From: an uncultured Candidatus Saccharibacteria bacterium
Lineage (GTDB): Bacteria > Patescibacteriota > Minisyncoccia > Phycocordibacterales > UBA9973
Reading direction: 5' to 3'
Assembly (NCBI GenBank): GCA_964439045.1
Contig: CAYTMO010000002.1
Location: 1-55,635 of the forward strand
Length of the DNA: 55,635 nucleotides
The notes beneath the pieces are model-generated. The model was not told the DNA's origin, made no database searches, and saw only the letters and a list, made by a program, of their open reading frames with translations. Positions 1 through 55,635 of this stretch are shown here, piece by piece; within the stretch, counting starts at the first letter, position 1, and each line of letters opens with the position of its first letter. The position numbers were made by a program, and so were the translations under genes.

Positions 1-1383
1 AGTATAACTACAAAAAAAGCAGTAATCTTTGGGTTTACTTCTTGGGTATATAAATACTACGAACAAAGGAAGAATGATCCATTTTATAAGACTGCACTAA
101 ATCAATTATTTTTGGCTCTAAGAAAAGAGAATTTTTATCATTACTCTAATATCCCAGACGATTTAAACTACTACCTTGCAACCTACATAAAAGCATCTGA
201 AATTTCAGATAAAAGTTCATTTAGTTGGGATACATGGGGTATGCCTGAAGGTCGTGTTTATACAATAACAATTAGAGGTGATCTTAAAAACCTACTTATA
301 GATAGACTTCTTGACGTTACTGTAAAAAATAAAGACCTAGAGATACAAGTAAAAGGTAAAAATTATAATGACGAACTTGCACTTCTGAAAGAAAATTCAG
401 AGTTTGATCCATTCAAAAATAAAACACTTGAATCTTTTTATTCAACAAGTGGTATTACTGAAGATGAGTTTGGTGTAGTTAAATCTAAGGTTCATTCGAT
501 ATTTAAAATAATTTCAGAAAAATATGACGAAGATGTACGCATAAATCTAATAGAGCAACCATTGGATGAAGCTAAATTTACTAATTTTGGAAAAGAGAAT
601 TTTAATTCATATGCAAAATCAAGAGTCATGTTTAGAATTAGTAACTTTATAAAAGATTCAGTAAAAAGAAAGAGTGGCTTTGGTTATAATATACTGCTTC
701 ACAAAGAGCAGTTTGTGGTTGAAACAAATATTCACTATACAAACGATGATCAGTTTGGTGAGAATTTGGCTCGCTCAGAAGACAATAAAATACTTGAAGC
801 AATCTATAAAAAATTCACGAAAATACCACCTTTAGCTAAAGAAAAAATCGGAGAGGTTGTTTCTAAAAATAAAAATATAAAGTCTATTGTTTTATGGACT
901 AATAACTATTTTAACATTCAAGACACTAATCAAGGAAACTTTAGACCACACTGGCAAGATCAAGGTTCAAAGATGGATAAAGGCTCATACTATCAGGGAT
1001 CCCTGGATGGTGTGGATGTTTATATGGTCTACAGGTTTGACGAACATAAATCTTACCCAGATACATTATTTGCATTTGAAAAAGAAGCATTCTCTATGAA
1101 AGAATTCGAGCTGGAGATGGAACCAATTGATAATGTGCAAACTAAAATTTTTAATGGCAATGATACATCTGTTCATCTATCTGTTACCAATTTATCTGAT
1201 CTAGAAGATGAGAGGGTTAAAATCGTAGAAAAGTGGATATCCGATGATCCAACTGAAGTAATTGATAAAGATGCTAAAATCACTGAACTTAAAACTAATG
1301 TTGTTTTCAAGTTCTTTAAGGGTATCGATACTGAAGACCTTTCGGTAAATCAAGATAAGGTTAAAATCTTCGAATTAAGGTAG
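1..1383 (+). CDS. hypothetical protein, 5' end outside window
   Basis: Frame 1 is open from nt 1 to the TAG at 1381-1383. The listed start at 112 is only an internal TTG. No motif recognised. Confidence 0.6.
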   Translation, partial: SITTKKAVIFGFTSWVYKYYEQRKNDPFYKTALNQLFLALRKENFYHYSNIPDDLNYYLATYIKASEISDKSSFSWDTWGMPEGRVYTITIRGDLKNLLIDRLLDVTVKNKDLEIQVKGKNYNDELALLKENSEFDPFKNKTLESFYSTSGITEDEFGVVKSKVHSIFKIISEKYDEDVRINLIEQPLDEAKFTNFGKENFNSYAKSRVMFRISNFIKDSVKRKSGFGYNILLHKEQFVVETNIHYTNDDQFGENLARSEDNKILEAIYKKFTKIPPLAKEKIGEVVSKNKNIKSIVLWTNNYFNIQDTNQGNFRPHWQDQGSKMDKGSYYQGSLDGVDVYMVYRFDEHKSYPDTLFAFEKEAFSMKEFELEMEPIDNVQTKIFNGNDTSVHLSVTNLSDLEDERVKIVEKWISDDPTEVIDKDAKITELKTNVVFKFFKGIDTEDLSVNQDKVKIFELR

Positions 1384-1447
1384 CTGTTGGTAACCTTGCT
1401 ACACAATAATCTTAATGTAAGCTAGACTACAAAAATACCATTTAAAA

Positions 1448-1661
1448 TGGTATAATCAGTTTACAATTGAATACAGTCGACCTAACCCCTTAGGATTTCT
1501 TAAGGATATGGTTGCAAATCGCAACGAGCATAAAGAACCTATCACTAGGGTCGCTCGTTGCGTTATATCTGGAAACGGATATATGAGTCGCAAGACTCTA
1601 CCTAGTGGTAGGCTTTTTGCGTCTTACCCTAGAATTATAAATAATACGCAAGAAAAAAATT
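1448..1661 (+). promoter_or_regulatory. extended -10 promoter plus about 200-nt structured leader with terminator-like hairpin
   Basis: TGGTATAAT at 1448-1456. Hairpins at 1481-1494, 1520-1529/1553-1562 (10 bp perfect), 1564-1569/1578-1583, 1585-1598 (GCAA tetraloop) and 1598-1611 followed by TTTTT. Confidence 0.5.
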
Positions 1662-2117
1662 ATGAATAACCAAAATCGCAACGAGCAAGTTTGGAGTAAA
1701 GTTCTTAGTTCAAATGAAGAACTTAAATATGAGTTTTCAATAGGAAGCCAATATATAAAAACTTACCTCATTATTTGGGGAATTATTAGTTTGTGTACTC
1801 TTATGCTTGCTCCTATTGTATTTGCCTTGGCATTTCTGTATCTAAAAATATATTTACCGAAAGCAAATATTTATGGATTTACAAATAAAAGAGTCCTAAT
1901 ACATAGAGGTTTTTTCTCAACAGATTTAGTTAGTGTAGATTACAGTAAAATAACAGATGTTACAGTGAAAGAATCTTTCCTGGATAAAAGTTTTACTAAA
2001 AGTGGACAGTTGTATATAAACACAGCGGGATCAGGTGGTAAAGAAATCATCTTACAACATGTAGCTAATCCTTATGAGATTAAAAAGAAACTCGATGAAT
2101 TGAGAGATGGTAATTAA
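1662..2117 (+). CDS. membrane protein with bacterial PH-like domain (bPH_2/DUF304, YdbS/YdbT-like)
   Basis: Hydrophobic hairpin IIWGIISLCTLMLAPIVFALAFLYL, followed by a segment (VDYSKITDVTVKE...LYINTAG) resembling bPH_2 from memory. Confidence 0.6.
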   Translation: MNNQNRNEQVWSKVLSSNEELKYEFSIGSQYIKTYLIIWGIISLCTLMLAPIVFALAFLYLKIYLPKANIYGFTNKRVLIHRGFFSTDLVSVDYSKITDVTVKESFLDKSFTKSGQLYINTAGSGGKEIILQHVANPYEIKKKLDELRDGN

Positions 2118-2138
2118 TGATTTCATATTTAATAACGA

Positions 2139-3632
2139 CTATCGAATCTTTTCAAACTTCTCAGAATATTTCTTAATAATGTCTTCGACATCTTCGCTAT
2201 TATTAAGATTAAACGTAAAACATCCCTCTGTAATTTCAAGAACATATAGAAAAGATTCCTCTATATAAAAGTACTCCATTGCAGTATCTAGAAGCATGCT
2301 TAAGCTGTTGTTAAGTAGTAATACCTCGTCTTGATATGAATCAATAAAGCTTTTATAGTGTTCTGTCATATCAATATCAAATGTAGACGAGACCTTTTGA
2401 GCCAATTCTTTGAACTCACATAGTGTTCGGTAATTCTTTATTGGTATTGCATGCTTTTTTACGAAAAGGAACATATTTGAAATTGGCATAAGTAATTCAA
2501 CTTGCTGTTTGTATTCTTTAACAAAAGAAATATTTTCTTTGCAGTTATATAAACTAATGCCAGTTATAATCTGAACCTGTCTATGCATCCCCAAGAAATC
2601 CTTTTCAATTGTTTGCTCCGTAAGCAAGTCAGTATCAAATAATTTTTGAAAATACTCTTTTGATTTTTGCAGTTCAGTATACCAAGCTATAAATAACCCT
2701 TTGTGATTATTTTTTGTGTTTCCATTCCATGTATCAAATCTTTCACTCATAAAAATCGGTGAATATTCTTTTGTAAACAAACCGTCATCTAGCCATAGAA
2801 ATATCTTTTCTTTAATAAGGGATTCTATACTTGTATTTTTACTCTTTGCATATAATTCAATTGCAGATAAGAGGCTTTCTTCAAACTTCTCATCTTTGTC
2901 CATGTACGCAATATGAAGATCATCAGCTAGTTTGATGAAAATCTCTTTAATAGGAAGTTCAGCAAAGAAAACATGGAGTAAGAAGCCGTCCTTTTCTGCT
3001 GTACTGCGTTTTATCTTCTTTGCTCCCTCATAATACATACGCGAATAAATACGATCTATGATCAGGTCCTTGTCTTGTTTAGTGAGAGTATCTCCATTTT
3101 TAAATCTTTCATAAAGAAAAACCTGCTCACTAAGGTAGTTATAATCGCTGGTTGATCCTTCATCCAAAAGAAGCAAATCACTTTGAATGTCTTTTGGAAG
3201 ACTGTTGAAGGTAAATATATGCAGTACTTTTAAGTATTCTAAGTAGGTTTGTGCCGTAACGAACTTTATACTTTCTTCATGGGAAATGTCTTTCAAGAAT
3301 TCAGTCTCAACTTTTTCTTTAAATTTTCTCGCGTGAGAGAGGAGACTATCAATAACTCTCTGATTTCGCAAGAGAGATATTTCGGATCTATATAAAAACA
3401 TCTGAGCATCCATTTTCATGGTATCTTCAAGCTGAACAATATTTATGTATTTGTTGTATTCAATTGCTTCTGATCTACTCGGCATCCATCCTTTAGTTAG
3501 AATATATAAATCAGATTCCGAAAGGTGTCCCTTACCAGTCTTTTCTCTGTGAATATCATTATGAACAAGTGCTTTCACTCGTTCAAATGGAGTTATGTTT
3601 GATCTTCTTAAAATATTGGTGAGACTTTTCAT
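2139..3632 (-). CDS. hypothetical protein (497 aa), last gene of the methyltransferase operon
   Basis: Long ORF abutting the upstream ORF (3632/3634). No Walker A or nuclease motif recognised. Confidence 0.6.
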   Translation of the reverse strand: MKSLTNILRRSNITPFERVKALVHNDIHREKTGKGHLSESDLYILTKGWMPSRSEAIEYNKYINIVQLEDTMKMDAQMFLYRSEISLLRNQRVIDSLLSHARKFKEKVETEFLKDISHEESIKFVTAQTYLEYLKVLHIFTFNSLPKDIQSDLLLLDEGSTSDYNYLSEQVFLYERFKNGDTLTKQDKDLIIDRIYSRMYYEGAKKIKRSTAEKDGFLLHVFFAELPIKEIFIKLADDLHIAYMDKDEKFEESLLSAIELYAKSKNTSIESLIKEKIFLWLDDGLFTKEYSPIFMSERFDTWNGNTKNNHKGLFIAWYTELQKSKEYFQKLFDTDLLTEQTIEKDFLGMHRQVQIITGISLYNCKENISFVKEYKQQVELLMPISNMFLFVKKHAIPIKNYRTLCEFKELAQKVSSTFDIDMTEHYKSFIDSYQDEVLLLNNSLSMLLDTAMEYFYIEESFLYVLEITEGCFTFNLNNSEDVEDIIKKYSEKFEKIR

Positions 3633-3633
3633 A

Positions 3634-3831
3634 TCATTTGTTTTTTCTTAGTGCATTTTCCAAGAACTCGACCCGTTCTTTAAGTTCTGTGTTGACTATA
3701 TTCTTTGAAAGCGTAGAAGTAAGCTTGGCAATCATAGATGCCTGCTTGAGTGACATTTCCTTATTCATCACTTTACGGATGGTATCCGAAAGAATGTTAT
3801 TTATCTCTTCTAGATTAATTGGTTTAGTCAT
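3634..3831 (-). CDS. small helical hypothetical protein (65 aa)
   Basis: ORF packed 1-2 nt from both neighbours (3831/3833 and 3632/3634). Ends in an ELKERVEFLE coiled-coil-like segment. Confidence 0.45.
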   Translation of the reverse strand: MTKPINLEEINNILSDTIRKVMNKEMSLKQASMIAKLTSTLSKNIVNTELKERVEFLENALRKNK

Positions 3832-3832
3832 A

Positions 3833-4207
3833 CTAGTTATTTTCTACGATTTCAAACCAAGCTCTCACTTCATGAGCCTTGCCACTTTTAATAATGTTTT
3901 TGTAGAGTGCAAAGATAACATTTGGGGTTAGCTTTCTTGCCCAAGAATTTATATCCTGAACTAATCCATCTTTCTCAAGTCTTTTGTTCCAATCGGTAAG
4001 CGTTCCGACATCGATATTATATTTTTTTGAGAATTCTAGTTGTGTTTTAATTGCGAGTAACTCAAACACAGTTTCTTCTTCAATGCCAAATTTCTCGAGA
4101 GCTACTCTTGGTTGTCCCTTAAGAAACGAAGGAAGGGACTTCCAAAGAGCGTAAGTCTCGTAGACTTGCTTTTTATATGGATCTTTAGAAAAATCTTCTT
4201 CCTGCAT
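3833..4207 (-). CDS. HTH-containing protein, possibly phage terminase small-subunit-like
   Basis: Putative HTH FSKKYNIDVGTLTDWNKR. Sits directly after two phage-type methyltransferases. Family assignment is from memory only. Confidence 0.5.
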   Translation of the reverse strand: MQEEDFSKDPYKKQVYETYALWKSLPSFLKGQPRVALEKFGIEEETVFELLAIKTQLEFSKKYNIDVGTLTDWNKRLEKDGLVQDINSWARKLTPNVIFALYKNIIKSGKAHEVRAWFEIVENN

Positions 4208-4214
4208 ATATCAC

Positions 4215-4964
4215 TTAAAGCTTTACCGCAGTCTCGCCAGTGAGCCTCTCAAGCCTTGTGAGGGATGTTTGTACATATGCCTCATCAAGCTCTATTCCGA
4301 TACACTTTCGACCCAAGTGCTGACATGCGACCCCTGTTGATCCACTTCCAAGAAATGGGTCATATACAACATCACCAACTCTGGTTGAGTTAAGGATTAT
4401 TTTCCTTAATAGTCCAATTGGTTTTTGCGTGGGGTGGAGTTTAGATTTATGAGGTCTAGGATGATAGATAACATTTCTCGCTTTAGACTGTTCCATTTTG
4501 TGTTTGCCAAACCATCCGTATGCAATCAGTTCATACATCGACAAATAATCCTTTCTGCTCATGACAGGTTGATTCTTTAACCAAATAATCATTTGGCTAT
4601 AATAAAAACCAGCAGACTTCATTCCTAAACGTAAGCTTGGAAACATTAAGTCGGCATTGAAAATATAGACCGCATTGTATTCTTCAAGATATGGAATAGT
4701 TGCACCTAAATATTTGCGAGTGAAATTCTCGTATTTTTCTTCTGATTGCAAATGGTCATTGGCGATAATTTTTTCATTATTAACACCGAGCTTTGAGAGT
4801 CCTATTTTATTTTCTACATAGGCAACACCATAAGGAGGGTCAGTCACGACTGCTCTTATTTTATTGCTTCCTATAACCTTTGCGACAAATTCTTTATCCA
4901 GAGAATCGCCACACCCTATAATGTGATTTCCGACTCTAAAAATATCTCCTTTATTTATTTTCAT
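4215..4964 (-). CDS. DNA methyltransferase (N6-adenine/N4-cytosine, N6_N4_Mtase family)
   Basis: Motifs VVTDPPYG and HPTQKP...DPFLGSGSTG. Overlaps the upstream gene by 14 nt. Confidence 0.9.
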   Translation of the reverse strand: MKINKGDIFRVGNHIIGCGDSLDKEFVAKVIGSNKIRAVVTDPPYGVAYVENKIGLSKLGVNNEKIIANDHLQSEEKYENFTRKYLGATIPYLEEYNAVYIFNADLMFPSLRLGMKSAGFYYSQMIIWLKNQPVMSRKDYLSMYELIAYGWFGKHKMEQSKARNVIYHPRPHKSKLHPTQKPIGLLRKIILNSTRVGDVVYDPFLGSGSTGVACQHLGRKCIGIELDEAYVQTSLTRLERLTGETAVKL

Positions 4965-6219
4965 AGATTTTCTTCGCCTTAAGATTGGTAAATTTTTCCC
5001 AACGATCTATGATAATCGTCGCGAAGAGTAAATCTTTTTCGACCCCACGCCATACACGATTTAATTCTTCACATGCAATCAAATCAGATCCGCTTCCAGC
5101 GAAGCCAGAAAAGATAATATGCATAGGTGCAGAGCATCGTTTGAAAGGCTTTTCATTTAAAGAAACTGGTTTCTGTGTCGGATGTAAATAGCTTTGAGTG
5201 TTATCTCTTTTAACAAGCCAAAGGTCTATCATGTCCTGCAATTCATCAAGAACCTGATTACCAGTTGTTACTTCTTGATTAAGAATTTCATTTGCATTTC
5301 TGAAGTTTGGATTTAAGTATGGTTTACCAAGCGTGCCGTAAGTACATGGCTCATAGAGCCTATTCCAAGCAATTTTCGGAGTGCAGTTCTGGTTCGATTT
5401 TACCCAAAGACAAACTCTTCTTTTCTTGATTTGATATTTATCATACAGAGATTGAGTTAATCCTATGCTATTTGGGTCTGACCAGTAAAAGAAGTGCGAG
5501 TCTGGTTTGGCAAACTTTTTTGCTGTCTCCATGCTCTTACTAATAAATTCAGAGTATTCCTCTTCGCTTTTATTATCTTTGTATTCTCCACCATATTTTC
5601 CTCCGTATTCCCAAGAAATATTATAAGGTGGATCACAGAAGACAATATCGGCGAGATCGTCTTTCATGAGTTCTTTAACTTGGTCTTCATTAGTAGAGTC
5701 GCCAACTAAAAGGCGGTGCTTCCCGAGTTCCCAAACTTCTCCTAACTTCACTTTTGGTGCCACTGTTTCTTTAATAGCTTTTTCAACATCAAAATCATCT
5801 TCAACAAGATCCACATCATCAAATAGATTCTGTAATTCTTCATCTCCAAAACCAACATCAAGAAGCATGTCCATATCGAACTCTTTCAAGAGTTCTTCAT
5901 CCCATGACCCAGTATTCTTATTAAGTCTCAAGTTGAGTTCTTTTTCTTCTTCGAGTGTTAGTTCCCGTGAAGGAATCATGCACTCAATTTCTTCAATACC
6001 AAGATCCGCATACACTTTTATTCGTTGTTCACCTCCAATAATTATATTCGCCCGTGATCCTATATTTAGAACTATTGGCACGACTGTACCAAATTCTCTA
6101 ATAGACTTTTCCAAGTCTCTTCGCTCACTCTCGCTTAACTTTCGCGGATTGTATCCGTTTTTGATCAGGGCACTAAGTTTGCGAGAACTATGTGACCATG
6201 TGGGCTTTTGTTTTGCCAT
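4951..6219 (-). CDS. ParB-like nuclease N-terminal domain fused to DNA methyltransferase
   Basis: N-terminus NPRKLSE...IIGGEQR (ParB/Srx-like), then CDPPYN and HPTQKP...FAGSGS methylase motifs. Confidence 0.85.
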   Translation of the reverse strand: MAKQKPTWSHSSRKLSALIKNGYNPRKLSESERRDLEKSIREFGTVVPIVLNIGSRANIIIGGEQRIKVYADLGIEEIECMIPSRELTLEEEKELNLRLNKNTGSWDEELLKEFDMDMLLDVGFGDEELQNLFDDVDLVEDDFDVEKAIKETVAPKVKLGEVWELGKHRLLVGDSTNEDQVKELMKDDLADIVFCDPPYNISWEYGGKYGGEYKDNKSEEEYSEFISKSMETAKKFAKPDSHFFYWSDPNSIGLTQSLYDKYQIKKRRVCLWVKSNQNCTPKIAWNRLYEPCTYGTLGKPYLNPNFRNANEILNQEVTTGNQVLDELQDMIDLWLVKRDNTQSYLHPTQKPVSLNEKPFKRCSAPMHIIFSGFAGSGSDLIACEELNRVWRGVEKDLLFATIIIDRWEKFTNLKAKKIYENK

Positions 6220-6336
6220 AGGGTTAATTCAGAAGAGGGTCTTAATAATGCTCTTCTACCCTTATTCGTCATTGAATGACAAAATGACAATTTCTTTTTA
6301 TTATCTAAAATTAATTACTGAAAAATCCTTAATACA

Positions 6337-6370
6337 AAAGACCTTTTGCTCTTTGGAACAAAAGGTCTTT
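6337..6370 (-). terminator. intrinsic terminator hairpin after the 231-aa gene
   Basis: Perfect 12-bp stem AAAGACCTTTTG/CAAAAGGTCTTT with a 10-nt loop and U-rich flanks on both strands. Confidence 0.7.
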
Positions 6371-6394
6371 ATTTTGTCATTTAAAACCAGATGA

Positions 6395-7090
6395 CTATAT
6401 TTCTCCTTTAAGTAAAAAGAGAGCTTGATAACCATTCTTCTTGGTGTAGTGAGGAATGGGGTTTGAGTTCATACCAAAGAATTTCTTCAATCCTTCATTT
6501 AGTTCATACTTTACATTTCTACCAAACTTTTTATTCCAGTTAGACTTCGTTAGTGCTCCACCATGTTCAGCCATCACTTGTAGTAGTGTCCATTTAAGAT
6601 CATGTTTATTTGTTTTAGTGTTCATAAAACCCATATCTTTATAATCAAACTTTTGTGACTTCATTCCTGGGTAGGAAACCTTTACAAGGTGCCCATCCAA
6701 AAACTTAATACTTAGACTTTCCCAAGTTGCTTTCTTTGGTAGGATGTACGATGCAACCACAACAGTCTTTTCTTTTTTATTTGATCCAGACCCAATATCT
6801 TCAGTATTAACAATCCGAACATTTTGAACCCTTCTTTCGGGAATAATATAATTTTCTTGAACTAGTTTGTTTATCTCAGCGATTCTTTCTAGCTGTGGGG
6901 CTATATTCCCGTATACAGATTTAACTGTTTCAAGTTGTTTTAGAAGTGGCTTTTCTATCTTTTCTTTCATATCAGCTAGCGATTTTAGAGCTTCTTTAGC
7001 TCCAACAGGAATACTCCCTTCAGGGAAGGTTACAGAGCTTTTCTCGTCTTTCATTTGTTTTGCCACTAATTCGCCAACTGTCATTTTCAT
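6395..7090 (-). CDS. hypothetical protein (231 aa)
   Basis: Clean ORF with its own terminator. No motif recognised. Confidence 0.55.
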   Translation of the reverse strand: MKMTVGELVAKQMKDEKSSVTFPEGSIPVGAKEALKSLADMKEKIEKPLLKQLETVKSVYGNIAPQLERIAEINKLVQENYIIPERRVQNVRIVNTEDIGSGSNKKEKTVVVASYILPKKATWESLSIKFLDGHLVKVSYPGMKSQKFDYKDMGFMNTKTNKHDLKWTLLQVMAEHGGALTKSNWNKKFGRNVKYELNEGLKKFFGMNSNPIPHYTKKNGYQALFLLKGEI

Positions 7091-7169
7091 ACTCTAATTA
7101 TATCAAAATTGGCATTTGTTGGCATTTACCGATACCTATTTACTCTCAGATTTTAAACCAAAATGAGTC

Positions 7170-7616
7170 TTAATTTTGAGTAGGCCAAGAAACGATTTGT
7201 CCGTAGTAGTAATCTGCGATTCGTTCTATATCCTCATTAAATGATTTTTCGTTGTCTACAATTTCTCCTAATCCAAAAAATGGAGAGTCTGGTTCGTGAT
7301 TGATAAAAAAGTCGCCTTGAACACTGTCACAGCTTGGACAAACATTTGCCCAATAAGTTTCATCGCTCATTGCAGTGTGTCTTTGTTTAAGGGTTGTAGG
7401 AATTGGTGCTGGTGGCTCGCTAATTTCGCCCGCTAGTAGCGAATCAGTCCATTTAAAGATAATGATCTCCTTACCGCATTTCCAGCAGTTATAAGGGGTA
7501 TATCTATACTGATACCCTTGGGGAAGCGTAGTATTGGTCTCAGAAGCCACTTTGGCAATTAGTCTCTTAAATTCAGTAGTTTTGTCCATTTCTTTATTAT
7601 AAAAAATACAAACCAT
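7170..7616 (-). CDS. zinc-ribbon protein (CxxC...CxxC), function unknown
   Basis: CWKCGKE and CPSCDS pairs. An alternative start is MDKTT at 7589. Confidence 0.5.
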   Translation of the reverse strand: MVCIFYNKEMDKTTEFKRLIAKVASETNTTLPQGYQYRYTPYNCWKCGKEIIIFKWTDSLLAGEISEPPAPIPTTLKQRHTAMSDETYWANVCPSCDSVQGDFFINHEPDSPFFGLGEIVDNEKSFNEDIERIADYYYGQIVSWPTQN

Positions 7617-7741
7617 TAAAACAATTAGCGACCCACAAACCTAAACTTCTGTATCAAGAACGTGCTAGAATACCCTTACAAGGGTTGCACCTACGGGTAC
7701 CATACCCGAGTACACCGCAAAAAAGTGTTATAATATTTTGT

Positions 7742-8260
7742 ATGAAAAACTTTTTCATACTATTATCGATAATAATTGTCCTAATAGTAATACAGTTAAT
7801 TTTTGGTAGTGCATCATTGATACCATTTGCGGTAGCTTTTTCCCTTTCTTCCGTTGCAATAGGTATATGGTTATCTCTCCAACAATATTCATTGAAATTA
7901 AAATCTGAAAAAGTTGAAACAGATGTAAAGTTGGTAACTATTTTTACAAAAATTATGAACATAGCCCATGCAAGAAGTGGATATGTAGTTTCAGAAAAAG
8001 CTATAGAGAAAATATTTGATAGTGGAATTTTAACTGAAAGTGAAATCAGGAATGCTTCAGCTCTTAACGACAGATTGGAAGAGTCCGCCATTTTAACCAT
8101 ACCTGTAGGTATAGCAGAACAAGATGCTGCCATCGTAGCTATAGCAAAATTAGGAAGTAGGCATGAGGTGTTAAAGGATATTGCTATAGTAGGGCTAAAC
8201 TCTATAAAAAGTTTTAAACCTGAGTTGGCGAATAAGTACCTAAAAGAGCTAGTGGATTAA
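7742..8260 (+). CDS. membrane-anchored hypothetical protein
   Basis: Preferred start MKNFFILL, preceded by TATAAT at 7727-7732. Two TM helices then a soluble domain. The antisense ORF 7654-8133 is judged a shadow. Confidence 0.5.
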   Translation: MKNFFILLSIIIVLIVIQLIFGSASLIPFAVAFSLSSVAIGIWLSLQQYSLKLKSEKVETDVKLVTIFTKIMNIAHARSGYVVSEKAIEKIFDSGILTESEIRNASALNDRLEESAILTIPVGIAEQDAAIVAIAKLGSRHEVLKDIAIVGLNSIKSFKPELANKYLKELVD

Positions 8261-8360
8261 TTCAAAAATCCCTTTTTTATTAATAGATTAGTTCCAACTG
8301 CGCACCAAAACACCCGCAAATGTTTTTAACTTGTTTTAAAGTTTTTGCTATAATAAAACT

Positions 8361-8498
8361 ATGGATACAAAAGATATTGAAAAAGAAGACGAAGAAAATA
8401 GAACTAATAATCAAAATAATACTAGCGATAGTAATAACAAAAACAACAGTACTGGGAATTATGACGAAGAAGAGGCAGAAGTCACGCCAACAGATTAA
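8361..8498 (+). CDS. candidate leaderless small acidic/Asn-rich protein (45 aa)
   Basis: ATG lies 6 nt after the extended -10 TGCTATAAT (8346-8354). MDTKDIEKEDEENRTNNQNN... ends with TAA at 8496-8498. Confidence 0.25.
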   Translation: MDTKDIEKEDEENRTNNQNNTSDSNNKNNSTGNYDEEEAEVTPTD

Positions 8499-9634
8499 TG
8501 CGAATGCCCTGTATGCGCATTTGGTAGATTGGTGCCTTTGTAATCTTTTAAGAAATACACAGCAAGTAGTGTGGTAATAGGTACAGTCAAGATAAGCCCT
8601 ATGCTACCTACTATGGTTCGTATTATTTCTGTAGCGAAGATTTCTTGATTGATAATGCTCACCCCAAGAGAATTCGAAGAATAAAATAGTAAAAGAAGTG
8701 GAAGTGATGCGCCGGTGTACGCAAGAGCTAAAGTATTTACCAATGCTCCTACATGATCTTTACCAACGCTTAAAGCCTTTTTATAAATTTCTTTTTTAGA
8801 CAAATGCGGAGCCGAACTATAAAGCTCGCGCACTACCGCAGACTGAGTAATCGCAATGTCATCAAGCACTCCCAGAACTCCAATCATAATTCCACCCAGA
8901 AGTAGCCTAGTAAAGTCGAGAGTCCCGCGTGTATTTAAATTAAGATAAAAGGCTTCTTCTGTAGCAAAACCAGTAAAGTGAGCAAGAGTAACTCCTACAT
9001 ATGCCAAGATTCCTGTAAATATAACTGCAATGACGGTACCACTAAATGCAACAGTCGAGATACGGTTAAACCCGTGCGTAAGATAAATAGCCAGGAAAAG
9101 AATAATAGTGGCCACCACAATACTGGTCAGTATCGGAGGGTAGCCCGCCAAAAGACTAGGAATAAGCACATATACAATAACAAAGAAACTTCCAAGTAAC
9201 CCCAGAAGTGACCGCACTCCTTGCCTACCAGAGAACAACAACACAACAGCAATAAATAAACCTATAAAAAAGAACATCACTGGTCGACGGTCTATGTCTC
9301 TTACAGAATATGATTCCCTTCCGTCTATTGCATCGAGAGTATAATAAAGAAAAAATTTATCACCCTTTTCGAGAATAATATAATCGTTTTCTATTGTTAC
9401 AACTTTGCCATTTTGCTCTCCTTCTAAGATCTTTATAGAAATAGTCTGCCTAGTCGTAGGCAACCCTATACCCTCCACTTCTTCTGTACTTTGAGCGAGC
9501 ACCTCCACTACTTCTGCTTTTAATATTTCAACCTTATCTTGAATCAATTCTTGAGCAGACACATTGGCAACTCCAAAAAAGCAAAATAAAAATAAAATAA
9601 TATTAACAAAAAGTATTTTAGACAAATTAATCAT
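8495..9634 (-). CDS. YibE/F family membrane protein
   Basis: Signal/TM, an extracytoplasmic domain, then multi-TM core with LGVLDDIAITQSA and VNTLALAYTGASLPLLLLF, typical of YibE/F. Confidence 0.85.
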   Translation of the reverse strand: MINLSKILFVNIILFLFCFFGVANVSAQELIQDKVEILKAEVVEVLAQSTEEVEGIGLPTTRQTISIKILEGEQNGKVVTIENDYIILEKGDKFFLYYTLDAIDGRESYSVRDIDRRPVMFFFIGLFIAVVLLFSGRQGVRSLLGLLGSFFVIVYVLIPSLLAGYPPILTSIVVATIILFLAIYLTHGFNRISTVAFSGTVIAVIFTGILAYVGVTLAHFTGFATEEAFYLNLNTRGTLDFTRLLLGGIMIGVLGVLDDIAITQSAVVRELYSSAPHLSKKEIYKKALSVGKDHVGALVNTLALAYTGASLPLLLLFYSSNSLGVSIINQEIFATEIIRTIVGSIGLILTVPITTLLAVYFLKDYKGTNLPNAHTGHSH

Positions 9635-10071
9635 TATTCTTTAGAACAAGCATTACAAATTCCAAATAAATCAAAAGAGTGGTGTGTGATTGATTTAAAG
9701 TCTTTAACTTGTTTCAATGCTTTACTAATCAAACCGTCTGCATCACAACCAGTAAAGTCACTTATCTTTTTACATTCTAAGCAGATTATATGGTGATGGT
9801 CGTCTTTGTGATCTTGCAATTCATACTGCGCTTCCCTCTCGCCGGTATTTACTCTTTTTATCAAACCCTTTTTTTCTAAAGTCTCAAGTGTTCTGTAAAT
9901 AGTTACCTTATCCGCTTTGTCTTGTTTCAACTTTTCAAAAAGGGTGTTCGCGGATATTGGCTTTTTTAATTTAAAAAACAAATCCAAAAGAGCTACTCGT
10001 GGCAATGTCTTTTTCAATCCTGCCTTATTTAGTATAGCTTCAGATTCATTTAGCTTATCTTTCATATACAA
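9634..10071 (-). CDS. fur: Fur family metalloregulator
   Basis: Winged helix VTIYRTLETLEKKGLI, HHHIICLECKK and C-terminal CNAC. Its stop overlaps the YibE/F start. Confidence 0.85.
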   Translation of the reverse strand: MYMKDKLNESEAILNKAGLKKTLPRVALLDLFFKLKKPISANTLFEKLKQDKADKVTIYRTLETLEKKGLIKRVNTGEREAQYELQDHKDDHHHIICLECKKISDFTGCDADGLISKALKQVKDFKSITHHSFDLFGICNACSKE

Positions 10072-10114
10072 ATATTAGTCTTTTTCGCACAAAATGTAAA
10101 TCTTTAAAACATCT

Positions 10115-10180
10115 AAATGCAACATACTTGCATTTGTATGAGTATCAGTTATATTATATTTAGATGCAACTTTGTTGCAA
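10115..10180. promoter_or_regulatory. two palindromic operator candidates in the fur divergent promoter
   Basis: AAATGCAA-catac-TTGCATTT at 10115-10135 and TGCAAC-ttt-GTTGCA at 10165-10179. Both fit ATGCAAC-N3-GTTGCAT. Confidence 0.45.
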
Positions 10181-10219
10181 TTGTTCATTTAAACATTCAC
10201 AAATTTAAAGATTTTTGTT

Positions 10220-11017
10220 ATGTGTAAAACATGCGAGATTAATGGTATTAAAATGGAACTTGAATTTCTTCAAATTCCTGCCGCCCAAACAATGATTAAA
10301 GATCTTTCTTTGATTAAAGCTTGGCAAAACCTATTTACATCAGGATGGTATGAAGAAGATTTGATTCAAAGGGCGTGGGCACACCTCAAATGGACCGAAC
10401 GCGAAGCTGAAAAATGTGGTCAACCGCATTGGGTGGGTAACGCCAAAGCATTCTTGTCTTCGATGGCAAAAGGCTTCCTAGAACCTTTCGATCGAAATAA
10501 GTTCATGCCAAAAGACTGCGACGAGAACTACGCTTTTAAGGTTCGAGTCATTGACGCAATTGAAGAAGTGTCTCGTTTCTACGGAAACCGTTGCCCTTCT
10601 GTGCTTTGGAATTCTTTTGCCTATTTAGGAACAAGGGAACATCCCGAAGAATCGCGTTCTATTCTGAAAGAAGCCGCCGAACTCCCCCACCACTATGCAA
10701 TTGTGGATACGATGTTGCACGCGTCAGCAAAGTGCTACAAACTTTTGCTCACAGTGCAGTCTTTCATGTTCCAGCAAACGGGGATGGTAATTGACCACAA
10801 CTGTGACTGCAGTTGCAGTCTGGTCAACCTGCTTGCAGGCTTGGGCGATATGGCCGTAGTTTTTAAAATCCGTCCGGACCAAATTTTCGAGGCAACGCAA
10901 AGCGCGTTCACACACATGCTTGCCGAGAGTCACCTAATTCTGAACTGCAGGTTGCCGTTCGAATACACAGTAACCAAGGAAGCTGGTTTGTTACAAGGAA
11001 TTACGGTAAAACAGTAA
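10220..11017 (+). CDS. Cys/His-rich hypothetical protein with anomalously high GC
   Basis: Long ORF with many Cys (CKTC, DHNCDCSC). Hand count 30/60 G+C at 10381-10440 versus 19/60 at 11101-11160. Confidence 0.6.
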   Translation: MCKTCEINGIKMELEFLQIPAAQTMIKDLSLIKAWQNLFTSGWYEEDLIQRAWAHLKWTEREAEKCGQPHWVGNAKAFLSSMAKGFLEPFDRNKFMPKDCDENYAFKVRVIDAIEEVSRFYGNRCPSVLWNSFAYLGTREHPEESRSILKEAAELPHHYAIVDTMLHASAKCYKLLLTVQSFMFQQTGMVIDHNCDCSCSLVNLLAGLGDMAVVFKIRPDQIFEATQSAFTHMLAESHLILNCRLPFEYTVTKEAGLLQGITVKQ

Positions 11018-11035
11018 GGTAGTATTCAAAAATAA

Positions 11036-11072
11036 GCTCCGCTTGCTTTTCTAAGGCAAGCGGAGCATTTTT
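11036..11072 (+). terminator. intrinsic terminator
   Basis: GCTCCGCTTGC/GCAAGCGGAGC 11-bp stem followed by ATTTTT. Confidence 0.85.
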
Positions 11073-11092
11073 ATAAATTAAACAAAAACACA

Positions 11093-11434
11093 ATGGAAAT
11101 ATTTTTTATTACAACAAGTATTGCGGGTTTTGCAGTTATTTGGAGAAATTGGCTAGAAGATCATCAAGAAAAAAAAGAATACATAAAAACAAAACTAGGC
11201 TCCTACAACAAGGTACTTTTATGTGGTTCGTGTTTTACTTATTGGCTCGCTCTAATCGTTTTATTTTTTAACAATCCTCTAAAAGAAACGGGTTACCTAA
11301 TTGATAATAAAATTATATTCTTTTTTGCGTCTTGGATGTCTGTCGCGTACATCTCCGTATTCCTTAGATTTTTATATGTATTAATACAAGAAACAGTCAG
11401 TGAAAAAGTACACAAAACACATCACAAACACTAA
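11093..11434 (+). CDS. small membrane protein with His-rich C-terminus
   Basis: Three hydrophobic helices. Ends KVHKTHHKH. Confidence 0.5.
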   Translation: MEIFFITTSIAGFAVIWRNWLEDHQEKKEYIKTKLGSYNKVLLCGSCFTYWLALIVLFFNNPLKETGYLIDNKIIFFFASWMSVAYISVFLRFLYVLIQETVSEKVHKTHHKH

Positions 11435-11450
11435 AAATCTGAAATTAAGA

Positions 11451-12419
11451 TTATTTACTAATCAACTTTAGCTTTTTCCCACTACCCAAAATAAGCAAAA
11501 CTATAGCGATAGAAAAATGTGGTAAATGCCCCACGAGTTCTATTGGTCCCAACAAATAAAGAGTAATAACCAAAAAGACAGCTAAAGCGATAGTGGTCAA
11601 TCTTGTAACCAATCCCAACACAAGTAATATACCGAAGGTAAATTCAGCCACCCCAGCAGAGAAAGCAAACCAATAGTCACTCATACCTAAAAATTCCATA
11701 AAATTCCAATTGTGAGATTGTAAAAAGTTATTAGTTAAAGAAGGTGTTAATATCTTTTCGCTAAAAGCAAGAACCATCAAATTAAGTCCTGTGCCTACAC
11801 GTAGGATTGGATTTCCATAATCGTGTATTGTGTGAGTTAATTTATTAAAAATCTGCGTATCTTTTATTTTCCATTTTGGTCTACCAACTATGATTGCATA
11901 TATAGCAAAGCCTAATATTTCTAAAGTATCAAGCATTTCTATCGCACCATATTCTCTAACACCTAAAACAAACAAAACCAACAATAATGCTCCCCCAAGC
12001 TTTTCATAAAAACCAAACAAAAACATCAGTCCCACTAAACCTTGAATGACAAGCATCAGATATCCAGAATCACCTTCTGCTATCAAGTTAGGAGCAAATA
12101 CAAAACCATAAAAAGTAAAAATTAAAAAAGCTAAACCAAAACCGATACTAGCAATAGACAAAGCATAAGGGCTCCATTTTTCTAAAATATTATTTATTCT
12201 AGAAGGGACATTTAACTTTTTCTCTAAAACAATTGCCAAGAAAATAATGAACAAAACTATGCATATTGAAATTATTACTGGAATATCTGTTATTTTATAA
12301 GGTTCTACATATTCAACTGACTCTGCAAACCATTTTACATGAGCAAATGTCACACTTGGAACCAAAACAAAGAGTAATCCAAACAAATACATTAGGTTTT
12401 TAGAAAAAATTTTAAACAT
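11451..12419 (-). CDS. polytopic membrane protein (C-terminal part DoxX-like)
   Basis: Hydrophobic throughout. AEFTFGILLVLGLVTRLTTIALAVFLV resembles DoxX from memory. Confidence 0.55.
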   Translation of the reverse strand: MFKIFSKNLMYLFGLLFVLVPSVTFAHVKWFAESVEYVEPYKITDIPVIISICIVLFIIFLAIVLEKKLNVPSRINNILEKWSPYALSIASIGFGLAFLIFTFYGFVFAPNLIAEGDSGYLMLVIQGLVGLMFLFGFYEKLGGALLLVLFVLGVREYGAIEMLDTLEILGFAIYAIIVGRPKWKIKDTQIFNKLTHTIHDYGNPILRVGTGLNLMVLAFSEKILTPSLTNNFLQSHNWNFMEFLGMSDYWFAFSAGVAEFTFGILLVLGLVTRLTTIALAVFLVITLYLLGPIELVGHLPHFSIAIVLLILGSGKKLKLISK

Positions 12420-12473
12420 TTTATTTGATTAAATTAATAATACTTATTATCACTAGCTCAATAGACGAAACCT

Positions 12474-12639
12474 TTGCCAGATGGTCAATCTTTGTTTTAT
12501 TATACCAAAAAATGACTTATCCACCATTGCCTAATACCTCACAGCTTTCGTATACTGATTTAGTAGTTGCGAAACTATGCAACTACTATAAGTAGAGCAT
12601 ATTTTCTACTTTTTTACTAGGTTTTTAACACAAAACATT
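12474..12639 (+). promoter_or_regulatory. promoter and leader with strong hairpin plus terminator-like hairpin upstream of the B12 module
   Basis: TTGCCA-18 nt-TATTAT. Perfect 10-bp stem at 12561-12570/12579-12588. AGTAGA/TCTACT stem at 12591-12610 followed by TTTTTT, ending 25 nt before the ATG. Confidence 0.5.
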
Positions 12640-13185
12640 ATGGAAACATACAAAAACAATTGGTTCAAGTATATACTCGGCTTTATTGTCTGCCTTTTAA
12701 TCCGTCTTATACCCTTTCGCCCACCGAATATTGAGCCAATACTTGCCACACAGATGCCTTTTTCTAAAAAGTACGGCTGGATTGCAGGATTTACTTTTGC
12801 TTTTTTAAGCATTGTTTTGTATGACATCATAACTGCAAAAGTAGGAATGTGGACCTTTATTACAGCTTTTGCTTATGGAATTTTAGGTTTATGGGCAAGC
12901 TTTTATTTTAAAAATAGAAAAAATAATTCTTGGAATTATGCAAAATTTGCTGTTTTGGGAACCTTGGTTTTTGACATTGTTACTGGGCTTAGTATTGGAC
13001 CGCTATTTTTCAATCAATCCTTCACTGAAGCATTCATAGGTCAGGTACCCTTTACCGCATTGCATCTCTTAGGAAATGTAAGTTTTGCAATTATTCTCTC
13101 CCCTCTTATTTACCGTTTTATTATTGAAAACAAAAAATTAGAAACAAGTTTCTTAATAAATATCTTTAACCCAAAAAGAATATGA
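12640..13185 (+). CDS. six-TM membrane protein, candidate corrinoid/vitamin uptake component (ECF-S-like or DUF6580-like)
   Basis: RLIPFRPPNIEPI motif. Its stop overlaps the nrdJ start (ATGA). Function is inferred from context only. Confidence 0.6.
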   Translation: METYKNNWFKYILGFIVCLLIRLIPFRPPNIEPILATQMPFSKKYGWIAGFTFAFLSIVLYDIITAKVGMWTFITAFAYGILGLWASFYFKNRKNNSWNYAKFAVLGTLVFDIVTGLSIGPLFFNQSFTEAFIGQVPFTALHLLGNVSFAIILSPLIYRFIIENKKLETSFLINIFNPKRI

Positions 13186-15473
13186 AGAAAATTACAGATA
13201 AAAAGTATGGAGTATTAAAAGAAATAATAAAAAGAGACGGTTCTGTTGTACCTTTTGACAAAAAGCGTATCACCAGAGCGATTTTTCGTGCAATGCAATC
13301 CGTAAAAGAAGGAGACGAGACTTACGCAGAAAAAGTAATGCACGATGTTTTAGACAAAATATTAATCTTAAAAAAGGAAACAGAGAAAGTAAAAACTTCT
13401 AAAAAGTTTAGACTAACAGTGGAGTCAGTCCAAGACATTGTAGAAAACGAACTTATTGCTTCAAACTTTTTAAACACAGCTAAAGCATATATTGTCTATA
13501 GAAAAGATAGAGCAATAGTAAGAGAGAAGGTTGGTTTTGTGCCAGAGAAGGTTAAAGAACTTGTAAAAGAAGGTAAAAAATATTTTAGGAATCCCCTTGC
13601 AGAATTTGTATATTACCGAACATATGCAAAATGGATAGATGAAGAAGGACGCCGTGAAACTTGGATAGAAACCATAGATAGATATATAAGCTTTATGCGT
13701 GAAAATCTAAACGGCAAGTTAAGAGAAGCAGAATATGAAGAAATAAGACAAATGATACTCGAGCAAAGTGCGATGCCTTCAATGCGTCTTTTACAATTTG
13801 CTGGTAAGGCCACCAGAAAAACAAATGTCTGTGCATACAACTGCTCTTTTATTGCACCGAAAAGTTTCCAAGACTTCGCAGAAATTATGTATATATCAAT
13901 GTGTGGTACTGGAGTAGGATGGTCAGCAGAGAGTGAAAATATTCAATCCCTCCCTCAAATCCAAAAGCAAACAGGCAAAAAGGTAATTACTCATACCATA
14001 CCAGACAGTAAAGAAGGTTGGGCAGATGCCTTTGCTCTTGGTCTCAAGACTTGGTTTGAAGGTAAGGATATAATATTCGACTATTCGTTGATTCGTAAAG
14101 CTGGATCTCGTTTAAAAACTATGGGAGGTAAAAGCTCTGGACCAGAACCTCTTAAATCGTTACTTGATTTTACTCGCACAAGGATACTTAAAAAACAAGG
14201 TAGACATTTATCAAATTTAGACGCACACGACATAATTTGTAAAATTGGTGAATGTGTAGTAGCTGGAGGAGTAAGAAGAAGCGCAATGATTTCCCTTTCA
14301 GATTTAGACGACGAAGCTATTCGTGATTCTAAAAAAGGACAATTTTATTTAACCGAAGGGCAAAGAATGCTTGCGAATAATTCTGCAGTCTACCTTTCAA
14401 AACCAAGTACTACAGAATTCCTAGACGAATGGATTGCTTTAGCAAAAAGTGGCTCAGGCGAAAGAGGAATATTCAATCGTGGTGGGCTCAAAGATACATT
14501 ACCAGAACGTAGGCTTAAACAATTTAAAGGTGGCATATATCCAGCTTGGGGTACTAACCCTTGCGGAGAAATTATTCTGCAATCAAAACAATTTTGTAAT
14601 CTCTCCGAAGTTGTGGCTCGTGCCGAAGACACAGAAGAAAGTTTATTGAAAAAAATTCGTATTGCTACCATTATCGGCACTTATCAATCTACTCTTACCT
14701 ACTTCCCCTACTTATCTAAAGAATGGAAGAAAAATTGCGAAAAAGAAAGATTGCTTGGAGTATCTATCACAGGACAATGGGATTGTGAATTGGTTAGAAA
14801 CAAAGACATCTTAGAAAAGATGAAAAAGGTAGCTATCGAAACTAATAAAAAGTACGCCAAAAAATTTGAAATAGAACAATCTACTTGTATTACTTGTGTG
14901 AAGCCTTCCGGTACGGTCTCTCAGACAGTGGACTGTGCATCCGGTATGCACCCCCGCCATTCTAATTATTATATTCGCAGAATTCGTATTTCGGCTACTG
15001 ATGCATTGTTTAAAATGCTGAAAGACCAAGGCGTGCCGTATTATCCAGAAGTTGGACAAACAATGGAAGATGCTTCTACTTTTGTATTAGAATTCCCAGT
15101 TAAAGCCCCAGATGGCGCAATATGCAAAGACGACATAAATGCTATTGCTCAATTAGAGCATTGGAAAATGGTCAAAAAACATTTTACAGAACACAATCCT
15201 TCTGTAACCGTGTCTGTAGAAGAAGACGAGTGGCTCGCCGTAGCAAATTGGGTTTATGATAATTGGGATTTAGTAGGGGGGCTTTCTTTCTTGCCTCGAT
15301 CAAATCACATATACCAACTCGCTCCATATGAAGCAATTACAAAAGAGAAATACGAGGAAATGAAAAATCGTCTTGGAGAATTAGACTTTTCAAAAATCGT
15401 GACTTATGAAAAACAGGACGAAACAGAAGTAAAAAAAGAGTTAGCTTGCGTAGGGGGACTTTGTGAAGTATAA
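13182..15473 (+). CDS. nrdJ: adenosylcobalamin-dependent (class II) ribonucleotide reductase
   Basis: N-terminal ATP-cone (IIKRDGSVVPFDKKRITRAI), TNPCGEI and CNLSEV active-site motifs, 763 aa. Confidence 0.95.
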   Translation: MKKITDKKYGVLKEIIKRDGSVVPFDKKRITRAIFRAMQSVKEGDETYAEKVMHDVLDKILILKKETEKVKTSKKFRLTVESVQDIVENELIASNFLNTAKAYIVYRKDRAIVREKVGFVPEKVKELVKEGKKYFRNPLAEFVYYRTYAKWIDEEGRRETWIETIDRYISFMRENLNGKLREAEYEEIRQMILEQSAMPSMRLLQFAGKATRKTNVCAYNCSFIAPKSFQDFAEIMYISMCGTGVGWSAESENIQSLPQIQKQTGKKVITHTIPDSKEGWADAFALGLKTWFEGKDIIFDYSLIRKAGSRLKTMGGKSSGPEPLKSLLDFTRTRILKKQGRHLSNLDAHDIICKIGECVVAGGVRRSAMISLSDLDDEAIRDSKKGQFYLTEGQRMLANNSAVYLSKPSTTEFLDEWIALAKSGSGERGIFNRGGLKDTLPERRLKQFKGGIYPAWGTNPCGEIILQSKQFCNLSEVVARAEDTEESLLKKIRIATIIGTYQSTLTYFPYLSKEWKKNCEKERLLGVSITGQWDCELVRNKDILEKMKKVAIETNKKYAKKFEIEQSTCITCVKPSGTVSQTVDCASGMHPRHSNYYIRRIRISATDALFKMLKDQGVPYYPEVGQTMEDASTFVLEFPVKAPDGAICKDDINAIAQLEHWKMVKKHFTEHNPSVTVSVEEDEWLAVANWVYDNWDLVGGLSFLPRSNHIYQLAPYEAITKEKYEEMKNRLGELDFSKIVTYEKQDETEVKKELACVGGLCEV

Positions 15474-16047
15474 ATTTATGCTATATACAAAAAAAGGAGA
15501 CAGTGGAACAACAAAATTGTTTAATTGTGAACAAGGACAAAGAGTAAGCAAGGCTGATTTTATTTTTGAAGTTCTTGGTAATGTGGACGAATTAAACTGT
15601 TCTATTGGTTATGCAAAAGCAATTTCTAAAAAGACACATTGCACTTTATACATAGGTGGAGAAAAAGTTTCATACGAAGAAATACTCGAAAAAATACAAA
15701 ACATTTTATTTTGTATTCAAGCTGAATTGGGTGGATCAAATATATCCATTACAGAAAAACACACATTGTATTTAGAAAAAGTTATATATGAAGTAGAAAC
15801 AACACTACCACCAATAACATCTTTTATAGTTCCAGGTGGTGGAGAGCTAGGCGCATATTTAGATGTATTAAGGACAATCACTCGCAGGACAGAAAGATAT
15901 TTGGTTCTATTGAAAGATAAAAACACAAAGGATTTAAACAAGGAAAATATAATTTTTATGAATCGCCTTTCAAGTGTCTTTTATGCTTTGGCTCGTTTTG
16001 CGAATTATCAAGAAGGACACATAGAAAAAGAACCTAATTATCATTAA
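15463..16047 (+). CDS. pduO: ATP:cob(I)alamin adenosyltransferase, PduO type
   Basis: YTKKGDSGTT motif and LSSVFYALAR C-terminus. Overlaps the nrdJ end. Start may be MLYTKKG at 15478. Confidence 0.9.
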   Translation: MKYKFMLYTKKGDSGTTKLFNCEQGQRVSKADFIFEVLGNVDELNCSIGYAKAISKKTHCTLYIGGEKVSYEEILEKIQNILFCIQAELGGSNISITEKHTLYLEKVIYEVETTLPPITSFIVPGGGELGAYLDVLRTITRRTERYLVLLKDKNTKDLNKENIIFMNRLSSVFYALARFANYQEGHIEKEPNYH

Positions 16048-16083
16048 TTGCTTTTTAATTTTACTTATTACATACTTTAAATT

Positions 16084-16386
16084 ATGAAAATAAAACAACC
16101 CCTTCCCCGCAAGGCCTACGAAAAAAACGCCGAAATATACAAGATATTAGCAAATCCAAAAAGGCTAGAAATATTAAACTTATTAAGAGAGCAAGAAATG
16201 TCTGTAGAGGACTTGGTAAAGATACTTGGCATAGCCAAAGCCAATGTGTCTCAACACTTGGCATTGCTCCGCCATTCAAAACTTGTTGTGGTTAGAAGAG
16301 ATGGGTTAAATGGATACTATAGTATTATTGACCCTCGAATAGTTGAGCCTTGCAGAATTTTACACAAATTAAATACACATAAATAA
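16084..16386 (+). CDS. ArsR/SmtB family transcriptional regulator
   Basis: LANPKRLEILNLL...VSQHLALLRHSKLV HTH. Confidence 0.85.
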   Translation: MKIKQPLPRKAYEKNAEIYKILANPKRLEILNLLREQEMSVEDLVKILGIAKANVSQHLALLRHSKLVVVRRDGLNGYYSIIDPRIVEPCRILHKLNTHK

Positions 16387-16402
16387 AACTTTATTTGCAA
16401 AC

Positions 16403-16432
16403 AAAAAACACAGCTTGAAAGCTGTGTTTTTT
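16403..16432. terminator. bidirectional intrinsic terminator
   Basis: A-run, ACACAGC/GCTGTGT stem, then T-run, between convergent genes. Confidence 0.8.
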
Positions 16433-16457
16433 GTTTAACATTAACGTATTAAAACAA

Positions 16458-17639
16458 TTAATACATTAATCTATTGCGAGTCATATTACCAACGACACCG
16501 TCAGCAGATAAGTAATTTGCTCTTTGAAAAAGAATTACAGCATTGTATGTACTCTGATCAAAGTAAGCACTAGAATTAATTCCACTTACCAAGTATCCTT
16601 TTGCTGAAAGCAATGATTGAAGGCAAGCTACATCAGCACCATACATTCCAAAGCGTAGTGTGCGGCCGATATAACACCCAAAGCCAGTGGAAGTTCCCAA
16701 TACAGAACCCACATTAACATTACTATTTACGTTGATAGTAAATGTAGTACAAGCACTTGTATTGTTACTCTGGCAGATAGTAATAGTAGTGGAACCATAA
16801 GACAAAGCAGTAACAGTCATAGAGCTACTACTAGTCTGGATATTTTGATAGTAACAAGGTTGCCCAGTAATAGTGCTGTACACCGCCCCAGAATAACAAC
16901 CAGGATTTATAGATGCAGATCCAGTAGTTGCAACACTTGGGTTTGAGTTGCTAGATACATACAAGCTACTACCGTTTGAAGAATTAAAGGTTACAGAATT
17001 TCCTACAGAAAGAGAAATATTTGAAATATTAATTCCAGTATTTGTACCATAATTAACTCCCCCTCCTACTGTTACATACAAGTTCACACAAGAATTTGTA
17101 TTTCCACTTTGGCAAATATTAAATGAAGTTGTACCAGAAGTACTTCCATAAACTGAAATAGTATTTCCACTTATACTTGCTGTAGCAACATTCGGATTTG
17201 AATTACTAGAGACATACAATGTTCCGAAATTATTGTTTGCAGTTACATATGAAGTCTGACCAACGTTCAAAGAAAGATTTGTATTACTCAATGTAAATGT
17301 TGAAGAATACGCTGAAGGCCAAGCCATAGAAGCTGATTGTTGGTTATTTACCAAAACATAGACCAAGCTTCCTGAAGTGATATTGTAACTATTTGCACTT
17401 ACATAAGTAGAAAGAAATCCACTACTGTTTGTAGTACCTAATACTGTACTTTGTGTACCGTATGACAAATTGTAATAAAGAACAACGCTAGAATTCGGGT
17501 CTCCTGACACATTTATCATCACATTATTACCACTTGAAGACAAAGAAAGTGTTGGGTTGACGGCGTAAACTTTAGCGACGAAACCAGTGAAAATTGCCAA
17601 AAAAGCAAATAAAATCAAGAACTTTTTGTATATTTTCAT
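16458..17639 (-). CDS. secreted S/T/N-rich repeat protein with C-terminal peptidoglycan-binding domain
   Basis: Signal peptide. Two internal repeats (LYVSSNSNP.VAT...ICQS.NT..C). C-terminus GADVACLQSLL...GVVGNMT is PG_binding_1-like. Confidence 0.75.
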   Translation of the reverse strand: MKIYKKFLILFAFLAIFTGFVAKVYAVNPTLSLSSSGNNVMINVSGDPNSSVVLYYNLSYGTQSTVLGTTNSSGFLSTYVSANSYNITSGSLVYVLVNNQQSASMAWPSAYSSTFTLSNTNLSLNVGQTSYVTANNNFGTLYVSSNSNPNVATASISGNTISVYGSTSGTTSFNICQSGNTNSCVNLYVTVGGGVNYGTNTGINISNISLSVGNSVTFNSSNGSSLYVSSNSNPSVATTGSASINPGCYSGAVYSTITGQPCYYQNIQTSSSSMTVTALSYGSTTITICQSNNTSACTTFTINVNSNVNVGSVLGTSTGFGCYIGRTLRFGMYGADVACLQSLLSAKGYLVSGINSSAYFDQSTYNAVILFQRANYLSADGVVGNMTRNRLMY

Positions 17640-17806
17640 ATTTTTAAAAAGATTAACTAACTAATAAAATCGACTTCTACTACTGGTATAACATATCTTT
17701 ATTCATTTTACCAGAAACAAAACAAAAGCAGCCGAAGATATTTTTAAATACAAAAAATAGTATAAATTTGATTGTTTATAAAAAAATATAATTATATAAT
17801 AAAAGT

Positions 17807-18283
17807 ATGAACGAGAAAGAAGCATCTAAAGAAAAAATAAAGTGGCTCGCACCAGAATATGAAAACAAAGAACAAAGCGTAGATTGGTTCTGGGCACTTG
17901 GTGTAATAGTGGTCACTACAGCGGTGACTTCCATAATTATCAAAAATTATTTTTTTGCAATACTTATGGTTTTGGGTGGTGGGCTGCTCGCATATTTTTC
18001 AATTCAAAAACCAGGAATGCTAGACTACGAATTAAACGAGAAAGGGTTCAAGGTTAGAAATCGCCTATACCCTTACGAAAACATAAAAAGCTTCTGGGTC
18101 CAAGAAAAGCCCAAGCCACTATTTTTTATAAATACTGAAAGATTCTTTATGCCTATTGTAGTAATGCCTCTATACGGCAATATCACTGAAAAAGTCAGAC
18201 AAAAAATGCTAGCCAACAATGTGCCAGAAGAAGAAGTGAGAGAACATCACCATATAAAAATAATGGAAGATTTAGGGTTCTAA
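17807..18283 (+). CDS. membrane protein, function unknown
   Basis: Two TM helices then a soluble domain. No motif recognised. Confidence 0.55.
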   Translation: MNEKEASKEKIKWLAPEYENKEQSVDWFWALGVIVVTTAVTSIIIKNYFFAILMVLGGGLLAYFSIQKPGMLDYELNEKGFKVRNRLYPYENIKSFWVQEKPKPLFFINTERFFMPIVVMPLYGNITEKVRQKMLANNVPEEEVREHHHIKIMEDLGF

Positions 18284-18342
18284 ATCCTAAAAAATTTGAA
18301 TTTTTACTAAAAAATGCTAGGCTAAGTCTGTTAGTCTTTTAT

Positions 18343-18414
18343 GCCCTCGTAGTTCAATGGATAGAATGCGAGCTTGCGGAGTTTGCGATCTAGGTTCGAT
18401 TCCTAGCGAGGGCA
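18343..18414 (+). tRNA. tRNA-Arg (anticodon GCG)
   Basis: Hand-folded cloverleaf: acceptor GCCCTCG/CGAGGGC, D stem GTTC/GAAT, anticodon stem CGAGC/GTTTG, loop TTGCGGA, T arm CTAGG-TTCGATT-CCTAG, A73, no encoded CCA. Confidence 0.8.
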
Positions 18415-18417
18415 CAA

Positions 18418-19164
18418 ATGGAAAATTACCCAATGCGGATTAATAAATATTTAAGCTTCAAGCAAATCGCAACCAGGCGAGAAGCAGATGAATTGGTTAA
18501 AAATAAAAAAGTTTTTATAAATGGCAAGCTCGCAGTACTCGGCAGTAAAGTAAACGAACAAGATAAGGTAGAAGTAAAGCAAGGCAAGGATGCGAAAAAA
18601 TATGTTTACTTTGCTTACAATAAGCCAGTAGGTACTATCTCCCACTCCCCTCAAAAAGGTGAACGCGATATAAAACAAAATCTAAAGAAAATAGCTAAAG
18701 ATGAGAAAATTGCAAAAAATGCAGTAGATATGAACAGTCTCTTCCCTATTGGTAGACTCGATAAAGATTCCCACGGATTGATAATACTTACCAACGATGG
18801 GCGCATTACTGATGCAATGCTTAATCCAAAATATTTTCACGAAAAGGAATACATAGTAAAAACTAAAGAAAAGCTTCGCAGTAACTTCAAAGAAAAAATG
18901 GAAAAAGGAGTAAATATCGAAGGTTATCACACCAAGCCCTGCAAAGTAACAATAGTAAATGAAAACACTTTTCGAGTTATCTTAACCGAAGGTAAAAAGC
19001 ACCAAATCCGCCGTATGTGCGCAGCTCTTTTCCAAGAAGTTAGTGATTTAAAAAGAGTTAGAATTCTCAATATAAAGTTAGAAAAGTTAAAACCCAATGC
19101 TTTAAAAGAAATTGTTGGTGAAGAATTAACTACTTTTCTAAATCAAGTACTTCATCAATCCTGA
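18418..19164 (+). CDS. RsuA/RluB/RluF-family pseudouridine synthase
   Basis: S4 domain, GRLDKDSHGLIILTNDG and KKHQIRRM motifs. The likelier start is MRINKYL at 18433. Confidence 0.9.
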   Translation: MENYPMRINKYLSFKQIATRREADELVKNKKVFINGKLAVLGSKVNEQDKVEVKQGKDAKKYVYFAYNKPVGTISHSPQKGERDIKQNLKKIAKDEKIAKNAVDMNSLFPIGRLDKDSHGLIILTNDGRITDAMLNPKYFHEKEYIVKTKEKLRSNFKEKMEKGVNIEGYHTKPCKVTIVNENTFRVILTEGKKHQIRRMCAALFQEVSDLKRVRILNIKLEKLKPNALKEIVGEELTTFLNQVLHQS

Positions 19165-20608
19165 TTTGTTTTACGAATTCGGGAACGTGGGAGACGAGGA
19201 TCATTGTGCCTTTGTATTCGTCTAGTGCCTTGGCAATAACTGGTAAGTGACGGAAGTTTATGTGGTTTGTCGGCTCGTCTAGTATAAGAAGTCCTGGTTT
19301 TATTAAAACAAGTCTTGCGAAAGCCACAAGCCCTTTTTGCCCTTCGGATAGACTGCCTATCTTAGTACGAATAAATTCTCCTGTTATTAGAAACCCTGCT
19401 GCCACAGAACGCATTCGTTCTTCATCGAGTTTCTCCCCTCCTTCTGCCATAGCGCTAGCAAGAGACTCATATACAGAGTGGTCGAAGTTCAAAGTAGAAA
19501 AGTCTTGTCTGTAATAACCCACCCTTATTCCCTCTTTTATTTTTGAACCATCATCTTCTCCTTTTGCAATCTTTTCAAGTAATGTACTTTTACCAATACC
19601 GTTTGGTCCTTGTAATAACAAATGCATATTTTTCTTAAGCGATACTTTCGCTTTATGCTTTACGATTTTTCCACCCTTAGCTGTAGTAAAAGAAGTAATA
19701 CTTAAAACTTCTCCTATCTGGTCAGATTGTGCAGGTATTTGAAATGGTCTGATTGTTTTATCTTCTTTTCTCACATCCACTATTTCTTCTTCCAAGTCTT
19801 CTGCAAGCTCTCTCATCCGTCTTGCTACCAATCTCAATCTTCCTCCTTTGTGAGCAAAGACATTTGCTTGATCTTTCTTTGCTTGGATTTGTTTTTCAAG
19901 CTGGGCGTTTTTCATATTTTCTCTTTCTTTTCTGGCTTCTATGTCTTTAATAACGTTGTGATAGTTGCCAAGGTATTGTTCTACTTTTCTAGTATATACA
20001 TCTAGGTAAAGAACTCCTTCCGTAAAAGCATTCAAAAATTCCGCATCGTGAGAGATAACCAATACAGTCTTTTTATAATTCATTAAAAAATTTGTAAGGT
20101 GGGCAATACCGGCTTTGTCTAAATTGTTTGTAGGCTCGTCCAAGAGAAGCAAGTCTGGATCTTGGATAAGTGCTTGAGCAAGCAAAAGTCGGGCTTGTTG
20201 GCCACCAGAAAAGCTTTTGATAATTCTATCGTGAAACTTTTCGTGGCCTTTGAGATTTACTACTTCCAAAATCTCATCTATCTTAGGATCTATGTCATAC
20301 ACCTTTTTTGTAAAAGCTTTTTCAAAAAATTCTCTTACAGTAAAATCCATTTCATCTCGTGGAATCACTTGTCTAGAAGACGCAATACTTACTCCATTTA
20401 CAATATTTATAGTTCCGGATTCTGGAGTGTTCACTCCAGAAATAAGTCCAAATATAGTACTTTTACCTGCGCCGTTTTGACCCATCAATGTCAGCTTCGC
20501 TCCGCGACGGATACCAAAAGACACTTCGTCTAGAATAGGCTTGTTTACTCCCCATTCATATGAGACTTTATCAAATCTTACTATTGTTTCTCTGTTTTCT
20601 CCTGCCAT
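19130..20608 (-). CDS. ABC-F family ATPase (two ABC domains, no TM domain)
   Basis: Walker A GQNGAGKST and GPNGIGKST, signatures FSGGQQ and LSEGQK, and a charged linker. Confidence 0.9.
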   Translation of the reverse strand: MAGENRETIVRFDKVSYEWGVNKPILDEVSFGIRRGAKLTLMGQNGAGKSTIFGLISGVNTPESGTINIVNGVSIASSRQVIPRDEMDFTVREFFEKAFTKKVYDIDPKIDEILEVVNLKGHEKFHDRIIKSFSGGQQARLLLAQALIQDPDLLLLDEPTNNLDKAGIAHLTNFLMNYKKTVLVISHDAEFLNAFTEGVLYLDVYTRKVEQYLGNYHNVIKDIEARKERENMKNAQLEKQIQAKKDQANVFAHKGGRLRLVARRMRELAEDLEEEIVDVRKEDKTIRPFQIPAQSDQIGEVLSITSFTTAKGGKIVKHKAKVSLKKNMHLLLQGPNGIGKSTLLEKIAKGEDDGSKIKEGIRVGYYRQDFSTLNFDHSVYESLASAMAEGGEKLDEERMRSVAAGFLITGEFIRTKIGSLSEGQKGLVAFARLVLIKPGLLILDEPTNHINFRHLPVIAKALDEYKGTMILVSHVPEFVKQIRIDEVLDLEK

Positions 20609-20781
20609 AGAAAGATATTAACTTAATTAAGCCAAAATAGAAAGCCTATGGACAAAATAGTTTTTATATTATATATTTAAGTTGCATATAAGTTGTCTAA
20701 ATTTTGTGGGTCTCGACTCTAATCTTTAGAAAATAGTCGACGAAACACTTAAATTGCAATTTAACAAATAACTAAAAATCA

Positions 20782-20979
20782 ATGACTGGAACAATAAAAA
20801 GAATCACAGATAAAGGTTTTGGATTCATCACTGCAGAAGGACTTGCGAAAGATTTATTCTTTCACAGCAACAACCTTGTAGGTGTGACTTTCGACGAACT
20901 TCGCGAAGGTGACTCAGTTTCTTTTGAAACTGAAGAAACTCCAAAAGGCCTAAGTGCTATAAACGTACAACGCGTATAG
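20782..20979 (+). CDS. cspA: cold-shock protein (CspA family)
   Basis: KGFGFI and FFH RNP motifs, 65 aa, long 5' UTR. Confidence 0.95.
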   Translation: MTGTIKRITDKGFGFITAEGLAKDLFFHSNNLVGVTFDELREGDSVSFETEETPKGLSAINVQRV

Positions 20980-20990
20980 TAGCTTAAAAC

Positions 20991-21027
20991 AAAAACCCCT
21001 CGCTTACGAGCGAGGGGTTTTTGTTTT
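20991..21027. terminator. bidirectional intrinsic terminator
   Basis: AAAAA-CCCCTCGCT-tacg-AGCGAGGGG-TTTTT. Confidence 0.9.
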
Positions 21028-21039
21028 AAGCTTTTCTTT

Positions 21040-21315
21040 TTATTGTTCAAACTTTTCTCCTTTAGCCCAAGCTTTGACTGTAGCGTAATCTGTTTCTCCG
21101 CAGATAAATTGCTTGGTTTCAGTATTATAAAAAAATGGTACACCACCACAAAGATCTTGATCCATCTCCAACAACTTCTTTTCGTTTTCTTTGTTGTGCC
21201 AAACTTCAAAAGTATCTACTTTAAGATTTTCTTCTTTTTCCAACTTTTCTACAAGCTTATGCATATGAACACAGTGCGGACACTCTGTACCATAAAATTC
21301 TAAAAGATGACTCAT
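21040..21315 (-). CDS. thioredoxin/glutaredoxin-like small protein
   Basis: CPHC redox motif near the N-terminus, 91 aa. Confidence 0.8.
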   Translation of the reverse strand: MSHLLEFYGTECPHCVHMHKLVEKLEKEENLKVDTFEVWHNKENEKKLLEMDQDLCGGVPFFYNTETKQFICGETDYATVKAWAKGEKFEQ

Positions 21316-21323
21316 AAAATTAT

Positions 21324-21575
21324 TTATTTTACTAATCGGGATAAACGAGATTTTTTGCGAGAAGCGTTGTTTTTCTTAATTACTCCTTTTTTCGCAGCTT
21401 TATCAATAGCAGAAAAGGCAGTGCTTAGCATCTTTTCTGCATCTTTTTTACTTGTTTTTACGGTTTTCTCGATTTTCTTAATAACTTCTTTCATCGCTTT
21501 TTTGCGACGATCATTAAGAGCCTTCTTGCGAAGGGAACCTCGAACTGCTTTGTGTGCTGATTTTGTTATTGGCAT
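21324..21575 (-). CDS. rpsT: 30S ribosomal protein S20
   Basis: MPITKSAHKAVRGSLRKKALN... from the internal ATG (CAT at 21573-21575). The upstream extension in the track is unlikely to be real. Confidence 0.9.
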   Translation of the reverse strand: MPITKSAHKAVRGSLRKKALNDRRKKAMKEVIKKIEKTVKTSKKDAEKMLSTAFSAIDKAAKKGVIKKNNASRKKSRLSRLVK

Positions 21576-21665
21576 ATGTTTACAATCTAACAGAAAATAC
21601 CTAAAAATGCAATTATTTAATTCACTGCATAAAAATGCCACCTCTTGTGTTATGATAAAAACTAT

Positions 21666-22238
21666 ATGATAGGGAGCATAAAAGGACAAATTATCTTTAA
21701 AGCAGAAAGATTCGTAATAGTAGAGACAAATGGTGTCGGTTACAAAATATGGTTATCTACAGAAAGTCTTAATAAAATACAAAAGGTTGAAGAATCTTTC
21801 TTTTTTATTCATACGCACATACGCGAAGATGCACTGGACTTGTATGGATTCTTAATCTACGAAGAATTGGAATTTTTTGAAATGCTTATTAATGTCTCTG
21901 GTATTGGGCCAAAAGGAGCACTGACTATTCTTAGTGTTGCCTCTCTCGATACATTGCAAAAAGCAATTTCTACTTCAGATATTTCTTACTTAACCAAAAT
22001 ATCCGGCATCGGCAAAAAAACAGCAGAAAAAATGGTCATTGAGCTTCGTGACAAAGTAGGCAAAGTAGAACAAAGTGGCAACTTAAGAGAAGAGCTCGAT
22101 GCTCTTGAAGCATTAAAGGCACTAGGCTATTCTCAAAACGAAGCACGCGAAGCATTGAAAGATATTGATGCAAGTAAAAATACAAATGAGAAGATAAAAG
22201 AAGCTTTGAAAAGATTAGGTGGAAATAAAAATAAATAA
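21666..22238 (+). CDS. ruvA: Holliday junction DNA helicase RuvA
   Basis: MIGSIKGQI...GVGYKI OB fold and HhH ISGIGKKTAEKMVIELRDK. Confidence 0.9.
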   Translation: MIGSIKGQIIFKAERFVIVETNGVGYKIWLSTESLNKIQKVEESFFFIHTHIREDALDLYGFLIYEELEFFEMLINVSGIGPKGALTILSVASLDTLQKAISTSDISYLTKISGIGKKTAEKMVIELRDKVGKVEQSGNLREELDALEALKALGYSQNEAREALKDIDASKNTNEKIKEALKRLGGNKNK

Positions 22239-22243
22239 AAATT

Positions 22244-23158
22244 ATGCCAGAATTACCAGAAGTAGAAACCACAACAAGAGGCTTGCAAAAAGAAGTCGTG
22301 GGAAAAACAATAAAAGATGTTTGGACGGATCTTAATACCAAAGACAAAAGGAAGTCTGATACAGTAGCGAACCCAGAATACTTTAAGTTTTTTAAAAAAG
22401 AAGCACAAGGTAGAAAAATAATAAAAGTAGAAAGAAGAGCTAAAAATATTTTAGTGCATTTGTCGAGTGGAAAAACTATTTTGATACATCTAAAAATGAC
22501 CGGGCATCTACTCTATGGTAAGTACAAATTTTTAAATAAAGAAAATAAATGGGTGCCGGATGCAAAAGAAGATAGCCCTCTTCACGACCCGTTCAATAGA
22601 TTTGTGCATTTTGTTTTTACTCTTTCGGATGGGAAACATTTAGCTTTTTGTGATACACGCAAATTCGGCAAAATAACACTGTTTAACACTAAAGAAATGA
22701 AAGAAAGTAGGCACTTGCAAAGTCTCGGGCCTGAACCATTACACCAAGACTTTAGTGTGAAACTTCTAAAAGAAAGATTAACAAAAAAACCAAACAGCAA
22801 AATAAAGACGGTCTTAATGGATCAAAGCATCTTGGTAGGAGTGGGGAATATTTATTCTGATGAAATACTTTGGGCTTCTGACATACATCCAGAAAGAAAG
22901 GTCACAGAAATTACAGATAAAGAATTAAAAGATATCTTTAAATCTATGCAGAAATTACTGAACAAAGGGATAGACTTCGGCGGGGACTCAATGTCTGACT
23001 ATCGAAATATTTATGGCTTGCGGGGAGAATTTCAGATGCATCACCGTGCCTACAGACGAACTGGAGAAAAATGTATGAAGAAGAATTGCGAGGGTGTTAT
23101 AATAAGAAAAGTTATTAATGGGCGCAGTGGGCACTTTTGCTCTGTACATCAGATTTGA
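22244..23158 (+). CDS. mutM: formamidopyrimidine-DNA glycosylase
   Basis: MPELPEVE N-terminus, H2TH region and C-terminal zinc finger. Confidence 0.95.
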   Translation: MPELPEVETTTRGLQKEVVGKTIKDVWTDLNTKDKRKSDTVANPEYFKFFKKEAQGRKIIKVERRAKNILVHLSSGKTILIHLKMTGHLLYGKYKFLNKENKWVPDAKEDSPLHDPFNRFVHFVFTLSDGKHLAFCDTRKFGKITLFNTKEMKESRHLQSLGPEPLHQDFSVKLLKERLTKKPNSKIKTVLMDQSILVGVGNIYSDEILWASDIHPERKVTEITDKELKDIFKSMQKLLNKGIDFGGDSMSDYRNIYGLRGEFQMHHRAYRRTGEKCMKKNCEGVIIRKVINGRSGHFCSVHQI

Positions 23159-23195
23159 TAAATTTTAAATTAATTTAAAAAAGTAAAACAAATAT

Positions 23196-23348
23196 ATGAA
23201 AATATTAGGACTTATCGGTATAGTTATATTGCTTTGGTTTATTTGGGTTTTTTCTGGTGGTCCAGAGCGTTATGACCAAGAATCAGGACCATATATCAAA
23301 CCTCCTGCCCCAGTAGGCACAGGAGAAACTTACGGACCGGATTTATAG
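23196..23348 (+). CDS. candidate small membrane peptide (50 aa)
   Basis: MKILGLIGIVILLWFIWVFSGG then a Pro/Gly tail. Not in the ORF track (under 60 aa). Confidence 0.3.
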   Translation: MKILGLIGIVILLWFIWVFSGGPERYDQESGPYIKPPAPVGTGETYGPDL

Positions 23349-23355
23349 AATTCTT

Positions 23356-24534
23356 TTATTTCTTCGGCAACCTTTCTTTTATTTTCTGCTTAAGCCCCAC
23401 AGACGCTAGAGTATAGCCTCCACCGAAGCCGTCGATAAATCTAATATGGGTATTTTGAAGCTCTTTGATATAGCAAGTCATCACAGAGGATTTGGCTACA
23501 TTGATTCCATAAATCAGATCCCCTTTTTTCTCCATTTTATCTAACCATTTCAAAAGCTCTTCCCTCTTCTCTGGTGTTCCTGCAAAAATAGTTTTTAAAG
23601 AATTATCTATTTTCAATGTATCACTCGAGGTAGACATATCAGGATAAGACCCTCGAAAGACGCGGTGGAAGAATGCCTTGATATGCTGACTGCTCCATTT
23701 AAAAAATCCAAAGAAAAATGTTTTCAAAATATATACAAACTTCGCATCACCAAATTTCAAATGAGAAGAATGTAAAATAGTTTTTAAATTCGTAGTCGGT
23801 GAAAGCACTCTAGGATGTATAGGATGTCTTTCTTCAAAGGAGCCATAGATCTTTTCTAATTCATCTAATGTTTTATCAAAAATAACTTCTGGCTCTTCTC
23901 CGCCAGTCGGCAAGACAATTAAAGAAACAACTTCATCATCTGGCCTCGGTGGGAAGATAGCACTCCATCTGCATTCGAGCCCTGATAGATCTATAGGTTT
24001 GTGCTTGGTATTTTTAGCCAAAAGATACTCTGGAGAATGCTTCATTAATGACTCTGCGTAGCGAATCCCTTCCCCGAGAAATATTGCTTGCTGATAATGT
24101 GAAGAAATATGTAACTTGGCTACTCGTATAGGGAAACCAGCTTCATTCACCGCTGACATAGGTATAATGCTCACACGGAGATCCATACCAAAGCTTTTTA
24201 TTGAATTAGTTTTAAGCGTAGCTAGTCTCTGCTTGCAGAGAGAAAGCATAACAGGCGGTATTACAAAAGTCGCCCCATCCCCTCCATAAACGAAAGGCAC
24301 AGTGACTCCATAATGCTTGGCAGTGTTTAATACAACACTTACAGAAGACACTGCTATCAAATTTATTTCTTGGTATCTTTCTGCCTTGAAGTGCACAGTA
24401 GAATCTACAATGTCAGTCATTATGATATACCAGTCACTCGGCACGGGTTCGAAATTTTCAGCATTACTTAAGAGTTTATTTAAATTGTAATTTACAGAAG
24501 GAAGGTATTTATAAAAATTCTTTGTCTTGGACAT
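23356..24534 (-). CDS. DUF3095-like protein (nucleotidyl-cyclase-like fold)
   Basis: FYKYLP...PVPSDWYIIMTDIVDST...RYQEINL...PFVYGGDGATFVIPP matches the remembered DUF3095 N-terminal signature. Confidence 0.6.
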   Translation of the reverse strand: MSKTKNFYKYLPSVNYNLNKLLSNAENFEPVPSDWYIIMTDIVDSTVHFKAERYQEINLIAVSSVSVVLNTAKHYGVTVPFVYGGDGATFVIPPVMLSLCKQRLATLKTNSIKSFGMDLRVSIIPMSAVNEAGFPIRVAKLHISSHYQQAIFLGEGIRYAESLMKHSPEYLLAKNTKHKPIDLSGLECRWSAIFPPRPDDEVVSLIVLPTGGEEPEVIFDKTLDELEKIYGSFEERHPIHPRVLSPTTNLKTILHSSHLKFGDAKFVYILKTFFFGFFKWSSQHIKAFFHRVFRGSYPDMSTSSDTLKIDNSLKTIFAGTPEKREELLKWLDKMEKKGDLIYGINVAKSSVMTCYIKELQNTHIRFIDGFGGGYTLASVGLKQKIKERLPKK

Positions 24535-24552
24535 TTTTAAATTATAGCATTA

Positions 24553-24592
24553 TGTGGATATACACAGTAGCGAGAATCGTTCTTGCTAGTCC
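24553..24592. repeat. palindromic repeat, copy A
   Basis: TGTGG...GTAGCGAGAA-tcg-TTCTTGCTA-GTCC. Hairpin at 24568-24588. Related to copy B at 25959-26040. Confidence 0.6.
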
Positions 24593-24648
24593 GAGCCCAA
24601 AGCTCTATCTATAATTTGTACTCTAAATAAAGTGTTATAATCTAAATC

Positions 24649-25377
24649 ATGAATTACTTAGAAAACTTAAAGCCTTTTTTATTCGACATAGCGAAAAGAA
24701 CAAAAGAAGCGCTAGGTGAAAACTTTATTGGTTTTTATGTTGCGGGCTCACTTACTATGGGATCATGGAATCCCGAAACTAGTGATGTTGACTTTTTGGT
24801 TGTCATGAAAGACAAAGTTAATAAAAATCAAATTGAATCACTCGAAAAAATTAATAAAGAACTATCCAATAATAGTATCTACAGGAAACTAGAAGGAGAA
24901 TATATTCCCTTGTACGATTTACAAAAAAAGAACTTCTCAATAACTGCTCCGGCATTAGAAAATGGACAATTTAACTCTAGCACACCCTGCATGCTTTCAT
25001 CTGATAATATACTATGTTTTAACGAAACTGGGGTTACGATACTAGGTACAAATTTCAGAGAATTAGATTTAGTAGTTAGTGTTGAAGAATTTAAAGATTC
25101 TGTATATGGAATGTTGCTTGAGTCAAAATCAAAAATTTACTCATCGGATACATTGTCTGAAAAAGTTAAAATTTTAATAAACATTATGCGATGTATATAC
25201 TCTTTAGAAACTAGTAAATTACCTACTAAAAAAGGATCTTTAGAATTCTCTCGCAAACTACTGAACGAAGATACCTACAAAAGTATTATAAAATATCTGG
25301 ATACAAAAGAGGAATTTAATCTGCCTAAAGAGGTCTTATTACAACTATACAAACACGCCTTAAATTACAAAAACTGA
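24649..25377 (+). CDS. nucleotidyltransferase with DUF4111-like C-terminus (aminoglycoside adenylyltransferase-like)
   Basis: GFYVAGSLTMGSWNPETSDVDFLVV NTase motif. The helical C-terminal half resembles the AadA/ANT family. Confidence 0.7.
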   Translation: MNYLENLKPFLFDIAKRTKEALGENFIGFYVAGSLTMGSWNPETSDVDFLVVMKDKVNKNQIESLEKINKELSNNSIYRKLEGEYIPLYDLQKKNFSITAPALENGQFNSSTPCMLSSDNILCFNETGVTILGTNFRELDLVVSVEEFKDSVYGMLLESKSKIYSSDTLSEKVKILINIMRCIYSLETSKLPTKKGSLEFSRKLLNEDTYKSIIKYLDTKEEFNLPKEVLLQLYKHALNYKN

Positions 25378-25428
25378 TTACAGGTACAAAATCTCAATTA
25401 TAACAAGACTATCCTTGCTACCCTCTTG

Positions 25429-25935
25429 CTACTCTTTTAATTTTTCTAAAATAAGATTTTTAACTTCTTCTTTGTTAAAAGAAATACTATTTTGTATTCG
25501 CAAGATAGGCATATCTGCTTCTACAAATATTCTCTCTACATTTATATCTCTTTCTATCCTATCTTCCCTTTCGTGTGATTTGTCATCTAATTCAATAGCG
25601 AGAAGTGGTTTTAAATATGTTTTATCACAAATAACAAAATCTACAGACTTTTCATTTATATGACGAAAAGCAGCTTTCCAGTTTTGCCCAACTACTTTGT
25701 AATCCAATATTGCATCTAGGTGAACTTGAGGAAATATATAGTACTCATTATTTAATATTTCAGTTAAAATACTGAAAAACTCATTTTCTTTTTTAGTAAT
25801 CAAAAAATCCTTGCGTTTATATTTATACAAAAGCTTTTTCTTCTCTTTTGTTTCTATAGAAAAATCTTTTTCAAAGAACTTTAGAATAATAACAATAACT
25901 ATCATTATCCCTAAAAGTATATAAATTGTTGTCAT
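25429..25935 (-). CDS. DUF2726 (restriction-endonuclease-like fold) protein with N-terminal TM helix
   Basis: E.EFF..L......YIFPQV...VDFVICDK....PLLAIELDD.SH matches the DUF2726 pattern. Confidence 0.75.
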   Translation of the reverse strand: MTTIYILLGIMIVIVIILKFFEKDFSIETKEKKKLLYKYKRKDFLITKKENEFFSILTEILNNEYYIFPQVHLDAILDYKVVGQNWKAAFRHINEKSVDFVICDKTYLKPLLAIELDDKSHEREDRIERDINVERIFVEADMPILRIQNSISFNKEEVKNLILEKLKE

Positions 25936-25958
25936 AAAAAGATTATATCACTTTTGCC

Positions 25959-26040
25959 TGTGGCAAGAATGTAGCAAGAACAGTTCTTGCTACATTCTTG
26001 CCACAAGAGAATCTTTATTACTGCCTTTTGCTAGTCCACA
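25959..26040. repeat. palindromic repeat, copy B (47-nt perfect palindrome plus TTGCTAGTCC tail)
   Basis: 23-bp arms at 25959-25981/25983-26005. TTGCTAGTCC recurs as in copy A. Confidence 0.7.
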
Positions 26041-26132
26041 GAGCACTGTCTGGACACACCCTATAAAAAAATATATACTTACTAGTAAGCAAAGTGTGGT
26101 GTAAAAAGTCGAAGAATGTTGTTTAAAACTTG

Positions 26133-26245
26133 AGCAGAGAAAGTAATTGTGGACCCGACCAGAGTTGAACTGGCACTGCACATTTCTAAGACGGGCGTGC
26201 TACCTTTAACACTACGGGCCCTAAAGCTTATATTACTTTCTCTGC
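26133..26245. repeat. perfect 14-bp inverted repeat enclosing the tRNA-like gene
   Basis: GCAGAGAAAGTAAT at 26133-26146 and ATTACTTTCTCTGC at 26232-26245. Confidence 0.8.
26150..26221 (-). tRNA. atypical tRNA, anticodon UAG (Leu codon) with short variable loop
   Basis: Hand fold: GGGCCCG/CGGGTCC acceptor, GTGT/GCAC D stem, anticodon stem CCCGT/ATGTG (one C-U mismatch), loop CTTAGAA, 4-nt variable loop, T arm GCCAG-TTCAACT-CTGGT, A73. Confidence 0.65.
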
Positions 26246-26536
26246 TGGAATTTTAAACTATTTTATTTTCAAAAAAACTACCTCATAAGGATACCTACCT
26301 TTAAAAGTGCTTACTTTTAAAGGGTTATATAACATATTATACCTGCCATATAGAGTGTGAGCAAGTAATGCATCATAAAGTGTTATAATGGGGGTAATGT
26401 CAAACTTAAAAAATAAAAATGTAGTAAAAATAACGCTCTTTGGGACATTCAACGGGACAAATAAAGGGCATCTTATTTTTTTAAACAAGCAAAAAAGATA
26501 TCCACAAATTTTCTTTAGTGAGTTTTAAGAAATTAA

Positions 26537-26965
26537 TTACTTTTTAGACGACTTATAAACGATATAAATTAGAGAAAATACTAGATAAGCGACTGAAACA
26601 ATCAAAGCAATTAAATCTTTTTGTATTGGTATATAAACATCTCCTGCATCCCAAGGAGTTATAATTACAATAAGTAAGTAGATAAGTATATAAAAAATAA
26701 ATGTTTTTTTCCAAGAAACAAAAACCTCTGGTTTTAAAAACACCATAATTAGAGAAGGAATAAAGGCAACTACACCTAGCATTAAAACTAAGATAGAATA
26801 TCCCACCAGATCAACACAAGAGGAATCGTAGTGTCCACAAATACCAAATAAAGTTTCTCTTTGTACCAAAACAAAAAAACCAATAGTACTAAGTAAGCTA
26901 ATTATAAAAACTACTTTTTTTGTAAAAAACTGAAATATCTTTCCCATAAAATTAAAATTTAACAA
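26537..26965 (-). CDS. polytopic small membrane protein
   Basis: Four hydrophobic helices. Overlaps the upstream ORF by 14 nt. Confidence 0.5.
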   Translation of the reverse strand: MLNFNFMGKIFQFFTKKVVFIISLLSTIGFFVLVQRETLFGICGHYDSSCVDLVGYSILVLMLGVVAFIPSLIMVFLKPEVFVSWKKTFIFYILIYLLIVIITPWDAGDVYIPIQKDLIALIVSVAYLVFSLIYIVYKSSKK

Positions 26966-27845
26966 ACCTTTTAAAAATCAAAACCCCTAACACTAACCCT
27001 AATATAATAGCATACCAAATAAAGTTTCCTTTAACTTCTGTATTTATTACAGCGCTAGTAAGAGATAATTCTTCTTTGGGTTCTATGTTTGGCTTCTCTT
27101 CTGTTTCTTCTACCCGCTCATCTTCATAGACTACTTCTTGTTCTATTTCTTTTTCTTTAATTACTTCTACTTCTTTTGTAACTTCTTCTTTTTTTGTAAT
27201 CTCTGCGCCTTGCACCACACCAGAACTTTGTTCTGCATTTTCTGTATTTAAAGCAAACATTATTTGTTCTTGTTTTGGTTCTAATGGCGCAGGAAAGCCT
27301 GAGCCGCCGCCAGAAGAAGAGCTACTAGGAGGATTGTTAGTAGGTGTTTCTTCTGTTGTTTCAGTCTCCTCTTCTTCTGCAACTGGCTCCTCTTCTGTTC
27401 CTTCCTCAACCACTTTCGGGTAAACCTCATCCACTTCCCCATCGGCATTTTGGTCTACTTCAAGCTTGGCTAGTGATAATTTGAAATCTGAATCAATTTT
27501 CATCGTAGCAAGAGTTGTACTTAGACTGGATATATTTTCAAAGGTTGTAGTCTCTACTACATCGTTACCAAGTTGTTTCTCTATGTCTAAAGAAAATGCT
27601 CCACCTGAAATACCTTGAAGCTTCAATGTGTAAGACACTCCAGTAGGAGTAGAAATGAATTGAGTATCACCAAATGTCTTATAGACTACATTTGGTATTT
27701 CTTGTTTGATTTCTCCTGCTATAGGGTCAAGTCCTGTGTATCTGCCTTCAGAGTCTGTGATGCCGAGTGCAAGTGGTGAGTGGAGAATGTAGTGGAGACG
27801 AGCATCTTCTATTTCTATTTTTAAATTAGATTCTGTATCAGTCAC
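26952..27845 (-). CDS. C-terminal part of a surface protein (acidic/Pro-Ser linker and C-terminal TM anchor); frame open up to 27968
   Basis: Listed GTG start has no SD. The same frame as the upstream gene continues without a stop back to the TAA at 27969-27971. Confidence 0.5.
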   Translation of the reverse strand: MTDTESNLKIEIEDARLHYILHSPLALGITDSEGRYTGLDPIAGEIKQEIPNVVYKTFGDTQFISTPTGVSYTLKLQGISGGAFSLDIEKQLGNDVVETTTFENISSLSTTLATMKIDSDFKLSLAKLEVDQNADGEVDEVYPKVVEEGTEEEPVAEEEETETTEETPTNNPPSSSSSGGGSGFPAPLEPKQEQIMFALNTENAEQSSGVVQGAEITKKEEVTKEVEVIKEKEIEQEVVYEDERVEETEEKPNIEPKEELSLTSAVINTEVKGNFIWYAIILGLVLGVLIFKRFVKF

Positions 27846-27968
27846 AATGTTTGTAGAATCAGAGAAAGATAAGTTTGTATTTACTTTGGATTTAATAAAT
27901 TCCCGAAGATTTTGTATTTCTAGAATATCTTTGTGGTCTCTATTAATATTAAAAAATGGTTTATTGTA

Positions 27969-30326
27969 TTATTTTAAATCCACCCACCACCTCTCCACAT
28001 TCGGATTATCATTAGGTGACATCCAAAGTGCGCTAGGGGTGACTACAGTAGCGTCACCATCTACCACAAATCTAGGATTGACGGCTATTTTGTTATGCTT
28101 CATAGAATAATTTATTCCTGCTATTGTCTCCTCTCCCCAGCCTGCTACTTGGATTACTTTGGTATCAGTATGTGGTTGCCAGTTGTCTATAATAGTGTGA
28201 GTATCTTTGGCTTGTTGGTATAAGACAGGGTTACCGATAACTGGTAAATTGGTGTCTTTGTAAGCTGGCTTTGTTCTGCCATCTGCACCAAAAATATAAC
28301 TTTCTAATTCTGCATAGCTACTGATATCAAAACCATATTCTTCGATAAAAGAATCGAGGACTTCTGTGTCTTTAAAAGAAATTATTCTCTCTGGAGCAAA
28401 GGGAATCTTGTTTACCAAAGTTTCAAAATACTTTTCGGACGGAAGAAGATTGTAAGCTACAGGCATATTCTCGGCAAGCCATCTTTGTCTTTCGTTTTTC
28501 ATTATGAGTCCGAAGCCTACATCCCTACCGTGTAGTAGTGACACAAGCGCTTCTGGGGTGCCGAGCTGTGGCATAGCCACCAAGATAACTTTATCTATCT
28601 TTTCATAAAGAGGATTGTTGGTATCTTTTAACTTTTGTATCAAAGCTTTCGCTACTAAGCCACCATTGCTATGGGTTACTATGGTCACTTTTCCATTTCG
28701 AGAAGTAGCTTGTAAGTCTTGTAGGGTTTTTAAAATAAAAGATTCGGAGAATTCTTGAGTTTGGCTGTATGAAAGCTTGCCGTCTGTAGCTTTACCATTT
28801 GTAATAATGTCTTCTAATGAAAGCCTCCAATCGTAAGGAATAAATGCATAGTCTTCGATAATACTTTCATCTTGTTTCCATTTTTGTAAATCTGCAAGGA
28901 AGGATTTGTAAATATTAAGTGGGCCTATCTCATCAACTATTCCAGTCTCAGCCTCGATACCATCATATTGTGTATCGTCTTTAGTATAAATACTGTATGC
29001 ACTTTTACCCGTTGCATCACTTCTTAATAACTCTTGTTTAGAATCACTTGTATATGACCAGAGCTCTTCATCTTGAAAGCAATTAGTAAGTGGTGCTACT
29101 GGTACACAATCTTCAAAGCCTGTTTGTCTATATAATTTACTCCCCATCATCCCCGGCAGGAACATCACATTTGAATTACAGTCTATAGTACAAGGTTCGG
29201 GTACAAAAAATGGATCAGTAGTGAGCCAAGGATCAAAAGACACATTGTCTGATACAGCATTACCTAAGCCTGATTGATTAGTATCGTGGTATGGTCCAGT
29301 AGCATCACCCCAAAAGTTTTGAATAGCATCTACAGCACCAAATACTCCAAACAAAGTATTATTACTAATTAAACTATTGCGGATAATGACATTACCGGAA
29401 TTTTGATATACACCATATTGATTGTTTATAAACTTAGAATGATTGATATTAGTATCTCCTCCAATTTGGATTAAGCCGTAAGAATCATTTTCTACAAACT
29501 CACTATTTGCAATGTGCACTATACCGTTCTGGTTATTTATTCCATATTTTGAATATTTTAAAACTATATGTTTTAAATCCCCGAGTGAGTTGTTGTTAAA
29601 TTTAACATTACCCCAGCTACCTTTTTGAGCTATTGTTTTGTCATTATCTAAATTTGTATCACCTATTAATGTATCGTCTGAAATAGAAGTAAAATAGACT
29701 TTCTCTCCTTCTGTGCCATTAATATTTAAATATGAGGTAGAGCCTACTGTAATATGAGAAATTGAATTTCTAAATTTAATAATTACTCCTGGTTCTATCG
29801 TAAGCGTAGATCCGTTCGTGATATATAATTGGTCAACTATGTATGGGTTGTTATCTTTGGTCCAAGTAATATTCTCAGTCACATCTCCTGAATATGTAAC
29901 AGTATTTGTTTGTTTTAATGGTGTACACAATCCTTCTACCGGACAATCAAAAGCCATATACCCATAAGCTTCTTGATAATCACCATCTAAATATGGAATT
30001 AAATAATATATACCAGCACTGCCATCTAGTAGCTGCCCATTCGCTGGATCAAAATTACCAAAGTTTTTTGTACCAGCATTAATATTACCAATACAAATAC
30101 CATTACCACGTGTCGGTGATCTGAAAACTATATTATCAATTGTGTCTTTAGCAATTTGAAATGAGTTAAAATGAATACTATTTAGATATGGCGGAGTATC
30201 GCAATACACAGCTCCGTTAGTGTTTAATGTGTACGGTATCTCATAAGAAAAATCTGCGTAAGATGTTGTTGGCAGAAAAATTAATACAGAAAATATAGCT
30301 AGCCACAAATACTTTAAAAGTGACAT
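27969..30326 (-). CDS. secreted beta-helix repeat protein fused to an alpha/beta-hydrolase (lipase/LCAT-like) domain
   Basis: Signal peptide. Parallel beta-helix repeats (NSEFVENDSYG...INNQYGVYQNSGN...SNNTLFGV). Nucleophile elbow VTHSNGG. Confidence 0.75.
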   Translation of the reverse strand: MSLLKYLWLAIFSVLIFLPTTSYADFSYEIPYTLNTNGAVYCDTPPYLNSIHFNSFQIAKDTIDNIVFRSPTRGNGICIGNINAGTKNFGNFDPANGQLLDGSAGIYYLIPYLDGDYQEAYGYMAFDCPVEGLCTPLKQTNTVTYSGDVTENITWTKDNNPYIVDQLYITNGSTLTIEPGVIIKFRNSISHITVGSTSYLNINGTEGEKVYFTSISDDTLIGDTNLDNDKTIAQKGSWGNVKFNNNSLGDLKHIVLKYSKYGINNQNGIVHIANSEFVENDSYGLIQIGGDTNINHSKFINNQYGVYQNSGNVIIRNSLISNNTLFGVFGAVDAIQNFWGDATGPYHDTNQSGLGNAVSDNVSFDPWLTTDPFFVPEPCTIDCNSNVMFLPGMMGSKLYRQTGFEDCVPVAPLTNCFQDEELWSYTSDSKQELLRSDATGKSAYSIYTKDDTQYDGIEAETGIVDEIGPLNIYKSFLADLQKWKQDESIIEDYAFIPYDWRLSLEDIITNGKATDGKLSYSQTQEFSESFILKTLQDLQATSRNGKVTIVTHSNGGLVAKALIQKLKDTNNPLYEKIDKVILVAMPQLGTPEALVSLLHGRDVGFGLIMKNERQRWLAENMPVAYNLLPSEKYFETLVNKIPFAPERIISFKDTEVLDSFIEEYGFDISSYAELESYIFGADGRTKPAYKDTNLPVIGNPVLYQQAKDTHTIIDNWQPHTDTKVIQVAGWGEETIAGINYSMKHNKIAVNPRFVVDGDATVVTPSALWMSPNDNPNVERWWVDLK

Positions 30327-30371
30327 TACTCCATCAATATACCAAAAAGGTAAGTTTTGTAAATAGATAAT

Positions 30372-30872
30372 TTATTTAACCAAACACCCGAATAGTATAA
30401 CCCCAAGTGCCACAGAGACATTAAGAGACTCCTTTTTGCCTTTCATTGGTATCTCGGCTACGATGTCGCAATGTTTTAAAATATTTTTTGGAATACCGGT
30501 AACTTCGGCTCCTACGATGAATACATTTTTGTTTTGTAACTTTACTTTTTTATAATTTACAGAGTTTAATGCTTGTTCGATGCCTATTATTTGGTACCCT
30601 TCTTTTTTTAACTTTTTGATTAACGCTATAACATCTTTCTTTTGCTCCCATTTTACAAAGTCTTCTGCTCCAAGTGCTGACTTATGAAAGTCATTCCTTT
30701 TCCTGCCGAATCTATCAACTGGTGCTGGTGTGTACCCAGTAATAAATATCTTGTCTACCCCTGCAGCATCAGAAGTACGGAACATTGCACCTACATTTTC
30801 TACACTTCTGATGTTATTTAATATCAAAATATTTTCTTGTTTTTTCTTTTTCATTTTTTTGTAGTATAGCAA
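30372..30872 (-). CDS. SpoU/TrmH family RNA 2'-O-methyltransferase
   Basis: NVGAMFRTSDAAG, IVGAEVTGI and SLNVSVALGVILF motifs. Confidence 0.85.
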   Translation of the reverse strand: MLYYKKMKKKKQENILILNNIRSVENVGAMFRTSDAAGVDKIFITGYTPAPVDRFGRKRNDFHKSALGAEDFVKWEQKKDVIALIKKLKKEGYQIIGIEQALNSVNYKKVKLQNKNVFIVGAEVTGIPKNILKHCDIVAEIPMKGKKESLNVSVALGVILFGCLVK

Positions 30873-31089
30873 TATTTAGTCTTTCGTGAAAATAAACAAC
30901 ATCTTGCTTTGTGTAAAAAATCTGTTAAACTCACATTATGATTAATATAGTTTTAAATTTAATATTCCGCCGAAGAGCAACTTCAAACAATTTGAGGTCG
31001 CTTAGAGTGTTTAATTAAAAACTTAACTAAATTATATTAAATTTTCAAAAGCGGCCTTAAGGTCGTTTTTTTGTTCTTTTAGCCTTGAG

Positions 31090-31136
31090 TTTGGTGATTT
31101 TAGAAATCATCTTATTTGATTTTTAAAATCACCAAA
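31090..31136. repeat. long AT-rich hairpin
   Basis: TTTGGTGATTTTA/TAAAATCACCAAA 13-bp perfect arms with an inner AAATCA/TGATTT pairing. Confidence 0.6.
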
Positions 31137-31147
31137 TTCCTGCAACA

Positions 31148-31297
31148 ATGAATTTTTTTAAGAGATTTTTTCTAAGCTCCAAGGGGGCAATCAACAAAAA
31201 AAAAGAGCCAAATAAAAAAACTACTGACCAAAAAAAGAAGCTTAGAAAGCTTCGAAAGTGGGACAAAAGAGACAAGCAATCTCTTCCGACTGGGTAG
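31148..31297 (+). CDS. candidate small Lys-rich protein (49 aa)
   Basis: MNFFKRFFLSSKGAINKKKEPNKK... is followed by a plus-strand terminator. Confidence 0.3.
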   Translation: MNFFKRFFLSSKGAINKKKEPNKKTTDQKKKLRKLRKWDKRDKQSLPTG

Positions 31298-31310
31298 TAG
31301 ACTTATCACG

Positions 31311-31345
31311 ATTCCCTCACTTTATTAAGGTGAGGGAATTATTTT
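31311..31345 (+). terminator. intrinsic terminator overlapping the uvrC stop codon
   Basis: ATTCCCTCAC/GTGAGGGAAT 10-bp stem then TATTTT. Confidence 0.7.
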
Positions 31346-32664
31346 AAAAAATTCTTATTTCGTTTTTGTTTATGGAAATTAATAGCAAATCTATGAGACT
31401 CGGCGTTCAATGCTATTATTTCTTTTTTATACTTTTGAGCTATTGTAGTGTCTCCTAAAATTTCTCTGGCTTTATGTTTATCATCTTTTACCACTCCTAC
31501 AACTGGGATATTTAGTTTAAAATCTTGTAAAACTTTCTTAGCTACATTTACCTGCATAATGTTTCCATCTACTACTATCAAACTAGGTGTATGCCACTCT
31601 GTATGCTTAAATCTTCTTTCCAATACTTCTCGGAGCGCTCCTGTATCATTTGCATTTTGCTGACTTCTAATAATGAACTTTTTATATTCATTTTTTTCTA
31701 ATTCACCGTTTTTCGATACCACCATCACCCCCACCATATTCTGCCCAGACATATGAGCAATATCGTAAGCTTCTATTCTAAGAGTTGGATTAGCAAGACT
31801 TTTTCGAGCAGTGGTGCTGTGTAACAGAATATCCCGAGAAAAAGTCTTGCTGACAGAATCATCTTTAATCAAAGCCACATCATTAATATGCCCTAAAGCG
31901 AAAATCTGTCTTTTTATCTCCCCTGCTTTCTCAAATTCTTTTTGCTTTGCATACAATTTCATTTCTTTTTGCAAACTTTTTAAAATTGATTGCTTTTTGC
32001 CTTCAAAAAAAAGTTTTATGTTTTTGATATTTTTTAGCAAAATTTCTTTTTGTTCTGGAGCAAGTTTTATTTGTCTATAAAATTCATATGTTCCTTTGAC
32101 TTTAGACTTTTCATCCAAAAATGGAAATATCTTTCGTACTAATTCCAAAGCAGTTTTGAGTTGAGAACCATTGGGGAATGGGCCGTATATATTTGTGAAA
32201 GAAACAGGGAAATTTTTCGTCGCGTCGGAGCCCTTTAGGGTAAAATGCGAAAAATTTCCCTGTTTCTGTAACTCTTTGCCTCTCACTATCAAAACTTTCG
32301 GCAACTCTTCTTTGGTAATACAAACATAATTAAAGCTCTTATCGTCTTTTTCTTTTGTATTAAAGTATGGCTGGTATTTTTTAATTAAGCTCGCTTCAAG
32401 TATCAAAGCTTCTAGAACACTATCAGTTTCCTGCCATTTTATACTATTTGCTCTAAAAACCATTTCTAAAATTAGTGGCCCACGAGTTTCGATCAAATCT
32501 TTACTAAAATAACTTCGTACTCTGTCTTTCAGGCTTGTTGCTTTACCGACATATAACAACCCCCCACCTTTATAGCCCCCTTCGCCAAGCTTCGTTGGGC
32601 CAAGGAAAAAGTAAACTCCAGGTTTTTCTGGCAAATTAAATTTTTTAAAATCATTTAATTTCAT
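31339..32664 (-). CDS. uvrC: excinuclease ABC subunit C, short form without C-terminal (HhH)2
   Basis: GIY-YIG (PGVYFF...LLYVGKATSLKDRVRSYF), UVR motif (FEKAGEIKRQI), endonuclease domain ending HRFAINFHKQKR. 441 aa. Confidence 0.9.
   Translation of the reverse strand: MKLNDFKKFNLPEKPGVYFFLGPTKLGEGGYKGGGLLYVGKATSLKDRVRSYFSKDLIETRGPLILEMVFRANSIKWQETDSVLEALILEASLIKKYQPYFNTKEKDDKSFNYVCITKEELPKVLIVRGKELQKQGNFSHFTLKGSDATKNFPVSFTNIYGPFPNGSQLKTALELVRKIFPFLDEKSKVKGTYEFYRQIKLAPEQKEILLKNIKNIKLFFEGKKQSILKSLQKEMKLYAKQKEFEKAGEIKRQIFALGHINDVALIKDDSVSKTFSRDILLHSTTARKSLANPTLRIEAYDIAHMSGQNMVGVMVVSKNGELEKNEYKKFIIRSQQNANDTGALREVLERRFKHTEWHTPSLIVVDGNIMQVNVAKKVLQDFKLNIPVVGVVKDDKHKAREILGDTTIAQKYKKEIIALNAESHRFAINFHKQKRNKNFLK
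32200..32267. repeat. inverted-repeat-bounded in-frame element inside uvrC
   Basis: Perfect 20-bp arms AGAAACAGGGAAATTTTTCG/CGAAAAATTTCCCTGTTTCT. The core contains GTCGGAGCCC and GGGTAAAA. Confidence 0.8.
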
Positions 32665-32667
32665 AAA

Positions 32668-35394
32668 TTACTTTTTCTTTAGAACTTTCTTTAAATACTT
32701 GCCAGTGTAGCTGTTTGTATTATTTGCCACTTCTTCTGGTGTGCCTTTAGCAATCAACTTTCCACCATTTACTCCTCCCTCAGGACCAATATCTATAATA
32801 TAGTCAGAACACTTTACTATGTCTAAGTTGTGCTCAATCAATACAACTGTATTACCTTTGCTTACAAGCTGATTTAAAACTTCAAGGAGTTTTGCCACAT
32901 CATCATAATGCAATCCTACTGTAGGCTCGTCTAATAAGTAAATAGTCTTTTCTAAATGTGGACGATATAATTCACTAGAAATCTTTACTCTTTGTGCCTC
33001 ACCACCTGAGAGAGTGGTGGCAGATTGACCAAGCTCCAAGTATCCAAGACCCACATCCATAAGAGTCTTTAATCTATCTGAAATAGCCGGAATATCTTTG
33101 AAAAAAGTTAACCCTTCTTCTACAGTCATTTTCAAAACTTCATAAATATTTTTCTTTTTGTATTTTACTGTAAGAGTTTCCTTATCAAATCTTTTACCTC
33201 GACAAACATCACAAGTCACATACACAGTCGGCAAGAAATGCATTTCTACTGCTATCTCTCCATTGCCTTCGCAAGCTTCACATCTACCACCTTTTACATT
33301 AAAAGAAAATCTATTGGCCTTCCATCCACGAAAACGAGCTTCTTCTGTCTCAGCAAACAAATCACGAATATGAGTAAATGTCCCAGTATATGTGGCAATG
33401 TTACTTCTTGGAGTTCTGCCTATTGGAGACTGATCTATAAGAATTGCACGAGTTAAATACTCTGTACCAGTGAATGAAGCACAGTTAAATACTTGCGCTG
33501 TCCGGTATTTCCTCTCAAGTCTGCCTTGCAGATTTTTATATAAGATCTCATACATAAAAGAACTTTTACCTGAGCCAGAAACTCCGGTGATAGAAGTCAT
33601 CACGCCGAGCGGTACTTCTACATTCATATTCTCTATATTAAAAACTTTTCCTCCAACAATACGAAGCACACCTTTCGCTTCGCGTCTTTTCTCTGGAATT
33701 TCTATTCTTGCTTCTTCGCGAAGATACGCAAGTGTGCGAGAATTATTTGTATTCTTTTTTGCAGTAAGCAATTCATCAAGCCAACCTTGAGCAACGACGT
33801 CTCCTCCGTGCACTCCAGCCTTCGGACCAATGTCTACAATGTAATCCGATGCATAAATAGTATCTTCGTCGTGTTCTACTACTAAAATAGTATTTCCCAA
33901 ATCTCGCAAGTTAAGTAATGTTTTTATCAGTCTATCGTTGTCTCTCTGATGCAATCCTATCGTTGGTTCATCCAATACATAAAGCGCACCTACAAGCCTA
34001 GAACCTAGTTGTGAGGCAAGGCGTATGCGTTGCGCTTCTCCACCTGAGAGGGTGTTTGCTTTACGAGAAAGTTGCAGATAGTCGAGTCCCACATCAAGCA
34101 TAAAAAGAAGCCTTGCTTCTATCTCACGAACCACAGGTAATGAAATTTCTTTTTCTTGATCTGTAAGTTTTAAATTTTTGAAAAATTGATAGGCCTCTGC
34201 AATAGACAAAGATGCAAGGTCTAAAATATTTATTTTATCTTTTACTTCTTTTTTATTCTTAACACTTTTATTTTCTTTAGTATTTTTATTTTCTAAAGTA
34301 TTGCCAGTCAAAAACACATTCAATGCTTCTTTTCTAAGTCTTGCGCCATTGCAAGAATCACAAGGCTCATCCCCTCCGAAATACTTTGAACCCAAGCCGT
34401 TACAATCTGGGCAGGCACCATACGGAGAGTTAAAAGAGAAAAGTCTTGGCTCTACTTCTGGAAAAGAAAATCCATCATTCTTACAAGCAAACTTTGCAGA
34501 CATTACGAATTCTTCTGTACCTATTTTTATAGTTACCAATTGATCAGATTCTAAAAGAGACCTTTCAAGTGCTTCTGCAAGGCGCGCCCTGCTCGCATCT
34601 TTATTATCGACAAATTCGTGTACTAAAAAATGGTCTACTAAAATATCTATATTATGTGCTTTATTTTTAGAAAGGGTTATTTGTTCGCGCAGCTTTTTCA
34701 TCACACCGTCTAGGCGGATTTCTGAGAATCCTTTGCCGAGCAAGTCATATAGAAGCTGATAGTATTCTCCTTTGCGTCCACGAACAATTGGAGAAAAAAT
34801 ACTGATTTCTGTCTCATCCCATTCTACGCCCATTACTTTTCGTTTTTTATTTGCAGGAACTTGGGAAGCAAAATCCTGATCCGTGTCGGAGCCCGTCGGA
34901 TTTTGACGGGTAAAACGGGCAGAATTTTGCTTTCCAAGTTCTTTGATTTTCTCAAGTATAAAATTTAAAATTTCTTCATTAGAAAGTTTTTTAATTTCTT
35001 CGCCACATTGTGGACAATGCGGATGCCCAATACGAGCGTACATCACACGCATATAGTCATATATTTCAGTAATAGTAGCTACGGTAGAGCGAGGGTTGTT
35101 GGATCTTGATTTTTGATCTATAGAAATAGCTGGAGAGAGTCCCGTGATTTCATCTACATCGGGCTTGGGCATTTGATTTAGAAATTGTCTTGCATAAGAA
35201 GAAAGACTCTCTACATACCTCCTCTGCCCTTCGGCAAAAATAGTATCGAAAGCAAGAGAGCTTTTACCAGAGCCTGAGACGCCAGTAATAACCACCATTT
35301 TGTTTCGTGGCATTTCTACATTTATATTCTTCAAATTGTGCGTCCGTGCACCCCTCACTATGATGCTATCATGCTTGTTTAACTTTTCTTTCAT
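32668..35394 (-). CDS. uvrA: excinuclease ABC subunit A
   Basis: [34 protein letters not shown], two ABC modules and zinc modules. 908 aa. Confidence 0.97.
34857..34941. repeat. inverted-repeat-bounded in-frame element inside uvrA
   Basis: 18-bp arms GAACTTGGGAAGCAAAAT/ATTTTGCTTTCCAAGTTC (one G-T). The core has GTCGGAGCCC, a CCCGTC/GACGGG hairpin and GGGTAAAA. Confidence 0.8.
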
Positions 35395-35464
35395 ATATAT
35401 TCCTTAAACAACAATTATAGCAGAAAAATCAATAAAAATCTCTAAATATGATATAATCAGAAAT

Positions 35465-37144
35465 ATGAAAGAAGATAGCCTTGAGCAAAGAAAGCCGGCA
35501 TCAAAACAAGAAATACAAAAGATAAAACAACAATCTAGAGATGAGCTGGCTGGAACTATCCGTGAATCTAGAAGAAACCGAGATGAAGAATTAAAAAAAC
35601 TCGAAGAAGCAAAAAAGAGATTTTTTAAATTTTTATCCCTACAAAAAGACAAACCAAAAACAATCATACAGGAAATAAAAAACAAAGAAGGCGCTACAAG
35701 AAGATTATTAAAAGAAGGAAAATACGAAATTGATTTACAGGAAAAACTTCTATTGAAAGAGAGGGAGCAAGTTTTATATTCAACTATTATTGAACCTTTA
35801 TCTAAAATAAAAAATCTAATCTTAGATTATGAAAATCGAGATGAAGTTAAATCAATCTCAAAAAACTTCAGTGAAGAAAATTTCAGAATCTTTATGTCTG
35901 AAAAAGACCCAAATGAGGTTGGAGCTATAATTATAAAAATATTCGACCTTCTAAAAACCTCTAAATACTCCGACGCTTTCTATCAAAAAATAATTAATCT
36001 TTCAGAAGATTATTTTGAAGAAATTGAAGCTTTCTTACCAAACAACTTTCATTCTTTTTACAATGCTGAATTTATAAACAATTTAGTAGGTGCTCAATCT
36101 TTCACAGAGGGAAACCTGCCGGATGAAAAAATAGTCGAGGCTATTAAAAGCTTTGAACCATATTACAAAGAACAGGTTTCTTGGCAACACAGATACTCAA
36201 AGTTATCAAGTTTAACAAACTTCATATTAATTAAAGGACCTGACAGCCTAAAGGAGTGGATGAAAGAACAAATAAAAAGCGAAATAGAAAAAGAAAACTT
36301 TTCTATTATACCTATATTTAATAATTTTGATGTAGGATCCTCTCTTGAACTTGAAAAGGTCTTTGAAGAAAATATTTTCCAATATACACAAAAAAGATTT
36401 AGCATATCCAAAGAAGACTTTTTCTCTGCAGGGCATTCAAACACGGAAATATACTGGTCCGAAAACTTAAAGACAATGTGTAACATAGAACGAAAAATTA
36501 CTGGTGGAGTAAAAAGGTTATTAAAAGATTACGGGATTCATGAGTTCAATCGTCACCCACAAAAAATATTGATAAATCAATTAAAAGAGGAAAGCGTGGA
36601 TAGACCTTACGGAGTTGTGATATATCCACACAGTGACCATAACAATAATTTTGATAAAAAAGATACTGTCTTTAAAAATTTTTATGAAAAAGATAAAAAA
36701 AATCGTCTATTAAAGGTATTTGAAGTTGGTAGTAATCATGATCTTTTAAAATACTTAATAAAACTAAAAAGAAAATACAAACACAAAATATCATATCTTA
36801 TACTAGGAGGGCATGGCAGTACGGAGGGAGTCGAATTTGCCGATATGTTTATGTCTTACAAAGCCGGTACAAGTCAAGGAGAGTTAACAAAAGATGTTTT
36901 AGATAAAAGAGAAAAAACTCTTAAAATGATATCTGAATTTTTTACTCCAGACGCGACCATAGTCCTTGTGTCTTGTTCTACAGGAGCAGAAGGAGGGTTC
37001 GGAAGTAAACTTAGAGATAAAATAAATTTAAGAGTGTTGGCTCCAAAAGAAGATAGTAATCTAAAAAAACTAGAATTCAAAGACGGGAAGCTCGAAGTTG
37101 AGTATAATGTAGAAAAAAATGTATTTAACAAAATAGAAGTATAA
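35465..37144 (+). CDS. hypothetical protein with coiled-coil N-terminus and C-terminal His/Cys (GHG...SCS) domain
   Basis: LILGGHGSTEG ... IVLVSCSTGAEGG resembles clan-CD or DUF4347-like dyad spacing. Inference only. Confidence 0.65.
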   Translation: MKEDSLEQRKPASKQEIQKIKQQSRDELAGTIRESRRNRDEELKKLEEAKKRFFKFLSLQKDKPKTIIQEIKNKEGATRRLLKEGKYEIDLQEKLLLKEREQVLYSTIIEPLSKIKNLILDYENRDEVKSISKNFSEENFRIFMSEKDPNEVGAIIIKIFDLLKTSKYSDAFYQKIINLSEDYFEEIEAFLPNNFHSFYNAEFINNLVGAQSFTEGNLPDEKIVEAIKSFEPYYKEQVSWQHRYSKLSSLTNFILIKGPDSLKEWMKEQIKSEIEKENFSIIPIFNNFDVGSSLELEKVFEENIFQYTQKRFSISKEDFFSAGHSNTEIYWSENLKTMCNIERKITGGVKRLLKDYGIHEFNRHPQKILINQLKEESVDRPYGVVIYPHSDHNNNFDKKDTVFKNFYEKDKKNRLLKVFEVGSNHDLLKYLIKLKRKYKHKISYLILGGHGSTEGVEFADMFMSYKAGTSQGELTKDVLDKREKTLKMISEFFTPDATIVLVSCSTGAEGGFGSKLRDKINLRVLAPKEDSNLKKLEFKDGKLEVEYNVEKNVFNKIEV

Positions 37145-37154
37145 ACAAATAATT

Positions 37155-37631
37155 ATGGAAACAATTGTAAAAAGTGAAAAAGAATATAAATTAGGAGATA
37201 GTGTGACTCAAAAAAATATAATAAGTTTTGCAATTACCAGCTTTGCTATCTCAAGAAATAAAATGGACGCACAAATCTTATTTGTGGATTGGTTTATTAA
37301 AAGTAAAGCAAGTCAGAATCTGGGCGAAAACCCCGCAGACAAAGTACTATCAATGTATGAAAAGGCAATGGATAATGAACACAAAAATGAAAGTGTTGCG
37401 CAAATAATGGAAGCTTTTAATAAAGTCCAAGCTCATAACACTGGGCCTTCTGGTAAAGATTATGTTTTATCAAATTTTACAAAAGATTTTGAACAAGCTG
37501 TGACAACTGTAAAAGAAAGCAGATACGCTGATAATGTATTATGGTTTAATCTTGGAGTTGATTCAATTAATGTATACAATATGTCAAGCAGAGAGTTTAT
37601 AAACGCAATTAGTCCTTTATTTACAAAATAA
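37155..37631 (+). CDS. hypothetical protein (158 aa)
   Basis: ORF 10 nt after the preceding gene. No motif recognised. Confidence 0.55.
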   Translation: METIVKSEKEYKLGDSVTQKNIISFAITSFAISRNKMDAQILFVDWFIKSKASQNLGENPADKVLSMYEKAMDNEHKNESVAQIMEAFNKVQAHNTGPSGKDYVLSNFTKDFEQAVTTVKESRYADNVLWFNLGVDSINVYNMSSREFINAISPLFTK

Positions 37632-37636
37632 TTGAT

Positions 37637-39868
37637 TTACTTTTCCATCCTCTCTCTCAACACCCCTATCTCATCCCTTAGTATGGCTGCAGTTTCAAAG
37701 TCGAGTTCTTTGACGGCTTTGTTCATTTCCTTTTCTTTAATTTTAATTATCTTTTCATAGACTAGGCTAGTCCTCTCTTCGTCGGACATATGGAGCTTCA
37801 CTTCGGTTACATTGCCATCTTTTGTTTTCTTTTTAGTTACTGTGCTTTTGTCTAATGCGAGCTCTTTTGCATAAGCTTTTTTAAATACTTCAAGATCAAT
37901 AGAAAGCTCTGCGTTCACTGCTTTGCCGTGCTCGCTCTCCATAGCTTCGGTAATGTCTTTTATATTTTTCAAAATTGTCTTTGGGGTGATGTTATGTTTT
38001 TTGTTATAAGCTAGCTGAGTATTCCTCCTCCTGATAGTCTCTTTCAAGGCGCGCTCCATCGAGCCAGTAATCTTGTCTGCATAGAGTATCACTCGCCCTT
38101 CGCTATTTCTCGCTGCACGGCCTATAGTCTGAATGAGGGCAGTCTCACTCCTTAGGAATCCTTCTTTATCAGCGTCGAGTATCCCAATAAGTGCTACTTC
38201 TGGCAAATCTAAACCTTCACGAAGAAGGTTGACTCCTACTAACACATCAAATTTCCCTTTTCTGAATTCGGTTAGAATTTTTATTCTGTCTATTGTCTTT
38301 ACATCACTGTGCAAATACTCTGACTTAATTTTCTTATCTTTCAAGTATACAGACAAATCTTCTGCCATCTTTTTCGTAAGTGTAGTCGCCAAAACTCTAA
38401 AACCTCTCTTGATTGTATTTTCTGTTTCTTTTATAAAATCTTGAATCTGGCCGGGGTAATTTGAGCTCTTCGAAATGTGTTCGGAAGAATCTCCGCTACG
38501 AACAGAACTATCTTGCCCTTCCAGGGCAGAATGCGAATCCTGGAGAACATCTTTCGAAGAGCTAGCAGCCACAGGTCGAACAATGGTCTCTGGATCAACT
38601 AGCCCTGTCGGACGGATGATTTGCTCTACTATCTGCTCACTTTCTTTTCTCTCTACATCGCTTGGGGTTGCACTAGTGTATACTACTTGCCCGATTCTCT
38701 TTTCAAATTCAGGATATTTCAAAGGCCTATTATCCTTCGCAGAAGGAAGACGAAAACCGTATTCCACAAGTGTGTTTTTGCGAGAAGCATCGCCTGCATA
38801 CATACCATTTAATTGAGGCAAAGTTACGTGTGACTCATCAATAATAGTTAAGAAATCAGGTTCTTTGTTTTTTGTATGAGGGAAATATGAAAGCAAAGTT
38901 TCTGGTGCTTCGCCCTCCTTCTTACCAGAGAGGTGTCTGGAATAATTTTCTATACCAGAGCAATACCCCACTTCTTTAATCATTGCCAAATCATAATTAG
39001 TTCTTCTTTTGATTCTTTCTGCTTCTAAGAGCTTTCCTTCTTTTTCAAAATATTTGAGCTGAGCTGCCAATTCCTTTTTTATATTTGCTAAAGCAATTTT
39101 AGTTTTTGAATCTTCGGTGATGAAATGCTTAGTCGGAAAAACATAAATATCTTTTTCTTCTGCTAAGATTTTTGAAGACACAGGATCCACTTTTAAAATC
39201 TCTGAAATCTTCCCTCCTGACATCTCAATGACGTACATAAAAGTATCAGACACAGGCACGAATTCTACTTTAGAACCAATAGAGCGAAACTGCCCGGAAG
39301 AAAGGTCTGCATTAGTCCTTTCAAAATGAATTTTGATTAAACTTTTCATTAATGTAGTCCTATCCATTTTCATTCCTACTGAGAGCTTAAGATTTTCTTT
39401 CTCATATTCTTCTGGTGAACCTAAACCATAAATACAAGAAACAGAAGCGACAATGATGACATCACGACGAGTAAGGAGGGCCTGAGTGGAAGCGTGGCGA
39501 AGGCGGTCTATTTCTTTGTTTATCTGCGCATCCTTTTCTATATAAGTATCAGAGACGGGCATATATGCTTCTGGTTGATAGTAATCATAATAAGACACGA
39601 AGTAATGCACCGCAGCATCAGGGAAAAATTCTTTAAACTCTTGTGCAAGTTGTGCAGCGAGAGTTTTGTTATGCGCTATTACAAGAGTAGGCTTGTTCCA
39701 CTTGGCTATGACATTTGCCATTGTGAAAGTCTTACCTGTACCTGTAGCACCGAGCAATGTCTGCTTTCGCATACCTTTTTCTAAGCCTTTCATAAGCTCC
39801 GAAATAGCCTTCGGTTGGTCCCCGGCTGGCTCGAATTTACTCTTCAATTTAAAAATACCTTCAGACAT
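37637..39868 (-). CDS. uvrB: excinuclease ABC subunit B with Ser-rich insertion
   Basis: GATGTGKTF, DESHVT, helicase C motifs and C-terminal UVR (FETAAILRDEI). 743 aa. Confidence 0.97.
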   Translation of the reverse strand: MSEGIFKLKSKFEPAGDQPKAISELMKGLEKGMRKQTLLGATGTGKTFTMANVIAKWNKPTLVIAHNKTLAAQLAQEFKEFFPDAAVHYFVSYYDYYQPEAYMPVSDTYIEKDAQINKEIDRLRHASTQALLTRRDVIIVASVSCIYGLGSPEEYEKENLKLSVGMKMDRTTLMKSLIKIHFERTNADLSSGQFRSIGSKVEFVPVSDTFMYVIEMSGGKISEILKVDPVSSKILAEEKDIYVFPTKHFITEDSKTKIALANIKKELAAQLKYFEKEGKLLEAERIKRRTNYDLAMIKEVGYCSGIENYSRHLSGKKEGEAPETLLSYFPHTKNKEPDFLTIIDESHVTLPQLNGMYAGDASRKNTLVEYGFRLPSAKDNRPLKYPEFEKRIGQVVYTSATPSDVERKESEQIVEQIIRPTGLVDPETIVRPVAASSSKDVLQDSHSALEGQDSSVRSGDSSEHISKSSNYPGQIQDFIKETENTIKRGFRVLATTLTKKMAEDLSVYLKDKKIKSEYLHSDVKTIDRIKILTEFRKGKFDVLVGVNLLREGLDLPEVALIGILDADKEGFLRSETALIQTIGRAARNSEGRVILYADKITGSMERALKETIRRRNTQLAYNKKHNITPKTILKNIKDITEAMESEHGKAVNAELSIDLEVFKKAYAKELALDKSTVTKKKTKDGNVTEVKLHMSDEERTSLVYEKIIKIKEKEMNKAVKELDFETAAILRDEIGVLRERMEK
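38464..38563. repeat. inverted-repeat-bounded in-frame element inside uvrB
   Basis: 12-bp perfect arms AGCTCTTCGAAA/TTTCGAAGAGCT, central palindrome TGCCCT-tcc-AGGGCA at 38514-38528, and TGCGAATCCTGGAG motif. Confidence 0.75.
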
Positions 39869-39906
39869 ATTGTCCTACTATCATAACATATTAGACTTTA
39901 TAAAAA

Positions 39907-41118
39907 TTATCCTGTAGCGGTTTGATTACCTAAATCAGGAAAAAATATATCATTTATTCCTTTTAATCTACCGTTTTCGTCAAAACGAATAATTATATCT
40001 ACATCTGCTATATTATTCATAAGCCAAATTATAACACTTTGATCTACGGTCTTCATTAATTGCTTAAAATCAGAATCTTCTTTTATTTGAATATATTCCG
40101 GTAACTCCAAAACTTTTTTTAGAATTTCTAATGTGAAGTCTTCGGTGCAAGGGTCGTATAGTCCAACCCTTACCAAGTTTTCTCGAAAGGAAGATATGCG
40201 GGCATATATTTCAGTCGGTGAATCTAAATAATCATCCCCAGAATGACCTTTCCAATCCAAAAGATATTTAATAAATCTATTCATTTCCGAGCCTCCATCA
40301 TCGGACTGGTGCCCCAATATTTCGTGTGTGGCAGTGTTAGATATTTCGCTCTCTCCTTCTTCAGAATCTCGAAGAAAAACCAACGCAGACAAAGGTATGT
40401 TTGTAGTCGTGGTGTCTGAGGTTTTAAAAAAAGTCTTATATAGCTTAGGATAATAGGCTCCCTTGGTGTTCTCATCTGGCCAAAAAGCAATAATCCAGCG
40501 TCCGTTTTTTACATTTTCTAAGCGTGAATTTATAAGCATATCTATTGTTTCCCAATCCTCTGGTGTCAGTGTATTCAAATCTGGTTTAGGAAAAATATTT
40601 TCAAGCTTTAAAGCTTCAGTCAAATCAACTTCCGAAGAATCCTTCCATTGTGTTACATAATTCTCAAACATATTAAAAATTCTCAATGTATCACCTTGTT
40701 CATCTTTATCTATCCTGTTCATCTCGGGCATTCCTTTAAAAGCTTCTTCACTGTAGCCAATCTTAGACATCTTTTTAAACCAAAAGTACTCTCGTGCCAT
40801 CCGTTCACGATATTTAGGAGACCGTATATATTTCAAAATTTGTTTTCTTTGCCTTACAGTTTCAGCTCTCGTGTCTGCGTATATTGAAGGGTTCAATGTA
40901 TCTTTAGGATTTCTAACTTCCATTGTAGTAGAGTCTATTTCGTAACCCTCTTTATTCATCTTGAAATTCTGTGCCTCTGCTTGATTAGAAAAACTCGACA
41001 TAAAAGAAATAGCTAAAACACCAAAAACAAGCTTAGCTTTTGCTTCCAAGTTTTTGATAGTTTCGATAGTTTTATTCTCACGAAAACTCTTTTCTGGATT
41101 TTTTTGAAGGTTTTCCAT
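39907..41118 (-). CDS. secreted HExxH protein (putative zinc metallopeptidase), paralogue 1
   Basis: Signal anchor ending NQAEAQ, and HEILGH. Shares EI.AR, G.YD, FT.E.L.KVLE, NNIA and D..G.LKG with the neighbouring gene. Confidence 0.65.
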   Translation of the reverse strand: MENLQKNPEKSFRENKTIETIKNLEAKAKLVFGVLAISFMSSFSNQAEAQNFKMNKEGYEIDSTTMEVRNPKDTLNPSIYADTRAETVRQRKQILKYIRSPKYRERMAREYFWFKKMSKIGYSEEAFKGMPEMNRIDKDEQGDTLRIFNMFENYVTQWKDSSEVDLTEALKLENIFPKPDLNTLTPEDWETIDMLINSRLENVKNGRWIIAFWPDENTKGAYYPKLYKTFFKTSDTTTTNIPLSALVFLRDSEEGESEISNTATHEILGHQSDDGGSEMNRFIKYLLDWKGHSGDDYLDSPTEIYARISSFRENLVRVGLYDPCTEDFTLEILKKVLELPEYIQIKEDSDFKQLMKTVDQSVIIWLMNNIADVDIIIRFDENGRLKGINDIFFPDLGNQTATG

Positions 41119-41127
41119 TTAATAAAC

Positions 41128-42225
41128 TTAAGCGGCTTTCGAATTTTCGTCACCCATATAATTAAGATGGTATATGTTTCCAACTCCAACCCCTTTCAAA
41201 TTGCCTTCTTTGTCTAGATGAATTCGTACGCCCCCTCCCGCAATATTGTTAATAAAGAAAAATGCATCTTCGATATACAAACTACTTAAATATTCAACAA
41301 CATCAGAATTATGATTCATTGCTTCGTTTTCCAAAACTTTGTTAAGATGCTCCACAGTAAAAGGTTCTGTAGCTGTTGTTATGTCATATATCCCCTCCTT
41401 CGCAAGCATAAACAAAAAAGCTGTTCTTCTCGCAAGTATCTCTTCTGCTTTTCTATAATAGTCCTCCTCGGCTATTGTTCTTTTTTCAGGGACTACTTTA
41501 TGAAAAGACACCAAACCACCAAAAGCTTTTCTAACCGCGTGATCAAATTCGTGCACAAAAAAGGTTTGATCTAAACTACCGAGAGCCATATCCGAGTCAA
41601 CAACAATATAACCCGCAAGAGAGTCCGCAGAATTTACATCAACATATCCAGCTACTGTTTCATCCTCTTTGTAACCAGGTATGTCTTTTAAGATTTTATA
41701 TAGTGTATTTTTTACTATTTTTATTCTTTCATCTCTCATTGTTTTTACTTTCTCAACTTCTTCTGGGGGAAGAAGATTATTAAAATCTGAATTCAAATCA
41801 TACTTATCAAAAATATCTGAGAGAGCAATCTTTTTATCCAAAGACAGATTTTCTTCTATTTTTGATCTATCTTTTAAAAGCTTTTTTTGGTGAAGACGTT
41901 CTATTAACATATATTTTAAATAATTTTCGGATTGCATATACGTTAAAAGCCAAGCTTTTTGCTCTTGGTACATACCTTCTATTTTCTTTAAAACTTCAGG
42001 AGAAACTTCAGTTTCTGGAGCTTGGTATTTTTTTTCAAAATCAATAGGGTTTTGTTCGACTTCTGCACTCGCGATGGGCATATTAGATTGTGCTTCCACT
42101 TGATTTCCTGAACCAAAATAGAAAGACACGAGCATTGTGGTTAAAATTAACCTGCCTCTATCTTTCAAACCTTCTATGTTAATTTTTTTTTCTTTTTTTA
42201 AAAGCTTTTTTAAAGAATTCTCCAT
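41128..42225 (-). CDS. secreted HExxH protein (putative zinc metallopeptidase), paralogue 2
   Basis: Signal anchor ending NQVEAQ, and HEFDH. Collinear motifs with paralogue 1. Confidence 0.65.
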   Translation of the reverse strand: MENSLKKLLKKEKKINIEGLKDRGRLILTTMLVSFYFGSGNQVEAQSNMPIASAEVEQNPIDFEKKYQAPETEVSPEVLKKIEGMYQEQKAWLLTYMQSENYLKYMLIERLHQKKLLKDRSKIEENLSLDKKIALSDIFDKYDLNSDFNNLLPPEEVEKVKTMRDERIKIVKNTLYKILKDIPGYKEDETVAGYVDVNSADSLAGYIVVDSDMALGSLDQTFFVHEFDHAVRKAFGGLVSFHKVVPEKRTIAEEDYYRKAEEILARRTAFLFMLAKEGIYDITTATEPFTVEHLNKVLENEAMNHNSDVVEYLSSLYIEDAFFFINNIAGGGVRIHLDKEGNLKGVGVGNIYHLNYMGDENSKAA

Positions 42226-42480
42226 AAAATATTATAAAAATTAATTAATAATTTAATTCACCACCTCCACCTCAAAATACGGTGTTTCATAATCATACGA
42301 ATAAGAATCATAAGCTTTAGCTATGATTACATAAGTACACACAGAACCAAAAATCGCAACGATAAGAAAAAATACAAAAGATTGACCTACTACTGCTTTC
42401 ATATAGATATAATAACATTTATCAACAAAACTAAAAAATTATCTTATGGCTTAGAACAGACTAGATTTTTCTTTACGCTG

Positions 42481-42553
42481 TGCGCCCGGTAGGAATCGAA
42501 CCTACGACCATCTCCTTAAAAGGGAGCTGCTCTACCGACTGAGCTACGGGCGC
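42481..42553 (-). tRNA. tRNA-Lys (anticodon UUU)
   Basis: GCGCCCG TA GCTC AGTCGGTA GAGC A GCTCC CTTTTAA GGAGA TGGTC GTAGG TTCGATT CCTAC CGGGCGC A. No encoded CCA. Confidence 0.93.
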
Positions 42554-42667
42554 GTAAAAATACTTAAACAACAGAAACGCTTACCAAACAAATATATAGC
42601 AAACAAGCTTAAAAATCAAGAAGAAATGTTGCATTGCAAATTCTAAAAAAGATGTATAATACATTTT

Positions 42668-43402
42668 ATGGAATTATATTATTTTCTATCCGTCATTATT
42701 GTGGCATCGGTATTACAAGGCATCACCGGTTTCGGCTCTGCTCTAATCGCCGCACCACTCCTATTACTAGTATTAGACAAGACCACTAGCGTCATAGCAC
42801 TCTCTTTTGTAAGCATTGCCCTCAATGCTTTTTTATTTGTCGCTATCAAATACCCATTAGACAAAAAGACTTTATACAGAATAATTCTTCCTAGTTTGCT
42901 TGGTTTACCTTTTGGAATTCTTGTTTTAAAACAACTAGACATAAGTATCTTGAGAATCTTGGCAGGACTCTTGTCTATCGTTTTTGCTATGTTACTTTTT
43001 GGAAAAACTTTTCAAATTAAAAGAACAAGATTGGTTAGAATGTTGTCTGGTTTTTTCTCTGGAGTGCTCCATACTAGTATTGGTGTAAGTGGTCCACCTG
43101 TAGTATTGCTTCTCGCTCGAGAAAATACCGAAAAGAATGAAATGCGCAGAACTCTTGCATTACTGTTTTTTATAATGAGTGTGGCTTCTATAGTGCTTTT
43201 CTTCTTCACCAAAGACTTAACTCAAAAGGCCATAAACTTTGGGCTTTACGGAATACCAGCAGCATTTATTGGTGCATACATTGGCAATCATATTTCCAAA
43301 AGAGTTTCTCAAAAACAATTCATCCTAAGTGTTTTTATTCTTATATCTATCACCATATTGGTGGCATTGTACTCAGGGTTCAAGGACTGGTTTATGAATT
43401 AA
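42668..43402 (+). CDS. TauE/SafE (TSUP, DUF81) family membrane transporter
   Basis: GITGFGSALIAAPLL motif and a repeated 4+4 TM layout. Confidence 0.8.
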   Translation: MELYYFLSVIIVASVLQGITGFGSALIAAPLLLLVLDKTTSVIALSFVSIALNAFLFVAIKYPLDKKTLYRIILPSLLGLPFGILVLKQLDISILRILAGLLSIVFAMLLFGKTFQIKRTRLVRMLSGFFSGVLHTSIGVSGPPVVLLLARENTEKNEMRRTLALLFFIMSVASIVLFFFTKDLTQKAINFGLYGIPAAFIGAYIGNHISKRVSQKQFILSVFILISITILVALYSGFKDWFMN

Positions 43403-44043
43403 AAAGCTTCCAATACAAACTGCTCAAAGGCAGCTTCGTCATCTTTGCCTGTTCTCCTTGCTTCTGGCAACAGGTAGCTTAATTTATTTGCTATATCTTT
43501 CAACTCTTCTTCTTTGAATTTCATAAAATTCTTTTTTAAAATCATATCTTTAATATTCCAGAAAAGCACTCCGATAAGCTCCTCCATCCCTACTCCTTTA
43601 TCCATCGCTTGGCGGAAATATATCCAAAGGTTGAGCTTGTCCCTCTTTGCGAACGCATTCGCTAAAAGGAAATTATCGAATTTCTCTAGCTTTTCTTTTG
43701 GTAATTCAAATATATTGAGCTCTGCTCGACTTTTTTTGAAAGCATCGAGCACGGGCTTAGTGAGTTTACCTTCTAAGAAAATATAATCATTTTGAGACTC
43801 ACTTATGAGTGGAAGCTTTTGTAAAACAAAATCCCTTTCATCTTCTCTCTCTAAGATAGAAGAAAATACTACAAGGCATTTGCTAAAAAATAACCCTGCT
43901 CCAGAGTAAAGGCTTTCAATTTGGTTTTCATTAAAATTGTTCCTGTTGATAGCAAAAATTTCTACTCCTTTATATGAAGCTAGGAATTTCTCATAAGTTG
44001 CGAGCTTTTTCTTGGAGTCGTTTCCAGCAAAAAGATAAATCAT
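43399..44043 (-). CDS. holA: DNA polymerase III delta subunit-like (short)
   Basis: MIYLFAGNDS... N-terminus and overall pattern resemble HolA. At 214 aa it is much shorter than the canonical protein. Confidence 0.55.
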   Translation of the reverse strand: MIYLFAGNDSKKKLATYEKFLASYKGVEIFAINRNNFNENQIESLYSGAGLFFSKCLVVFSSILEREDERDFVLQKLPLISESQNDYIFLEGKLTKPVLDAFKKSRAELNIFELPKEKLEKFDNFLLANAFAKRDKLNLWIYFRQAMDKGVGMEELIGVLFWNIKDMILKKNFMKFKEEELKDIANKLSYLLPEARRTGKDDEAAFEQFVLEAF

Positions 44044-44046
44044 AAC

Positions 44047-44568
44047 TTAAATCTTTACAGACTTTTTATATTCTTCATAATGCTTGCCGTATTTGTCTAT
44101 TAGGATACTTTCTTGTTTTTTTAAGAAAAAAACTTTGGTGATGATAAAAGAAATAATAGTGAGAGTAATTATAAAAAATGCATTCATAACAAAACCAAAA
44201 CCAAGTACAAGGAAAAAGAGCCCCCAATGCGTCGGTGTGCGAGTATAGCAATACGGACCTTTGCAAAATGTCTCCTTGCTAATAGTACTTGTATCAAAAT
44301 TTTTAGAAGAGTGTTGCGCCCAGACCACCAATGCTGTAGCAAGTATCAAAAAAAGAAAACCAACAGAAATCATAATACCACTATGAAATATCCGAATCGG
44401 GAAAATTAAATCTAGTCCTACTCCGACAAAAAGAAGCAAAAAATACACCATATAAGAATGCGCTAGCGTGCTGTGCACTATGTGGCTTGGGTGATTCTTT
44501 TCTTTTTTTACTTCTTCTTCCATCTGTCTATTATACCAAAAAATGCTTGAATATAGAAAATTGGGCAA
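44047..44568 (-). CDS. isoprenylcysteine carboxyl methyltransferase (ICMT)/PEMT-family membrane methyltransferase
   Basis: GPYCYTRTPTHWG...E..L...YGKHYEEYKKSV C-terminal signature. Start may be at 44523. Confidence 0.75.
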   Translation of the reverse strand: MPNFLYSSIFWYNRQMEEEVKKEKNHPSHIVHSTLAHSYMVYFLLLFVGVGLDLIFPIRIFHSGIMISVGFLFLILATALVVWAQHSSKNFDTSTISKETFCKGPYCYTRTPTHWGLFFLVLGFGFVMNAFFIITLTIISFIITKVFFLKKQESILIDKYGKHYEEYKKSVKI

Positions 44569-44602
44569 AGTTTAGCCCCGAGGACTAAACCACGGGGCTC
44601 AA

Positions 44603-45328
44603 TTAATCTTCTTCTCTCTTTTCAACCTTAGCCTGTTTTTTGTCACTTGGTTTATAGAGCACTATTAATAGAGCTCCAATAGCAAGTACAATAAACAGAA
44701 GGTTCCATATTGGGTTCCCTCCACTTGTGGTGCTATCCAAAACCAAACAATAAAATCCCAAAAGAACTATTCCAATAACGATAGCCCAAAAAATAGAAGG
44801 TGCTACCTTTTTCCAATCTTCCTTGGTCATCTTTTTTATCCTCCAGCCCAAGAAAAACAAAACCGCAATCGTGATTAATATTGCTATCCAATATTTAGTC
44901 ACGACTCTCGCAACTTTATCATAAACGTCAAGAATTGGCTTTCCATCACCAGAAATCGAATCAAAACTAGTAGCCACCACTTCGCCAGGGAAAGGGGTAA
45001 TCTCAGTCACACTTGCTAGGCGCAATAAAACACCACCTATTACAACTAAGGTTATTAAAATAAATATTTTATTACCCCAAAGCAAAAATACAACAACAGC
45101 CCCCAAGAAAGAAAAGGCGTAGAAAACCCTTTTCACTTCAAAACCAGTAAGAGTGTTATCTACCTCTCCTTTGAACAACAGGTCGTACAATGTATCGAAT
45201 GGGGTGTGAATCACAGTCCATACCCAAGCAAGTTCAATCGGTGGGTCTAATCCAAAGTACTTTGGTATTGTGTTTATTCCAAAGAAAAACACGAGTATAC
45301 CAATTAAGTATCCGAAGCGGCTTCCCAC
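44603..45328 (-). CDS. polytopic membrane protein
   Basis: Six hydrophobic helices, GTG start, Lys/Glu tail. Confidence 0.55.
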   Translation of the reverse strand: MGSRFGYLIGILVFFFGINTIPKYFGLDPPIELAWVWTVIHTPFDTLYDLLFKGEVDNTLTGFEVKRVFYAFSFLGAVVVFLLWGNKIFILITLVVIGGVLLRLASVTEITPFPGEVVATSFDSISGDGKPILDVYDKVARVVTKYWIAILITIAVLFFLGWRIKKMTKEDWKKVAPSIFWAIVIGIVLLGFYCLVLDSTTSGGNPIWNLLFIVLAIGALLIVLYKPSDKKQAKVEKREED

Positions 45329-45538
45329 GTCGTGAAATGCCTTTTCCTATTTGTTGCCAGTTTTCATAGCAATCCAAATAGATGCTCCAAAAAGGATAGA
45401 AATTATTAGTCCCCAACTTGTCCAATTGCCAAAGCCTTCCATAGCGTTGTTTTTTTGATGAAGAAAAAAGTTTTGAGAATAAAAAAGTAGCGACTGAAGC
45501 AATAACAATCGCTACTTATAATTTTTTTGTTTTCACCT

Positions 45539-46432
45539 TCACTTCGGCTTTTTTTTGTTTTTAGCCAAAGCTTTTTTGGCCTCTCTGTCTCGTAGTACCA
45601 TACCAAAATCTGGTTCGGCAATACTGAGCATCTTCAATTGTGCATCGGTAAGTTCCTCAATCGGCGTCCCTGGTCCCGGTGTTGCAAACTCAACCCTTTT
45701 ACCTTTAACGGGTTTATTATTCTCGTCCAAGTACAAGACCACCTCGTCGTAGCCTTTAACAATACCACCATTGCCTTGTCTCATAACAGAAGCAGGGATT
45801 TCGTGTATCTCTTTTTTCTTCGGATCGTAAGTTAAGCTTTTGTTGCTACTACCCTTCTTTTTGGGGACAACAGTTGAAGCCACAGAAGTTACTTCCACAA
45901 CTTCGGCAAAAACTTTTTCAGGTTTTTTTATATTCCCTCCAAACTCTTTGCTCATTTGTTCCACGCTCCACCACTGTTTTTCACCACCAGCCGCAAATGT
46001 AGCTTTCGCGAGACCAATTTGTGTAATTCTTCTGTTCACTCCAGCAAGTGTAATTCTATTATTCATCTCATCTTGATATCCTTGAGACAAACTTGAAAAA
46101 TAGGTTACACTCTGAAAGTCTGACATAGTAGCCTTTTTCTTCGGACTCAAGTCTTCATACACAATCTCCGGTCCATCTTTTTCAGTACGTACTTTCGTAT
46201 TCGCAGTATTTTTTTTCTTCGAACCAGTTATTCCGGATGGAAGAATAAAATTTTCTGTTTTCAGTGTATTCACTGTGTCGTTTGTTGCAGTAGGTTCTTC
46301 TGCTGACATTCCAGCTTGGAAGAATTTTGAAGAGGAATCATTTTTCGTGGTATACCCATACCAGGTAAGACCAAAAAAAACAATGAGGCAAATAATAACA
46401 AAGCCTCCAATGTATGCGAGAATCGTTTTCAT
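45539..46432 (-). CDS. membrane-anchored hypothetical protein
   Basis: Preferred start MKTILAYIGG (CAT at 46430-46432), which removes the overlap with the upstream gene. Single TM helix and a Lys-rich tail. Confidence 0.6.
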   Translation of the reverse strand: MKTILAYIGGFVIICLIVFFGLTWYGYTTKNDSSSKFFQAGMSAEEPTATNDTVNTLKTENFILPSGITGSKKKNTANTKVRTEKDGPEIVYEDLSPKKKATMSDFQSVTYFSSLSQGYQDEMNNRITLAGVNRRITQIGLAKATFAAGGEKQWWSVEQMSKEFGGNIKKPEKVFAEVVEVTSVASTVVPKKKGSSNKSLTYDPKKKEIHEIPASVMRQGNGGIVKGYDEVVLYLDENNKPVKGKRVEFATPGPGTPIEELTDAQLKMLSIAEPDFGMVLRDREAKKALAKNKKKPK

Positions 46433-46461
46433 AAAAAAGGTATGAAGTGAAAAAATAAGAA

Positions 46462-47394
46462 TTAACCTGATCGTGCGTTTATCACCGCAAAATCTATCCT
46501 CCACAATTCGAGATCGTCGATTATTTTAGATATTTTGTAGTGATATGTGTCGCTGGTTGCATATCCGCCCCGCTTCAACTCTACCGCAATGGCAGCGTAG
46601 TAAGGGACTTTGTCAGTGTTCTCGTACCATCCCTTTTCGATTTTATACAACCGATCAGAAACGGGAAAGGAGAAAATTCTACGGTAACGTTTATTCATCA
46701 GCACAGTACTCTGTGCTTTGTAACTCCACTCTGCGCTTTTATAAACACAGAAATGGTCCCAAGGAACATCATCGCTAGACTGTACACACCCAATAGCATT
46801 TTCACGAGGGCTCCAATCGTAGCGATTGTTTTTATCATTTTGACGACATTTAACGCCAAAATGATTATTGGAATTTTTACAAAGCCAAGACTTGCCGGAG
46901 CTAGACTCTAAGATGCCTTGTGCAAGCTTGATGCTCGCAGGAATCCCGTGTTTCAACATTTCGATTATGGCGAACTGTTGAAATGTGTCTATGTACGCAA
47001 TTTGACTTGCGTGCCCAGGAATCCACTTACCTTCTCTCTTTAGTTTGGTAACTATACTGTCGCCTTCCCAAGAAGTATTTACAGTGCGTATTTGCGTATT
47101 TTTCTGGCGATGAAGAATAATAGTATCCCCGTCACTTGTAATACTCTCTTCTTCTACGATAAAGCCTTTATAAAAAGACTGAGTCGCAGAATAAGAAAAT
47201 CGACTTGCTTTATCTAATCCTATTTTGAAATTATCGACTAGTTCATCTAGTGGCAACTCCACGGAGAATCTACCAGCTACTTCTAGCCCCCAAGAAAAGC
47301 TTTTGTTAACTACTGGTATTTTAAACACCAGAATAGCCACCAAAAGAATGAAAAGCCACAAAGCAATGCTTCGGGCAATTTTGTCCCTTTTCAT
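46462..47394 (-). CDS. membrane-anchored glucosaminidase-domain peptidoglycan hydrolase
   Basis: GIPASIKLAQGILESSSGKS...NNHFGVKC matches the mannosyl-glycoprotein endo-beta-N-acetylglucosaminidase motif. Confidence 0.8.
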   Translation of the reverse strand: MKRDKIARSIALWLFILLVAILVFKIPVVNKSFSWGLEVAGRFSVELPLDELVDNFKIGLDKASRFSYSATQSFYKGFIVEEESITSDGDTIILHRQKNTQIRTVNTSWEGDSIVTKLKREGKWIPGHASQIAYIDTFQQFAIIEMLKHGIPASIKLAQGILESSSGKSWLCKNSNNHFGVKCRQNDKNNRYDWSPRENAIGCVQSSDDVPWDHFCVYKSAEWSYKAQSTVLMNKRYRRIFSFPVSDRLYKIEKGWYENTDKVPYYAAIAVELKRGGYATSDTYHYKISKIIDDLELWRIDFAVINARSG

Positions 47395-47508
47395 TGCTTT
47401 GAGTTTTGGTTAAAAAGAAGGTTTTTCAGAATATTCCTTTGTCAAGGAGTTCGTTTAGTTAAACCATTACATATAAAAATAAGATAGTCAAGGGTAGAAA
47501 TTGACCTC

Positions 47509-49968
47509 CTACTTCACCTCTCCAAAGTTATCCCCCGAGCCGTAGTGCACTATAAGTGGTATATCTGTTTTGTATTTTAAATATGACCTTGTAAGCACAC
47601 CCTCCATTGCTTCAGATATTACTTTTTCTGCTTTTGTGAGGACGGTTTCTTCTATCTCATAAACCAACTCATCGTGAATCTGGAGCATAAGATGTGTTTT
47701 GTCTAAAAGTCCAGCTTTCGCCAAGTCTTCTTCTGCATAGCGAATAGCGAGCTTGATGATGTCGGCTGTGGCTGTGCCTTGGACTGGTGCATTAATAGCA
47801 GTGCGCTCTGCCATACTTTTCAAGAATGGAAGCCTGGAGTTTATATTTGGGAAATATCTCCTTCTGCCGAAAAGTGTCTCCGTATAAGTATGCTTCTTGG
47901 CATATTCTTTAACACTTTCTAAATAATCCCTCACACCAGAGAATTGATTAAAGTAATTATCATAAAACTTCTGCGCTTCTTCGCGAGTACCACCCAAGTT
48001 CTTACGAAGCGCAGAGACTCCCATACCATAAATAATTCCGAAGTTTATAACTTTTGCTTTTCTTCGCATTTCACTATCTACCTTGTCTATCGGTACTCCA
48101 AAAACAAAAGACGCCACCCCTGCGTGAATATCCTTTTTATCTTTAAATATTTCTGTCATCTTTTTATCTCCAGAGAGCATAGCCACCACTCGGAGCTCTA
48201 TCTGAGAATAATCAAAAGCTACAATCTTGTGTCCTTTTTCTGCAATGAAACCATTTCGAATTCTTTTGCCTAGCTCTGTCTTGATAGGCAAGTTTTGCAA
48301 ATTAGGATCTTGAGAATTAAATCTGCCTGTCGTAGTCGCATTTTGCACAAATTTAGAATGGAGTCTGCCATCCTCGCCCACCATAGCTGGAATCACATCT
48401 ACATAAGTAGAAAGCAATTTCTGTAATTCTCTGTATGCCATTATTTCTGTGATTATTGGATTGTCTTCTTCGAGCTCTTCTAATACTGATATCTTGGTAG
48501 AGAGGTTGCCACTGGCGTTTTTCTTTTTGGTGTTTTTGATACCTATTTTTACAAACAAAACTTCACTTAATTGTTTTGGAGAATTAATATTGAATTCGCT
48601 ACCTGCCATTTTATAAATCTTTTTTGTAAGTTTGTCTAACTCTGTATGATATTCTTTAGATAAGTTTTTAAAATACTTTTGGTCTATCAGGATTCCGTGC
48701 TTTTCCATTTTGTCTATTATTGGTATTATTGGCTTTTCTATTTCTTCATAAACTTTTTCCAAATTGTCACCCTTTAATCTTCCAAATATGTATTCTTTAG
48801 CTGTTTTGAAATCTTTTGTTTTAGCGTAATTTAAAATATCTTCTAACTTTGGATTGGAAATATCAGAATTCAAAAGCCACAAAGCTATAGAAGTCTCGTG
48901 AAGCTCTTTTGGGTCTACGTCTTCAGTAATTTCTTGCGGATTCTGGAGTAAAGAATTCTGTGTGTCTGGTTGAGCCTGCTCTTTTTTAGAATGTTGTAGA
49001 GGTGTCCCTAAGACCTGCGGATTCTTTACTCCAGAATCCGAATTACCATTCCCAAAAAAGGTTTTAAGCCTTGAGAACAAACTACGAAATTCAAACTCTG
49101 TAAAAACTTTTTCTATCTTACTCAAGTCTGCATTCTCCCAAAATGTTTTTTCTGGAATTTTAAAATCAATTGGTGCATCTTTGCGAATTGTTGCTAATGT
49201 TTTAGAAAACAATGCTTCTTCTTCATTGTCTTTTATAAGTTCAAAAATTCTAGGGGTGATGCCAATATCTTTAAAGACTTTATTATCTTTTTCTTTTTTG
49301 AAAGTTTTATAAAGATTCTCAATAGTTTGAAATTTATTTATAAGAGTAGTCGCAGTCTTCTCTCCTATACCTTTGATACCAATTATGTTGTCAGATGTAT
49401 CCCCTCGGAGTCCTTTGTAATCTGGGAGAAATTCGGGCTTAAAGCCAAACCTTTCTACAACCTTTTCTTCATCATAAAGAATCGTATCTGTTATTCCTTT
49501 TTTCAAGGTATAAACTTGCACCTTTTTATCATCAATAAGTTGCATTGTATCCATATCACCAGATGCAATTATGATATTAATGCTTTTATCTTTTTTAAAT
49601 TGTTCTACTATCGTACCCAACACATCGTCTGCTTCAAATCCTGGTGCATCATAAATAGGGATATTAAAAGCTTCAAAAATCTTGCGAGAGCTAATAAGTT
49701 GAGAAATAAGTGCATCATCTGCTTTTACTCGACCAGCTTTATAAGCATCGTAAGCAATATGACGAAAAGTCTTTTGCGGTAGATCATAACAAGCCACAAT
49801 ATAATCAGGCTTCAAGTCTGCAATTATTTTCATCAACATATTAGATACACCATAAAGCGCGCCTGTGGGCTCCCCACCCGAAGACAAAAAATCTGGCAAT
49901 GCGTGATACGCACGATGAATAATCGCGTGAGCATCAAGAAGTACTAAAAGCTTAGGTTTGTCTTTCAT
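47509..49968 (-). CDS. polA: DNA polymerase I
   Basis: 5' nuclease N-terminus, DYSQIELRVVA and QIHDELVYE family-A motifs. 819 aa. Confidence 0.97.
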   Translation of the reverse strand: MKDKPKLLVLLDAHAIIHRAYHALPDFLSSGGEPTGALYGVSNMLMKIIADLKPDYIVACYDLPQKTFRHIAYDAYKAGRVKADDALISQLISSRKIFEAFNIPIYDAPGFEADDVLGTIVEQFKKDKSINIIIASGDMDTMQLIDDKKVQVYTLKKGITDTILYDEEKVVERFGFKPEFLPDYKGLRGDTSDNIIGIKGIGEKTATTLINKFQTIENLYKTFKKEKDNKVFKDIGITPRIFELIKDNEEEALFSKTLATIRKDAPIDFKIPEKTFWENADLSKIEKVFTEFEFRSLFSRLKTFFGNGNSDSGVKNPQVLGTPLQHSKKEQAQPDTQNSLLQNPQEITEDVDPKELHETSIALWLLNSDISNPKLEDILNYAKTKDFKTAKEYIFGRLKGDNLEKVYEEIEKPIIPIIDKMEKHGILIDQKYFKNLSKEYHTELDKLTKKIYKMAGSEFNINSPKQLSEVLFVKIGIKNTKKKNASGNLSTKISVLEELEEDNPIITEIMAYRELQKLLSTYVDVIPAMVGEDGRLHSKFVQNATTTGRFNSQDPNLQNLPIKTELGKRIRNGFIAEKGHKIVAFDYSQIELRVVAMLSGDKKMTEIFKDKKDIHAGVASFVFGVPIDKVDSEMRRKAKVINFGIIYGMGVSALRKNLGGTREEAQKFYDNYFNQFSGVRDYLESVKEYAKKHTYTETLFGRRRYFPNINSRLPFLKSMAERTAINAPVQGTATADIIKLAIRYAEEDLAKAGLLDKTHLMLQIHDELVYEIEETVLTKAEKVISEAMEGVLTRSYLKYKTDIPLIVHYGSGDNFGEVK
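48937..49040. repeat. inverted-repeat-bounded in-frame element inside polA
   Basis: Perfect 20-bp arms CGGATTCTGGAGTAAAGAAT/ATTCTTTACTCCAGAATCCG. 10-nt direct repeat TGCGGATTCT at 48935 and 49016, exactly 81 nt apart. Confidence 0.8.
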
Positions 49969-49988
49969 ATTGTTCGTATTGTAACATT

Positions 49989-50486
49989 TTAAAGCATTTT
50001 AAACTTCCTGTGTCCTTCCTTCGTATGAGAAATCTTTATTTTGTGGTGCTTCTTGGGCATTCCCTTTTTTATCAATTCTGGCCATTCTACAAACACTAGA
50101 TTTTCTGGATTGGATATTATTTCTTGCCAATTCAAAACAATAAGTTCTTTTTCATTCTTCAATCTATAAGCATCTAAGTGAAAAAGATTTTTAAACACTT
50201 TATGTTTCAAAGGATAACGCTTCATAATTACAAAAGTCGGGCTAATAACCTTATCTTTTATGCCCAAAATTTTGGCTACTGTCTGTGTAAATGTGGTCTT
50301 GCCTGTGCCCAAATTTCCAGACAAACCAACAACACAAGCATATTGATCATTGTTTGTTGATCTTTCTTGCATCAATGTAACTATTTTTTGCACAAAATCA
50401 CTGGCTATTTTAGCTGTATCTTTTGTATCTTTAGAAATCAACTCCAAAGACTTCTTTTTTTTAGTTTTAGTCTTATTAATCTGCAT
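49989..50486 (-). CDS. tsaE: tRNA t6A biosynthesis ATPase TsaE
   Basis: GNLGTGKTTF, SPTF and HLDAYRL motifs. Start taken at MQINK (CAT at 50484-50486). Confidence 0.85.
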   Translation of the reverse strand: MQINKTKTKKKKSLELISKDTKDTAKIASDFVQKIVTLMQERSTNNDQYACVVGLSGNLGTGKTTFTQTVAKILGIKDKVISPTFVIMKRYPLKHKVFKNLFHLDAYRLKNEKELIVLNWQEIISNPENLVFVEWPELIKKGMPKKHHKIKISHTKEGHRKFKML

Positions 50487-50526
50487 TGTTTTTAAATAAT
50501 AACATAATAAGCTATAATAAAACCAA

Positions 50527-52224
50527 ATGGCGACTTTCGACGAAGATAAACAAAATAAACAGTTAGATGATTTAAAAAGGCAGGAAGAAGAAGAGCTTGT
50601 AGCTATGCTTGCGGAATCAAAATACAATCTACCTTATGTCGATTTGTACAAAATCGGTATAGACAATGAGTCATTGAGAGCAATATCCGAAAAAGATGCT
50701 AGAGAATTAAAAGTTGCTCCATTCAAGTTGACTGGTAAAAACATTTTCATAGCTCTCCGTTCCCCCAGCCCAGAGTTAATCAGCAAATTAAAAGAAGAAA
50801 TGGAAAGAAAGGACTTAATTCCTACTTTTTATATGACTTCTATTGGAAGTATTGAAAAAGTTTGGGACAGATACCAAGAACTTTCAATGGCAGAAGGCTC
50901 AAAAGTAGGCGGCTTAGACATTTCTGGTGAAGTGCTTCGAGAAACAGCAAAAAGTATCCAGAAACTTCAAGATATAGGGGTTTTTATTAACAAAATAATG
51001 GAAGAGAGTAAAACCCATAAAATCTCTCGTTTACTTGAAGTTATTCTCGCTGGAGCTATAGCTATTGAAGCGTCTGATATACATATTGAGCCAGAACAAG
51101 ACCGTGGCCGGTTAAGACTTCGCTTAGATGGAGTACTTCAAGACGTGTCCTTTTTTAATACAAATATTTACAATCTCTTAAACTCTCGCATCAAACTTCT
51201 TTCTGGAATGAAACTCACCTCTGCTAAGGCTCAAGATGGACGATTTAGTATTACCGAAGGAGAAAATGAAATAAGTATCCGTACATCACTTATCCCAGGA
51301 TCTTATGGAGAATCCATTGTTATGAGAATTCTGGATCCAAAATCTATCCAAATAGAATTAGAGAGCATCGGAATCGAGTCTTATCTTTTCTCAAAAATTC
51401 AAGAAGAAATAGCAAAGCCCAATGGTATGATTCTAGTTACTGGTCCTACCGGCTCTGGTAAAACCACTACCTTGTATGCTTTCCTTAGAAAAATATATTC
51501 TTCTGAAATAAACATAATAACAATCGAGGACCCAGTAGAATACAGACTAAAAGGAATAACTCAAACTCAAACAGATTCTAAAAAAGATTACGGATTTCTA
51601 GAAGGGCTCCGTGCAGCGCTCAGACAAGACCCAGATGTAATAATGGTAGGAGAAATTCGTGATGCAGAGACCGCTCGTATTGCAGTGCAATCTGCTCTTA
51701 CTGGGCACCTTGTTTTCTCTACACTACACACCAACAACGCAGCAGGAGTTATACCTAGACTTATAGATCTTGAAATAAATCCAAAGATTCTAGTGTCAGC
51801 GCTTTCTCTTTCCATAGCGCAAAGACTCGTGCGTAAACTCTGCCCGTTTTGTAAAATTGAAAAGCCACTAGAAACAAAACAAGAAAATACTATCAAATCT
51901 ATAATAAATAAAATGAAAGAAGAAGGAAAAGATTTAAAAAAGTACGGTATAGATGAAAATGCTAATTACAAACTTTTCCATCCAGTAGGTTGTGACAAAT
52001 GCAACCTCACTGGTTATAAAGGAAGAATAGGAATCTTCGAAGCAATAGACACAGATGAAGCCATAGAAAAAATAATGCCAACAAACCCAAGTGAACGCGA
52101 GATAAAAAAAGTAGCAAGCACGCAAGGAATACTATCTATGCAACAAGATGGAGTGGTAAAAATATTAAACGGTATCACCTCTTTCGAAGAAGTTATGGGA
52201 GCAGTAGACTTGAACGAAGAATAA
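50527..52224 (+). CDS. pilB: type II/IV secretion ATPase (PilB/GspE family)
   Basis: T2SE N-terminal domain, GPTGSGKTTTLYA, GEIRD, and a tetracysteine motif CPFC...CDKC. Confidence 0.93.
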   Translation: MATFDEDKQNKQLDDLKRQEEEELVAMLAESKYNLPYVDLYKIGIDNESLRAISEKDARELKVAPFKLTGKNIFIALRSPSPELISKLKEEMERKDLIPTFYMTSIGSIEKVWDRYQELSMAEGSKVGGLDISGEVLRETAKSIQKLQDIGVFINKIMEESKTHKISRLLEVILAGAIAIEASDIHIEPEQDRGRLRLRLDGVLQDVSFFNTNIYNLLNSRIKLLSGMKLTSAKAQDGRFSITEGENEISIRTSLIPGSYGESIVMRILDPKSIQIELESIGIESYLFSKIQEEIAKPNGMILVTGPTGSGKTTTLYAFLRKIYSSEINIITIEDPVEYRLKGITQTQTDSKKDYGFLEGLRAALRQDPDVIMVGEIRDAETARIAVQSALTGHLVFSTLHTNNAAGVIPRLIDLEINPKILVSALSLSIAQRLVRKLCPFCKIEKPLETKQENTIKSIINKMKEEGKDLKKYGIDENANYKLFHPVGCDKCNLTGYKGRIGIFEAIDTDEAIEKIMPTNPSEREIKKVASTQGILSMQQDGVVKILNGITSFEEVMGAVDLNEE

Positions 52225-52265
52225 AAGTTAATTAAAAGAATAAACATAAAAAAATTGATAATATA

Positions 52266-52928
52266 ATGAATACTATGAATAACCTAGAAGAACTTAAAAA
52301 AAATAATGACAAACACTTCCGTGTAGCGATATTTGGTAGCGCAAAAATAGAAGACGGAGATGATACATATAGACGAGCAAAAGCTTTAGCCACAGGATTA
52401 GGTGAAAGAGGGATAGATGTAATTACTGGCGGTGGACCAGGGCTTATGAAGGCAGCAAATGAAGGACACCAATTAGGAAAACAAAAAAGTGGCACTGATG
52501 CGCACTCTATTGGAGTAGGAGTAGAGTTACCTTGGGATCAAAAATTTAATGATGCTGTAGAATACAGAGAAAAGTTGCCAATATTTTCAAAAAGGCTTGA
52601 TGAGTTTATGCTTTTATCAAATGCTGTAGTAGTAGAACCAGGAGGACTCGGTACTCTTTTAGAATTATTCTACACTTGGCAACTTGTACAAGTACACCAT
52701 ATATGTAATATTCCAATAATCTTAATTGGAGAAACTTGGGAAGGATTGTTGCGATGGATAAAAGAAGAACCATTAGCAAAGGGTTATTTAGAAGATGTGG
52801 ACTACAAACTAGTCTTCCACGCAAAAAACTCCCAAGAAGCTCTTGAGATAATAGATGAGGCACACAAACACTTTCAAGAAGGTGGAGAAAATTTTTGTTT
52901 AAATTACGAAAAATATAAATTAGAATAG
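52266..52928 (+). CDS. LOG family (TIGR00730) nucleotide phosphoribohydrolase-like protein
   Basis: GGGPGLM and PGGLGTLLE motifs. Confidence 0.85.
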   Translation: MNTMNNLEELKKNNDKHFRVAIFGSAKIEDGDDTYRRAKALATGLGERGIDVITGGGPGLMKAANEGHQLGKQKSGTDAHSIGVGVELPWDQKFNDAVEYREKLPIFSKRLDEFMLLSNAVVVEPGGLGTLLELFYTWQLVQVHHICNIPIILIGETWEGLLRWIKEEPLAKGYLEDVDYKLVFHAKNSQEALEIIDEAHKHFQEGGENFCLNYEKYKLE

Positions 52929-52975
52929 TACATTCAGTTCGCTCCGTACAATTTTTTTGCTAAAAAATTAAAAAA

Positions 52976-53117
52976 GCATTAATCTCTAAACAATCCTTTT
53001 AGGGCTTTAGCCCAGAAAGTAACAAATTTTTGAAGGATAGACCCAGTGATTTAAAAAATACCAGAACGTCCTACGCAAACTTATATAACCGAAGGCTGAT
53101 TGCTTAGAGATTAATGC
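52976..53117. repeat. 142-bp intergenic element closed by a 20-bp inverted repeat (structured RNA or MITE-like)
   Basis: GCATTAATCTCTAAACAATC at 52976-52995 pairs 19/20 with GATTGCTTAGAGATTAATGC at 53098-53117. Inner hairpin at 52996-53019. Confidence 0.6.
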
Positions 53118-53332
53118 CTTTGATTCTTTGCAGAATCTTTGGAACACATCTCTTTTACTTCTATATAATTGTCAAAACCCTTACAAAGCTATTATACCTG
53201 CCACACCACACAATGAAATGCTATAATGTGGATAGCTATGTTCATAACCTGTTATGAAAGAAATATAGCATAGTTCACTTGTAATGTCAAGTTTTTATTT
53301 GTGAATATAAATTTTGTGTGTTGTAAAAAATA

Positions 53333-54331
53333 ATGACTAAAATAGATAAAAAAGAAAAAATTGAAGAATCTGTCTTAGACCATACCCTTCGCCCATCTAC
53401 CTGGGAAGAGTATATTGGCCAAAAACACATAAAAGACAACGTAAAAATCCTGCTCAAAGCCGCAGATGAACGGGGGCATATACCCGAACACATACTCTTT
53501 TATGGCCCTCCAGGACTCGGCAAGACAACTCTCGCTCATTTGATAGCTCGTGAAACAGGTAGACAAATTAAAATAACTTCTGGCCCCGCAATAGAAAAGG
53601 TTGGGGACTTAGCTTCTATCCTTACAAATTTATCTGCTGGGGATATTCTCTTCATTGATGAGATTCATAGGCTCAACAAAATGGTAGAAGAAATCCTCTA
53701 CCCAGCTATGGAATCCGGTGTGCTAGATATAATCATCGGCAAAGGTCCTTCTGCTCGCACTATACAACTCGACTTGCCACCTTTTACTATGATTGCTGCC
53801 ACCACTCGCGTAGCTATGGTTTCCTCCCCTCTTCGCTCACGATTTTCTGGAGGAGTGTTTAGACTAGAATTTTATTCAAATGAAGAAATTAAAAAGATTG
53901 TAGAAAGGTCTAGCAGACTGCTTGATACAGTACTAGATAATGGAGCATTAGACGAAATCGCTAAAAGAAGCAGGTACACACCAAGAACTGCAAATTATTT
54001 TCTAAAAAGGGTTAGAGACTATGCTCAAGTCAACAAACAAGAATTAAATCAAAAAACCACACGCGAAGCACTAAATATGCTTGCCATAGATGAAATAGGT
54101 TTAAATCAATCTGATAGAAAGTTTTTAGAAATACTTATAGAAAAGTTTAACGGTGGGCCAGTAGGGCTCAAGACTATAGCTGCCGCAATGAGTGAAGAAG
54201 AAGCCACAGTGGAAGAAGTGATAGAACCATACCTTATCCAACTCGGACTCCTTGAACGCACAGCGCGAGGACGTGTAGCTACAGCAAAGGCATATATGCA
54301 TATGGGGTTTGAATTTGAGGAAAAAAAATAA
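53333..54331 (+). CDS. ruvB: Holliday junction helicase RuvB
   Basis: GPPGLGKTTLAHLIA, IDEIHRL and a winged-helix C-terminus. Confidence 0.97.
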   Translation: MTKIDKKEKIEESVLDHTLRPSTWEEYIGQKHIKDNVKILLKAADERGHIPEHILFYGPPGLGKTTLAHLIARETGRQIKITSGPAIEKVGDLASILTNLSAGDILFIDEIHRLNKMVEEILYPAMESGVLDIIIGKGPSARTIQLDLPPFTMIAATTRVAMVSSPLRSRFSGGVFRLEFYSNEEIKKIVERSSRLLDTVLDNGALDEIAKRSRYTPRTANYFLKRVRDYAQVNKQELNQKTTREALNMLAIDEIGLNQSDRKFLEILIEKFNGGPVGLKTIAAAMSEEEATVEEVIEPYLIQLGLLERTARGRVATAKAYMHMGFEFEEKK

Positions 54332-54343
54332 TAATATAAAATT

Positions 54344-54880
54344 ATGTCCGGTCATAATAAATGGAGTCAAATTAAACACAAAAAGGAAATTACTGATGGA
54401 AAGAAGAGTAAGATTTTTTCGAAGTTAGTGAAATTTATTGCTGTAGAAGCGAGGCTCTCTCAAGGTAAAGAATCCCCTGGCCTCCGAAGTGCAATAGAGA
54501 AAGCAAAGAAAGTAAATATGCCGAAAGATATAATAGAAAGGGCTGTGAAAAAGGCATCGGACTCGAATGTGGTAATGGAAAACATTATGTATGAAGCATA
54601 TGGTCCAGGAGGAGTCGGAATAATTATAGAAACACTGACAGATAGTAAAAACAGAACTGCGCAAGACGTAAAGCATATACTTGCCGAAAACGGTACAGCC
54701 TTCGCCGGTATCGGTTCTGTATCTTGGGCTTTTAAAAGAGAAATATCTCCAGAAGGATTGGTTTGGATACCTACAACCACAGTCGATGCGTCAGACGAAG
54801 ACTTGGTGCTTTTAGATAAACTAGTGGAGGATTTGGAAAACAATGATGATGTGCAGGACGTGTTTACTAATGCGGAATAA
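54344..54880 (+). CDS. yebC: YebC/PmpR family protein, short form
   Basis: MSGHNKWSQIKHKK N-terminus and DDVQDVFTNAE C-terminus. 178 aa versus about 240 for the canonical protein. Confidence 0.85.
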   Translation: MSGHNKWSQIKHKKEITDGKKSKIFSKLVKFIAVEARLSQGKESPGLRSAIEKAKKVNMPKDIIERAVKKASDSNVVMENIMYEAYGPGGVGIIIETLTDSKNRTAQDVKHILAENGTAFAGIGSVSWAFKREISPEGLVWIPTTTVDASDEDLVLLDKLVEDLENNDDVQDVFTNAE

Positions 54881-54896
54881 AAAATAAAATAAAAAT

Positions 54897-55382
54897 ATGA
54901 GAATCTTAGGAATAGATCCAGGATATGAAAGACTGGGAATAGCCATACTTGAGAAAAATACGGAAGACAAGAAAGAAAAAGTGCTTTTTTCGGAGTGTTT
55001 CAAAACTTCTACTAAATTAGAATTCACTGAGAGGTTATTTGCTATTGGACAAGAAGTGAAGAAAATAATAAAAGACTACAAACCAGAAGTACTAGCAATA
55101 GAGACATTGTTTTTAAACACGAACCAGAAAACAGTAATGCATGTAGCAGAAGTACGGGGGGTTATACTCTACGAAGCAGTTTCATCTGGACTCGAGATTT
55201 TTGAGGCTTCCCCTCCCCAGATTAAAATGGCCACCACTGGATATGGTGCTGCGAGTAAAGAACAAATAATAAAAATGGTAAAGTTGCTGGTGGATATAGA
55301 TAAAAGTAAAAAATCAGACGACGAGCTAGATGCTATAGCCATAGCATTAACAGCTTTTGCTCACATAAAAAACCTAACATAA
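54897..55382 (+). CDS. ruvC: crossover junction endodeoxyribonuclease RuvC
   Basis: MRILGIDPGYERLGIAIL, and the E..F and DALAIA-like catalytic motifs. Confidence 0.93.
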   Translation: MRILGIDPGYERLGIAILEKNTEDKKEKVLFSECFKTSTKLEFTERLFAIGQEVKKIIKDYKPEVLAIETLFLNTNQKTVMHVAEVRGVILYEAVSSGLEIFEASPPQIKMATTGYGAASKEQIIKMVKLLVDIDKSKKSDDELDAIAIALTAFAHIKNLT

Positions 55383-55547
55383 AAAGTCACATTTCGGCTT
55401 CGTGTGGTAAGTGTTAGAGTTATCCACATATATGATATTTTGGTATTGCTAAAGAATTTTCTTTTTGATAAAAATATAGCAATTATTAGTAGTGAGAAGA
55501 AAATTTATTAAAAGGTCATTTTAAAAATTTTAAAAAAATAAAAATAT

Positions 55548-55635
55548 ATGAGTTTTGATGAAGATGATGATTTAAAAGAAGATGATGTTTTCCCAGACTT
55601 AGACTTGGATGACGATTTAGACTTGGGATTAGAAG
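55548..55635 (+). CDS. start of an acidic protein, 3' end outside window
   Basis: ATG at 55548. MSFDEDDDLKEDDVFPDLDLDDDLDLGLE stays open to the window edge. Confidence 0.3.
   Translation, partial: MSFDEDDDLKEDDVFPDLDLDDDLDLGLE

Follow-up and report, generated by a model that had tools for sequence, protein, structure and literature searches.

The locus considered here raises a simple question: what holds two DNA methyltransferases, a helix-turn-helix (HTH) protein, a 65-aa protein and a 497-aa protein together in one operon, and to what larger unit does this operon belong? It lies in the window, that is, the whole stretch of DNA that was analysed (55,635 nt; contig CAYTMO010000002.1 of assembly GCA_964439045.1, positions 1-55,635 of the forward strand). 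The source is an uncultured Candidatus Saccharibacteria bacterium (GTDB Bacteria; Patescibacteriota; Minisyncoccia; Phycocordibacterales; UBA9973).

Organization and Conservation of the Operon

ORF calling in the window gave five minus-strand ORFs, and their coordinates and junctions match those described in an earlier note on this DNA. In order, the first two genes overlap by 14 nt, the next junction is a 7-nt gap, and the last two junctions are gaps of 1 nt each.

4951..6219, minus strand: ParB_N domain fused to a beta-class DPPY DNA methyltransferase, 422 aa (PF02195 and PF01555, phrog_498, PADLOC MTase_II)
4215..4964, minus strand: second beta-class DPPY DNA methyltransferase, 249 aa (PF01555, phrog_498); it begins 14 nt before the first gene ends
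3833..4207, minus strand: p124, 124 aa, an HTH protein of very high conservation and apparently a remote relative of small terminases (some homologues occupy the TerS position or match TerS PHROGs)
3634..3831, minus strand: p65, 65 aa, forming a conserved pair with p497 (54-100% identity in all loci)
2139..3632, minus strand: p497, 497 aa, mostly helical, the fastest-evolving gene of the cassette (AF2 model, homologue searches, dN/dS)

Among more than 30 related loci, all that have sufficient sequence show the five genes in identical order. In tblastn searches of 35 loci, the five genes were all present in unchanged order, and gene calls in the related loci repeat the 14-nt overlap and the short gaps. 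Judged by this repetition, the arrangement is far beyond chance. The gene lengths and overlaps also stay constant across 38–94% divergence of p497, and dN/dS values (0–0.07 for both methylases, p124 and p65; 0.21 for p497) indicate that all five genes are under strong purifying selection. The earlier note would have abandoned its reading had the genes kept company in no other genome; they are co-conserved in the related loci, and therefore this objection falls away.

Two DNA Methyltransferases of Phage Type

In Pfam, the 422-aa and 249-aa proteins match N6_N4_Mtase (PF01555) at 7e-19 (69.1 bits) and 1e-33 (117.7 bits), respectively, against a cut-off of 26.7, and both match phrog_498 in PHROGs (1e-87 and 6e-63). 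At the N-terminus of the 422-aa protein, the Pfam match to ParB_N (PF02195) is marginal but above the cut-off (26.8 bits vs. 26.3), and it is backed by phrog_620 (2e-26) and phrog_8071 (3e-20). The translations contain CDPPYN followed by FAGSGS (422 aa) and TDPPYG followed by FLGSGS (249 aa); a DPPY motif N-terminal to the FxGxG AdoMet motif is the beta-class order. According to these matches and motifs, both methyltransferases are beta-class DPPY enzymes of phage type; the earlier note had called ParB-domain methylases and paired orphan methylases typical of phage or plasmid modules. No restriction endonuclease partner was found in the island core, and PADLOC matches are confined to the two methylases, with none for p124, p65, p497 or the upstream genes up231 and up148, which are described below.

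Extent and Ends of the Island

The operon is part of an island of about 10.6 kb that runs from about position 7720 of the window to position 1 and continues into another contig, C15 (1-2822). C15 abuts the window's left end, since the two contigs each carry one half of a gene for a protein of about 920 aa, as was found by tblastn with a 920-aa homologue from a related locus, L023. The N-terminal half of this gene lies on C15 (1381 to 17). A large serine recombinase (LSR) gene with Resolvase, Recombinase and Zn_ribbon_recom domains follows at C15:1494-2822, and its stop codon forms the right end of the island. The earlier statement that no integrase is present thus holds inside the window but not beyond it, where the proposed leftward extension reaches the LSR. 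A same-strand LSR is located 0.1–9 kb downstream in about 18 of the 20 distinct loci with enough flank. The other end of the island and the genes next to it are as follows:

7600..7720, minus strand: conserved left end of the island, starting GCGGTGTACTCGGGTATGGTACCCGT..., with three hairpin-forming stretches
7170..7616, minus strand: up148, 148 aa, an accessory island gene with weak zinc-ribbon matches
7109..7127, minus strand: direct repeat AAATGCCAACAAATGCCAA, a candidate operator conserved in 9 loci, overlapping a promoter-like site (7125-7097) upstream of up231
6395..7090, minus strand: up231, 231 aa, a frequent island gene directly upstream of the cassette

About 100 nt at the left end are kept in 9 loci, and the sequence beyond, to the left, is unrelated. 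An attachment half-site for the LSR, a regulatory element or an RNA element is probably located in this end; an Rfam search of it gave no match, and no half-site symmetry was recognised by eye in the island ends. Homology to L008, a copy in a different species, begins exactly at the left end; it extends from about 7724 to 2146 of the window (96% nucleotide identity) and includes the LSR (86%), while flanks and cargo are unrelated. Flanks are also unrelated between loci generally, meaning that insertion took place at different chromosomal sites in different genomes. No empty attB site could be located, since conservation of the flanking genes does not extend across the genus; they are absent from 40 of its genomes. 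Considering the boundary LSR, the discrete ends and the differing insertion sites, the island is best described as an LSR-mobilised integrative element. No match to capsid, portal or tail genes was obtained for any island gene scanned. The five genes, with their conserved order, are the fixed core of this mobile island and not a stand-alone module.

Upstream Genes and the Cargo Slot

About 15 loci have a homologue of up231, 40–100% identical, ahead of the cassette; the gene ends in a hairpin (6337-6370), and its product has no match in Pfam. The gene up148 is restricted to the present island and L008 (93% identical) and is absent from the remaining loci. A variable cargo slot is situated between the p497 gene and the LSR, and its contents are swapped between loci. 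In the present island, it contains three features:

1662..2117, plus strand: bacterial PH-domain (bPH_2) membrane protein, in convergent orientation to p497 (PF03703 at 2.5e-11)
1479..1599, plus strand: LOOT RNA (RF03000), closely preceding the PH-domain gene (82.9 bits vs. a gathering score of 46.4)
1..1383, plus strand: C-terminal half of the gene for the protein of about 920 aa that is split by the contig break

Homologues of the PH-domain protein occupy the same cargo position in L009 and L041, and the LOOT RNA is also found in the cargo of L008, L009 and L023. The protein of about 920 aa has no Pfam or PADLOC match. The slot often holds defence genes, and the cargo of related loci includes a type I R-M system, DGR retroelements, a helicase and methylase pair, and a toxin-antitoxin pair. 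Some islands carry an XRE regulator together with a Peptidase_M78 gene, which can be read as an ImmR/ImmA-like pair.

Distribution, Mobility and Phage Origin

The island is patchily distributed: within the genus, 2 of 37 genomes carry it, and within the phylum 4 of 401. Compared with the present genome, the proteins encoded by L008 are 48–75% identical in the flanks and 93–100% identical in the island. By this measure, the island is far more alike than the host chromosomes and is spreading between species.

Sister islands from the same class carry a ParB-fused methyltransferase, a methyltransferase, a small terminase (TerS), a large terminase (TerL), cargo and an LSR, in that order, and they lack replication genes. 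Their TerS (phrog_4044, about 1e-10) is in the p124 slot, and their TerL (phrog_38, 1e-74 to 1e-87) is in the slot of p65 and p497. This correspondence indicates that the operon is derived from a phage packaging module, namely from its methylase and terminase end. The suggestion of a phage-derived, mobile module is therefore borne out by the phage-type methylases, the TerS-like p124, the patchy spread and the LSR.

p124 and the Small-Terminase Question

p124 is a very conserved protein, with 48 invariant columns across 24 sequences and 231 homologue clusters. p124 itself has no direct family match in Pfam, PHROGs, NCBIfam or PADLOC; a weak, sub-threshold MarR/HTH signal was obtained in Pfam (MarR/HTH_28, residues 47–84), and the AF2 model (pLDDT 49.8) is too poor for use. 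When p124 was compared with the TerS models of Pfam, PHROGs and NCBIfam, no match was found at E <= 0.1, and profile-profile alignment (hhalign) with the sister-island TerS alignment was negative. Because such direct matches are absent, the link to small terminases is drawn from two distant homologues and from gene position. In L047, the homologue (48% identity, E 1.6e-33) is encoded immediately ahead of a TerL gene (phrog_2, 1.4e-28), whose start it overlaps. The homologue in L046 (37% identity, E 4e-11) matches TerS phrog_24579 at 1.8e-7 and PF13022 with 33.2 bits (cut-off 27.9). A further homologue, in L082, lies in an island that carries TerL. These relationships point to p124 as a distant relative of small terminases, in agreement with what the earlier note had imagined for the 124-aa protein.

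The p65-p497 Pair

p65 looks helical when judged by eye. In L088 and L036, a p497-like gene is preceded by a gene for a 124-aa protein, and p65 is homologous to the C-terminal half of that protein (31% identity, E 9e-6). For p497, a word search yielded 116 homologue clusters and a profile search 210. Its AF2 model is confident (pLDDT 89.2, pTM 0.81) and mostly helical. A Foldseek search of this model against PDB and BFVD gave no match at E <= 0.001, with TM scores of at most 0.2, and the sequence itself has no match in PDB, Pfam, PHROGs or NCBIfam. No relatives were found in IMG/VR viral contigs or GenBank phages. Family searches of p497 and its distant family members revealed no nuclease, NTPase, TIR or sirtuin-type domain.

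Two candidate identities can be set aside. The earlier note had considered the 497-aa protein a possible large-terminase relative and had seen no Walker A motif in it. The second observation was repeated on rereading by eye. The first view does not stand, given the lack of any TerL, ATPase or nuclease family match and a helical model without structural matches; the proteins in the sister slot, by contrast, match TerL (phrog_38). As for a portal protein, none appeared in the Foldseek results for p497 or in the Pfam and PHROG results for p497 and 10 distant family members.

The evolution of p497 differs from that of its neighbours, being 5–10 times faster. In L009, p497 is 64% identical to the present copy, compared with 95–97% for the rest of the cassette, so its alleles look as if they were swapped between otherwise near-identical cassettes. 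Other mobile elements likewise contain the p65-p497 two-gene unit. Behind the p65-like and p497-like genes of L088 come genes for a 336-aa protein, for a DnaG-type primase and for a DnaB-type helicase, and in L037 and L089 an S49 peptidase neighbours a distant pair; given such company, the pair may be unrelated to packaging. A peptidase after two distant p497 homologues recalls the portal-protease gene order, which is not sufficient as portal evidence.

Possible Functions of the Cassette

The explanation that we favour, and that seems to us about evenly poised between right and wrong, is that the cassette is the core operon of a phage-derived, satellite-like integrative island of about 10–20 kb in Paceibacteria-type Patescibacteria, in which p65 and p497 couple p124-bound DNA to helper packaging. 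The LSR at one end would move the island. The two DPPY methyltransferases would methylate the island DNA, which would therefore survive restriction in a new cell. p124, as a small-terminase-like DNA-binding protein, would mark the island DNA for packaging. In this branch, p65 and p497 may have taken the place of TerL, linking DNA bound by p124 to a helper phage's packaging machinery in the manner of satellites, and p497 would evolve fast because it must match a variable partner. TerL-like genes are present on other contigs of the present genome, and they could belong to helper phages. A bolder version regards these islands as the first phage satellites from the Candidate Phyla Radiation, with p124, p65 and p497 as a terminase-free packaging-hijack device in which the TerS-derived p124 marks the island DNA, the pair captures the helper's TerL or portal and p497 diversifies to follow the helpers; in this full form, the idea is unlikely.

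An improbable alternative is that p65 and p497, perhaps together with the methylases, are a defence, anti-defence or helper-interference effector, that is, fixed cargo with no role in island transfer. The rapid evolution of p497 and its divergent L009 allele form a pattern typical of arms-race proteins, the adjoining slot often holds defence genes, and the p497 family is present in other mobile elements. Nevertheless, PADLOC and Pfam gave no match for the pair, no nuclease, NTPase, TIR or sirtuin-type domain was revealed, and p497 is translationally coupled to p124 and p65 through the 1-nt gaps. Moreover, p124 of this clade was not seen without p497, which is invariant in its presence, unlike true cargo. 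The methylation-linked defence or anti-defence module that the earlier note had offered as its alternative is without direct support because PADLOC matches only the methylases, though for p65 and p497 it keeps some probability.

Rather improbable as well is the proposal that p65 and p497 of the same island act as a module for replication or maintenance, with p497 as an initiator or loader working with host primase and helicase. Combined with a TerS-like protein, such a module would give a SaPI-like design, in which the island replicates after excision and borrows the helper's TerL. The primase and helicase genes behind the pair in L088 fit this proposal, as does the result of the family searches, which found no recognisable replication gene elsewhere in the island. 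It is opposed by the absence of an iteron array or AT-rich origin in the island and by a p497 model that is unlike any known initiator or loader in PDB. In addition, the sister islands have TerL in this slot without any replication gene, and the neighbour in L037 and L089 is a peptidase and not a replication gene.

The prophage remnant that the earlier note had considered, taken here as an inert leftover in which orphan methylases are kept by chance beside decaying packaging genes, is largely refuted and very improbable: the gene order does resemble the methylase and terminase end of a phage and virion genes are missing, but all five genes are under strong purifying selection with unchanged lengths and overlaps, the LSR is intact, the ends are sharp and a 96% identical copy exists in a different species.

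Significance

Patescibacteria are ultra-small bacteria that account for a large share of bacterial diversity, and almost nothing is known of their mobile elements or of how they interact with phages. A literature search found no description of this island family, only generic genomic-island surveys. The family represents a concrete vehicle for gene exchange in reduced genomes: it is well delimited, LSR-driven and carries defence cargo. The comparison of the TerS-TerL sister islands with the present one amounts to a natural experiment in which a well-understood packaging ATPase has apparently been replaced by a pair without homologues of known function or structural match. The function of this pair would reveal either a new packaging or replication route for a mobile element or a new effector family. 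Furthermore, island LSRs with sharp ends may serve as site-specific integrases for organisms that now have no genetic tools.

Comparison with Known Systems

With type II orphan and R-M-associated beta-class N6/N4 methyltransferases, the two enzymes share PF01555 matches above threshold and the DPPY and FxGxG order. The island core differs in having two different tandem methylases, one of them fused to ParB_N, and no restriction endonuclease.

SCCmec (ccr recombinases) and clostridial Tn4451/Tn5397-type elements are LSR-mobilised chromosomal cassettes. They resemble the island in their boundary LSR, variable cargo and lack of transfer machinery of their own, a likeness drawn at the level of the shared recombinase family. 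They are not known to contain terminase-derived genes or a methylase pair.

Another parallel is offered by the phage ParB-MTase/TerS/TerL packaging modules (PHROG 498), with which the 422-aa protein shares its domain architecture; the order of methyltransferase(s), TerS and TerL is intact in the sister islands. Unlike these modules, the present cassette has p65 and p497 instead of TerL, is followed by nothing structural, and is bounded by an LSR and accompanied by cargo.

The overall design also resembles that of phage-inducible chromosomal islands and related satellites (SaPI/PICI, PICMI). As in PICI-like elements, the island is integrated, has its own recombinase at one end and lacks virion structural genes. 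Common to both are a small size (about 10–15 kb), a small-terminase-type protein, with TerL absent in the present branch, and swappable accessory or defence cargo, with the ImmR/ImmA-like pair in some islands. The present island is distinguished by a large serine recombinase in place of a tyrosine integrase, the lack of a primase/Rep module, two DNA methyltransferases that head the operon, a p65-p497 pair that is always present, and a host from the phylum Patescibacteria.

Composition of the cassette

The five-gene cassette belongs to an island that is bounded by a large serine recombinase (LSR) and spreads between species. Its phage-derived core is under purifying selection, and cargo, the variable genes of the island, has its hot spot between p497 and the LSR. 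The five minus-strand reading frames and the spacing described in the earlier note were recovered in the ORF listing, with an overlap of 14 nt and gaps of 7, 1 and 1 nt at the successive junctions.

Genes of the cassette (ORF listing)
6219–4951, minus strand: ParB-MTase, 422 aa
4964–4215, minus strand: MT2, 249 aa
4207–3833, minus strand: p124, 124 aa
3831–3634, minus strand: p65, 65 aa
3632–2139, minus strand: p497, 497 aa

By Pfam, ParB-MTase combines a ParB_N and an N6_N4_Mtase domain in a single protein, and MT2 is another N6_N4_Mtase. Both match the phage family phrog_498 (1e-87 and 6e-63, respectively) and the type II methylase models of PADLOC, and their translations display the beta-class motif order, with DPPY before FxGxG. 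Family searches with p124 returned a sub-threshold MarR/HTH signal and nothing else. For p65, weak sub-threshold matches to families of unknown function were obtained (DUF5105, E 0.021; phrog_8384, E 0.0011), and p497 matched nothing in Pfam, PHROGs, NCBIfam or PADLOC.

Within the 175 nt that precede the ParB-MTase gene is a 14-nt inverted repeat, TTGAATGACAAAAT / ATTTTGTCATTTAA (6272–6285 and 6371–6384), which flanks a hairpin after up231, the gene of a 231-aa protein just upstream of the cassette. The promoter of the operon may have its operator in this repeat. Homologues of up231 are found in about 15 other loci; the upstream genes of three further loci (L001, L003 and L004) could not be aligned with it.

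Conservation and divergence

Homologues of p497 form 116 clusters with 35–96% identity, to which the names of Patescibacteria, Paceibacterota and Nomurabacteria MAGs are attached; a profile search among 1.84 billion representatives raised 210 clusters. Gene neighbourhoods and a tblastn survey of 35 loci gave the same picture: every locus with enough sequence carried all five genes in unchanged order, so the unit proposed in the earlier note recurs in other genomes. Where gene calls were available, gene lengths were near-identical and the overlaps matched. Across loci, identity is 66–100% for p124 (with 48 invariant columns), 54–100% for p65, 63–98% for the two methylases and 38–94% for p497.

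The closest relative is L008, a locus in another species-level genome, where nucleotide homology spans window positions ~7724 to 2146 at 96%. Relative to L008, p497 has a dN/dS of 0.21, compared with 0–0.05 for the other four genes (both methylases, p124 and p65). In another locus, L009, p497 is only 64% identical to that of the window against 92–97% for the other four proteins. Such sequence comparisons point to fast evolution or allele exchange of p497.

Island boundaries and mobility

The window is the entire contig C2 of a 1.04 Mb assembly in 89 contigs, and its left end cuts a gene. A 920-aa homologue from locus L023 aligns through residues 1–454 on contig C15 (1381 to 17, minus strand) and through residues 462–920 on C2 (4–1380); C15 therefore abuts the window. 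The next gene after the split one is the LSR (C15:1494–2822), on the same strand as the cassette. The island of the window genome is about 10.6 kb in size. Among 20 distinct loci with sufficient flank, about 18 have an LSR on the same strand 0.1–9 kb downstream of p497; identity of the LSRs among loci is 58–94%. No origin-like iterons were found in the island.

At the left end, about 100 nt beginning with GCGGTGTACTCGGGTATGGTACCC are kept in nine loci, and the sequence further left is unrelated in each. Three hairpin-forming stretches are located here (window 7600–7720, minus strand). Two of them are GGGTA-TGG-TACCC and ACCCTT-GTA-AGGGT, and the third shows compensatory stem changes between loci (TTCT/AGAA, ATTTCC/GGAAAT, TCTT/AAGA). 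The region has no match in Rfam; a structured RNA that is not yet annotated is one possibility, a binding site of the recombinase or of a regulator another. At the right end, similarity stops at the LSR stop codon or about 30 nt beyond.

Outside the island, and also between p497 and the LSR, L008 is unrelated to the window, and the two LSRs share 86% nucleotide identity. The flanking chromosomal proteins of L008 are 48–75% identical to their best matches in the window genome; the island proteins are 93–100% identical. The distribution is sparse: 2 of 37 genomes in the genus carry the island, 1 of 24 other genera in the order has it, and so do 4 of 401 genomes in a phylum-wide sample. An empty site was not found, the two flanking genes being without orthologues in 40 genomes of the genus. 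An 11.5-kb contig carrying P0003, considered as a circular form, proved to be chromosomal, with no circle.

As a general insertion site, tRNA-Ser holds only partly. In L001 it is found some 115 bp past the LSR, and in L021, L022 and L032 it is 1.5–7 kb away; in most loci, and in the window, none was found. In four loci, a TACCC...GGGTA palindrome followed by a small gene was observed just past the LSR stop codon.

Palindrome and small gene beyond the LSR
L008, 17751–17800
L012, 12685–12730
L022, 8711–8760
L034, 13995–14040

By eye, these right flanks look like a csoR-type copper-repressor operator and gene. Among the genes that flank the island in the window genome, some seem, on sequence only, to be related to metals or redox chemistry: a Fur-like repressor, a VKOR-like protein, DsbA-like proteins of the thioredoxin fold and a DUF305-like protein. 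The LSR may have a preference for regions of this type.

Cargo

The genes between p497 and the LSR vary from locus to locus.

Cargo of individual islands
L001: His_Phos and PPDK
L003: diversity-generating retroelement, DGR (bAvd, RVT), ResIII helicase and methylase
L004: type I R-M and AAA_15
L039: helicase and methylase
L040: large surface protein; PemK toxin-antitoxin pair just past the LSR
L041: bPH_2, VWA and DGR
Window: 920-aa unknown protein, bPH_2 protein and LOOT RNA

Retroelement parts (RVT_1, bAvd and a VWA-domain target-like protein) were observed in or beside the cargo region of three islands.

Positions of retroelement parts
L003, 13049–14449
L039, 18045–20393
L041, 13051–16603

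A divergent pair of XRE and Peptidase_M78 genes, read as ImmR/ImmA-like, is present upstream in two islands.

The LOOT RNA of the window (RF03000; 1479–1599, plus strand) reaches 82.9 bits, with a gathering score of 46.4, and is also found in the cargo of L008, L009 and L023. It is located just upstream of the bPH_2 gene and has a terminator-like hairpin at its end (1597–1612). An exact 15-nt repeat (1516–1530/1673–1687) and an imperfect 30-nt inverted repeat (1533–1562/1677–1706) connect it with the start of the PH-domain gene, an arrangement that hints at cis-regulation.

Sister islands and the small-terminase-like protein p124

In the class, 35 of 401 genomes contain homologues of ParB-MTase at 39–48% identity, and several copies are present in some of these genomes. 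Ten such regions were retrieved for comparison. Their usual order is ParB-MTase, an MT2-like protein (45–52% identical), a 123–145-aa protein, a 475–701-aa protein, cargo and an LSR that shares 64–81% identity with the LSRs of the island family. The small proteins match the small-terminase (TerS) PHROGs phrog_4044 and phrog_309 (down to 1e-10), and the large proteins match phrog_38, large terminase (TerL; 1e-74 to 1e-87). Given this gene order and these matches, p124 and p65-p497 take the places of TerS and TerL in a phage-derived module. Four ParB-MTase homologues, 44–48% identical, were observed in G520, a genome of the same class (1.3 Mb; contigs C3, C4 and C8), so sister islands can build up multiple copies per genome.

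The earlier suggestion that p124 is a small-terminase relative stands for a distant relationship. Direct family matches are lacking, and tblastn of p124 against phages gave chance-level matches only, to capsid genes (E 0.6). The alignment with sister-island TerS by hhalign was negative; p124 is therefore not their orthologue. However, TerS-like homologues exist at greater distance: in L047, the gene of a protein with 48% identity runs into the start of a TerL gene (phrog_2, 1.4e-28); in L046, a 37% identical one matches phrog_24579 (TerS, 1.8e-7) and PF13022 above the cut-off; and in L082, one with 35% identity lies within a TerL-bearing island. It is on this transitive homology and on gene position that p124 is called small-terminase-like. 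Its AlphaFold2 model (pLDDT 49.8) was too poor for a fold search.

The fold of p497 and the p65-p497 pair

The AlphaFold2 model of p497, built from 41 sequences, is confident (pLDDT 89.2, pTM 0.81) and nearly all helical, with a sole beta-hairpin at residues 339–357. Foldseek of this model against PDB and BFVD returned nothing at E <= 0.001, with TM scores of at most 0.2, and a profile search of PDB sequences was empty; thus, no relative with a known fold was detected among solved structures and viral models. Ten distant family members likewise matched no family in Pfam or PHROGs. For p497 itself, tblastn gave no hit in 50,697 phage records, and a pattern scan of IMG/VR produced no relatives. 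The relationship of p497 to large terminases put forward earlier is not borne out: judged by family searches and by its predicted model, the latter against solved structures and viral models only, p497 is not a large terminase, a portal or a known nuclease.

In L088 and L036, a p497-like protein of 569–623 aa comes after a 124-aa protein whose C-terminal half is homologous to p65 (31% identity, E 9e-6). This pair follows MerR and HTH_17 proteins and precedes a 336–343-aa protein; in L088, genes of a DnaG-type primase and a DnaB-type helicase come next. L037 and L089 have a more distant p497-like protein with an S49 peptidase after it; in L037, tyrosine integrases come next as well. The p65-p497 pair is thus a component of mobile elements in general, with no fixed link to methylases. 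For this reason, two readings are kept: the pair may have a role in replication, or it may act as an effector.

Proposed role and comparison with known islands

The cassette is very probably the core of an LSR-mobilised, phage-derived island; the full reading, in which p124, p65 and p497 also act in packaging or transfer, is about as likely as not. The methylase pair would guard island DNA upon entry into a new cell, and p124 would recognise that DNA. In place of TerL, p65 and p497 would either couple to the motor of a helper phage or supply another step, such as replication. Elsewhere in the window genome, four or five TerL-like ORFs were found (phrog_2 or phrog_38, E 1e-23 to 1e-49), and the match on C10 has two in-frame TGA codons.

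TerL-like ORFs (phrog_2 or phrog_38)
C3:5641–6882
C5:20391–21800
C6:18667–20004
C34:5293–7101
C10:17307–18689

Prophages, sister elements or binned phage contigs could account for them, which makes them possible helper phages. The genome has no HK97-type capsid match in Pfam, and its assembly measures 1.04 Mb compared with 0.4–0.9 Mb for relatives in the genus.

In the literature covered, which does not extend to subscription journals, neither the cassette nor the island family was found described, and the satellite literature found concerns other phyla, without a description of either. The genomic-island surveys of Patescibacteria that were found are generic, and one of them mentions a type I R-M island (PMC12455944).

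Follow-up and report, generated by a model that had tools for sequence, protein, structure and literature searches.

A single in-frame TAA interrupts the hydrolase domain of a predicted surface lipase gene in a Candidatus Saccharibacteria bacterium

Results

Organization of the locus

Within the window, that is, the whole 55,635-nucleotide stretch of DNA analyzed here, a minus-strand ORF starting with ATG (30326-27969) encodes 785 amino acids and ends in a TAA at 27971-27969 (Table 1). Beyond this TAA the same frame continues through 41 sense codons (YNKPFFNINRDHKDILEIQNLREFIKSKVNTNLSFSDSTNI) to a GTG at 27845 and on to a TAA at 26954-26952, and the full-length frame (26952-30326, minus strand) comprises 1124 sense codons and one internal TAA. 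The chance of finding 338 codons open after the TAA at the local base composition is P = 2.6e-11, and neither an ATG nor a purine-rich Shine-Dalgarno (SD) sequence was found in the region 5' of GTG 27845. The first-pass annotation had described two ORFs in one frame, split by a single TAA and linked by 41 sense codons with no ATG or SD before the GTG; the coordinates and the sequence bear out both points.

When the full-length frame is scanned with a 19-residue hydropathy window, only two hydrophobic segments appear, residues 1-21 (the signal peptide) and residues 1100-1120 (a C-terminal transmembrane [TM] helix), and the stalk at about residues 969-1090 is 28% Glu. The downstream part had been described as lacking a signal peptide while contributing an acidic stalk and a C-terminal TM helix, with which hydropathy and composition agree. 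An L-x-A-S-[VA] motif together with a TM helix recurs in homologues with a TM end, some homologues bear PF13229, and the beta-helix stretch has a 43%-identical paralogous stretch on contig C22. The gene itself is single-copy in the source genome.

Table 1. Features of the interrupted gene and its surroundings (window coordinates)
Feature	Coordinates	Strand	Basis or remark
Promoter-like TTTACA-16-TGgTATATT	30336..30363	-	10/12 matches plus TG extension; consensus match only
Shine-Dalgarno-like GGAG	30329..30332	-	3 nt 5' of ATG 30326; read from sequence
Start codon and N-terminal signal peptide MSLLKYLWLAIFSVLIFLPTTSYA	30255..30326	-	Hydropathy peak at residues 1-21; putative cleavage site
Right-handed beta-helix-type N-terminal region (~residues 140-370)	29217..29909	-	Weak PF28492 Beta_helix_4 match
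LCAT/LPLA2-type alpha/beta-hydrolase domain (~residues 378-815), split by TAA	27882..29195	-	PF02450, AF2, Foldseek
Ser553 codon, nucleophile, T-H-S-N-G-G motif	28668..28670	-	Invariant in 17/17 and 71/71 aligned sequences
Asp758 codon, V-D-G-D motif, putative catalytic acid	28053..28055	-	Invariant in 71/71
In-frame TAA, codon 786, next base T	27969..27971	-	Sequence; same in two Logan assemblies
His798 codon, R-x-H-[KR]-D-I-L-E, putative catalytic His	27933..27935	-	Invariant in 70/70 homologues
GTG called as start of second ORF; internal Val codon in conserved N-I-V motif	27843..27845	-	Alignment; no SD
Conserved beta-sandwich domain, residues 843-969, RLHYxLHSPLxLGITD...	27420..27800	-	AF2 strands; many invariant or near-invariant columns
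Acidic low-complexity Glu/Pro/Ser/Thr stalk (~969-1090)	27057..27419	-	Composition; unalignable between homologues
C-terminal anchor: L-T-S-A-V motif, TM helix 1100-1120, basic tail KRFVKF	26955..27062	-	Hydropathy
True stop TAA of full-length frame	26952..26954	-	Sequence
Small membrane-protein gene	26537..26947	-	ATG 4 nt past full-length stop; synteny conserved

An LCAT/LPLA2-like hydrolase core

Residues 496-647 match PF02450 (E = 1.5e-10), scoring 41.3 bits where the curated gathering cut-off is 21. In an AF2 model of the hydrolase/beta-sandwich region (pLDDT 90.2, pTM 0.91), the beta-sandwich corresponds to model strands 466-592, with pLDDT of about 88-96. A Foldseek comparison with the PDB returned LPLA2, LCAT and Tle4 as the top 13 matches, all with probability 1.00; a phmmer search against the sequences of solved structures gave no match, and a clear answer came only from the fold comparison. 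Structurally closest are LPLA2 (4x90, 4x97), with target-normalised TM-scores of 0.71-0.73, and LCAT (5txf, 4xwg). The present family shares with LCAT and LPLA2 the Ser...Asp...His order and an [A/T]-H-S-x-G nucleophile motif, both invariant across it, but the solved structures are only 13-16% identical to the present protein, which is bacterial, much larger, and adds a beta-helix, a beta-sandwich, an acidic stalk and a TM anchor; moreover, the gene in the source genome is cut before the catalytic-type His. Invariance together with the LCAT/LPLA2 fold points to Ser553-Asp758-His798 as the putative catalytic triad, and the intact product is predicted to be a surface-anchored lipase or phospholipase of the LCAT/LPLA2 type, presumably acting on a lipid substrate. 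The ancestral gene was a member of the LCAT/LPLA2-like family and the table-11 product a truncated member.

Tle4, a type VI secretion system (T6SS) lipase effector of Pseudomonas aeruginosa (PDB: 4r1d), is a weak structural match (Foldseek E = 9e-11, TM 0.40-0.45) and the sole, marginal, PDB sequence match of the family profile, sharing the FxPGxMGS motif of the oxyanion region and the HSxGGLV nucleophile elbow. Delivery differs, through the T6SS for Tle4 as against a Sec signal peptide and a membrane anchor, with no immunity gene, here. By analogy, the likeness suggests that both are bacterial lipases aimed at the membrane of another cell, and that the intact enzyme may act on the host cell. 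No NCBIfam model matches the protein or its C-terminal anchor, and literature searches on the present family in Patescibacteria, and on the two sequencing runs described below, returned nothing useful.

The TAA falls between two putative triad residues

Codon 786 lies inside the hydrolase domain, between Asp758 and His798 and 12 codons ahead of the latter, and no single polypeptide holds a complete Ser-Asp-His triad unless the TAA is read through: Ser553 and Asp758 precede the TAA and His798 follows it, together with the beta-sandwich domain, the acidic stalk and the C-terminal anchor. The earlier proposal was that the stop cuts the linker and anchor off an otherwise complete enzyme; a signal peptide and beta-helix are indeed present upstream, but the hydrolase there is incomplete, and the beta-sandwich is lost as well. 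Relative to intact homologues this is a disabling lesion that removes essential residues, as in a nonsense pseudogene. Because His798, the beta-sandwich, the stalk and the anchor all lie past the TAA, the 785-residue secreted fragment should be catalytically dead and unanchored.

Homologues and the orthologous locus are uninterrupted

A protein search gave 1320 homologue matches from Patescibacteria that are continuous through the stop position, the best 120 of which cover 91-100% of residues 400-960. At the stop column the homologues have a sense codon in 70 of 70 cases, most often for K (20), E (18), R (10), S (7) or T (6). Among the genomes of relatives, no match to the gene contains an internal stop; one apparent in-match TAA, in same-genus genome G013, is the natural end of a 995-residue ORF that the alignment had overrun by three codons. 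At a syntenic same-genus locus (L006), spoU is followed by a single 961-residue ORF and the small membrane-protein gene, the latter identified as a tblastn match (ORF 3745-4158). Because the homologues and the syntenic orthologue are continuous genes, ORFs 27969-30326 and 26952-27845 are, on sequence comparison, one ancestral gene; the idea of one coherent cell-surface enzyme gene thus holds, and the suggested comparison of orthologues turned up fused genes and no two-gene organization. Single-copy here and detected in just 8 of 24 further genomes of the genus, the gene is accessory, and its loss is plausible.

The TAA allele and the codons beyond it

Logan contigs match the window at 100% identity, TAA included, across 4920 bases in run SRR13076583 and 4089 bases in run SRR13076572; these are separate single-run assemblies, although the run accessions are adjacent and the samples may not be biologically independent. 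Because two separate assemblies carry the identical TAA, a plain assembly error, as had been considered, is unlikely. When the stop codon was replaced by NNN in the search pattern, no intact allele was found in the metagenome and genome contig collections, and a protein search of 5.8 billion clusters returned no fused protein of more than 61% identity.

Downstream of the TAA we found neither relaxed constraint nor further lesions. The 338 codons contain no second stop and no frameshift, the downstream/upstream ratio of identity to the family is 0.866 (family mean 0.873 +/- 0.056), and positions conserved at 90% or more are kept at 42 of 43 sites downstream versus 140 of 146 upstream. If the gene is a pseudogene, the undecayed state of these codons implies that the mutation is very young; their intactness fits a very recent mutation, and equally well continued translation or a persisting intact allele.

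Tests for recoding

Among the 40 tRNAs found in the genome none has the suppressor anticodon UUA, and both RF1 (PAT motif) and RF2 (SPF motif) are encoded. In the 800 kb of 35%-GC contigs, to which these counts were confined (high-GC contaminant contigs with spurious long ORFs were left out), TAA ends 364 of 464 long ORFs (78%) and TAA-T is the commonest terminator tetranucleotide (165/464); the present ORF is the only long one there with an in-frame continuation of 100 or more open codons in which over 17 codons precede the first start codon. Neither a wealth of genes with in-frame TAA nor rarity of TAA as a terminator, the marks of genome-wide reassignment, is seen. A U at position +4 reduces read-through in E. 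coli (PMC5289835), and the TAA is followed by T. The RNA 3' of the TAA shows no unusual structure (fold z = +0.48), and no terminator-like hairpin follows the TAA. Thus, we see no stop conserved at this site in orthologues, no leaky context or stimulatory downstream RNA structure, and no suppressor tRNA or release-factor loss.

Discussion

Of the explanations initially offered, the best fit is a nonsense mutation of recent date that may still be polymorphic in the population, and the lesion looks like an ordinary gene-inactivating mutation rather than special decoding. We consider it probable that the locus carries a young nonsense pseudogene, or loss-of-function allele, of a surface lipase-type gene, and that this allele predominates in the sampled population. 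An ancestral gene encoding, in order, a signal peptide, a beta-helix, an alpha/beta-hydrolase, a beta-sandwich, an acidic stalk and a C-terminal TM anchor would have suffered a nonsense substitution that turned codon 786 into TAA; standard-code translation would halt there, giving a 785-residue secreted fragment that keeps Ser553 and Asp758, would be inactive as a hydrolase and would not be held on the cell, while decay of the downstream 338 codons would not yet have begun. Young nonsense pseudogenes of reduced symbiont genomes are similar in that one disabling substitution lies in an otherwise intact accessory gene with intact orthologues; here, in contrast, there is no second lesion or measurable relaxation, and pseudogene status rests on one stop codon.

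The undecayed downstream region, as conserved as in functional homologues, would also be seen if low-level function persisted, through basal, unprogrammed read-through of the TAA or a minority intact allele, with purifying selection continuing past the stop. Both Logan contigs and the MAG consensus conceal minority alleles, and the syntenic membrane-protein gene starts 4 nt past the full-length stop, such that translation to that point could matter for coupling. We nevertheless regard persistent function as unlikely: no intact allele emerged from the protein clusters or the contig collections, a very young mutation accounts for the intactness just as well, and UAA-U provides the best context for termination, with both RF1 and RF2 recognizing the codon. 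Appreciably less probable still is a sequencing, assembly or consensus error that masks a true sense codon 786 in an intact 1124-residue gene. A change of one base suffices to reopen the frame, Lys or Glu occupies this column in homologues and the rest of the gene is intact, but the same base is present in two separately assembled runs and in the MAG contig, which are 100% identical across more than 4 kb, the difference is a substitution rather than a homopolymer-length error, and the 800 kb of 35%-GC contigs contain no other such split.

Programmed UAA read-through or local recoding, giving short secreted and long anchored isoforms, is very improbable and, on the tRNA, release-factor, terminator and RNA-structure evidence, the least supported of the four options in the first-pass annotation. 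The present case resembles programmed read-through in that a long, well-conserved open frame lies beyond an in-frame stop, and the lack of a terminator-like hairpin would suit it. It differs in that the stop is unconserved, no homologue or orthologue having one at this column, and lies in a strong-terminator context inside the catalytic domain, with neither stimulatory structure nor suppressor tRNA, with both release factors encoded, and with the pattern recurring in no other gene of the 35%-GC contigs. The proposal of secreted plus anchored isoforms is unlikely because the short form, lacking the invariant His798, is predicted to be dead and unanchored, hardly a useful enzyme isoform. Two separate genes, the second starting at GTG 27845, would match the 785- and 297-residue proteins annotated by gene callers, but this is scarcely credible: this GTG lies within the gene as a conserved Val/Ile codon and has neither SD nor promoter, the invariant His is encoded in the 41 preceding codons, which align with homologues, and the 297-residue product has no signal peptide and no counterpart in any homologue organized as two genes.

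For annotation, the 785- and 297-residue calls should be joined and marked as a single interrupted gene, so that the MAG is not credited with both a "secreted lipase" and an orphan "membrane protein" as distinct functional genes. The interrupted gene has little significance beyond correct annotation; the family itself is moderately interesting, being a large and widespread group of Patescibacteria surface proteins in which exchangeable N-terminal domains and C-terminal anchoring modules flank an LCAT/LPLA2/Tle4-like lipase core. Patescibacteria, which are ultra-small bacteria, are generally held to be incapable of making their own membrane lipids, and it is therefore plausible that enzymes of this family serve as tools for acquiring host-cell lipids. 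That one population carries a natural knock-out allele suggests that the enzyme is dispensable in that setting. As a long shot, the TAA might be tolerated through rare read-through, yielding mostly a released, catalytically dead beta-helix/hydrolase fragment, perhaps serving as a decoy or adhesin, alongside a small amount of full-length, anchored, active lipase; were this so, rare read-through would give an episymbiont a regulated switch on the dosage of a surface phospholipase that could damage the cell itself.

An interrupted 1124-codon reading frame

The 785-aa ORF is followed, in the same frame, by 41 sense codons (YNKPFFNINRDHKDILEIQNLREFIKSKVNTNLSFSDSTNI) leading up to a GTG, beyond which the frame stays open to the next TAA. 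With the internal TAA read as X, the frame comprises 1124 residues and has one internal stop, codon 786. The chance of 338 codons without a stop in 35%-GC sequence is P = 2.6e-11, so the region downstream of the TAA is coding. A GGAG lies 3 nt ahead of the true start, which is also preceded by a promoter-like site, TTTACA-16-TGgTATATT; inspection of the sequence in front of the GTG revealed neither a Shine-Dalgarno-like GGAG nor a promoter-like site. There are only two hydrophobic segments, residues 1–21 (signal peptide) and 1100–1120 (C-terminal TM helix, followed by KRFVKF), and residues 969–1090 form a stalk with 28% Glu. ORF coordinates and translation thus bear out the first-pass annotation, which proposed a single TAA inside one frame, and its description of the signal peptide, acidic stalk, TM helix and GTG without Shine-Dalgarno agrees with hydropathy, composition and upstream sequence.

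Coordinates of the lipase locus and neighboring features (in the window unless a contig or locus is named)
Feature	Position	Strand
Interrupted lipase frame	30326-26952	-
ATG ORF, 785 aa	30326-27969	-
Internal TAA	27971-27969	-
In-frame GTG	27845	-
Terminal TAA	26954-26952	-
N-terminal passenger domain	29217-30254	-
Corresponding stretch, L006 (orthologous locus of G024)	850-1500
C-terminal motif, helix and basic tail	26955-27062	-
136-aa multi-TM protein gene	26537-26947	-
tRNA-Leu(UAG), 73 nt	26149-26221	-
tRNA-Ser, anticodon ACU	C4:6962-7048	+
tRNA-Ile, anticodon UAU	C4:13242-13316	-

Homologues are continuous across the stop

A protein search with residues 400–960, which span the stop position, returned 1320 homologues at E <= 1e-3, and those bearing a name belong to Patescibacteria, Paceibacterota or Parcubacteria. 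Among the matches listed (120 of 1320), 91–100% of the query region is covered, so these are single proteins continuous across the stop position; the sole 100% match among them is this organism's own truncated protein, the next best being 61% identical. The 41 "gap" codons align undisturbed with homologues (alignments of 17 and 71 sequences), and the GTG aligns to Val/Ile in a conserved N-I-V motif. Of 40 related genomes searched in six frames, 12 have homologues, none of them interrupted by an internal stop; a "1 TAA" row for the same-genus genome G013 was rejected as a second case, being the natural stop of a 995-aa ORF that the alignment had overrun. In G024, also of the same genus, the syntenic order is spoU (71% identical), one 961-aa ORF and a homologous small membrane-protein gene. 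Orthologues thus carry the fused gene rather than the two separate genes that the first-pass annotation had envisaged as the opposing outcome, and the ancestral state is one gene.

The stop falls within the predicted catalytic domain

Residues 496–647 match the Pfam LCAT domain PF02450 (41.3 bits vs a cut-off of 21). An AlphaFold2 model of residues 378–975, with 70 homologues as input alignment, is confident, with a pLDDT of 90.2 and a pTM of 0.91; the PDB structures that it matches best are those of lysosomal phospholipase A2 (4x90 and 4x97, target-normalised TM 0.71–0.73), LCAT (5txf, 4xwg) and Tle4 (4r1d), a lipase effector of the T6SS. Ser553 (T-H-S-N-G-G), Asp758 (V-D-G-D) and His798 (R-x-H-[KR]-D-I-L-E) are invariant across 71 sequences and, because of this and the LCAT/LPLA2-type fold, probably constitute the catalytic triad, in the same Ser...Asp...His order as in LCAT and LPLA2. 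Codon 786 lies between Asp758 and His798, in the loop after strand VERWWVD, at a column where homologues vary (K 20, E 18, R 10, S 7, T 6, others). C-terminal to His798 come a helix, a conserved and confidently modelled beta-sandwich (843–969), the stalk and the anchor. With translation ending at the internal TAA, the table-11 product has neither the putative catalytic His nor the beta-sandwich, stalk and anchor. The cut thus falls inside the enzyme itself and not, as had been proposed, between a finished enzyme and its linker and anchor; the short form is expected to have no enzymatic activity, which undermines the idea of secreted and anchored isoforms. The intact enzyme could be a Sec-exported, membrane-tethered phospholipase or acyltransferase that an acidic stalk keeps at a distance from the cell and that acts on host-cell membrane lipids, with which its resemblance to Tle4 and LPLA2 agrees.

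Origin of the internal stop

We consider it probable that the TAA is a genuine, very young nonsense mutation inactivating the gene for a surface-anchored LCAT/LPLA2-type lipase; the locus would then be a nascent pseudogene or a loss-of-function allele that dominates the population sampled. Two Logan contigs, assembled separately (SRR13076583, SRR13076572), encode exactly the same 785-aa protein and match the window at 100% identity over 4920 and 4089 bases, TAA included, so a random consensus error is unlikely, although the accessions are adjacent and may stem from one study; overall, we regard a consensus error as quite improbable. The downstream/upstream identity ratio about the stop is 0.866, compared with 0.873 +/- 0.056 in 70 homologues; 42/43 positions conserved at 90% or more are kept downstream and 140/146 upstream, and the 338 downstream codons hold no second stop or frameshift. 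This intact state fits a very recent mutation, and also selection that still acts by way of a minority allele left intact or of small amounts of read-through product. Conservation like that of functional homologues thus lends some weight to a lipase kept functional by a minority allele or basal read-through, but no intact allele of this organism was found in the protein collection or, with a pattern carrying NNN at the stop codon, in collections of metagenome and genome contigs (contigs drop minority alleles, so one may persist), and we hold this reading to be rather unlikely. The lipase gene is single-copy in this MAG and present in 8/24 other same-genus genomes; it is thus an accessory gene, and its loss is plausible.

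Programmed UAA read-through is very unlikely. No UUA-anticodon tRNA is among the 40 tRNAs found by ARAGORN, and both class-I release factors, RF1 (PAT motif, contig C28) and RF2 (SPF motif, contig C8), are present; UAA is recognised by both. Among ORFs of at least 200 aa on the 35%-GC contigs, TAA terminates 364/464 and TAA-T is the commonest tetranucleotide (165/464); the internal stop is thus indistinguishable from an ordinary terminator of this genome. In E. coli, +4U is reported to lower read-through (PMC5289835). For the 161 nt surrounding and following the stop, predicted folding is no stronger than that of shuffled sequences (z = +0.48). Across the 35%-GC contigs, a long ORF followed by a long start-less gap and at least 100 open in-frame codons occurs at the lipase locus only, the next largest start-less gaps (15–17 codons) being ordinary neighboring genes. 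Thus, tRNAs, release factors, terminators, RNA folding and ORF pairs gave no sign of genome-wide stop reassignment or a programmed local signal, and the short form would lack its catalytic His. That the ORF and the frame beyond the GTG are two real genes is hardly credible, given one continuous gene in homologues and in G024. In the annotation, the two proteins are best joined and flagged as a single gene with an interruption.

Genomic setting and modular architecture

The ATG of the 136-aa protein gene lies 4 nt past the full-length lipase stop, with no obvious Shine-Dalgarno before it, and the gene pair is syntenic at the same-genus orthologous locus; translational coupling of the small gene to the lipase, if it exists, could make the premature stop, 1 kb upstream, polar. 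The short tRNA-Leu(UAG) lies ~730 bp downstream of the lipase gene; neither it nor tRNA-Ser(ACU) nor tRNA-Ile(UAU) is a UAA suppressor. Terminators of ORFs of at least 200 aa on the 35%-GC contigs are 78% TAA, 17% TAG and only 4% TGA, despite RF2. In this MAG, 29/89 contigs (246 kb of 1.04 Mb, including C3, C5, C6, C10, C31, C33, C34, C41, C49 and C50) have 50–74% GC, the remaining 798 kb being at ~35%; the high-GC contigs look like foreign sequence binned into the MAG, in contrast to its reported contamination of 0.76%, and swamp genome-wide ORF statistics with spurious long ORFs.

Syntenic orthologues differ by a swap of the N-terminal passenger domain, which is a beta-helix here (contig C22 carries a paralogous stretch, 43% identical) and an unrelated Cys-containing domain in G024, conservation beginning at the lipase core. 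All TM-ended family members in both alignments share L-x-A-S-[V/A] (here LTSAV) ~10 residues before the helix, and also a basic tail, a three-part layout that resembles a sorting signal; no NCBIfam model matched this anchor. Other members end in a ...GFVxVxxxTxGxxLxVxY module and further ones in a PxKF-type ...YIYNWSTKGL...DDGNxYSVxxGL[RK] module, so C-terminal attachment modules are interchangeable across the family.

Follow-up and report, generated by a model that had tools for sequence, protein, structure and literature searches.

The uvrC Locus and Its Palindromic Insert

The window, that is, the whole 55,635-nt stretch of DNA that was analysed, carries uvrC, uvrA, uvrB and polA on the minus strand, each of them with palindromic DNA inside its reading frame. 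The features considered here are the following:

31339–32664, minus strand: uvrC host gene, 441 aa (ORF list, translation, Pfam)
31792–31851, plus strand: second uvrC hairpin (perfect arms of 14 bp), immediately upstream of the RIEAYD motif
32195–32272, plus strand: uvrC copy of the family-A palindromic element, spanning 26 codons (78 nt)
32200–32219, plus strand: 5' arm of the uvrC element, AGAAACAGGGAAATTTTTCG, perfect complement of 32248–32267
32220–32247, plus strand: core of the uvrC element, TCGCGTCGGAGCCCTTTAGGGTAAAATG, 28 nt
32248–32267, plus strand: 3' arm of the uvrC element, CGAAAAATTTCCCTGTTTCT, kept in sister contig L001
32584–32600, plus strand: GC-rich mini-palindrome near the UvrC N-terminus, coding for LGPTKLGEGG
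32668–35394, minus strand: uvrA host gene, 908 aa (ORF, translation, domains)
34857–34941, plus strand: family-A element in uvrA, top strand antisense to the gene
38464–38563, plus strand: family-B palindromic element in uvrB (gene 37637–39868, minus strand), stop-free and in frame
48937–49040, plus strand: polA hairpin with 20-bp perfect arms (gene 47509–49968, minus strand), stop-free and in frame

The 441-aa uvrC ORF contains the GIY-YIG, UVR and UvrC_RNaseH_dom Pfam domains, and the orthologues of its product are UvrC proteins of Paceibacteria/Nomurabacteria. The first-pass annotation had described perfect 20-bp arms around a 28-nt core that is read through as peptide, and both the sequence and its translation agree, with the stretch 32200–32267 coding for QKQGNFSHFTLKGSDATKNFPVSF on the minus strand. 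A repeat search extends the inverted repeat to 32195–32219/32248–32272 (25 nt, 92%), and the layout from the outside inwards comprises outer GT/AC pairs, a GAA/GTA purine loop, the 20-bp arms and then the core, in the order TCGC, GTCGGA, the hairpin GCCC-TTTA-GGGT and AAAATG. The core harbors a CGTC tag (32223–32226) and two boxes found family-wide, namely GTCGGAGCCC (32224–32233) and GGGTAAAA (32238–32245); the strand bearing GTCGGAGCCC, here termed the top strand, is antisense to uvrC. On the plus strand the hairpin folds with z = -6.8, none of 200 shuffles being equally good; by our own estimate at ~35% GC, about 3e-5 perfect inverted repeats of 20 bp within 120 nt would be expected in the window.

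The segment had also been taken for an insertion relative to canonical UvrC, and an alignment of 24 Paceibacteria proteins supports this, as 10 of them pass directly from ...NLIKE to NYSKVYGPFPNG. In those orthologues with a peptide at this site that were checked at the DNA level (L002, L003 and L046), the inverted repeat is kept. The copy is old rather than recently inserted, since it occurs at the same site in orthologues that are ~60% identical, and since sister contig L001 (~90% identical) represents a partial deletion instead of an empty site: its uvrC copy has a 42-nt internal deletion that removes the inner 5' arm and the core.

Two Repeat Families in the Window

The hairpins of uvrA and uvrC have GTCGGAGCCC ... 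GGGTAAAA in common, in the same order and on the same strand, a motif pair with two matches in the window and none expected (100 shuffles). This was part of the initial description of the uvrA element, as was its peptide, which is indeed encoded. The uvrA core (34885–34917) has a longer apical stem, GCCCGTC-GGATTTT-GACGGGT, and the element lies within a 44-residue stretch at a position where the solved UvrA structure 9gxk has a turn of 2 residues.

The covariance model R1 scores the uvrC element with 76.3 bits (E = 4.9e-15, over 32191–32277), the uvrA element with 62 bits (E = 9.6e-12) and the polA hairpin with 20 bits, which is a generic hairpin score, while uvrB gives no match. Of the proposal that four related elements lie in these genes, the part concerning uvrC and uvrA stands, as both belong to one family (family A), whereas a single family for all four hairpins was rejected on the basis of the R1 results for uvrB and polA. 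The uvrB hairpin is a member of a second, related repeat family (family B), with the sense-strand core TGGAAGGGCAAG..TCTG.TCGTAGCG. It is conserved in L001, and an insert in the UvrC of another genome matches it with ~80% identity across 60 nt. The family-B core pattern has 15 metagenome matches with variable paired arms, is present in UvrA, UvrB, UvrC and PolA of other genomes, and shares with family A solely the 3' half of the core. In other genomes, the PolA site that holds the polA hairpin is occupied by family B or by another palindrome.

Distribution of Family A

A scan of one genome per species with the exact core pattern yielded at least 119 loci that match the family-A core; since this pattern defined the copy set, the invariance of the core is partly by construction, and a covariance search contributed only about 7 variant cores. 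Among the matches listed, 104 of 128 have paired arms of 10–30 nt and all 104 stem from records titled as Patescibacteria, while the listed matches in other phyla have no arms. Two assemblies hold at least six copies each. As judged from these matches, family A is spread through the Patescibacteria of the Paceibacteria/Parcubacteria group. In viral contigs, none of 10 core matches has long paired arms and the contigs have 47–65% GC, so that these matches were read as chance. It is unlikely that GTCGGA is an MmeI-type site (TCCRAC) or a DNA-uptake sequence, as the window shows no enrichment of the hexamer beyond the elements (8 and 5 copies versus 5–6 expected).

Within ORFs of at least 450 nt lie 64 of the 104 armed copies, in frame and free of stops (a genic copy is by definition stop-free within a long ORF, so that this holds for all of them), and the remaining 40 lie between genes, in short spacers that follow a stop codon. 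The main host genes encode UvrC, UvrA, LigA, RNase HII, tRNA synthetases and tRNA modifiers, and this preference for enzymes of repair, replication and tRNA handling would be explained most simply by the length of these multidomain proteins and their tolerant linkers. Genic copies are found in both orientations, and in about 80% of the copies the top strand runs antisense to the genes around it.

Fold, Covariation and Strand Asymmetry

Elements of family A are 70–100 bp long. Read on the top strand from the outside, they consist of an outer helix of 3–6 bp, a 3x3 purine loop (GAA/GAA), a main helix of 15–30 bp that varies freely in sequence but retains its pairing, a short CGY/GCG helix, an asymmetric loop that is invariant (GUCGGA opposite AAA), and a GC-rich apical hairpin (GCCC...GGGU). 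In the alignment, 93.7% of the cells are paired, versus 68% after shuffling and 32–53% when slid by 1–3 columns, and all 18 arm pairs covary with changes on both sides. The ends are semi-conserved (GYGRA-GCAG...CTGC-GRARC). In the center, alignment column 46, where the tag begins, has C in 40 copies and T in 57 (of 101) and is followed by an invariant GTC and a GGA spacer; the conserved stem GCCC/GGGT has 4 bp (6–8 bp in some variants), the apical loop reads TTTA in 46 of 103 copies, the rest having longer loops, and the tail reads AAA(G).

Mismatches of the G.T type number 61 on the top strand, versus 13 on the other strand (seen as A.C), and the split persists in intergenic copies (31:3) and in sense genic copies (4:0); on the equivalent strand of family B it is 12:2. 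The core is much more conserved than the arms, opposite to what a transposon typically shows, and a host function would fit this as well. A module that might be common to families A and B would combine a hypervariable stem in which pairing is obligatory with two purine-rich internal loops and an invariant GUCGGA/AAA loop over a GC hairpin.

Gain, Loss and Possible Mobility

Near-identical full-length elements are found at non-orthologous loci with unrelated flanks, both within and between genomes, and their similarity ends at about GTGAAGCAG...CTGYGGAACGAT. Copies are gained, lost or partly deleted between relatives. Sister contig L001 is without the uvrA copy (72-nt difference), and filled and empty orthologous sites differ by ~72–78 nt, the copy lying in an A/T-rich, poorly conserved linker. 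In UvrC, UvrA, LigA and MnmA, one and the same site holds varied core variants and both orientations. In five or six filled/empty comparisons no direct repeat could be read, all of these sites being 20–25% diverged, too much for a clean target-site duplication to be discerned. The ORFs between paired copies in the loci covered are housekeeping genes that encode InfB, DnaB and a methyltransferase, and neither a transposase nor a related insertion sequence was present among them. Many copies are old, having been passed on vertically at one site, which counts against claiming current mobility.

Comparison with Known Palindromic Repeats

Rickettsia palindromic elements (RPE) are described as short multi-copy palindromic repeats that lie in frame in housekeeping genes as well as between genes and have no known transposase, their hosts in Rickettsia conorii including uvrB, dnaE and a pseudouridine synthase gene (PMC3733652, PMC10969869, citing Ogata et al.). 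Compared with these elements, family A is alike in its multi-copy palindromes, in-frame genic (64) and intergenic (40) copies, the want of a known transposase and overlapping host genes, but it differs in phylum, in sequence and in having a conserved center with long arms that are hypervariable yet covary; the comparison is by description, and membership in RPE is not claimed. The RPE-like character proposed for the uvrC insert is upheld, with the core in about 100 or more places, in many unrelated genes and in near-identical non-orthologous copies. None of the grounds for refuting it that were checked applies: there are further copies, the shared motifs occur far above background, and the uvrC-site orthologues examined at the DNA level keep the repeat.

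The REP superfamily tagged with CGTC/TGTC includes RPE-4, RPE-6 and Neisseria dRS3 (Di Nocera et al., 2013; PMC3733652). Its units measure 20–40 bp, with an 8–9 bp stem that starts with A-T right after the tag, a 4–5 nt loop and an unpaired CCA-like tail, and they often form head-to-head dimers (PMC3733652). Family A shares the unpaired CGTC/TGTC tag 5' of a GC-rich hairpin, has no known dedicated transposase, has copies just downstream of ORFs, and has its genic copies concentrated in uvrABC, polA, ligase, tRNA synthetase and pseudouridine synthase genes. In contrast to the tagged REPs, the GGA spacer separates its tag from a stem with only 4 conserved bp that does not start with A-T, its tail is AAA(G) rather than CCA-like, and it is a single unit, nested in arms of 15–30 bp and an outer helix to reach its larger size. 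REP/RAYT systems carry a flanking gene for a REP-associated tyrosine transposase, which was not found by tblastn with E. coli RayT in ~1 Mb of element-flanking Patescibacteria DNA (best E = 2.4, at BLAST-level sensitivity).

Bacterial MITEs that overlap ORFs include Coxiella QMITE1/2 (PMC5896051), Neisseria Correia and enterobacterial ERIC elements. Like family A, they are non-autonomous hairpin-forming repeats of which some lie in ORFs, and such MITEs are in part located in 3' UTRs and can yield small RNAs; the MITEs are marked by conserved terminal inverted repeats, recognisable target direct repeats and, often, a related insertion sequence, none of which could be made out for family A. Mitochondrial genomes of Nematomorpha have inverted repeats of up to 284 bp in conserved genes (PMC6649704), a likeness to family A in that long perfect inverted repeats are translated inside conserved genes (for family A, presumably). 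However, these are mitochondrial, and their description mentions neither a shared conserved core nor dispersed copies (PMC6649704).

A literature search retrieved no description of such an element in Patescibacteria, hence the suggestion that it had not been described before can be kept for this phylum but not for the phenomenon, as other phyla have been reported to carry palindromic repeats within their genes for UvrABC, PolA, ligase, tRNA synthetases and pseudouridine synthase (PMC3733652). What is new is the phylum and the architecture. The host-gene bias of REP and RPE in Proteobacteria, which concerns this same set of genes, recurs in an unrelated phylum, and what was an old curiosity thereby becomes a reproducible pattern that calls for an explanation. 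The genomes of Patescibacteria, which are ultra-small and uncultivated, are very small, and still at least two palindromic repeat families reside in their essential enzymes of repair, replication and tRNA metabolism. Much of the odd length variation of conserved Patescibacteria proteins can be explained in part by these inserts, which also matter for gene calling, alignment and phylogeny of the phylum; in UvrC alone, the lengths of close relatives span 396 to 503 aa.

Possible Origin and Function

The uvrC hairpin is probably a copy of a non-autonomous, REP/RPE-like palindromic repeat that acts as a folded single strand. Such an element would spread, or would once have spread, as folded single-stranded DNA or RNA, with the conserved core serving as the handle for a putative trans-acting factor. 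Within a gene, an insertion would persist only if it kept the frame, had no stop and fell in a permissive loop, and it would be translated as a loop of roughly 24–28 residues; arm-to-arm slippage could delete copies. That the inserts are translated is suggested by their open frames. With ~100 natural variants of one fold and a clear strand asymmetry, both the active form (single-stranded DNA versus RNA) and the recogniser become testable.

More speculatively, and with rather low probability, families A and B could be one conserved single-stranded module, kept by selection on one strand that is usually antisense to genes. It would then be either the recognition site of a new hairpin-dependent mobility system, one that has no RAYT-like enzyme, or a signal of the host that is linked to the genome-maintenance and tRNA genes of Patescibacteria.

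A rather unlikely alternative to a mobile repeat is that the element is not selfish DNA but a structured nucleic-acid module selected by the host, acting as RNA (antisense, or in 3' UTRs and operon spacers) or as a single-stranded DNA signal, whose purine-rich asymmetric loop would bind a protein, for instance in mRNA stability or processing or in the control of replication or repair, genic copies being tolerated by-products. The near-invariance of the core across distant lineages with covarying arms, the restriction of G.U-type tolerance to one strand and the two purine-rich internal loops (GAA/GAA and GUCGGA/AAA) would suit such a role, as would the position of intergenic copies 8–16 nt past stop codons within operons, e.g., groES/groEL, with an orientation bias of 20:6, and the role as RNA elements that has been ascribed to REPs of other bacteria (PMC3733652). 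However, the pair-keeping strand is mostly the antisense and hence not the mRNA strand, and close relatives freely lose or truncate copies, the given UvrC site being occupied patchily, in 9 of 120 UvrC proteins. In addition, no match was obtained in Rfam 15 at gathering thresholds, the best sub-threshold hit being a miRNA hairpin (E = 0.39).

It is very unlikely that the segment is an intervening sequence removed from RNA or protein, leaving mature UvrC and UvrA without it. Patescibacteria are known for insertions in their rRNA genes, and a long, stable and conserved structure within essential genes would be in line with such removal, but splicing would make it unnecessary for genic copies to be stop-free and frame-keeping, and genes carry both orientations. 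Stops in all six frames occur in 17 of the 40 intergenic copies and in no genic copy, and the idea that intergenic copies split genes and are spliced out was rejected, as the flanking ORFs are distinct genes such as groES and groEL. Furthermore, 24–28 residues without a conserved peptide across frames are too small for an intein.

Still more improbable is that each gene produced its hairpin locally, independently of the others, by template switching (snap-back replication), with no common element of which they are copies. Arms that are perfect but differ from site to site could be explained in this way, as could a net insertion at uvrC and uvrA (57–72 nt) that is smaller than the full palindrome (78–85 nt), yet a core of 20–24 nt recurs about 100 times or more, and unrelated loci carry entire elements that are near-identical even in their arms. 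This origin was rejected, as arm 10-mers are not enriched in their own flanks (8 matches versus 6 in control flanks). A lineage-specific protein loop kept for its peptide, with palindromy incidental, can be dismissed almost entirely in spite of the peptide RFTLKGSD that recurs in several proteins, given that genic family-A DNA gives unrelated peptides in the three frames used, two antisense and one sense (RFTLKGSD, ALPSLRGLRHG and VRVGAPVERVKR), that the element also lies between genes, and that conservation is at the level of nucleotides and base pairs.

Other Hairpins in uvrC

In a BLAST search of the polA hairpin, the second uvrC hairpin and the N-terminal palindrome against ~1 Mb of Patescibacteria loci, the orthologous L001 copy was the only one recovered. 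Peptides of the LGPPKRxEGG type, as encoded by the N-terminal mini-palindrome, occur in 8 of 120 UvrC orthologues and are absent from the 88%-identical P0003. The second hairpin (31792–31851) is conserved in L001, and in other genomes its site is occupied by family A.

The Hairpins in uvrC and uvrA Belong to One Family

The first-pass annotation described an in-frame palindromic element in uvrC, the first of four related elements in DNA-repair genes. In the window, which has a GC content of 31-39% and whose UvrC matches proteins named Nomurabacteria, Paceibacterota or Patescibacteria, two hairpins are concerned:

32200-32267, within the minus-strand uvrC ORF: hairpin with a 28-nt core between two perfectly complementary 20-nt arms, as described
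34857-34941, within the minus-strand uvrA ORF: hairpin similar to that of uvrC

The uvrC inverted repeat reaches 32195-32272 with two mismatches, is translated without a stop and folds with a z of about -6 to -7 against shuffled controls on either strand. The claimed sharing of GTCGGAGCCC...GGGTAAAA with uvrA holds (two matches vs. none expected), and in-frame hairpins are also present in uvrB and polA. Of the window hairpins, a covariance model built on copies of this repeat (family A) recognizes two, uvrC at 76 bits and uvrA at 62 bits; the polA hairpin scores 20 bits, the level of a generic hairpin, and the uvrB hairpin gives no match. Of the four elements proposed as related, the first pair thus belongs to one sequence family and the second pair does not.

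Distribution of Family A

Scanning one genome per species for the pattern GTCGGAGCCC-N(3-20)-GGGTAAARYG located the core at at least 119 loci. Of the 128 matches listed, about 104 have arms on both sides that pair over 10-30 nt (median 19). Among the matches listed, all armed copies lie in records titled Patescibacteria (Nomurabacteria, Paceibacterota, Nealsonbacteria, Taylorbacteria, Minisyncoccales, Parcubacteria) or "uncultured Candidatus Saccharibacteria"; core matches in other phyla are armless and attributed to chance, and the viral contigs scanned for the core gave chance matches only. Several assemblies hold at least six copies each. The apical loop has few variants (TTTA, CCGTAGAGA, GCTTGC, GTCGGATTTTGAC, AGTACTCT), and a few more copies, whose cores are variant, came from the covariance search; these cores include GTAGGGCCCC and the type of the more distant contig L003, GTGGGACCC...GGGAGGAGTG.

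Many Saccharibacteria-titled records (TPA assemblies; among loci L014-L132) carry family A, and in at least one of them (L046) the UvrC gene closely resembles that of Paceibacteria; such titles may not reflect true placement and may instead be generic labels. At locus L029 (4999-5375), two copies in opposite orientations lie about 300 nt apart within one 1305-nt ORF.

A Fold Maintained on One Strand

An alignment of all 101 distinct copies, anchored on the core, keeps a single register. Standard pairs occupy 93.7% of its cells, compared with 68% when shuffled and 32-53% after shifting the partner by 1-3 columns, and all 18 arm pairs vary on both sides. At the core-adjacent pair, where TGTC and CGTC alternate, 57 copies have U.G and 40 have C-G, and outside the arms three purine-purine positions (GAA/GAA, GGA/GGA) are followed by 3-6 bp more that likewise covary. 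Mismatches in the arms are strongly one-sided, with 61 G.T vs. 13 A.C on the GTCGGAGCCC (top) strand (intergenic, 31:3; antisense genic, 26:10; sense genic, 4:0), so that one specific strand retains its pairing, as a folded single strand of DNA or RNA would. By our reasoning, deamination biases as known would give the opposite asymmetry. A search of Rfam returned no match for the element.

Genic and Intergenic Copies

Stop-free ORFs of at least 450 nt contain 64 of the 104 copies, with the top strand antisense in 53 (read as RFTLKGSD or ALPSLRGLRHG) and sense in 11 (read as VRVGAPVERVKR). Where filled and empty sites were compared, the inserts lie in A/T-rich linkers coding for Lys and Asn and amount to a net gain of 72-78 nt, with no target duplication readable from the comparison; the UvrA insert falls within a 44-residue stretch aligned to a 2-residue turn of the solved UvrA.

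Hosts of 61 genic family-A copies (vertically inherited orthologous sites are included, so events are not independent)
Host, copies
UvrC, 11
Class I tRNA synthetases, 7
UvrA, 5-6
LigA, 5
RNase HII, 5
PheRS beta, 3
MnmA, 3
Pseudouridine synthase, 3

The other 40 copies lie outside long ORFs, 17 of them with stops in all six frames. They occupy short spacers, typically 8-16 nt past a stop codon, with the top strand antisense to co-directional neighbors in 20 cases and otherwise in 6. Since the flanking ORFs are distinct genes (e.g., groES and groEL), these copies do not split genes.

Gain, Loss and Probable Mobility

The uvrC hairpin had been read as an insertion relative to orthologues, and a 24-protein alignment agrees, with no insert at that site in 10 sequences and several other sites where variable, palindrome-like peptides appear or disappear; the 120 closest UvrC proteins vary in length between 396 and 503 aa. 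The sister contig (L001, ~90% identical) lacks 42 nt in uvrC, comprising the inner 5' arm and the core, and retains the 3' arm, a partial deletion of the element rather than an empty site. In its uvrA, 72 nt, the entire element, are missing, and its uvrB hairpin is kept at 93% identity. At the same UvrC site, the more distant L002 has an identical core within completely different perfect arms, and in L003 the arms resemble those of the window, with compensatory changes, and enclose a different GC-rich core.

A template-switch origin falls, as the arm sequences are not copied from adjacent host DNA. Near-identical elements, including arms and shared mismatches, recur between unrelated flanks, both in a single genome and in different ones, their similarity stopping at about GTGAAGCAG...CTGYGGAACGAT. 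Core variant and orientation both differ between lineages at one and the same protein site; the UvrA element, for example, is antisense in the window and sense in locus L121. About 1 Mb of element flanks contained no RayT-like transposase match, and the genes between paired copies are housekeeping only, with no transposase. Beyond the repeat family and its constrained fold, mobilization as a single strand by a factor acting in trans and translation of genic copies as surface loops are inferences.

UvrC has further palindromes. A second in-frame hairpin in uvrC (31792-31851), with perfect arms of 14 bp, lies immediately before the RIEAYD motif and is conserved in L001, and in other genomes this site holds a family A, family B (see below) or L003-type core. 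A GC-rich mini-palindrome near the N-terminus (~32584-32600) encodes LGPTKLGEGG; among the 120 closest orthologues, 8 have LGPPKRxEGG-type inserts, and the 88%-identical P0003 has none. Another repeat type, encoding SPRSDLKGSRGPTS, occurs in L133 (10001-11353) and in the UvrC proteins P0008, P0012, P0014 and P0042, inserted near the C-terminus in several genomes; its DNA contains two copies of the palindrome GAGGTCGGACCTC, and GTCGGA appears again within it.

A Second Family at uvrB

Over 60 nt, the uvrB core shows ~80% identity to a UvrC insert of another genome, and its peptide signature occurs in 3 of the 120 UvrC proteins, at two sites. A metagenome scan for this core (family B) gave 15 matches with variable but paired arms, 14 of them genic (UvrB at two sites, PolA, UvrA, UvrC and one KsgA-like gene), and the PolA site is that of the window polA hairpin, where L002 carries yet another palindrome. 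The window polA hairpin itself is left without a family. Both families have a GCCC-loop-GGGYARAAKGCG module on the same strand, and arm mismatches in family B show the same strand bias (12 vs. 2).

Relation to REP and Rickettsia Palindromic Elements

REP superfamilies are tagged by unpaired GTAG or CGTC/TGTC and include Rickettsia RPE-4 and RPE-6; the CGTC class has no dedicated transposase, and intragenic copies are found notably in uvrA, uvrB, uvrC, polA, ligase, tRNA synthetase and pseudouridine synthase genes (Di Nocera et al., PMC3733652). Family A resembles CGTC/TGTC REPs in its tag, the lack of a partner gene found, its position after ORFs and its bias in host genes, but departs from the described families in stem, tail and unit size, and its architecture of a conserved center with long covarying arms is distinct. 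Family A works like RPE or REP elements, a likeness that does not establish membership of any described family. The uvrC finding is real, and the initial RPE-like, in-frame reading is essentially right. A literature search turned up no account of elements of this sort in Patescibacteria. Family A is thus of the REP/RPE kind, as a variant that is new and widespread, in a phylum where none had been reported.

Other Features of the Window

35465-37631, plus strand: two ORFs (559 and 158 aa) between uvrA and uvrB; in L001 uvrA and uvrB are adjacent, implying that a pair of genes was inserted or deleted between close relatives
20981-21032 (24 bp) and 25959-26005 (23 bp): intergenic perfect hairpins with loops of 1-4 nt, probably bidirectional terminators, resembling family A only in being hairpins
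26149-26221, minus strand: tRNA-Leu(TAG), lying between inverted repeats of 36 nt (26112-26147 and 26232-26267)
1479-1599: Rfam LOOT RNA, full-length match (82.9 bits vs. a gathering score of 46.4)

The repeats around tRNA-Leu(TAG) fold into a ~25-bp helix (z = -5.2); an enclosing helix of this kind is unusual for a bacterial tRNA, and it resembles a processing stem.

Follow-up and report, generated by a model that had tools for sequence, protein, structure and literature searches.

The window analysed here, a stretch of 55,635 nucleotides from an uncultured Candidatus Saccharibacteria bacterium (contig CAYTMO010000002.1), carries a palindrome within the open reading frame of uvrA, and this raises the question of what such a segment is, and how it came to lie in the frame of a repair enzyme. 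The host gene lies on the minus strand at 32668-35394, as defined by the list of open reading frames and the 908-residue translation; it matches solved UvrA chains (E = 6e-110), and its homologues are named excinuclease ABC subunit A. The segment at 34857-34941 is an in-frame inverted repeat of 22 + 22 nt around a 41-nt GC-rich core, and the reading frame stays open across its whole length.

The two arms (34857-34878 and 34920-34941) are 91% complementary at a spacing of 41 nt. The original prediction had described 18-nt arms with one G-T pair; these are present, but form the outer part of the full 22-nt arms. The gene-upstream arm (34920-34941, minus strand), defined by the inverted repeat and lying at the end of the helix, reads GAACTTGGAAAGCAAAATTCTG on the mRNA strand and encodes ELGKQNS. 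Its inverted copy, the gene-downstream arm (34857-34878, minus strand; CAGGATTTTGCTTCCCAAGTTC), encodes QDFASQV. Between them, the core (34879-34919, minus strand) reads cccgtTTTACCC-GTCAAAATCCGAC-GGGCTCCGACacggat on the mRNA strand, with the motifs GTCGGAGCCC at 34885-34894 and GGGTAAAA at 34908-34915, and folds into a short CCG/CGG stem, an internal loop of TTTA and CTCCGAC, a CCC/GGG stem and an apical hairpin. Folding and comparison of copies identify this apical hairpin (CCCGTC-7 nt-GACGGG, 34892-34910) as the variable part, occupied in other copies by GCAAGC, TAAA, TCTCTWCGG or AGAGTACT. The coordinates and content first reported for the segment, including the inner CCCGTC/GACGGG hairpin, agree with the sequence. 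On the mRNA strand the segment folds with -42.6 kcal/mol (z -7.3), on the opposite strand with -50.6 kcal/mol (z -7.8), and none of 200 shuffled sequences folds as stably, confirming the segment as a real observation, beyond chance.

Comparison with relatives shows that the segment is an insertion of about 24 residues, as had been proposed from ordinary UvrA sequences, with the correction that 72 nt rather than the whole 85 nt are extra relative to the nearest empty alleles. These 72 nt correspond to the core, one arm and about 9 nt. The closest relatives, whose UvrA is 92-94% identical to that of the window, have a clean empty site, so that the insertion is not universal in UvrA. Relatives at greater distance have the same core or a different one at this position, and a 98% identical gene from an independent assembly (P0002) carries the same insert. 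On the UvrA tree, alleles with and without the insert are intermingled at the tips. The core is found in sense orientation in the window and in L041, and in antisense in L067 and L083, while L029 is an allele of the L004 type that has lost its core between two copies of GAATTC, showing that core-deleted derivatives of the element persist. Empty alleles also inform on the origin of the arms: in L001 and L002 the counterpart of the upstream arm is kept (it aligns with ..VLAKN.., identifying this arm as native uvrA sequence) and both core and downstream arm are missing. The same holds for uvrC when compared with L002, where the counterpart of the upstream arm is likewise kept without core and downstream arm. 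Insertion into a pre-existing palindrome was rejected for both genes, because the empty alleles have no palindrome there.

Alignment to solved UvrA structures places the insertion at the junction of the helix that follows the first zinc module with the first strand of the next domain, the position between helix and conserved strand that had been assigned from the sequence; solved proteins bridge the two in 2-4 residues and the window protein in 44. The domain after the first zinc module reportedly binds UvrB, according to structural work on Geobacillus UvrA, and the loop could have been selected for contact with UvrB or DNA, with the palindrome incidental. The alignment of the insert to the start of this domain and the many relatives with some insert at this site would fit such an adaptive insertion, but it is highly improbable in view of the peptides found there, which are unrelated, differ in length and come from different frames, orientations and core families, of the nearest relatives, which have no insert, and of the occurrence of the same DNA core in a dozen unrelated enzymes, conserved at the level of nucleotides and not of peptide. 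An AlphaFold2 model of UvrA residues 1-339 from a shallow alignment, in which residues 160-183 are coil, had a mean pLDDT of 45, too poor for use, and was given no weight.

A sister copy lies within the window in uvrC (32195-32272, minus strand), with 25-nt arms that differ in sequence from those of the uvrA copy and a 28-nt core, TTTACCC-TAAA-GGGCTCCGAC, and encodes GNFSHFTLKGSDATKNFPVS. Both copies are recognised by a covariance model, R1, built from 51 copies that all lie outside the window: the match to uvrA (34865-34934, minus strand; 63.4 bits, E = 8.2e-13) runs end to end over all 63 model positions, and that to uvrC (32204-32264) scores 55.2 bits (E = 8.3e-11), followed by an ordinary terminator hairpin at 26.9 bits as the next-best match. 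The motif pair GGAGCC..GGTAAA occurs twice in the window, in uvrA and uvrC, against an expectation of 0.06, and none of 100 shuffles reaches two. Direct alignment of the two loops against shuffled sequence, the check that the original prediction had proposed, gives a best gapped local score of 11, a value that 58 of 20000 shuffles and 142 of 20000 GC-matched segments of the window also reach. Together with the presence of the core in many unrelated genes, these results support the view that the uvrA segment is an insertion sharing its origin with the uvrC segment, and not a loop that evolved independently. In relatives, the uvrC site is empty in L002 and holds only an arm remnant of the element in L001. 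We considered the short uvrC hairpin of L001 as a precursor; it is more likely a deletion remnant, because the downstream arm of the element is nearly intact there.

Small palindromic elements of the kind seen in uvrA form a dispersed family in Paceibacteria (family A), of which we collected 76 distinct copies from genomes and metagenomes. The uvrA segment belongs to this family both by its match to R1 and by its architecture, in which complementary arms enclose the core and are copy-specific in their outer part. About three quarters of the copies are intragenic: 58 of the 76 lie in frame in long open reading frames of unrelated housekeeping genes, spread over at least 12 different enzymes, and the other 18 lie outside long open frames. 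A Pfam scan of 10 host proteins identified IleRS, LeuRS, LigA, UvrD/PcrA, BipA, CCA-adding enzyme, PurH, MnmA, an RluD-like enzyme and an XerC/D-like recombinase; further copies reside in UvrA and UvrC, assigned by homology for those of the window and by flanking sequence at other loci. What the copies have in common is a core of 35-60 nt plus about 7-10 nt of inner arm, arranged as an A/T inner arm AAAWTTY, CCGC, TTTACCC, a variable GC hairpin, GGGCTCCGAC and ACGG. A scan of metagenomes for the core returned 101 stretches, nearly all with complementary flanking arms, and a scan of viral contigs returned 10 matches to the core pattern shortened by its last four bases, none of which has arms and which served as a chance control. 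Some amplification methods are known to produce inverted chimeras, and a snap-back product of amplification or assembly, or a chance palindrome, would be a trivial account of the segment. This account is effectively refuted: the same insert recurs in the independent assembly P0002, the element is carried by about 100 contigs from NCBI, JGI, ENA and Logan, it is always in frame and always has the same core, and the statistics given above rule out chance.

Between copies the core is encountered in three sense frames and in antisense, and the encoded peptides, such as RFTLKGSD, ALPASGLRHG, PLYPQAGSD and RVGAPEERVKR, are unrelated; the frame is open through the element in all 58 intragenic copies; none of the 18 others resembles a split gene. 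Apical variants are partitioned by frame: TAAA would introduce a stop if read in frame 2 and is found in frame 0 only (11 copies), and 17 of the 19 sense copies with GCAAGC have it in frame 2. Sense copies outnumber antisense copies in open reading frames by 49 to 9, and the arithmetic of open frames accounts for only part of this excess. Such a sense bias, the very stable fold, and intergenic copies such as those in L118, which directly follow gene ends between an A-run and a T-run and resemble bidirectional terminators, could point to a structured RNA in the uvrA mRNA, acting as an RNase III site, as a signal for pausing or attenuation, or as one by which the insert is spliced out or bypassed by the ribosome. 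We regard this as quite unlikely. Antisense copies occur at the same protein sites, and in all intragenic copies the frame is kept and stops are avoided, with stop-giving apical variants absent from the frame concerned, which would be needless if the segment were removed or bypassed. A search of Rfam 15 at permissive E-values over 31000-36000 of the window gave only microRNA-like hairpin noise (E 0.65-9.6), far below threshold, and a scan for intrinsic terminators did not flag the intragenic uvrA element.

The behaviour of the arms also argues against an RNA stem. The arms are locus-specific while the core is common, sequence being specific to each copy beyond position -14, and over the 76 copies the arms have a median length of 19 nt (9-28) and form perfect pairs in 24. 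Nine orthologous copies of the type found in the window show pairing in 96% of cells, and 17 of 25 pairs (22 in the outer arms plus the 3-bp CCG/CGG stem) differ on both sides, with no pair altered on one side alone; likewise, among ten orthologous copies with B/C cores, 12 of 23 pairs have changed on both sides and none on one. Almost no G.U intermediates are seen, and the arm mismatches on the mRNA strand are A.C (28) rather than G.T (7), the opposite of what is expected for an mRNA stem in which G.U is tolerated. Between orthologous copies, cores are 92% identical and arms 67-69%, but as orthologues were chosen by similar peptide this difference mainly reflects discrete core classes; the nucleotide sequence of the core may still be under constraint, which would mean a function. 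Paired two-sided change is a known outcome of replication template switching, which makes hairpins in one event and keeps stems paired (PMC8794818), homogenises the arms of inverted repeats and inverts spacers (PMC8604942), and expands arms (PMC13100816).

Taken together, these data are probably best explained by a selfish palindromic DNA element, similar to the Rickettsia palindromic elements (RPEs) and translated with its host gene, whose arms arise and persist through replication template switching. The upstream arm is host coding sequence and the downstream arm its inverted copy, which a polymerase folding back on the nascent strand may have made, lengthened and kept complementary. The inner arms AAATTT and GAATTC, being self-complementary, would be direct and inverted repeats simultaneously, a symmetry that would permit deletion of the core, its inversion, or its exchange for that of another copy. 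As judged from the reading frame, ribosomes would read through the element and add to UvrA about 24 residues without conserved sequence in a permissive surface loop, and selection would presumably only filter the sites, frames and peptides that the host protein can tolerate.

As far as the comparison goes, the family appears to resemble RPEs except for the long stems copied from each host gene. Both are small palindromic repeats, dispersed in a reduced genome without a known transposase, and inserted in frame in many unrelated housekeeping genes, where they are read through as extra surface peptides (PMC10969869), a pattern that the 58 intragenic copies, judging by their open frames, seem to reproduce. 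RPEs belong to a different phylum, with no sequence relation known, and measure about 100-150 bp, and each carries an open reading frame encoding a conserved peptide (PMC10969869). The Paceibacteria copies, in contrast, share only core and inner arm, take their long arms from the host gene, and are read in several frames and both orientations, with peptides varying accordingly. In RPEs the whole element, arms included, is generally conserved between copies; here arms are specific to each copy. The family also recalls MITEs and REP/REPIN-type repeats (Correia, ERIC, BOX, REP-RAYT), which are short, non-coding, hairpin-forming and multi-copy, with some intergenic terminator-like copies, occasional in-frame intragenic ones, and subfamilies, corresponding here to the apical variants. 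Family-A copies appear to have no long terminal inverted repeats in common; what they share is the 7-10-nt A/T inner arm AAAWTTY, which may be such a terminal repeat or equally a target preference, and no related insertion sequence or RAYT gene was noticed. No direct target-site duplication abuts the 76 hairpins, the longest adjoining direct repeats following a permuted control (nine of 4-5 nt against about four expected, and none longer), and the flanking sequences are copied in inverted rather than direct orientation. REPs lie outside genes by definition, whereas 58 of 76 family-A copies are intragenic, and no conserved GTAG or CGTC tag is present at the stem foot of family-A copies, as it is in REP/REPIN.

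Several features described for template-switch hairpins, including those of quasipalindrome correction, are seen here: one arm repeats the neighbouring sequence in inverted form, arms are homogenised without one-sided intermediates and expanded, and spacers are inverted. Both uvrA and uvrC combine a native arm with an inverted copy absent from the empty allele, and two-sided arm changes are accompanied by spacer inversion, the core being found in both orientations at the LeuRS site as well as in UvrA. Ordinary template-switch hairpins, however, have a local, unique loop, whereas the loop here is conserved and common to many loci and genomes, which implies a separate means of carrying or copying the core from one locus to another. 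Long, near-perfect inverted repeats inside coding genes, with both arms translated into functional proteins, are described in Nematomorpha; there, both arms encode conserved parts of the protein and the abstract names no shared mobile core, whereas here one arm and the core provide extra loop residues and the core is a dispersed repeat. We found no transposase or autonomous parent element for family A, no blastn match of the element in phage and plasmid collections, and nothing relevant in literature searches for such elements in Patescibacteria or the candidate phyla radiation. Two inverted copies 850 bp apart in L118, considered as an autonomous parent, flank a tRNA gene and a small ORF, without a transposase.

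Insertion sites recur: one loop in UvrA, two in UvrC, and single sites in LeuRS, MnmA, CCA-adding enzyme and RluD, a set of slots that could mean a few old insertions rather than ongoing transposition. The density of hairpins in uvrA, uvrB, uvrC and polA is moreover 10-40 times that of neighbouring genes (1.5-4.3 per 10 kb in UvrA/UvrB/UvrC and 0.7 in PolA, against 0.11 in other ORFs of the same loci), and loci chosen other than through uvrA show the same trend. Random insertion followed by filtering does not obviously predict this excess. One possible alternative, to which we give clearly less credence than to an RPE-like selfish element, is that the cores are loop cassettes without transposase that move by replication template switching or gene conversion among old, locus-specific hairpin slots. 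Such slots would be few and lie in housekeeping genes, above all those of nucleotide excision repair; cores would move, flip and replace each other through the self-complementary A/T inner arms, and the host flank would be copied into an inverted target duplication, the mirror image of classical direct duplications. In a stronger version, the cores would be kept as functional DNA sites tied to genome maintenance.

Function of this kind can also be proposed on its own, with a host protein recognising the core exposed on an extruded hairpin or cruciform, and with the core kept preferentially in genome-maintenance genes, for example as a signal for DNA uptake or recombination, or as a priming or nucleoid site. 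The core is conserved regardless of frame or orientation, the hairpin excess falls in UvrA, UvrB, UvrC and PolA, and the patchy alleles on the UvrA tree suggest exchange by recombination. The uptake sequences of Neisseria and Haemophilus are similarly over-represented in genome-maintenance genes and form inverted pairs in terminators. They occur, however, as one motif per genome and about once per kb, whereas more than ten core families coexist here, several within one 55-kb window, and the strict family-A core occurs at most 2-3 times per contig of 112-593 kb, far below that density, which suggests a handful of family-A copies per genome. Given also that close relatives do without the element and that core-deleted remnants persist, we consider a functional site unlikely.

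Under the favoured reading of an RPE-like element with target-copied arms, the combination of a shared core with such arms, in the absence of direct duplication and transposase, would indicate that a repeat can spread or be maintained through replication errors and not by an enzyme. The elements would mark permissive loops of essential enzymes and illustrate the filtering of arbitrary peptides by reading frame, and their concentration in uvrA, uvrB, uvrC and polA raises the question of a link between palindromes and excision repair in these organisms. Patescibacteria genomes are small and thought to be poor in repeats, and across the whole group hairpin insertions affect phylogenetic markers as well as gene calling, the alignment of proteins and the prediction of their structures. 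When all hairpin cores were clustered by a greedy k-mer procedure, unrelated families became chained together, and the result served only to tally coding and non-coding copies. Overall, hairpin insertions make up about 1% of the sampled DNA, most of them within conserved enzymes.

The uvrA ORF (32668..35394, minus strand, 908 aa) of this Paceibacteria/Nomurabacteria-type Patescibacteria host stays open in translation across an inverted repeat at 34857-34941, with arms at 34857-34878 and 34920-34941 (22 nt each, 91% complementary, 41 nt between). The original prediction of 18-nt arms, the motifs GTCGGAGCCC and GGGTAAAA and an inner CCCGTC/GACGGG hairpin holds in all its positions, and the element folds better than shuffled sequence on either strand (z -7.3 and -7.8; equalled by 0 of 200 shuffles). 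The claim that the segment is an insertion is likewise borne out: in solved UvrA structures the helix (query residue 148) and the conserved strand (query residue 193) are joined by 2-4 residues, against 44 in the window, and among 120 UvrA homologues at 81-100% identity the insert is present in an independent assembly with a 98% identical UvrA and absent from the next-closest relatives (94% and 92% identity). Their DNA is shorter by 72 nt, made up of the core, the arm on the gene-downstream side and some 9 nt more, whereas the counterpart of the upstream arm is retained.

An exact 10-mer of the uvrA core recurs once in the window, within the uvrC-like gene downstream of uvrA (31339..32664, with Pfam UvrC domains). 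Here a hairpin (32195..32272, minus strand) has a 28-nt core that contains both motifs, flanked by 25-nt arms quite unlike those of uvrA in sequence. The motif pair occurs twice in the window versus 0.06 times expected; aligning the two loops gave a score of 11, reached by 58 of 20000 shuffles. The proposed common origin of the two segments is upheld by a covariance model trained on 51 copies from outside the window, which matches both the uvrA copy (63.4 bits, E 8e-13) and the uvrC copy (55.2 bits, E 8e-11), with no other match above 27 bits in the window. The observation is confirmed and its interpretation supported.

Copies sharing this core (family A) are dispersed among related genomes. 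A simple pattern search recovered 11 in 1.46 Mb, and a metagenome scan for TTTACCC..GGGCTCCGACACGG returned 101 stretches, nearly all with complementary arms, whereas ten viral-contig hits to a shortened pattern, taken as chance matches, have none. Removal of duplicates left 76 distinct copies, 58 in long ORFs (49 sense, 9 antisense) and 18 outside long open frames, many of these just beyond a gene end. Ten host proteins scanned with Pfam are IleRS, LeuRS, LigA, UvrD/PcrA, BipA, the CCA-adding enzyme, PurH, MnmA, an RluD-like synthase and an XerC/D-like recombinase; further copies, identified from flanking sequence, lie in UvrA and UvrC. Copies in different genomes often recur at one loop of a given protein. 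The element had no family match in Rfam and no match in phage and plasmid collections. In one metagenome contig (L118), two intergenic copies (805-860 and 1650-1705) with AAAAAATCTTGA / TCAAGATTTTTT arms lie just past gene ends, the first gene being an ftsH-like ORF as judged by eye, and resemble bidirectional intrinsic terminators; some ten further contigs share these arms.

Read along the mRNA strand, each copy consists of a copy-specific outer arm, an inner arm of about AAAWTTY, CCGC, TTTA and CCC, followed by a variable hairpin, GGG, CTCCGAC, ACGG and the inverse inner and outer arms. CCGC and the A/T inner arm are kept in at least 90% of copies although they lie outside the search pattern, and more than about 14 nt out from the core the arms of different copies are unrelated. 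Arm length has a median of 19 nt (range 9-28), with perfect pairing in 24 of 76 copies, and the apical hairpin takes a few discrete forms (GCAAGC, TAAA, GTCAAAATCCGAC, TCTCTWCGG, AGAGTACT). Ribosomal read-through is supported at the sequence level, since all intragenic copies are open, no split gene is evident around copies outside long frames, and apical variants shun the frame in which a stop would arise: TAAA occurs in frame 0 only (11 copies), and GCAAGC lies, in 17 of 19 sense copies, in the frame yielding the mild peptide KNSAALPASGLRHGQNFS. A function of the encoded segment in the protein is very unlikely, because one and the same core, translated in antisense or in any of three sense frames, gives unrelated peptides.

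A role of the hairpin in the mRNA is also disfavoured, as the same sites hold antisense copies, excision of the segment would make frame-keeping needless, and the stems evolve unlike RNA stems. In nine orthologous window-type copies 96% of cells pair, with two-sided change at 17 of 25 outer pairs and one-sided change at none; ten orthologous copies with core types B and C show two-sided change at 12 of 23 pairs and, again, no one-sided change. Across the 58 intragenic family A copies, mRNA-strand mismatches are A.C in 28 cases versus G.T in 7, the A.C mismatches falling on both arms (16 and 12), an asymmetry that could reflect coding or compositional pressure, or a relevant hairpin on the other strand.

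A long hairpin occupies exactly the same UvrA site in about 20 of 84 sources, and in a UvrA tree with this site masked, empty and filled alleles are intermixed at the tips. Different core families lie here within arms of the same boundaries. The cores at the site comprise that of the window, in sense or, in L067 and L083, in antisense (peptide RVGAPVERVKR), the related cores B to E, with a common ..ACCC-hairpin-GGGMYCC.., a short CCTACGACGG core, and others. Some relatives carry recurrent in-frame repeat peptides, PSL(I/D)KEG(A/V)GGGNSKK...KGGE, KPARNA(S/L)(R/H)SDAGGE and SPSPSQGEGRGEV (L012 and L028, uvrA site; L054 and L035, uvrC; L014, uvrA site), which probably represent other repeat families in translation.

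The downstream arm is an inverted copy of the upstream arm, which is native sequence. The arms covary across species, and cores disappear when the stretch between the paired copies of the self-complementary inner arm is deleted. One allele (L029) is a core-deleted derivative of the type found in L004, uvrC of the close relative L001 retains an arm remnant only, and a single slot can hold cores of either orientation. Template switching is known to form hairpins in one event, maintain stem pairing, homogenise and expand arms and invert spacers (PMC8794818, PMC8604942, PMC13100816). During replication it would copy host flank into the downstream arm, lengthen and correct the arms, invert the spacer and exchange cores between copies. 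Neither direct target duplications at the copies nor a transposase or parent element was found.

Template-switch hairpins share the arm behaviour of the family but have no common core. The direct target duplication that marks MITEs is lacking here, and the features of REP elements do not fit either. Closest in behaviour are the Rickettsia palindromic elements, selfish palindromic DNA lying in frame in housekeeping genes (PMC10969869); the uvrA element is not a member, because its family has neither conserved arms nor a conserved peptide. The coding palindromes of Nematomorpha mitochondria are a more distant parallel (PMC6649704). Searches of the literature turned up no account of such elements from Patescibacteria.

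A general scan of the 1.46 Mb for long-armed hairpins with loops of 12-70 nt yielded 173, versus 4 in a shuffled control; they cover 0.97% of bases, belong to many core families and in 126 cases lie wholly inside long open frames. The density counts took in the 84 sources (the window and L001-L083) and the metagenome loci L084-L184. Densities are 4.3 per 10 kb in UvrC, 2.0 in UvrB, 1.5 in UvrA and 0.7 in PolA, against 0.11 in the remaining long ORFs of these loci (9 in 784 kb), long-armed hairpins being 10-40 times denser in these four genes; loci not selected via uvrA follow the same trend, with small numbers. This excess, clustered in few recurrent slots per gene, keeps a function at the DNA level in contention as the main rival reading.

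Five scanned hairpins lie in the window (two in uvrC, one each in uvrA, uvrB and polA). That of uvrB (38464-38563, in 37637..39868, minus strand) is in frame, with 19-nt arms AGCTCTTCGAAATGTGTTC / GAACATCTTTCGAAGAGCT and a 62-nt core ..attcgcattctgccctggaagggcaag..gtagcggagattc.. present at the same uvrB site in L001-L003 and some 20 further genomes, with different arms in each. That of polA (48937-49040, in 47509..49968, minus strand), also in frame, has perfect 20-nt arms CGGATTCTGGAGTAAAGAAT and a 64-nt core resembling the GGTCCTCGG..CCAGACC family common in related genomes. The second uvrC hairpin (31792-31851; in frame, perfect 14-nt arms, 32-nt core, encoding SKTFSRDILLHSTTARKSLA) is also present in the close relatives L001 and L002, hence not polymorphic among them, and a hairpin occupies this position in about 20 loci. 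Relatives have a second uvrA slot about 550 aa from the C-terminus (L013 1180-1237, L018 11002-11067, L027, L042, L053, L057, L059), with GC-rich arms, e.g., CCCCAGCCAGACCTAGGG, around an A-rich loop gcaaatagtaaaaaacaaaagt; the window's UvrA lacks a long-armed hairpin in this stretch.

In bacteria, UvrC usually has about 600 aa and a C-terminal helix-hairpin-helix tail; the UvrC-like protein of the window (31339-32664) has 441 aa and no such C-terminal domain by Pfam, and its relatives have 413-439 aa. Two ORFs of 559 and 158 aa (35465-37631), neither with a Pfam match, separate uvrB from uvrA and run on the opposite (plus) strand. As uvrA directly follows uvrB in the closest relatives (L001-L003), gene order suggests that this 2.2-kb stretch was recently inserted into the operon.

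Follow-up and report, generated by a model that had tools for sequence, protein, structure and literature searches.

A probable translated selfish hairpin repeat in uvrB and the concentration of such elements in excision-repair and polA genes

Background

Why would a UvrB protein carry a serine-rich stretch of 39 amino acids where some of its orthologues hold only seven, and why is the DNA encoding this stretch a palindrome? The protein in question is encoded in the window, as we denote the whole 55,635-nt stretch of DNA analyzed here, which comes from an ultra-small bacterium of the CPR/Paceibacteria, and matches the UvrB of B. caldotenax (2fdc_A) with E = 1.7e-225. Its residues 434-472 (AASSSKDVLQDSHSALEGQDSSVRSGDSSEHISKSSNYP) separate VRPV from GQIQDFI. 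In insert-free orthologues, this linker consists of 7 residues (SEKGxYK), so that the net gain in the UvrB of the window is about 32 amino acids.

Palindromic DNA inside intact genes is known from other bacteria. In Rickettsia, RPE-1 to RPE-10 are short dispersed palindromic repeats that reside in frame in housekeeping genes (PMC10969869, PMC6649704). Intragenic REPs, which have been reported in Proteobacteria and Verrucomicrobia (PMC3733652), favor excision-repair, Pol I and recombination genes, a bias that is unexplained (Di Nocera et al. 2013, PMC3733652); the hosts of GTAG/CGTC REPs are UvrABC, UvrD, DNA polymerase I, recombination nucleases, tRNA synthetases and tRNA-modifying enzymes (PMC3733652, BMC Genomics 14:522). 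CPR/Patescibacteria are absent from the phyla listed in PMC3733652, and our search of the literature, which was not exhaustive, yielded no description of the elements discussed below in CPR.

Results

The uvrB hairpin

The hairpin spans 100 nt (38464-38563), in which two 19-nt arms, paired at 17 positions, enclose a core of 62 nt (Table 1). The inverted repeat proposed in the initial annotation thus lies exactly where it had been placed, with perfect pairing of the outer 12 nt of the arms (AGCTCTTCGAAA / TTTCGAAGAGCT). The central palindrome reported there is likewise present, at the apex of the core, and matches the nearly invariant CYTGGAAGGGCAAG in a widespread element family that we call family A; the insert is also, as claimed, richer in GC than its surroundings (0.50 vs 0.33-0.38 in the adjoining uvrB sequence). 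The computed fold energy of the 128-nt stretch around it is -44 kcal/mol for RNA and -22 kcal/mol for DNA, with z = -2.7 in both cases. The 5' arm, which has the same sequence in the relatives L081 and L188, resembles over its inner ~10 nt the corresponding, semi-conserved arm portion of family A and is locus-specific in its outer part. In L081, the stem is a perfect one of 18 bp, as against the two mismatches in the 3' arm of the window. The uvrB copy itself is stable across the three close relatives, and the case for its mobility comes from the family to which it belongs.

In the alignment with 2fdc_A, the insert falls between the residues matching T427 and G429, a position probably at the start of helicase domain 3. 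In the AF2 model, residues 434-471 are predicted as coil with pLDDT < 50, in a model that is poor throughout (mean pLDDT 58.5, 40 homologues).

Table 1. Coordinates of the uvrB element and of the other hairpins in the window
Feature	Position	Strand	Basis or remark
uvrB CDS, 743 aa, host gene of the element	37637..39868	-	Pfam UvrB, UvrB_inter, Helicase_C, UVR
Linker plus insert, residues 434-472, 39 aa	38453..38569	-	alignment of 120 UvrB homologues and 80 genome loci
uvrB 5' arm (coding sense), AGCTCTTCGAAAGATGTTC	38545..38563	-	
Family-A core, 62 nt, CTCCAGGATTCGCATTCTGCCCTGGAAGGGCAAG...TCTTCC, encodes LQDSHSALEGQDSSVRSGDSS	38483..38544	-	nhmmer core model, 63 bits
Inner palindrome TGCCCT-tcc-AGGGCA, apex of uvrB core	38514..38528	.	
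uvrB 3' arm (coding sense), GAACACATTTCGAAGAGCT	38464..38482	-	two mismatches to 5' arm
uvrC hairpin 1, arms 32195-32219 / 32248-32272, 28-nt family-B core TTTTACCC..GGGCTCCGACGCG	32195..32272	-	
uvrC hairpin 2, 14-nt perfect arms, 32-nt spacer, directly before RIEAYD	31792..31851	-	
uvrA hairpin, 22-nt arms (91% paired), 41-nt family-B core	34857..34941	-	
polA hairpin, 20-nt perfect arms, 64-nt family-G core AGGTCTTAGGG..CTCAACCAGACAC	48937..49040	-	

Family A in other genes and genomes

A search with a model of the core (nhmmer) gave 113 matches, and 95 distinct family-A copies are known in addition to that of the window, on Paceibacteria-type contigs; a metagenome scan was seeded with the core DNA pattern alone, that is, blind to the gene. 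Copies at one site are in part inherited, and because of this all such counts overstate the number of independent events. The peptide of the family reads LRRSHSVLEGQ..S..SEDSS, the net inserts measure 78-84 nt, and the host genes are uvrB (at two sites), polA, uvrA, uvrC and those for RecJ, the CCA-adding enzyme, IleRS and KsgA, with three copies apiece on the contigs L027, L015 and L142. As many as 45 of the 120 closest UvrB proteins are free of the insert. No orthologue was found to carry the peptide without an inverted repeat, as one would expect from the initial annotation's view of the insert: every peptide-bearing orthologue has a hairpin, and the arms differ. The stems are long and near-perfect, with energies of -35 to -66 kcal/mol.

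The reading frame is kept in all 79 readable uvrB loci (of 80; L067 is N-masked at the site). In the metagenomes, about 80 of 87 copies lie in the sense direction inside long ORFs and share one common frame, the antisense copies being open too, and only about 3 of 87 are intergenic, in contrast to GTAG/CGTC-tagged REPs, which lie mostly outside genes and downstream of ORFs. The long-ORF copies that were examined all have a length that is a multiple of three and contain no stop codon. Two frames are open, and the sense copies use essentially only the hydrophilic one, which is what one would predict for a translated peptide under selection to be tolerated.

The core of family A is conserved as DNA and not as protein: identity to the consensus is 0.865, 0.875 and 0.879 at codon positions 1, 2 and 3, respectively, so that the third position is not relaxed. 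Between the window and L081, a close relative with 91% nucleotide identity, amino-acid change amounts to 15% in the insert and 1.7% in the remaining UvrB, which is under strong purifying selection, and nucleotides diverge by 8.5% in the insert, compared with 31.6% for four-fold sites (p = 2e-9). The rate of change in the insert is 3-4 times lower than that of synonymous sites, a pattern that could equally reflect a function at the level of the sequence.

Conservation within family A peaks at the center of the element and falls off outward. Semi-conservation extends over the inner ~10 nt of each arm (GAACATGCTC / GAGCATRTTC), and a recurrent mismatch at arm positions 6-7 travels along with the element, whereas the outer ~10 nt are locus-specific. 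The arms (median 19 nt) are nonetheless complementary in each locus, with 93% of positions in Watson-Crick pairs; at arm positions 4-20, 73-98% are paired, as compared to 28-62% after shuffling the arms among copies, and all four pair types occur in nearly every one of these columns, position 10 being the exception. Part of this arm sequence belongs to the host gene. At uvrB site 1, the codons for YPGQI or RPVSE lie within an arm; at site 2, those for PDFL do, and their synonymous variants are mirrored by the opposite arm. On the coding strand, 60 of the arm mismatches are A.C as against 18 that are G.U-compatible, so that pairing in the mRNA is not preferentially preserved.

Hairpins in excision-repair and polA genes

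The window holds five hairpins, namely, two in uvrC and one each in uvrA, uvrB and polA. With spacers of 20-95 nt, the window contains 5 perfect inverted repeats of 12 nt or longer, vs a mean of 0.12 and a maximum of 1 in 100 dinucleotide shuffles, and four of the five are those of uvrC (two), uvrB and polA. Family B occurs twice (uvrC hairpin 1 and uvrA), and the site of uvrC hairpin 2 is occupied by family G in L048 and by family B in L029. The initial annotation had grouped the in-frame palindrome of uvrB with elements in uvrC and polA, and this grouping is supported by the five hairpins, by the wide distribution of the core family and by the empty sites described below. The likeness that it saw between uvrB and the polA arm is real, in that the arm segment CTCCAGAATCCGCA differs by 1 mismatch from the opening 14 nt of a variant of the family-A core; the polA core itself, however, belongs to a different family (G). 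With at most 2 mismatches, the family-A core start has 5 matches in the window vs 0.28 expected, and the polA arm harbors a remnant of such a start. The echo between the peptides SGDSS of uvrB and SDSG of polA turned out to carry no meaning that we could substantiate.

The same preference for host genes is seen across the uvrB-centered loci, where the density of perfect hairpins per 10 kb is 1.62 in polA, 1.11 in uvrB, 0.79 in uvrC and 0.28 in uvrA, as compared to 0.04 in other ORFs (p = 4e-12); relative to other long ORFs, hairpin density in the genes for nucleotide-excision repair (NER) and in polA is enriched about 20-40-fold. The unrelated family G uses the same set of hosts, in both orientations. 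Sampling centered on uvrB was considered as the source of this bias and is ruled out by the gene-blind metagenome scan, which placed 31 copies in polA, 25 in uvrB, 3 in uvrA, 2 in uvrC and 23 elsewhere.

Empty sites, growth and replacement

Comparison with close relatives captures several of these sites in different states. In L081, the uvrA and uvrC sites are empty and the polA element is re-armed, with the same core family as in the window between unrelated arms. The empty uvrC site of L081 reads ...CAGAAACA abutting AAAAAGTTTTCCTGTTTCT; relative to it, uvrC hairpin 1 of the window has gained 42 nt, which comprise the core and an inverted copy of the right flank, the 13 new nucleotides of that copy being the reverse complement of the flank and bounded by the pre-existing AGAAACA/TGTTTCT. 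In L188, uvrC lacks even the 15-nt mini-hairpin, which points to stepwise growth in the series L188, L081, window. The uvrA element, a gain of 72 nt in the window, is missing from both L081 and L188. Both empty sites are quasi-palindromes, and neither empty/filled pair shows a direct target-site duplication, the duplication of the flank being inverted. The duplicated flank is the left one in uvrA and the right one in uvrC; because opposite flanks are duplicated, there is no simple polarity for one replication model.

The cores, too, move between sites. At the uvrB site of L082, a different core follows an unchanged left flank, and L048 carries an identical 49-nt family-G core in uvrB and in uvrC between different arms. 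Family-A copies on one contig are more alike (identity 0.876) than copies at the same site on different contigs (0.81). The 28-62-nt cores are common to other loci and genomes, so that not all of the insert sequence is of local origin.

Discussion

How the hairpins might spread

We consider it probable that the uvrB insert is a translated selfish hairpin repeat that spreads by DNA-templated copying and has no role at the level of the protein. This reading builds on direct observations, namely, repetition, frame conservation, complementary but locus-specific arms, presence/absence and replacement in relatives, and homogenization within a genome. We infer that the insert is translated, that small hairpins already in place serve as landing pads, and that copying relies on template switching during replication or on conversion templated by a hairpin, and not on a dedicated transposase. 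Under such a scenario, the spreading unit would be the ~62-nt core, flanked on either side by some ~10 nt of the semi-conserved inner arm, and the outer ~10 nt of each arm would be made locally: the flank coding for constrained host residues would be copied, as its reverse complement, over the unconstrained flank, and the stem would thereby extend into the host gene. In uvrB, a family-A copy landed in frame in a putative surface linker would be read as a disordered, Ser-rich loop. Cores would be copied repeatedly between established hairpin sites of one genome, and one core family could displace another at the same site, with the consequence that the hotspots in uvrA, uvrB, uvrC and polA persist.

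Template-switch mutations create an inverted copy of adjacent sequence in a single event, with short inverted repeats as the switch points (PMC10710096), and the arms of the uvrC series resemble such hairpins (quasi-palindrome correction), microhomology included. The difference is that a conserved 62-nt core is shared here by many loci and genomes, which a purely local origin would not produce. Template switching accounts for the arms and not for the origin of the conserved core.

Alternative explanations

A possible but, in our judgment, unlikely alternative is that the insert is a non-autonomous transposon of the MITE or REP kind, mobilized in trans by an enzyme encoded elsewhere, e.g., an HUH/RAYT-type tyrosine transposase that works on hairpins of single-stranded DNA, the outer arms resulting from a preference for palindromic targets. 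The semi-conserved inner arms and the mismatch at positions 6-7 that travels with the element would fit this view, as would net inserts of 78-84 nt, which match a core with two short terminal repeats, the quasi-palindromic empty sites, and the precedent of REP dimers in larger palindromes and of REPs in uvrA, uvrB, uvrD and polA of other phyla (PMC3733652). Family A also shares with MITEs its small size, its non-coding and repeated nature and its inverted ends, and MITEs occasionally form in-frame fusions (PMC10969869). However, the duplications at uvrC and uvrA are inverted and not direct, and conservation is highest at the center, the opposite of what recognition of terminal inverted repeats entails. 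Synonymous variants of host codons recur as mirror images in the outer arms. Nor does the core resemble a REP unit, i.e., an unpaired 4-nt tag (GTAG or CGTC) with an 8-9 bp stem and a 4-5 nt loop, often arranged as head-to-head dimers (PMC3733652), and no parent IS was seen: among the 40 ORFs of the 55-kb window, Pfam revealed no transposase, recombinase or reverse transcriptase that could serve as a mobilizing enzyme. A REP dimer was considered in view of the CGTC and GTAG strings that the core contains, and rejected, as no REP-type stem-loop follows them. A phage vector is unsupported, given that the element showed no similarity to phage genomes and that the core pattern had no match in the IMG/VR viral contigs.

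Improbable, too, is a functional cis-element, that is, an RNA or DNA structure shared by uvrA, uvrB, uvrC, uvrD, polA and recJ that marks these genes or their mRNAs for common post-transcriptional control (e.g., through RNase III cleavage or a structure-dependent translation brake). The enrichment in NER and polA genes by two unrelated core families, the slow nucleotide divergence noted above, the strong stems and the equal gene bias in distant phyla (PMC3733652) would all be accommodated by such control. At a single site, however, cores, orientations and arm sequences are interchangeable, the uvrA and uvrC hairpins are missing from close relatives, and more than a third of the closest UvrB proteins do without the insert. 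The predominance of A.C over G.U-compatible mismatches also argues against such control, as do copies in genes for tRNA and rRNA enzymes and between genes, and Rfam gave no match either for the whole window (gathering threshold) or for the element alone (E <= 10).

Strong hairpins in coding sequence are a feature of known bypass elements (PMC6649704), and the insert might be skipped or cut from the mRNA like the byp elements of Magnusiomyces mitochondria or T4 gene 60; this is very improbable, since introns, inteins and bypass elements are free of frame constraint, whereas the copies examined here are stop-free multiples of three with a bias to a single, hydrophilic frame. An ordinary lineage-specific linker, or a chimera of assembly or amplification with an incidental palindrome, is scarcely credible: the peptide motif is recognizably kept in many orthologues and amplified DNA is known to yield inverted chimeras, yet the third codon position is not relaxed, amino-acid change is 9 times that in the rest of UvrB, one DNA core occurs in unrelated proteins, and the element recurs, with normal divergence, in independent assemblies of different studies (L081, L188 and more than 100 JGI/ENA contigs).

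Relation to known elements

By analogy, the closest kin of these translated hairpin repeats would be the Rickettsia RPEs and the intragenic REPs of repair genes, with a different anatomy. Like RPEs, which are thought to be translated as fold-compatible surface loops, selfish and decaying (PMC10969869, PMC6649704), family A inhabits a reduced genome, in several copies, inserted in frame into intact conserved genes. In contrast to family A, where only the center is conserved, RPEs have a peptide conserved over the whole element and reside in unrelated metabolic genes (PMC10969869); the ~20-nt, locus-specific arms made in part of host codons, the concentration in NER genes and polA, and the host phylum also set family A apart. 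With intragenic REPs, which encode inserts of 20-30 aa, family A shares an identical and equally unexplained host spectrum (PMC3733652); just as uvrB here has two sites, the R. conorii uvrB has two REPs (PMC3733652). In some species, no genes other than those of this spectrum are REP-tagged, and REP dimers are sometimes found within larger palindromes (PMC3733652). Those enclosing palindromes have a consensus (PMC3733652), whereas the ones around the irregular 62-nt family-A core differ from locus to locus and mirror host codons.

Among organelles, the GC42 family of yeast mitochondria, the byp elements and the coding palindromes of Nematomorpha are likewise GC-rich hairpins in AT-rich compact genomes, with presence/absence polymorphism, merging of palindromes, complementary arms, and template switching or repeat conversion as the proposed mechanism (PMC4478555, PMC6649704). 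Yet most yeast GC clusters lie between genes, and they show a target duplication of AG (PMC4478555), byps are not translated (PMC6649704), and the Nematomorpha repeats have no conserved mobile core and encode conserved protein with both arms.

Conclusions

The gene bias described for intragenic REPs is now quantified in CPR/Paceibacteria, with unrelated families of elements. The lengths of UvrB, PolA and UvrC in CPR bins are inflated and diversified by such inserts, which can be mistaken for lineage-specific domains or assembly errors. Near relatives provide unusually informative material, with sites that are empty, half-grown or filled, so that the origin and spread of hairpins without an obvious transposase, and the reason why repair genes are their habitat, are open to direct test. 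A bolder and rather doubtful version of the scenario would see here a transposase-independent mobile DNA, whose conserved core lands in the loop of a small pre-existing hairpin and palindromizes the host gene outward through fold-back or template-switch synthesis, and whose persistence in the genes for UvrABCD, Pol I and RecJ, enzymes that act on flaps, nicks and hairpins, would be no accident, the element either modulating these proteins or being tolerated only there. If true, transposase-independent palindromization would account for the presence of palindromic repeats in repair genes across phyla, which has been a puzzle for a decade.

Positions are in the window unless a genome locus (L-number) is named.
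Feature	Position	Strand	Description
uvrB	37637-39868	minus	743 aa
Inverted repeat in uvrB	38464-38563		19-nt arms, 17 paired, outer 12 perfect; 62 nt enclosed
Fifth hairpin, uvrC just before RIEAYD	31792-31851		14-nt perfect arms (AGCAAGACTTTTTC), 32-nt spacer
polA arms	48935-48948 and 49029-49042		contain CTCCAGAATCCGCA
Two ORFs between uvrA and uvrB	35465-37631	plus	559 aa and 158 aa
uvrB-uvrA junction	L081, 12238-12288		uvrA directly after uvrB
Inverted repeat around tRNA-Leu(TAG)	26133-26246		15 nt perfect (AGCAGAGAAAGTAAT / ATTACTTTCTCTGCT); extended, 36 nt at 81%
tRNA-Leu(TAG) gene	26149-26221
LOOT RNA	1479-1599		Rfam RF03000, 82.9 bits, full length
Weaker inverted repeat	1533-1706		overlaps LOOT RNA
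Intergenic palindromes	20981-21032; 25959-26005		perfect; arms 24 and 23 nt, loops 4 and 1 nt
Intergenic inverted repeat	52972-53121		24-nt arms, 92% paired; 102-nt spacer
Two adjacent N6/N4 DNA methyltransferase genes	4215-6219		second fused to ParB-like N-terminal domain
Conserved-arm repeats	L015, 16943-17022; L034, 4923-5045; L110, 10309-10360		14-nt arms (ATCCCGTTAGAG.. / ..CTCTAACGGGAT), variable centres

The palindromic insertion in uvrB

The initial annotation, made from the sequence alone, had proposed a palindromic in-frame insertion in uvrB; the finding is real and the reading essentially right. The enclosed 62 nt have a central TGCCCT-tcc-AGGGCA palindrome, the GC content of the element is 0.50 as compared to 0.33-0.38 in the flanks, and the folding of this stretch surpasses that of all RNA shuffles and of all DNA shuffles but one (z = -2.7 each). 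The window contains five perfect inverted repeats of this type, versus 0.12 expected from shuffles. The segment with the insert encodes UvrB residues 434-472, which fall between the positions that pair with T427 and G429 in the alignment to B. caldotenax UvrB and are unstructured in an AlphaFold model of low quality.

The nearest UvrB proteins are found in CPR bins of Paceibacteria/Nomurabacteria type, an assignment that the LOOT RNA of the window fits. At the insert position, 45 of the 120 closest UvrB proteins have a linker of 7-9 aa (SEKGxYK), 34 have a peptide of the same family as the window's (LRRSHSVLEGQ..S..SEDSS, encoded by the repeat core that we call family A), and 41 have other inserts. 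The reading frame is kept in all 79 readable uvrB loci (80 were taken, L067 being N-masked at the site). All inserts of at least 22 aa exceed their own gene in GC, and the DNA of most of them folds into a long hairpin, mostly of -35 to -66 kcal/mol.

A conserved core with local arms

In the family-A alignment, the central ~62-66 nt are conserved, and the flanking arms are wholly different between orthologues and still complementary. Specifically, the arms of 95 distinct copies have a median length of 19 nt and Watson-Crick pairing at 93% of positions; in the 45 copies that allow comparison in register, pairing at arm positions 4-20 amounts to 73-98%, versus 28-62% after shuffling of arms among copies. 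All four pair types occur in nearly every column from 4 to 20, position 10 excepted, G.T pairs contribute almost nothing, and pairing ends at ~20 nt. Since the inner ~10 nt (GAACATGCTC / GAGCATRTTC) are semi-conserved, recurrent mismatch included, we regard them as part of the spreading unit, the outer part of the arms being local. At a second uvrB site, directly 5' of the PDFLTIIDESH codons, the PDFL codons make the 3' arm and the 5' arm mirrors their synonymous variants (CCA/CCT/CCG/CCC); at the site occupied in the window, one arm in other lineages consists of YPGQI or RPVSE codons.

The core itself is a DNA entity rather than a protein motif. Identity to the family-A consensus is equal at codon positions 1, 2 and 3 (0.865, 0.875 and 0.879). 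Between the window and its close relative L081 (91% nucleotide identity), uvrB without the insert shows 13, 5 and 171 differences at the three positions; its amino acids have changed by 1.7% and its four-fold sites have diverged by 31.6%. The insert shows 3, 3 and 4 differences, its peptide having changed by 15% and its nucleotides by 8.5% (p = 2e-9 versus the four-fold rate). Thus, there is essentially no constraint on the peptide, and the nucleotides change more slowly than neutral sites, owing either to sequence-level constraint or to more recent copying.

Host genes

The five hairpins of the window lie in uvrC (two), uvrA, uvrB and polA, and none is found in RuvA, Fpg, ribonucleotide reductase or ~40 other genes. 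One of the two uvrC hairpins (31792-31851) had escaped the initial annotation; at the same site, other genomes have a core of family G (L048), the family of the window's polA hairpin, or of family B (L029), that of uvrA and the first uvrC hairpin. In loci selected by uvrB similarity alone, perfect hairpins per 10 kb number 1.62 in polA, 1.11 in uvrB, 0.79 in uvrC and 0.28 in uvrA, as compared to 0.04 in the remaining ORFs of 250 aa or longer (p = 4e-12), where both hairpins are in Tgt; one hairpin is also present in a UvrD/PcrA gene. A metagenome scan seeded solely with the core DNA pattern yielded copies in polA (31), uvrB (25), uvrA (3), uvrC (2) and the CCA-adding enzyme (~15), with IleRS, KsgA, RecJ and three intergenic places as further hosts. 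Family G, unrelated to family A, has the same host set.

Several other features were observed. The repeat surrounding the entire tRNA-Leu(TAG) gene is the sole strong hairpin of the window outside repair genes; the two perfect intergenic palindromes, unlike the intragenic elements in form, are probably terminators. The conserved-arm repeats, opposite to family A in architecture, include two intergenic copies and one in frame in a UvrD/PcrA helicase. The ORFs between uvrA and uvrB have no Pfam match; in L081 and another close relative, L188, uvrA and uvrB are adjacent, so that the repair cluster differs by an indel of ~2.2 kb that holds two genes on the opposite strand. No restriction enzyme was recognised near the methyltransferase genes.

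Turnover and proposed origin of the elements

Differences among near relatives point to movement and turnover of the elements. The 72-nt uvrA element is missing from L081 and L188. The uvrC site is without a hairpin in L188. L081 has gained 15 nt there, which form a 7-bp mini-hairpin, and in the window the loop of this mini-hairpin holds 42 further nt, namely 13 nt of reverse complement of the right flank and a 29-nt core. The polA elements of L081 and the window share the core family and have unrelated arms, and the uvrB site of L082 has another core next to an unchanged left flank. Identical 49-nt cores with differing arms are found in uvrB and uvrC of L048. Mean family-A identity is 0.876 within a contig versus 0.81 for the same site on different contigs, with no gain from orthology (0.809 at different sites). 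Cores occur in both orientations at the same sites, and hairpins are nested in one another, e.g. in L046. The polA arm sequence CTCCAGAATCCGCA agrees at 13/14 positions with the beginning of the family-A core in its LQNS variant, which occupies this polA site in other lineages; it looks like a leftover of an older family-A insert, reused as an arm of the current family-G core.

The simplest reading is that of a selfish hairpin repeat that is translated. As we infer its mode of spread, inverted copying from a DNA template, by template switching or hairpin-directed conversion, best explains the arms: the side that is free to vary would be overwritten with the complement of the constrained one, a known route for perfecting quasi-palindromes (PMC10710096; PMC6649704). 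Small pre-existing hairpins would be landing pads, which would explain the reuse of the same sites by different cores. The conserved core could be delivered by a trans-acting enzyme, although none was found within the window. A regulatory role, which the preference for certain genes and the low rate of nucleotide change would favour, is a minority possibility: the cores and their orientations are interchangeable, the hairpins are often absent, and arm mismatches on the coding strand (family A, L001-L187) are more often A.C than G.T (60 versus 18 overall, p = 2e-6; 24 versus 11 at outer positions), so that pairing is better kept in the template strand than in mRNA. This excess could reflect selection for weaker mRNA stems, or else mutation or repair that is biased to one strand.

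Relation to known repeats

Rickettsia is the classic case of palindromic repeats inserted in frame (PMC10969869), and the selfish elements described here are a variant of such protein-coding palindromes; they do not have the REP unit as defined, nor the target duplication of a MITE. Our literature searches found no paper describing such elements in CPR. The bias to repair genes is not new in kind, because Di Nocera et al. (2013) had described intragenic REPs with GTAG/CGTC tags from several phyla, conspicuously placed in genes for tRNA synthetases, pseudouridine synthases, UvrABCD, Pol I, RecBCD and DnaE/DnaE2 (PMC3733652). What is new is the phylum, the series of steps and replacements among near relatives, the homogenisation within genomes, and the anatomy, in which a long conserved core has locus-specific arms made of host codons and their complement. 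The REP gene bias was judged non-fortuitous, a mutator speculation being the sole explanation offered (PMC3733652); for this question, the element described here is an unusually good system.
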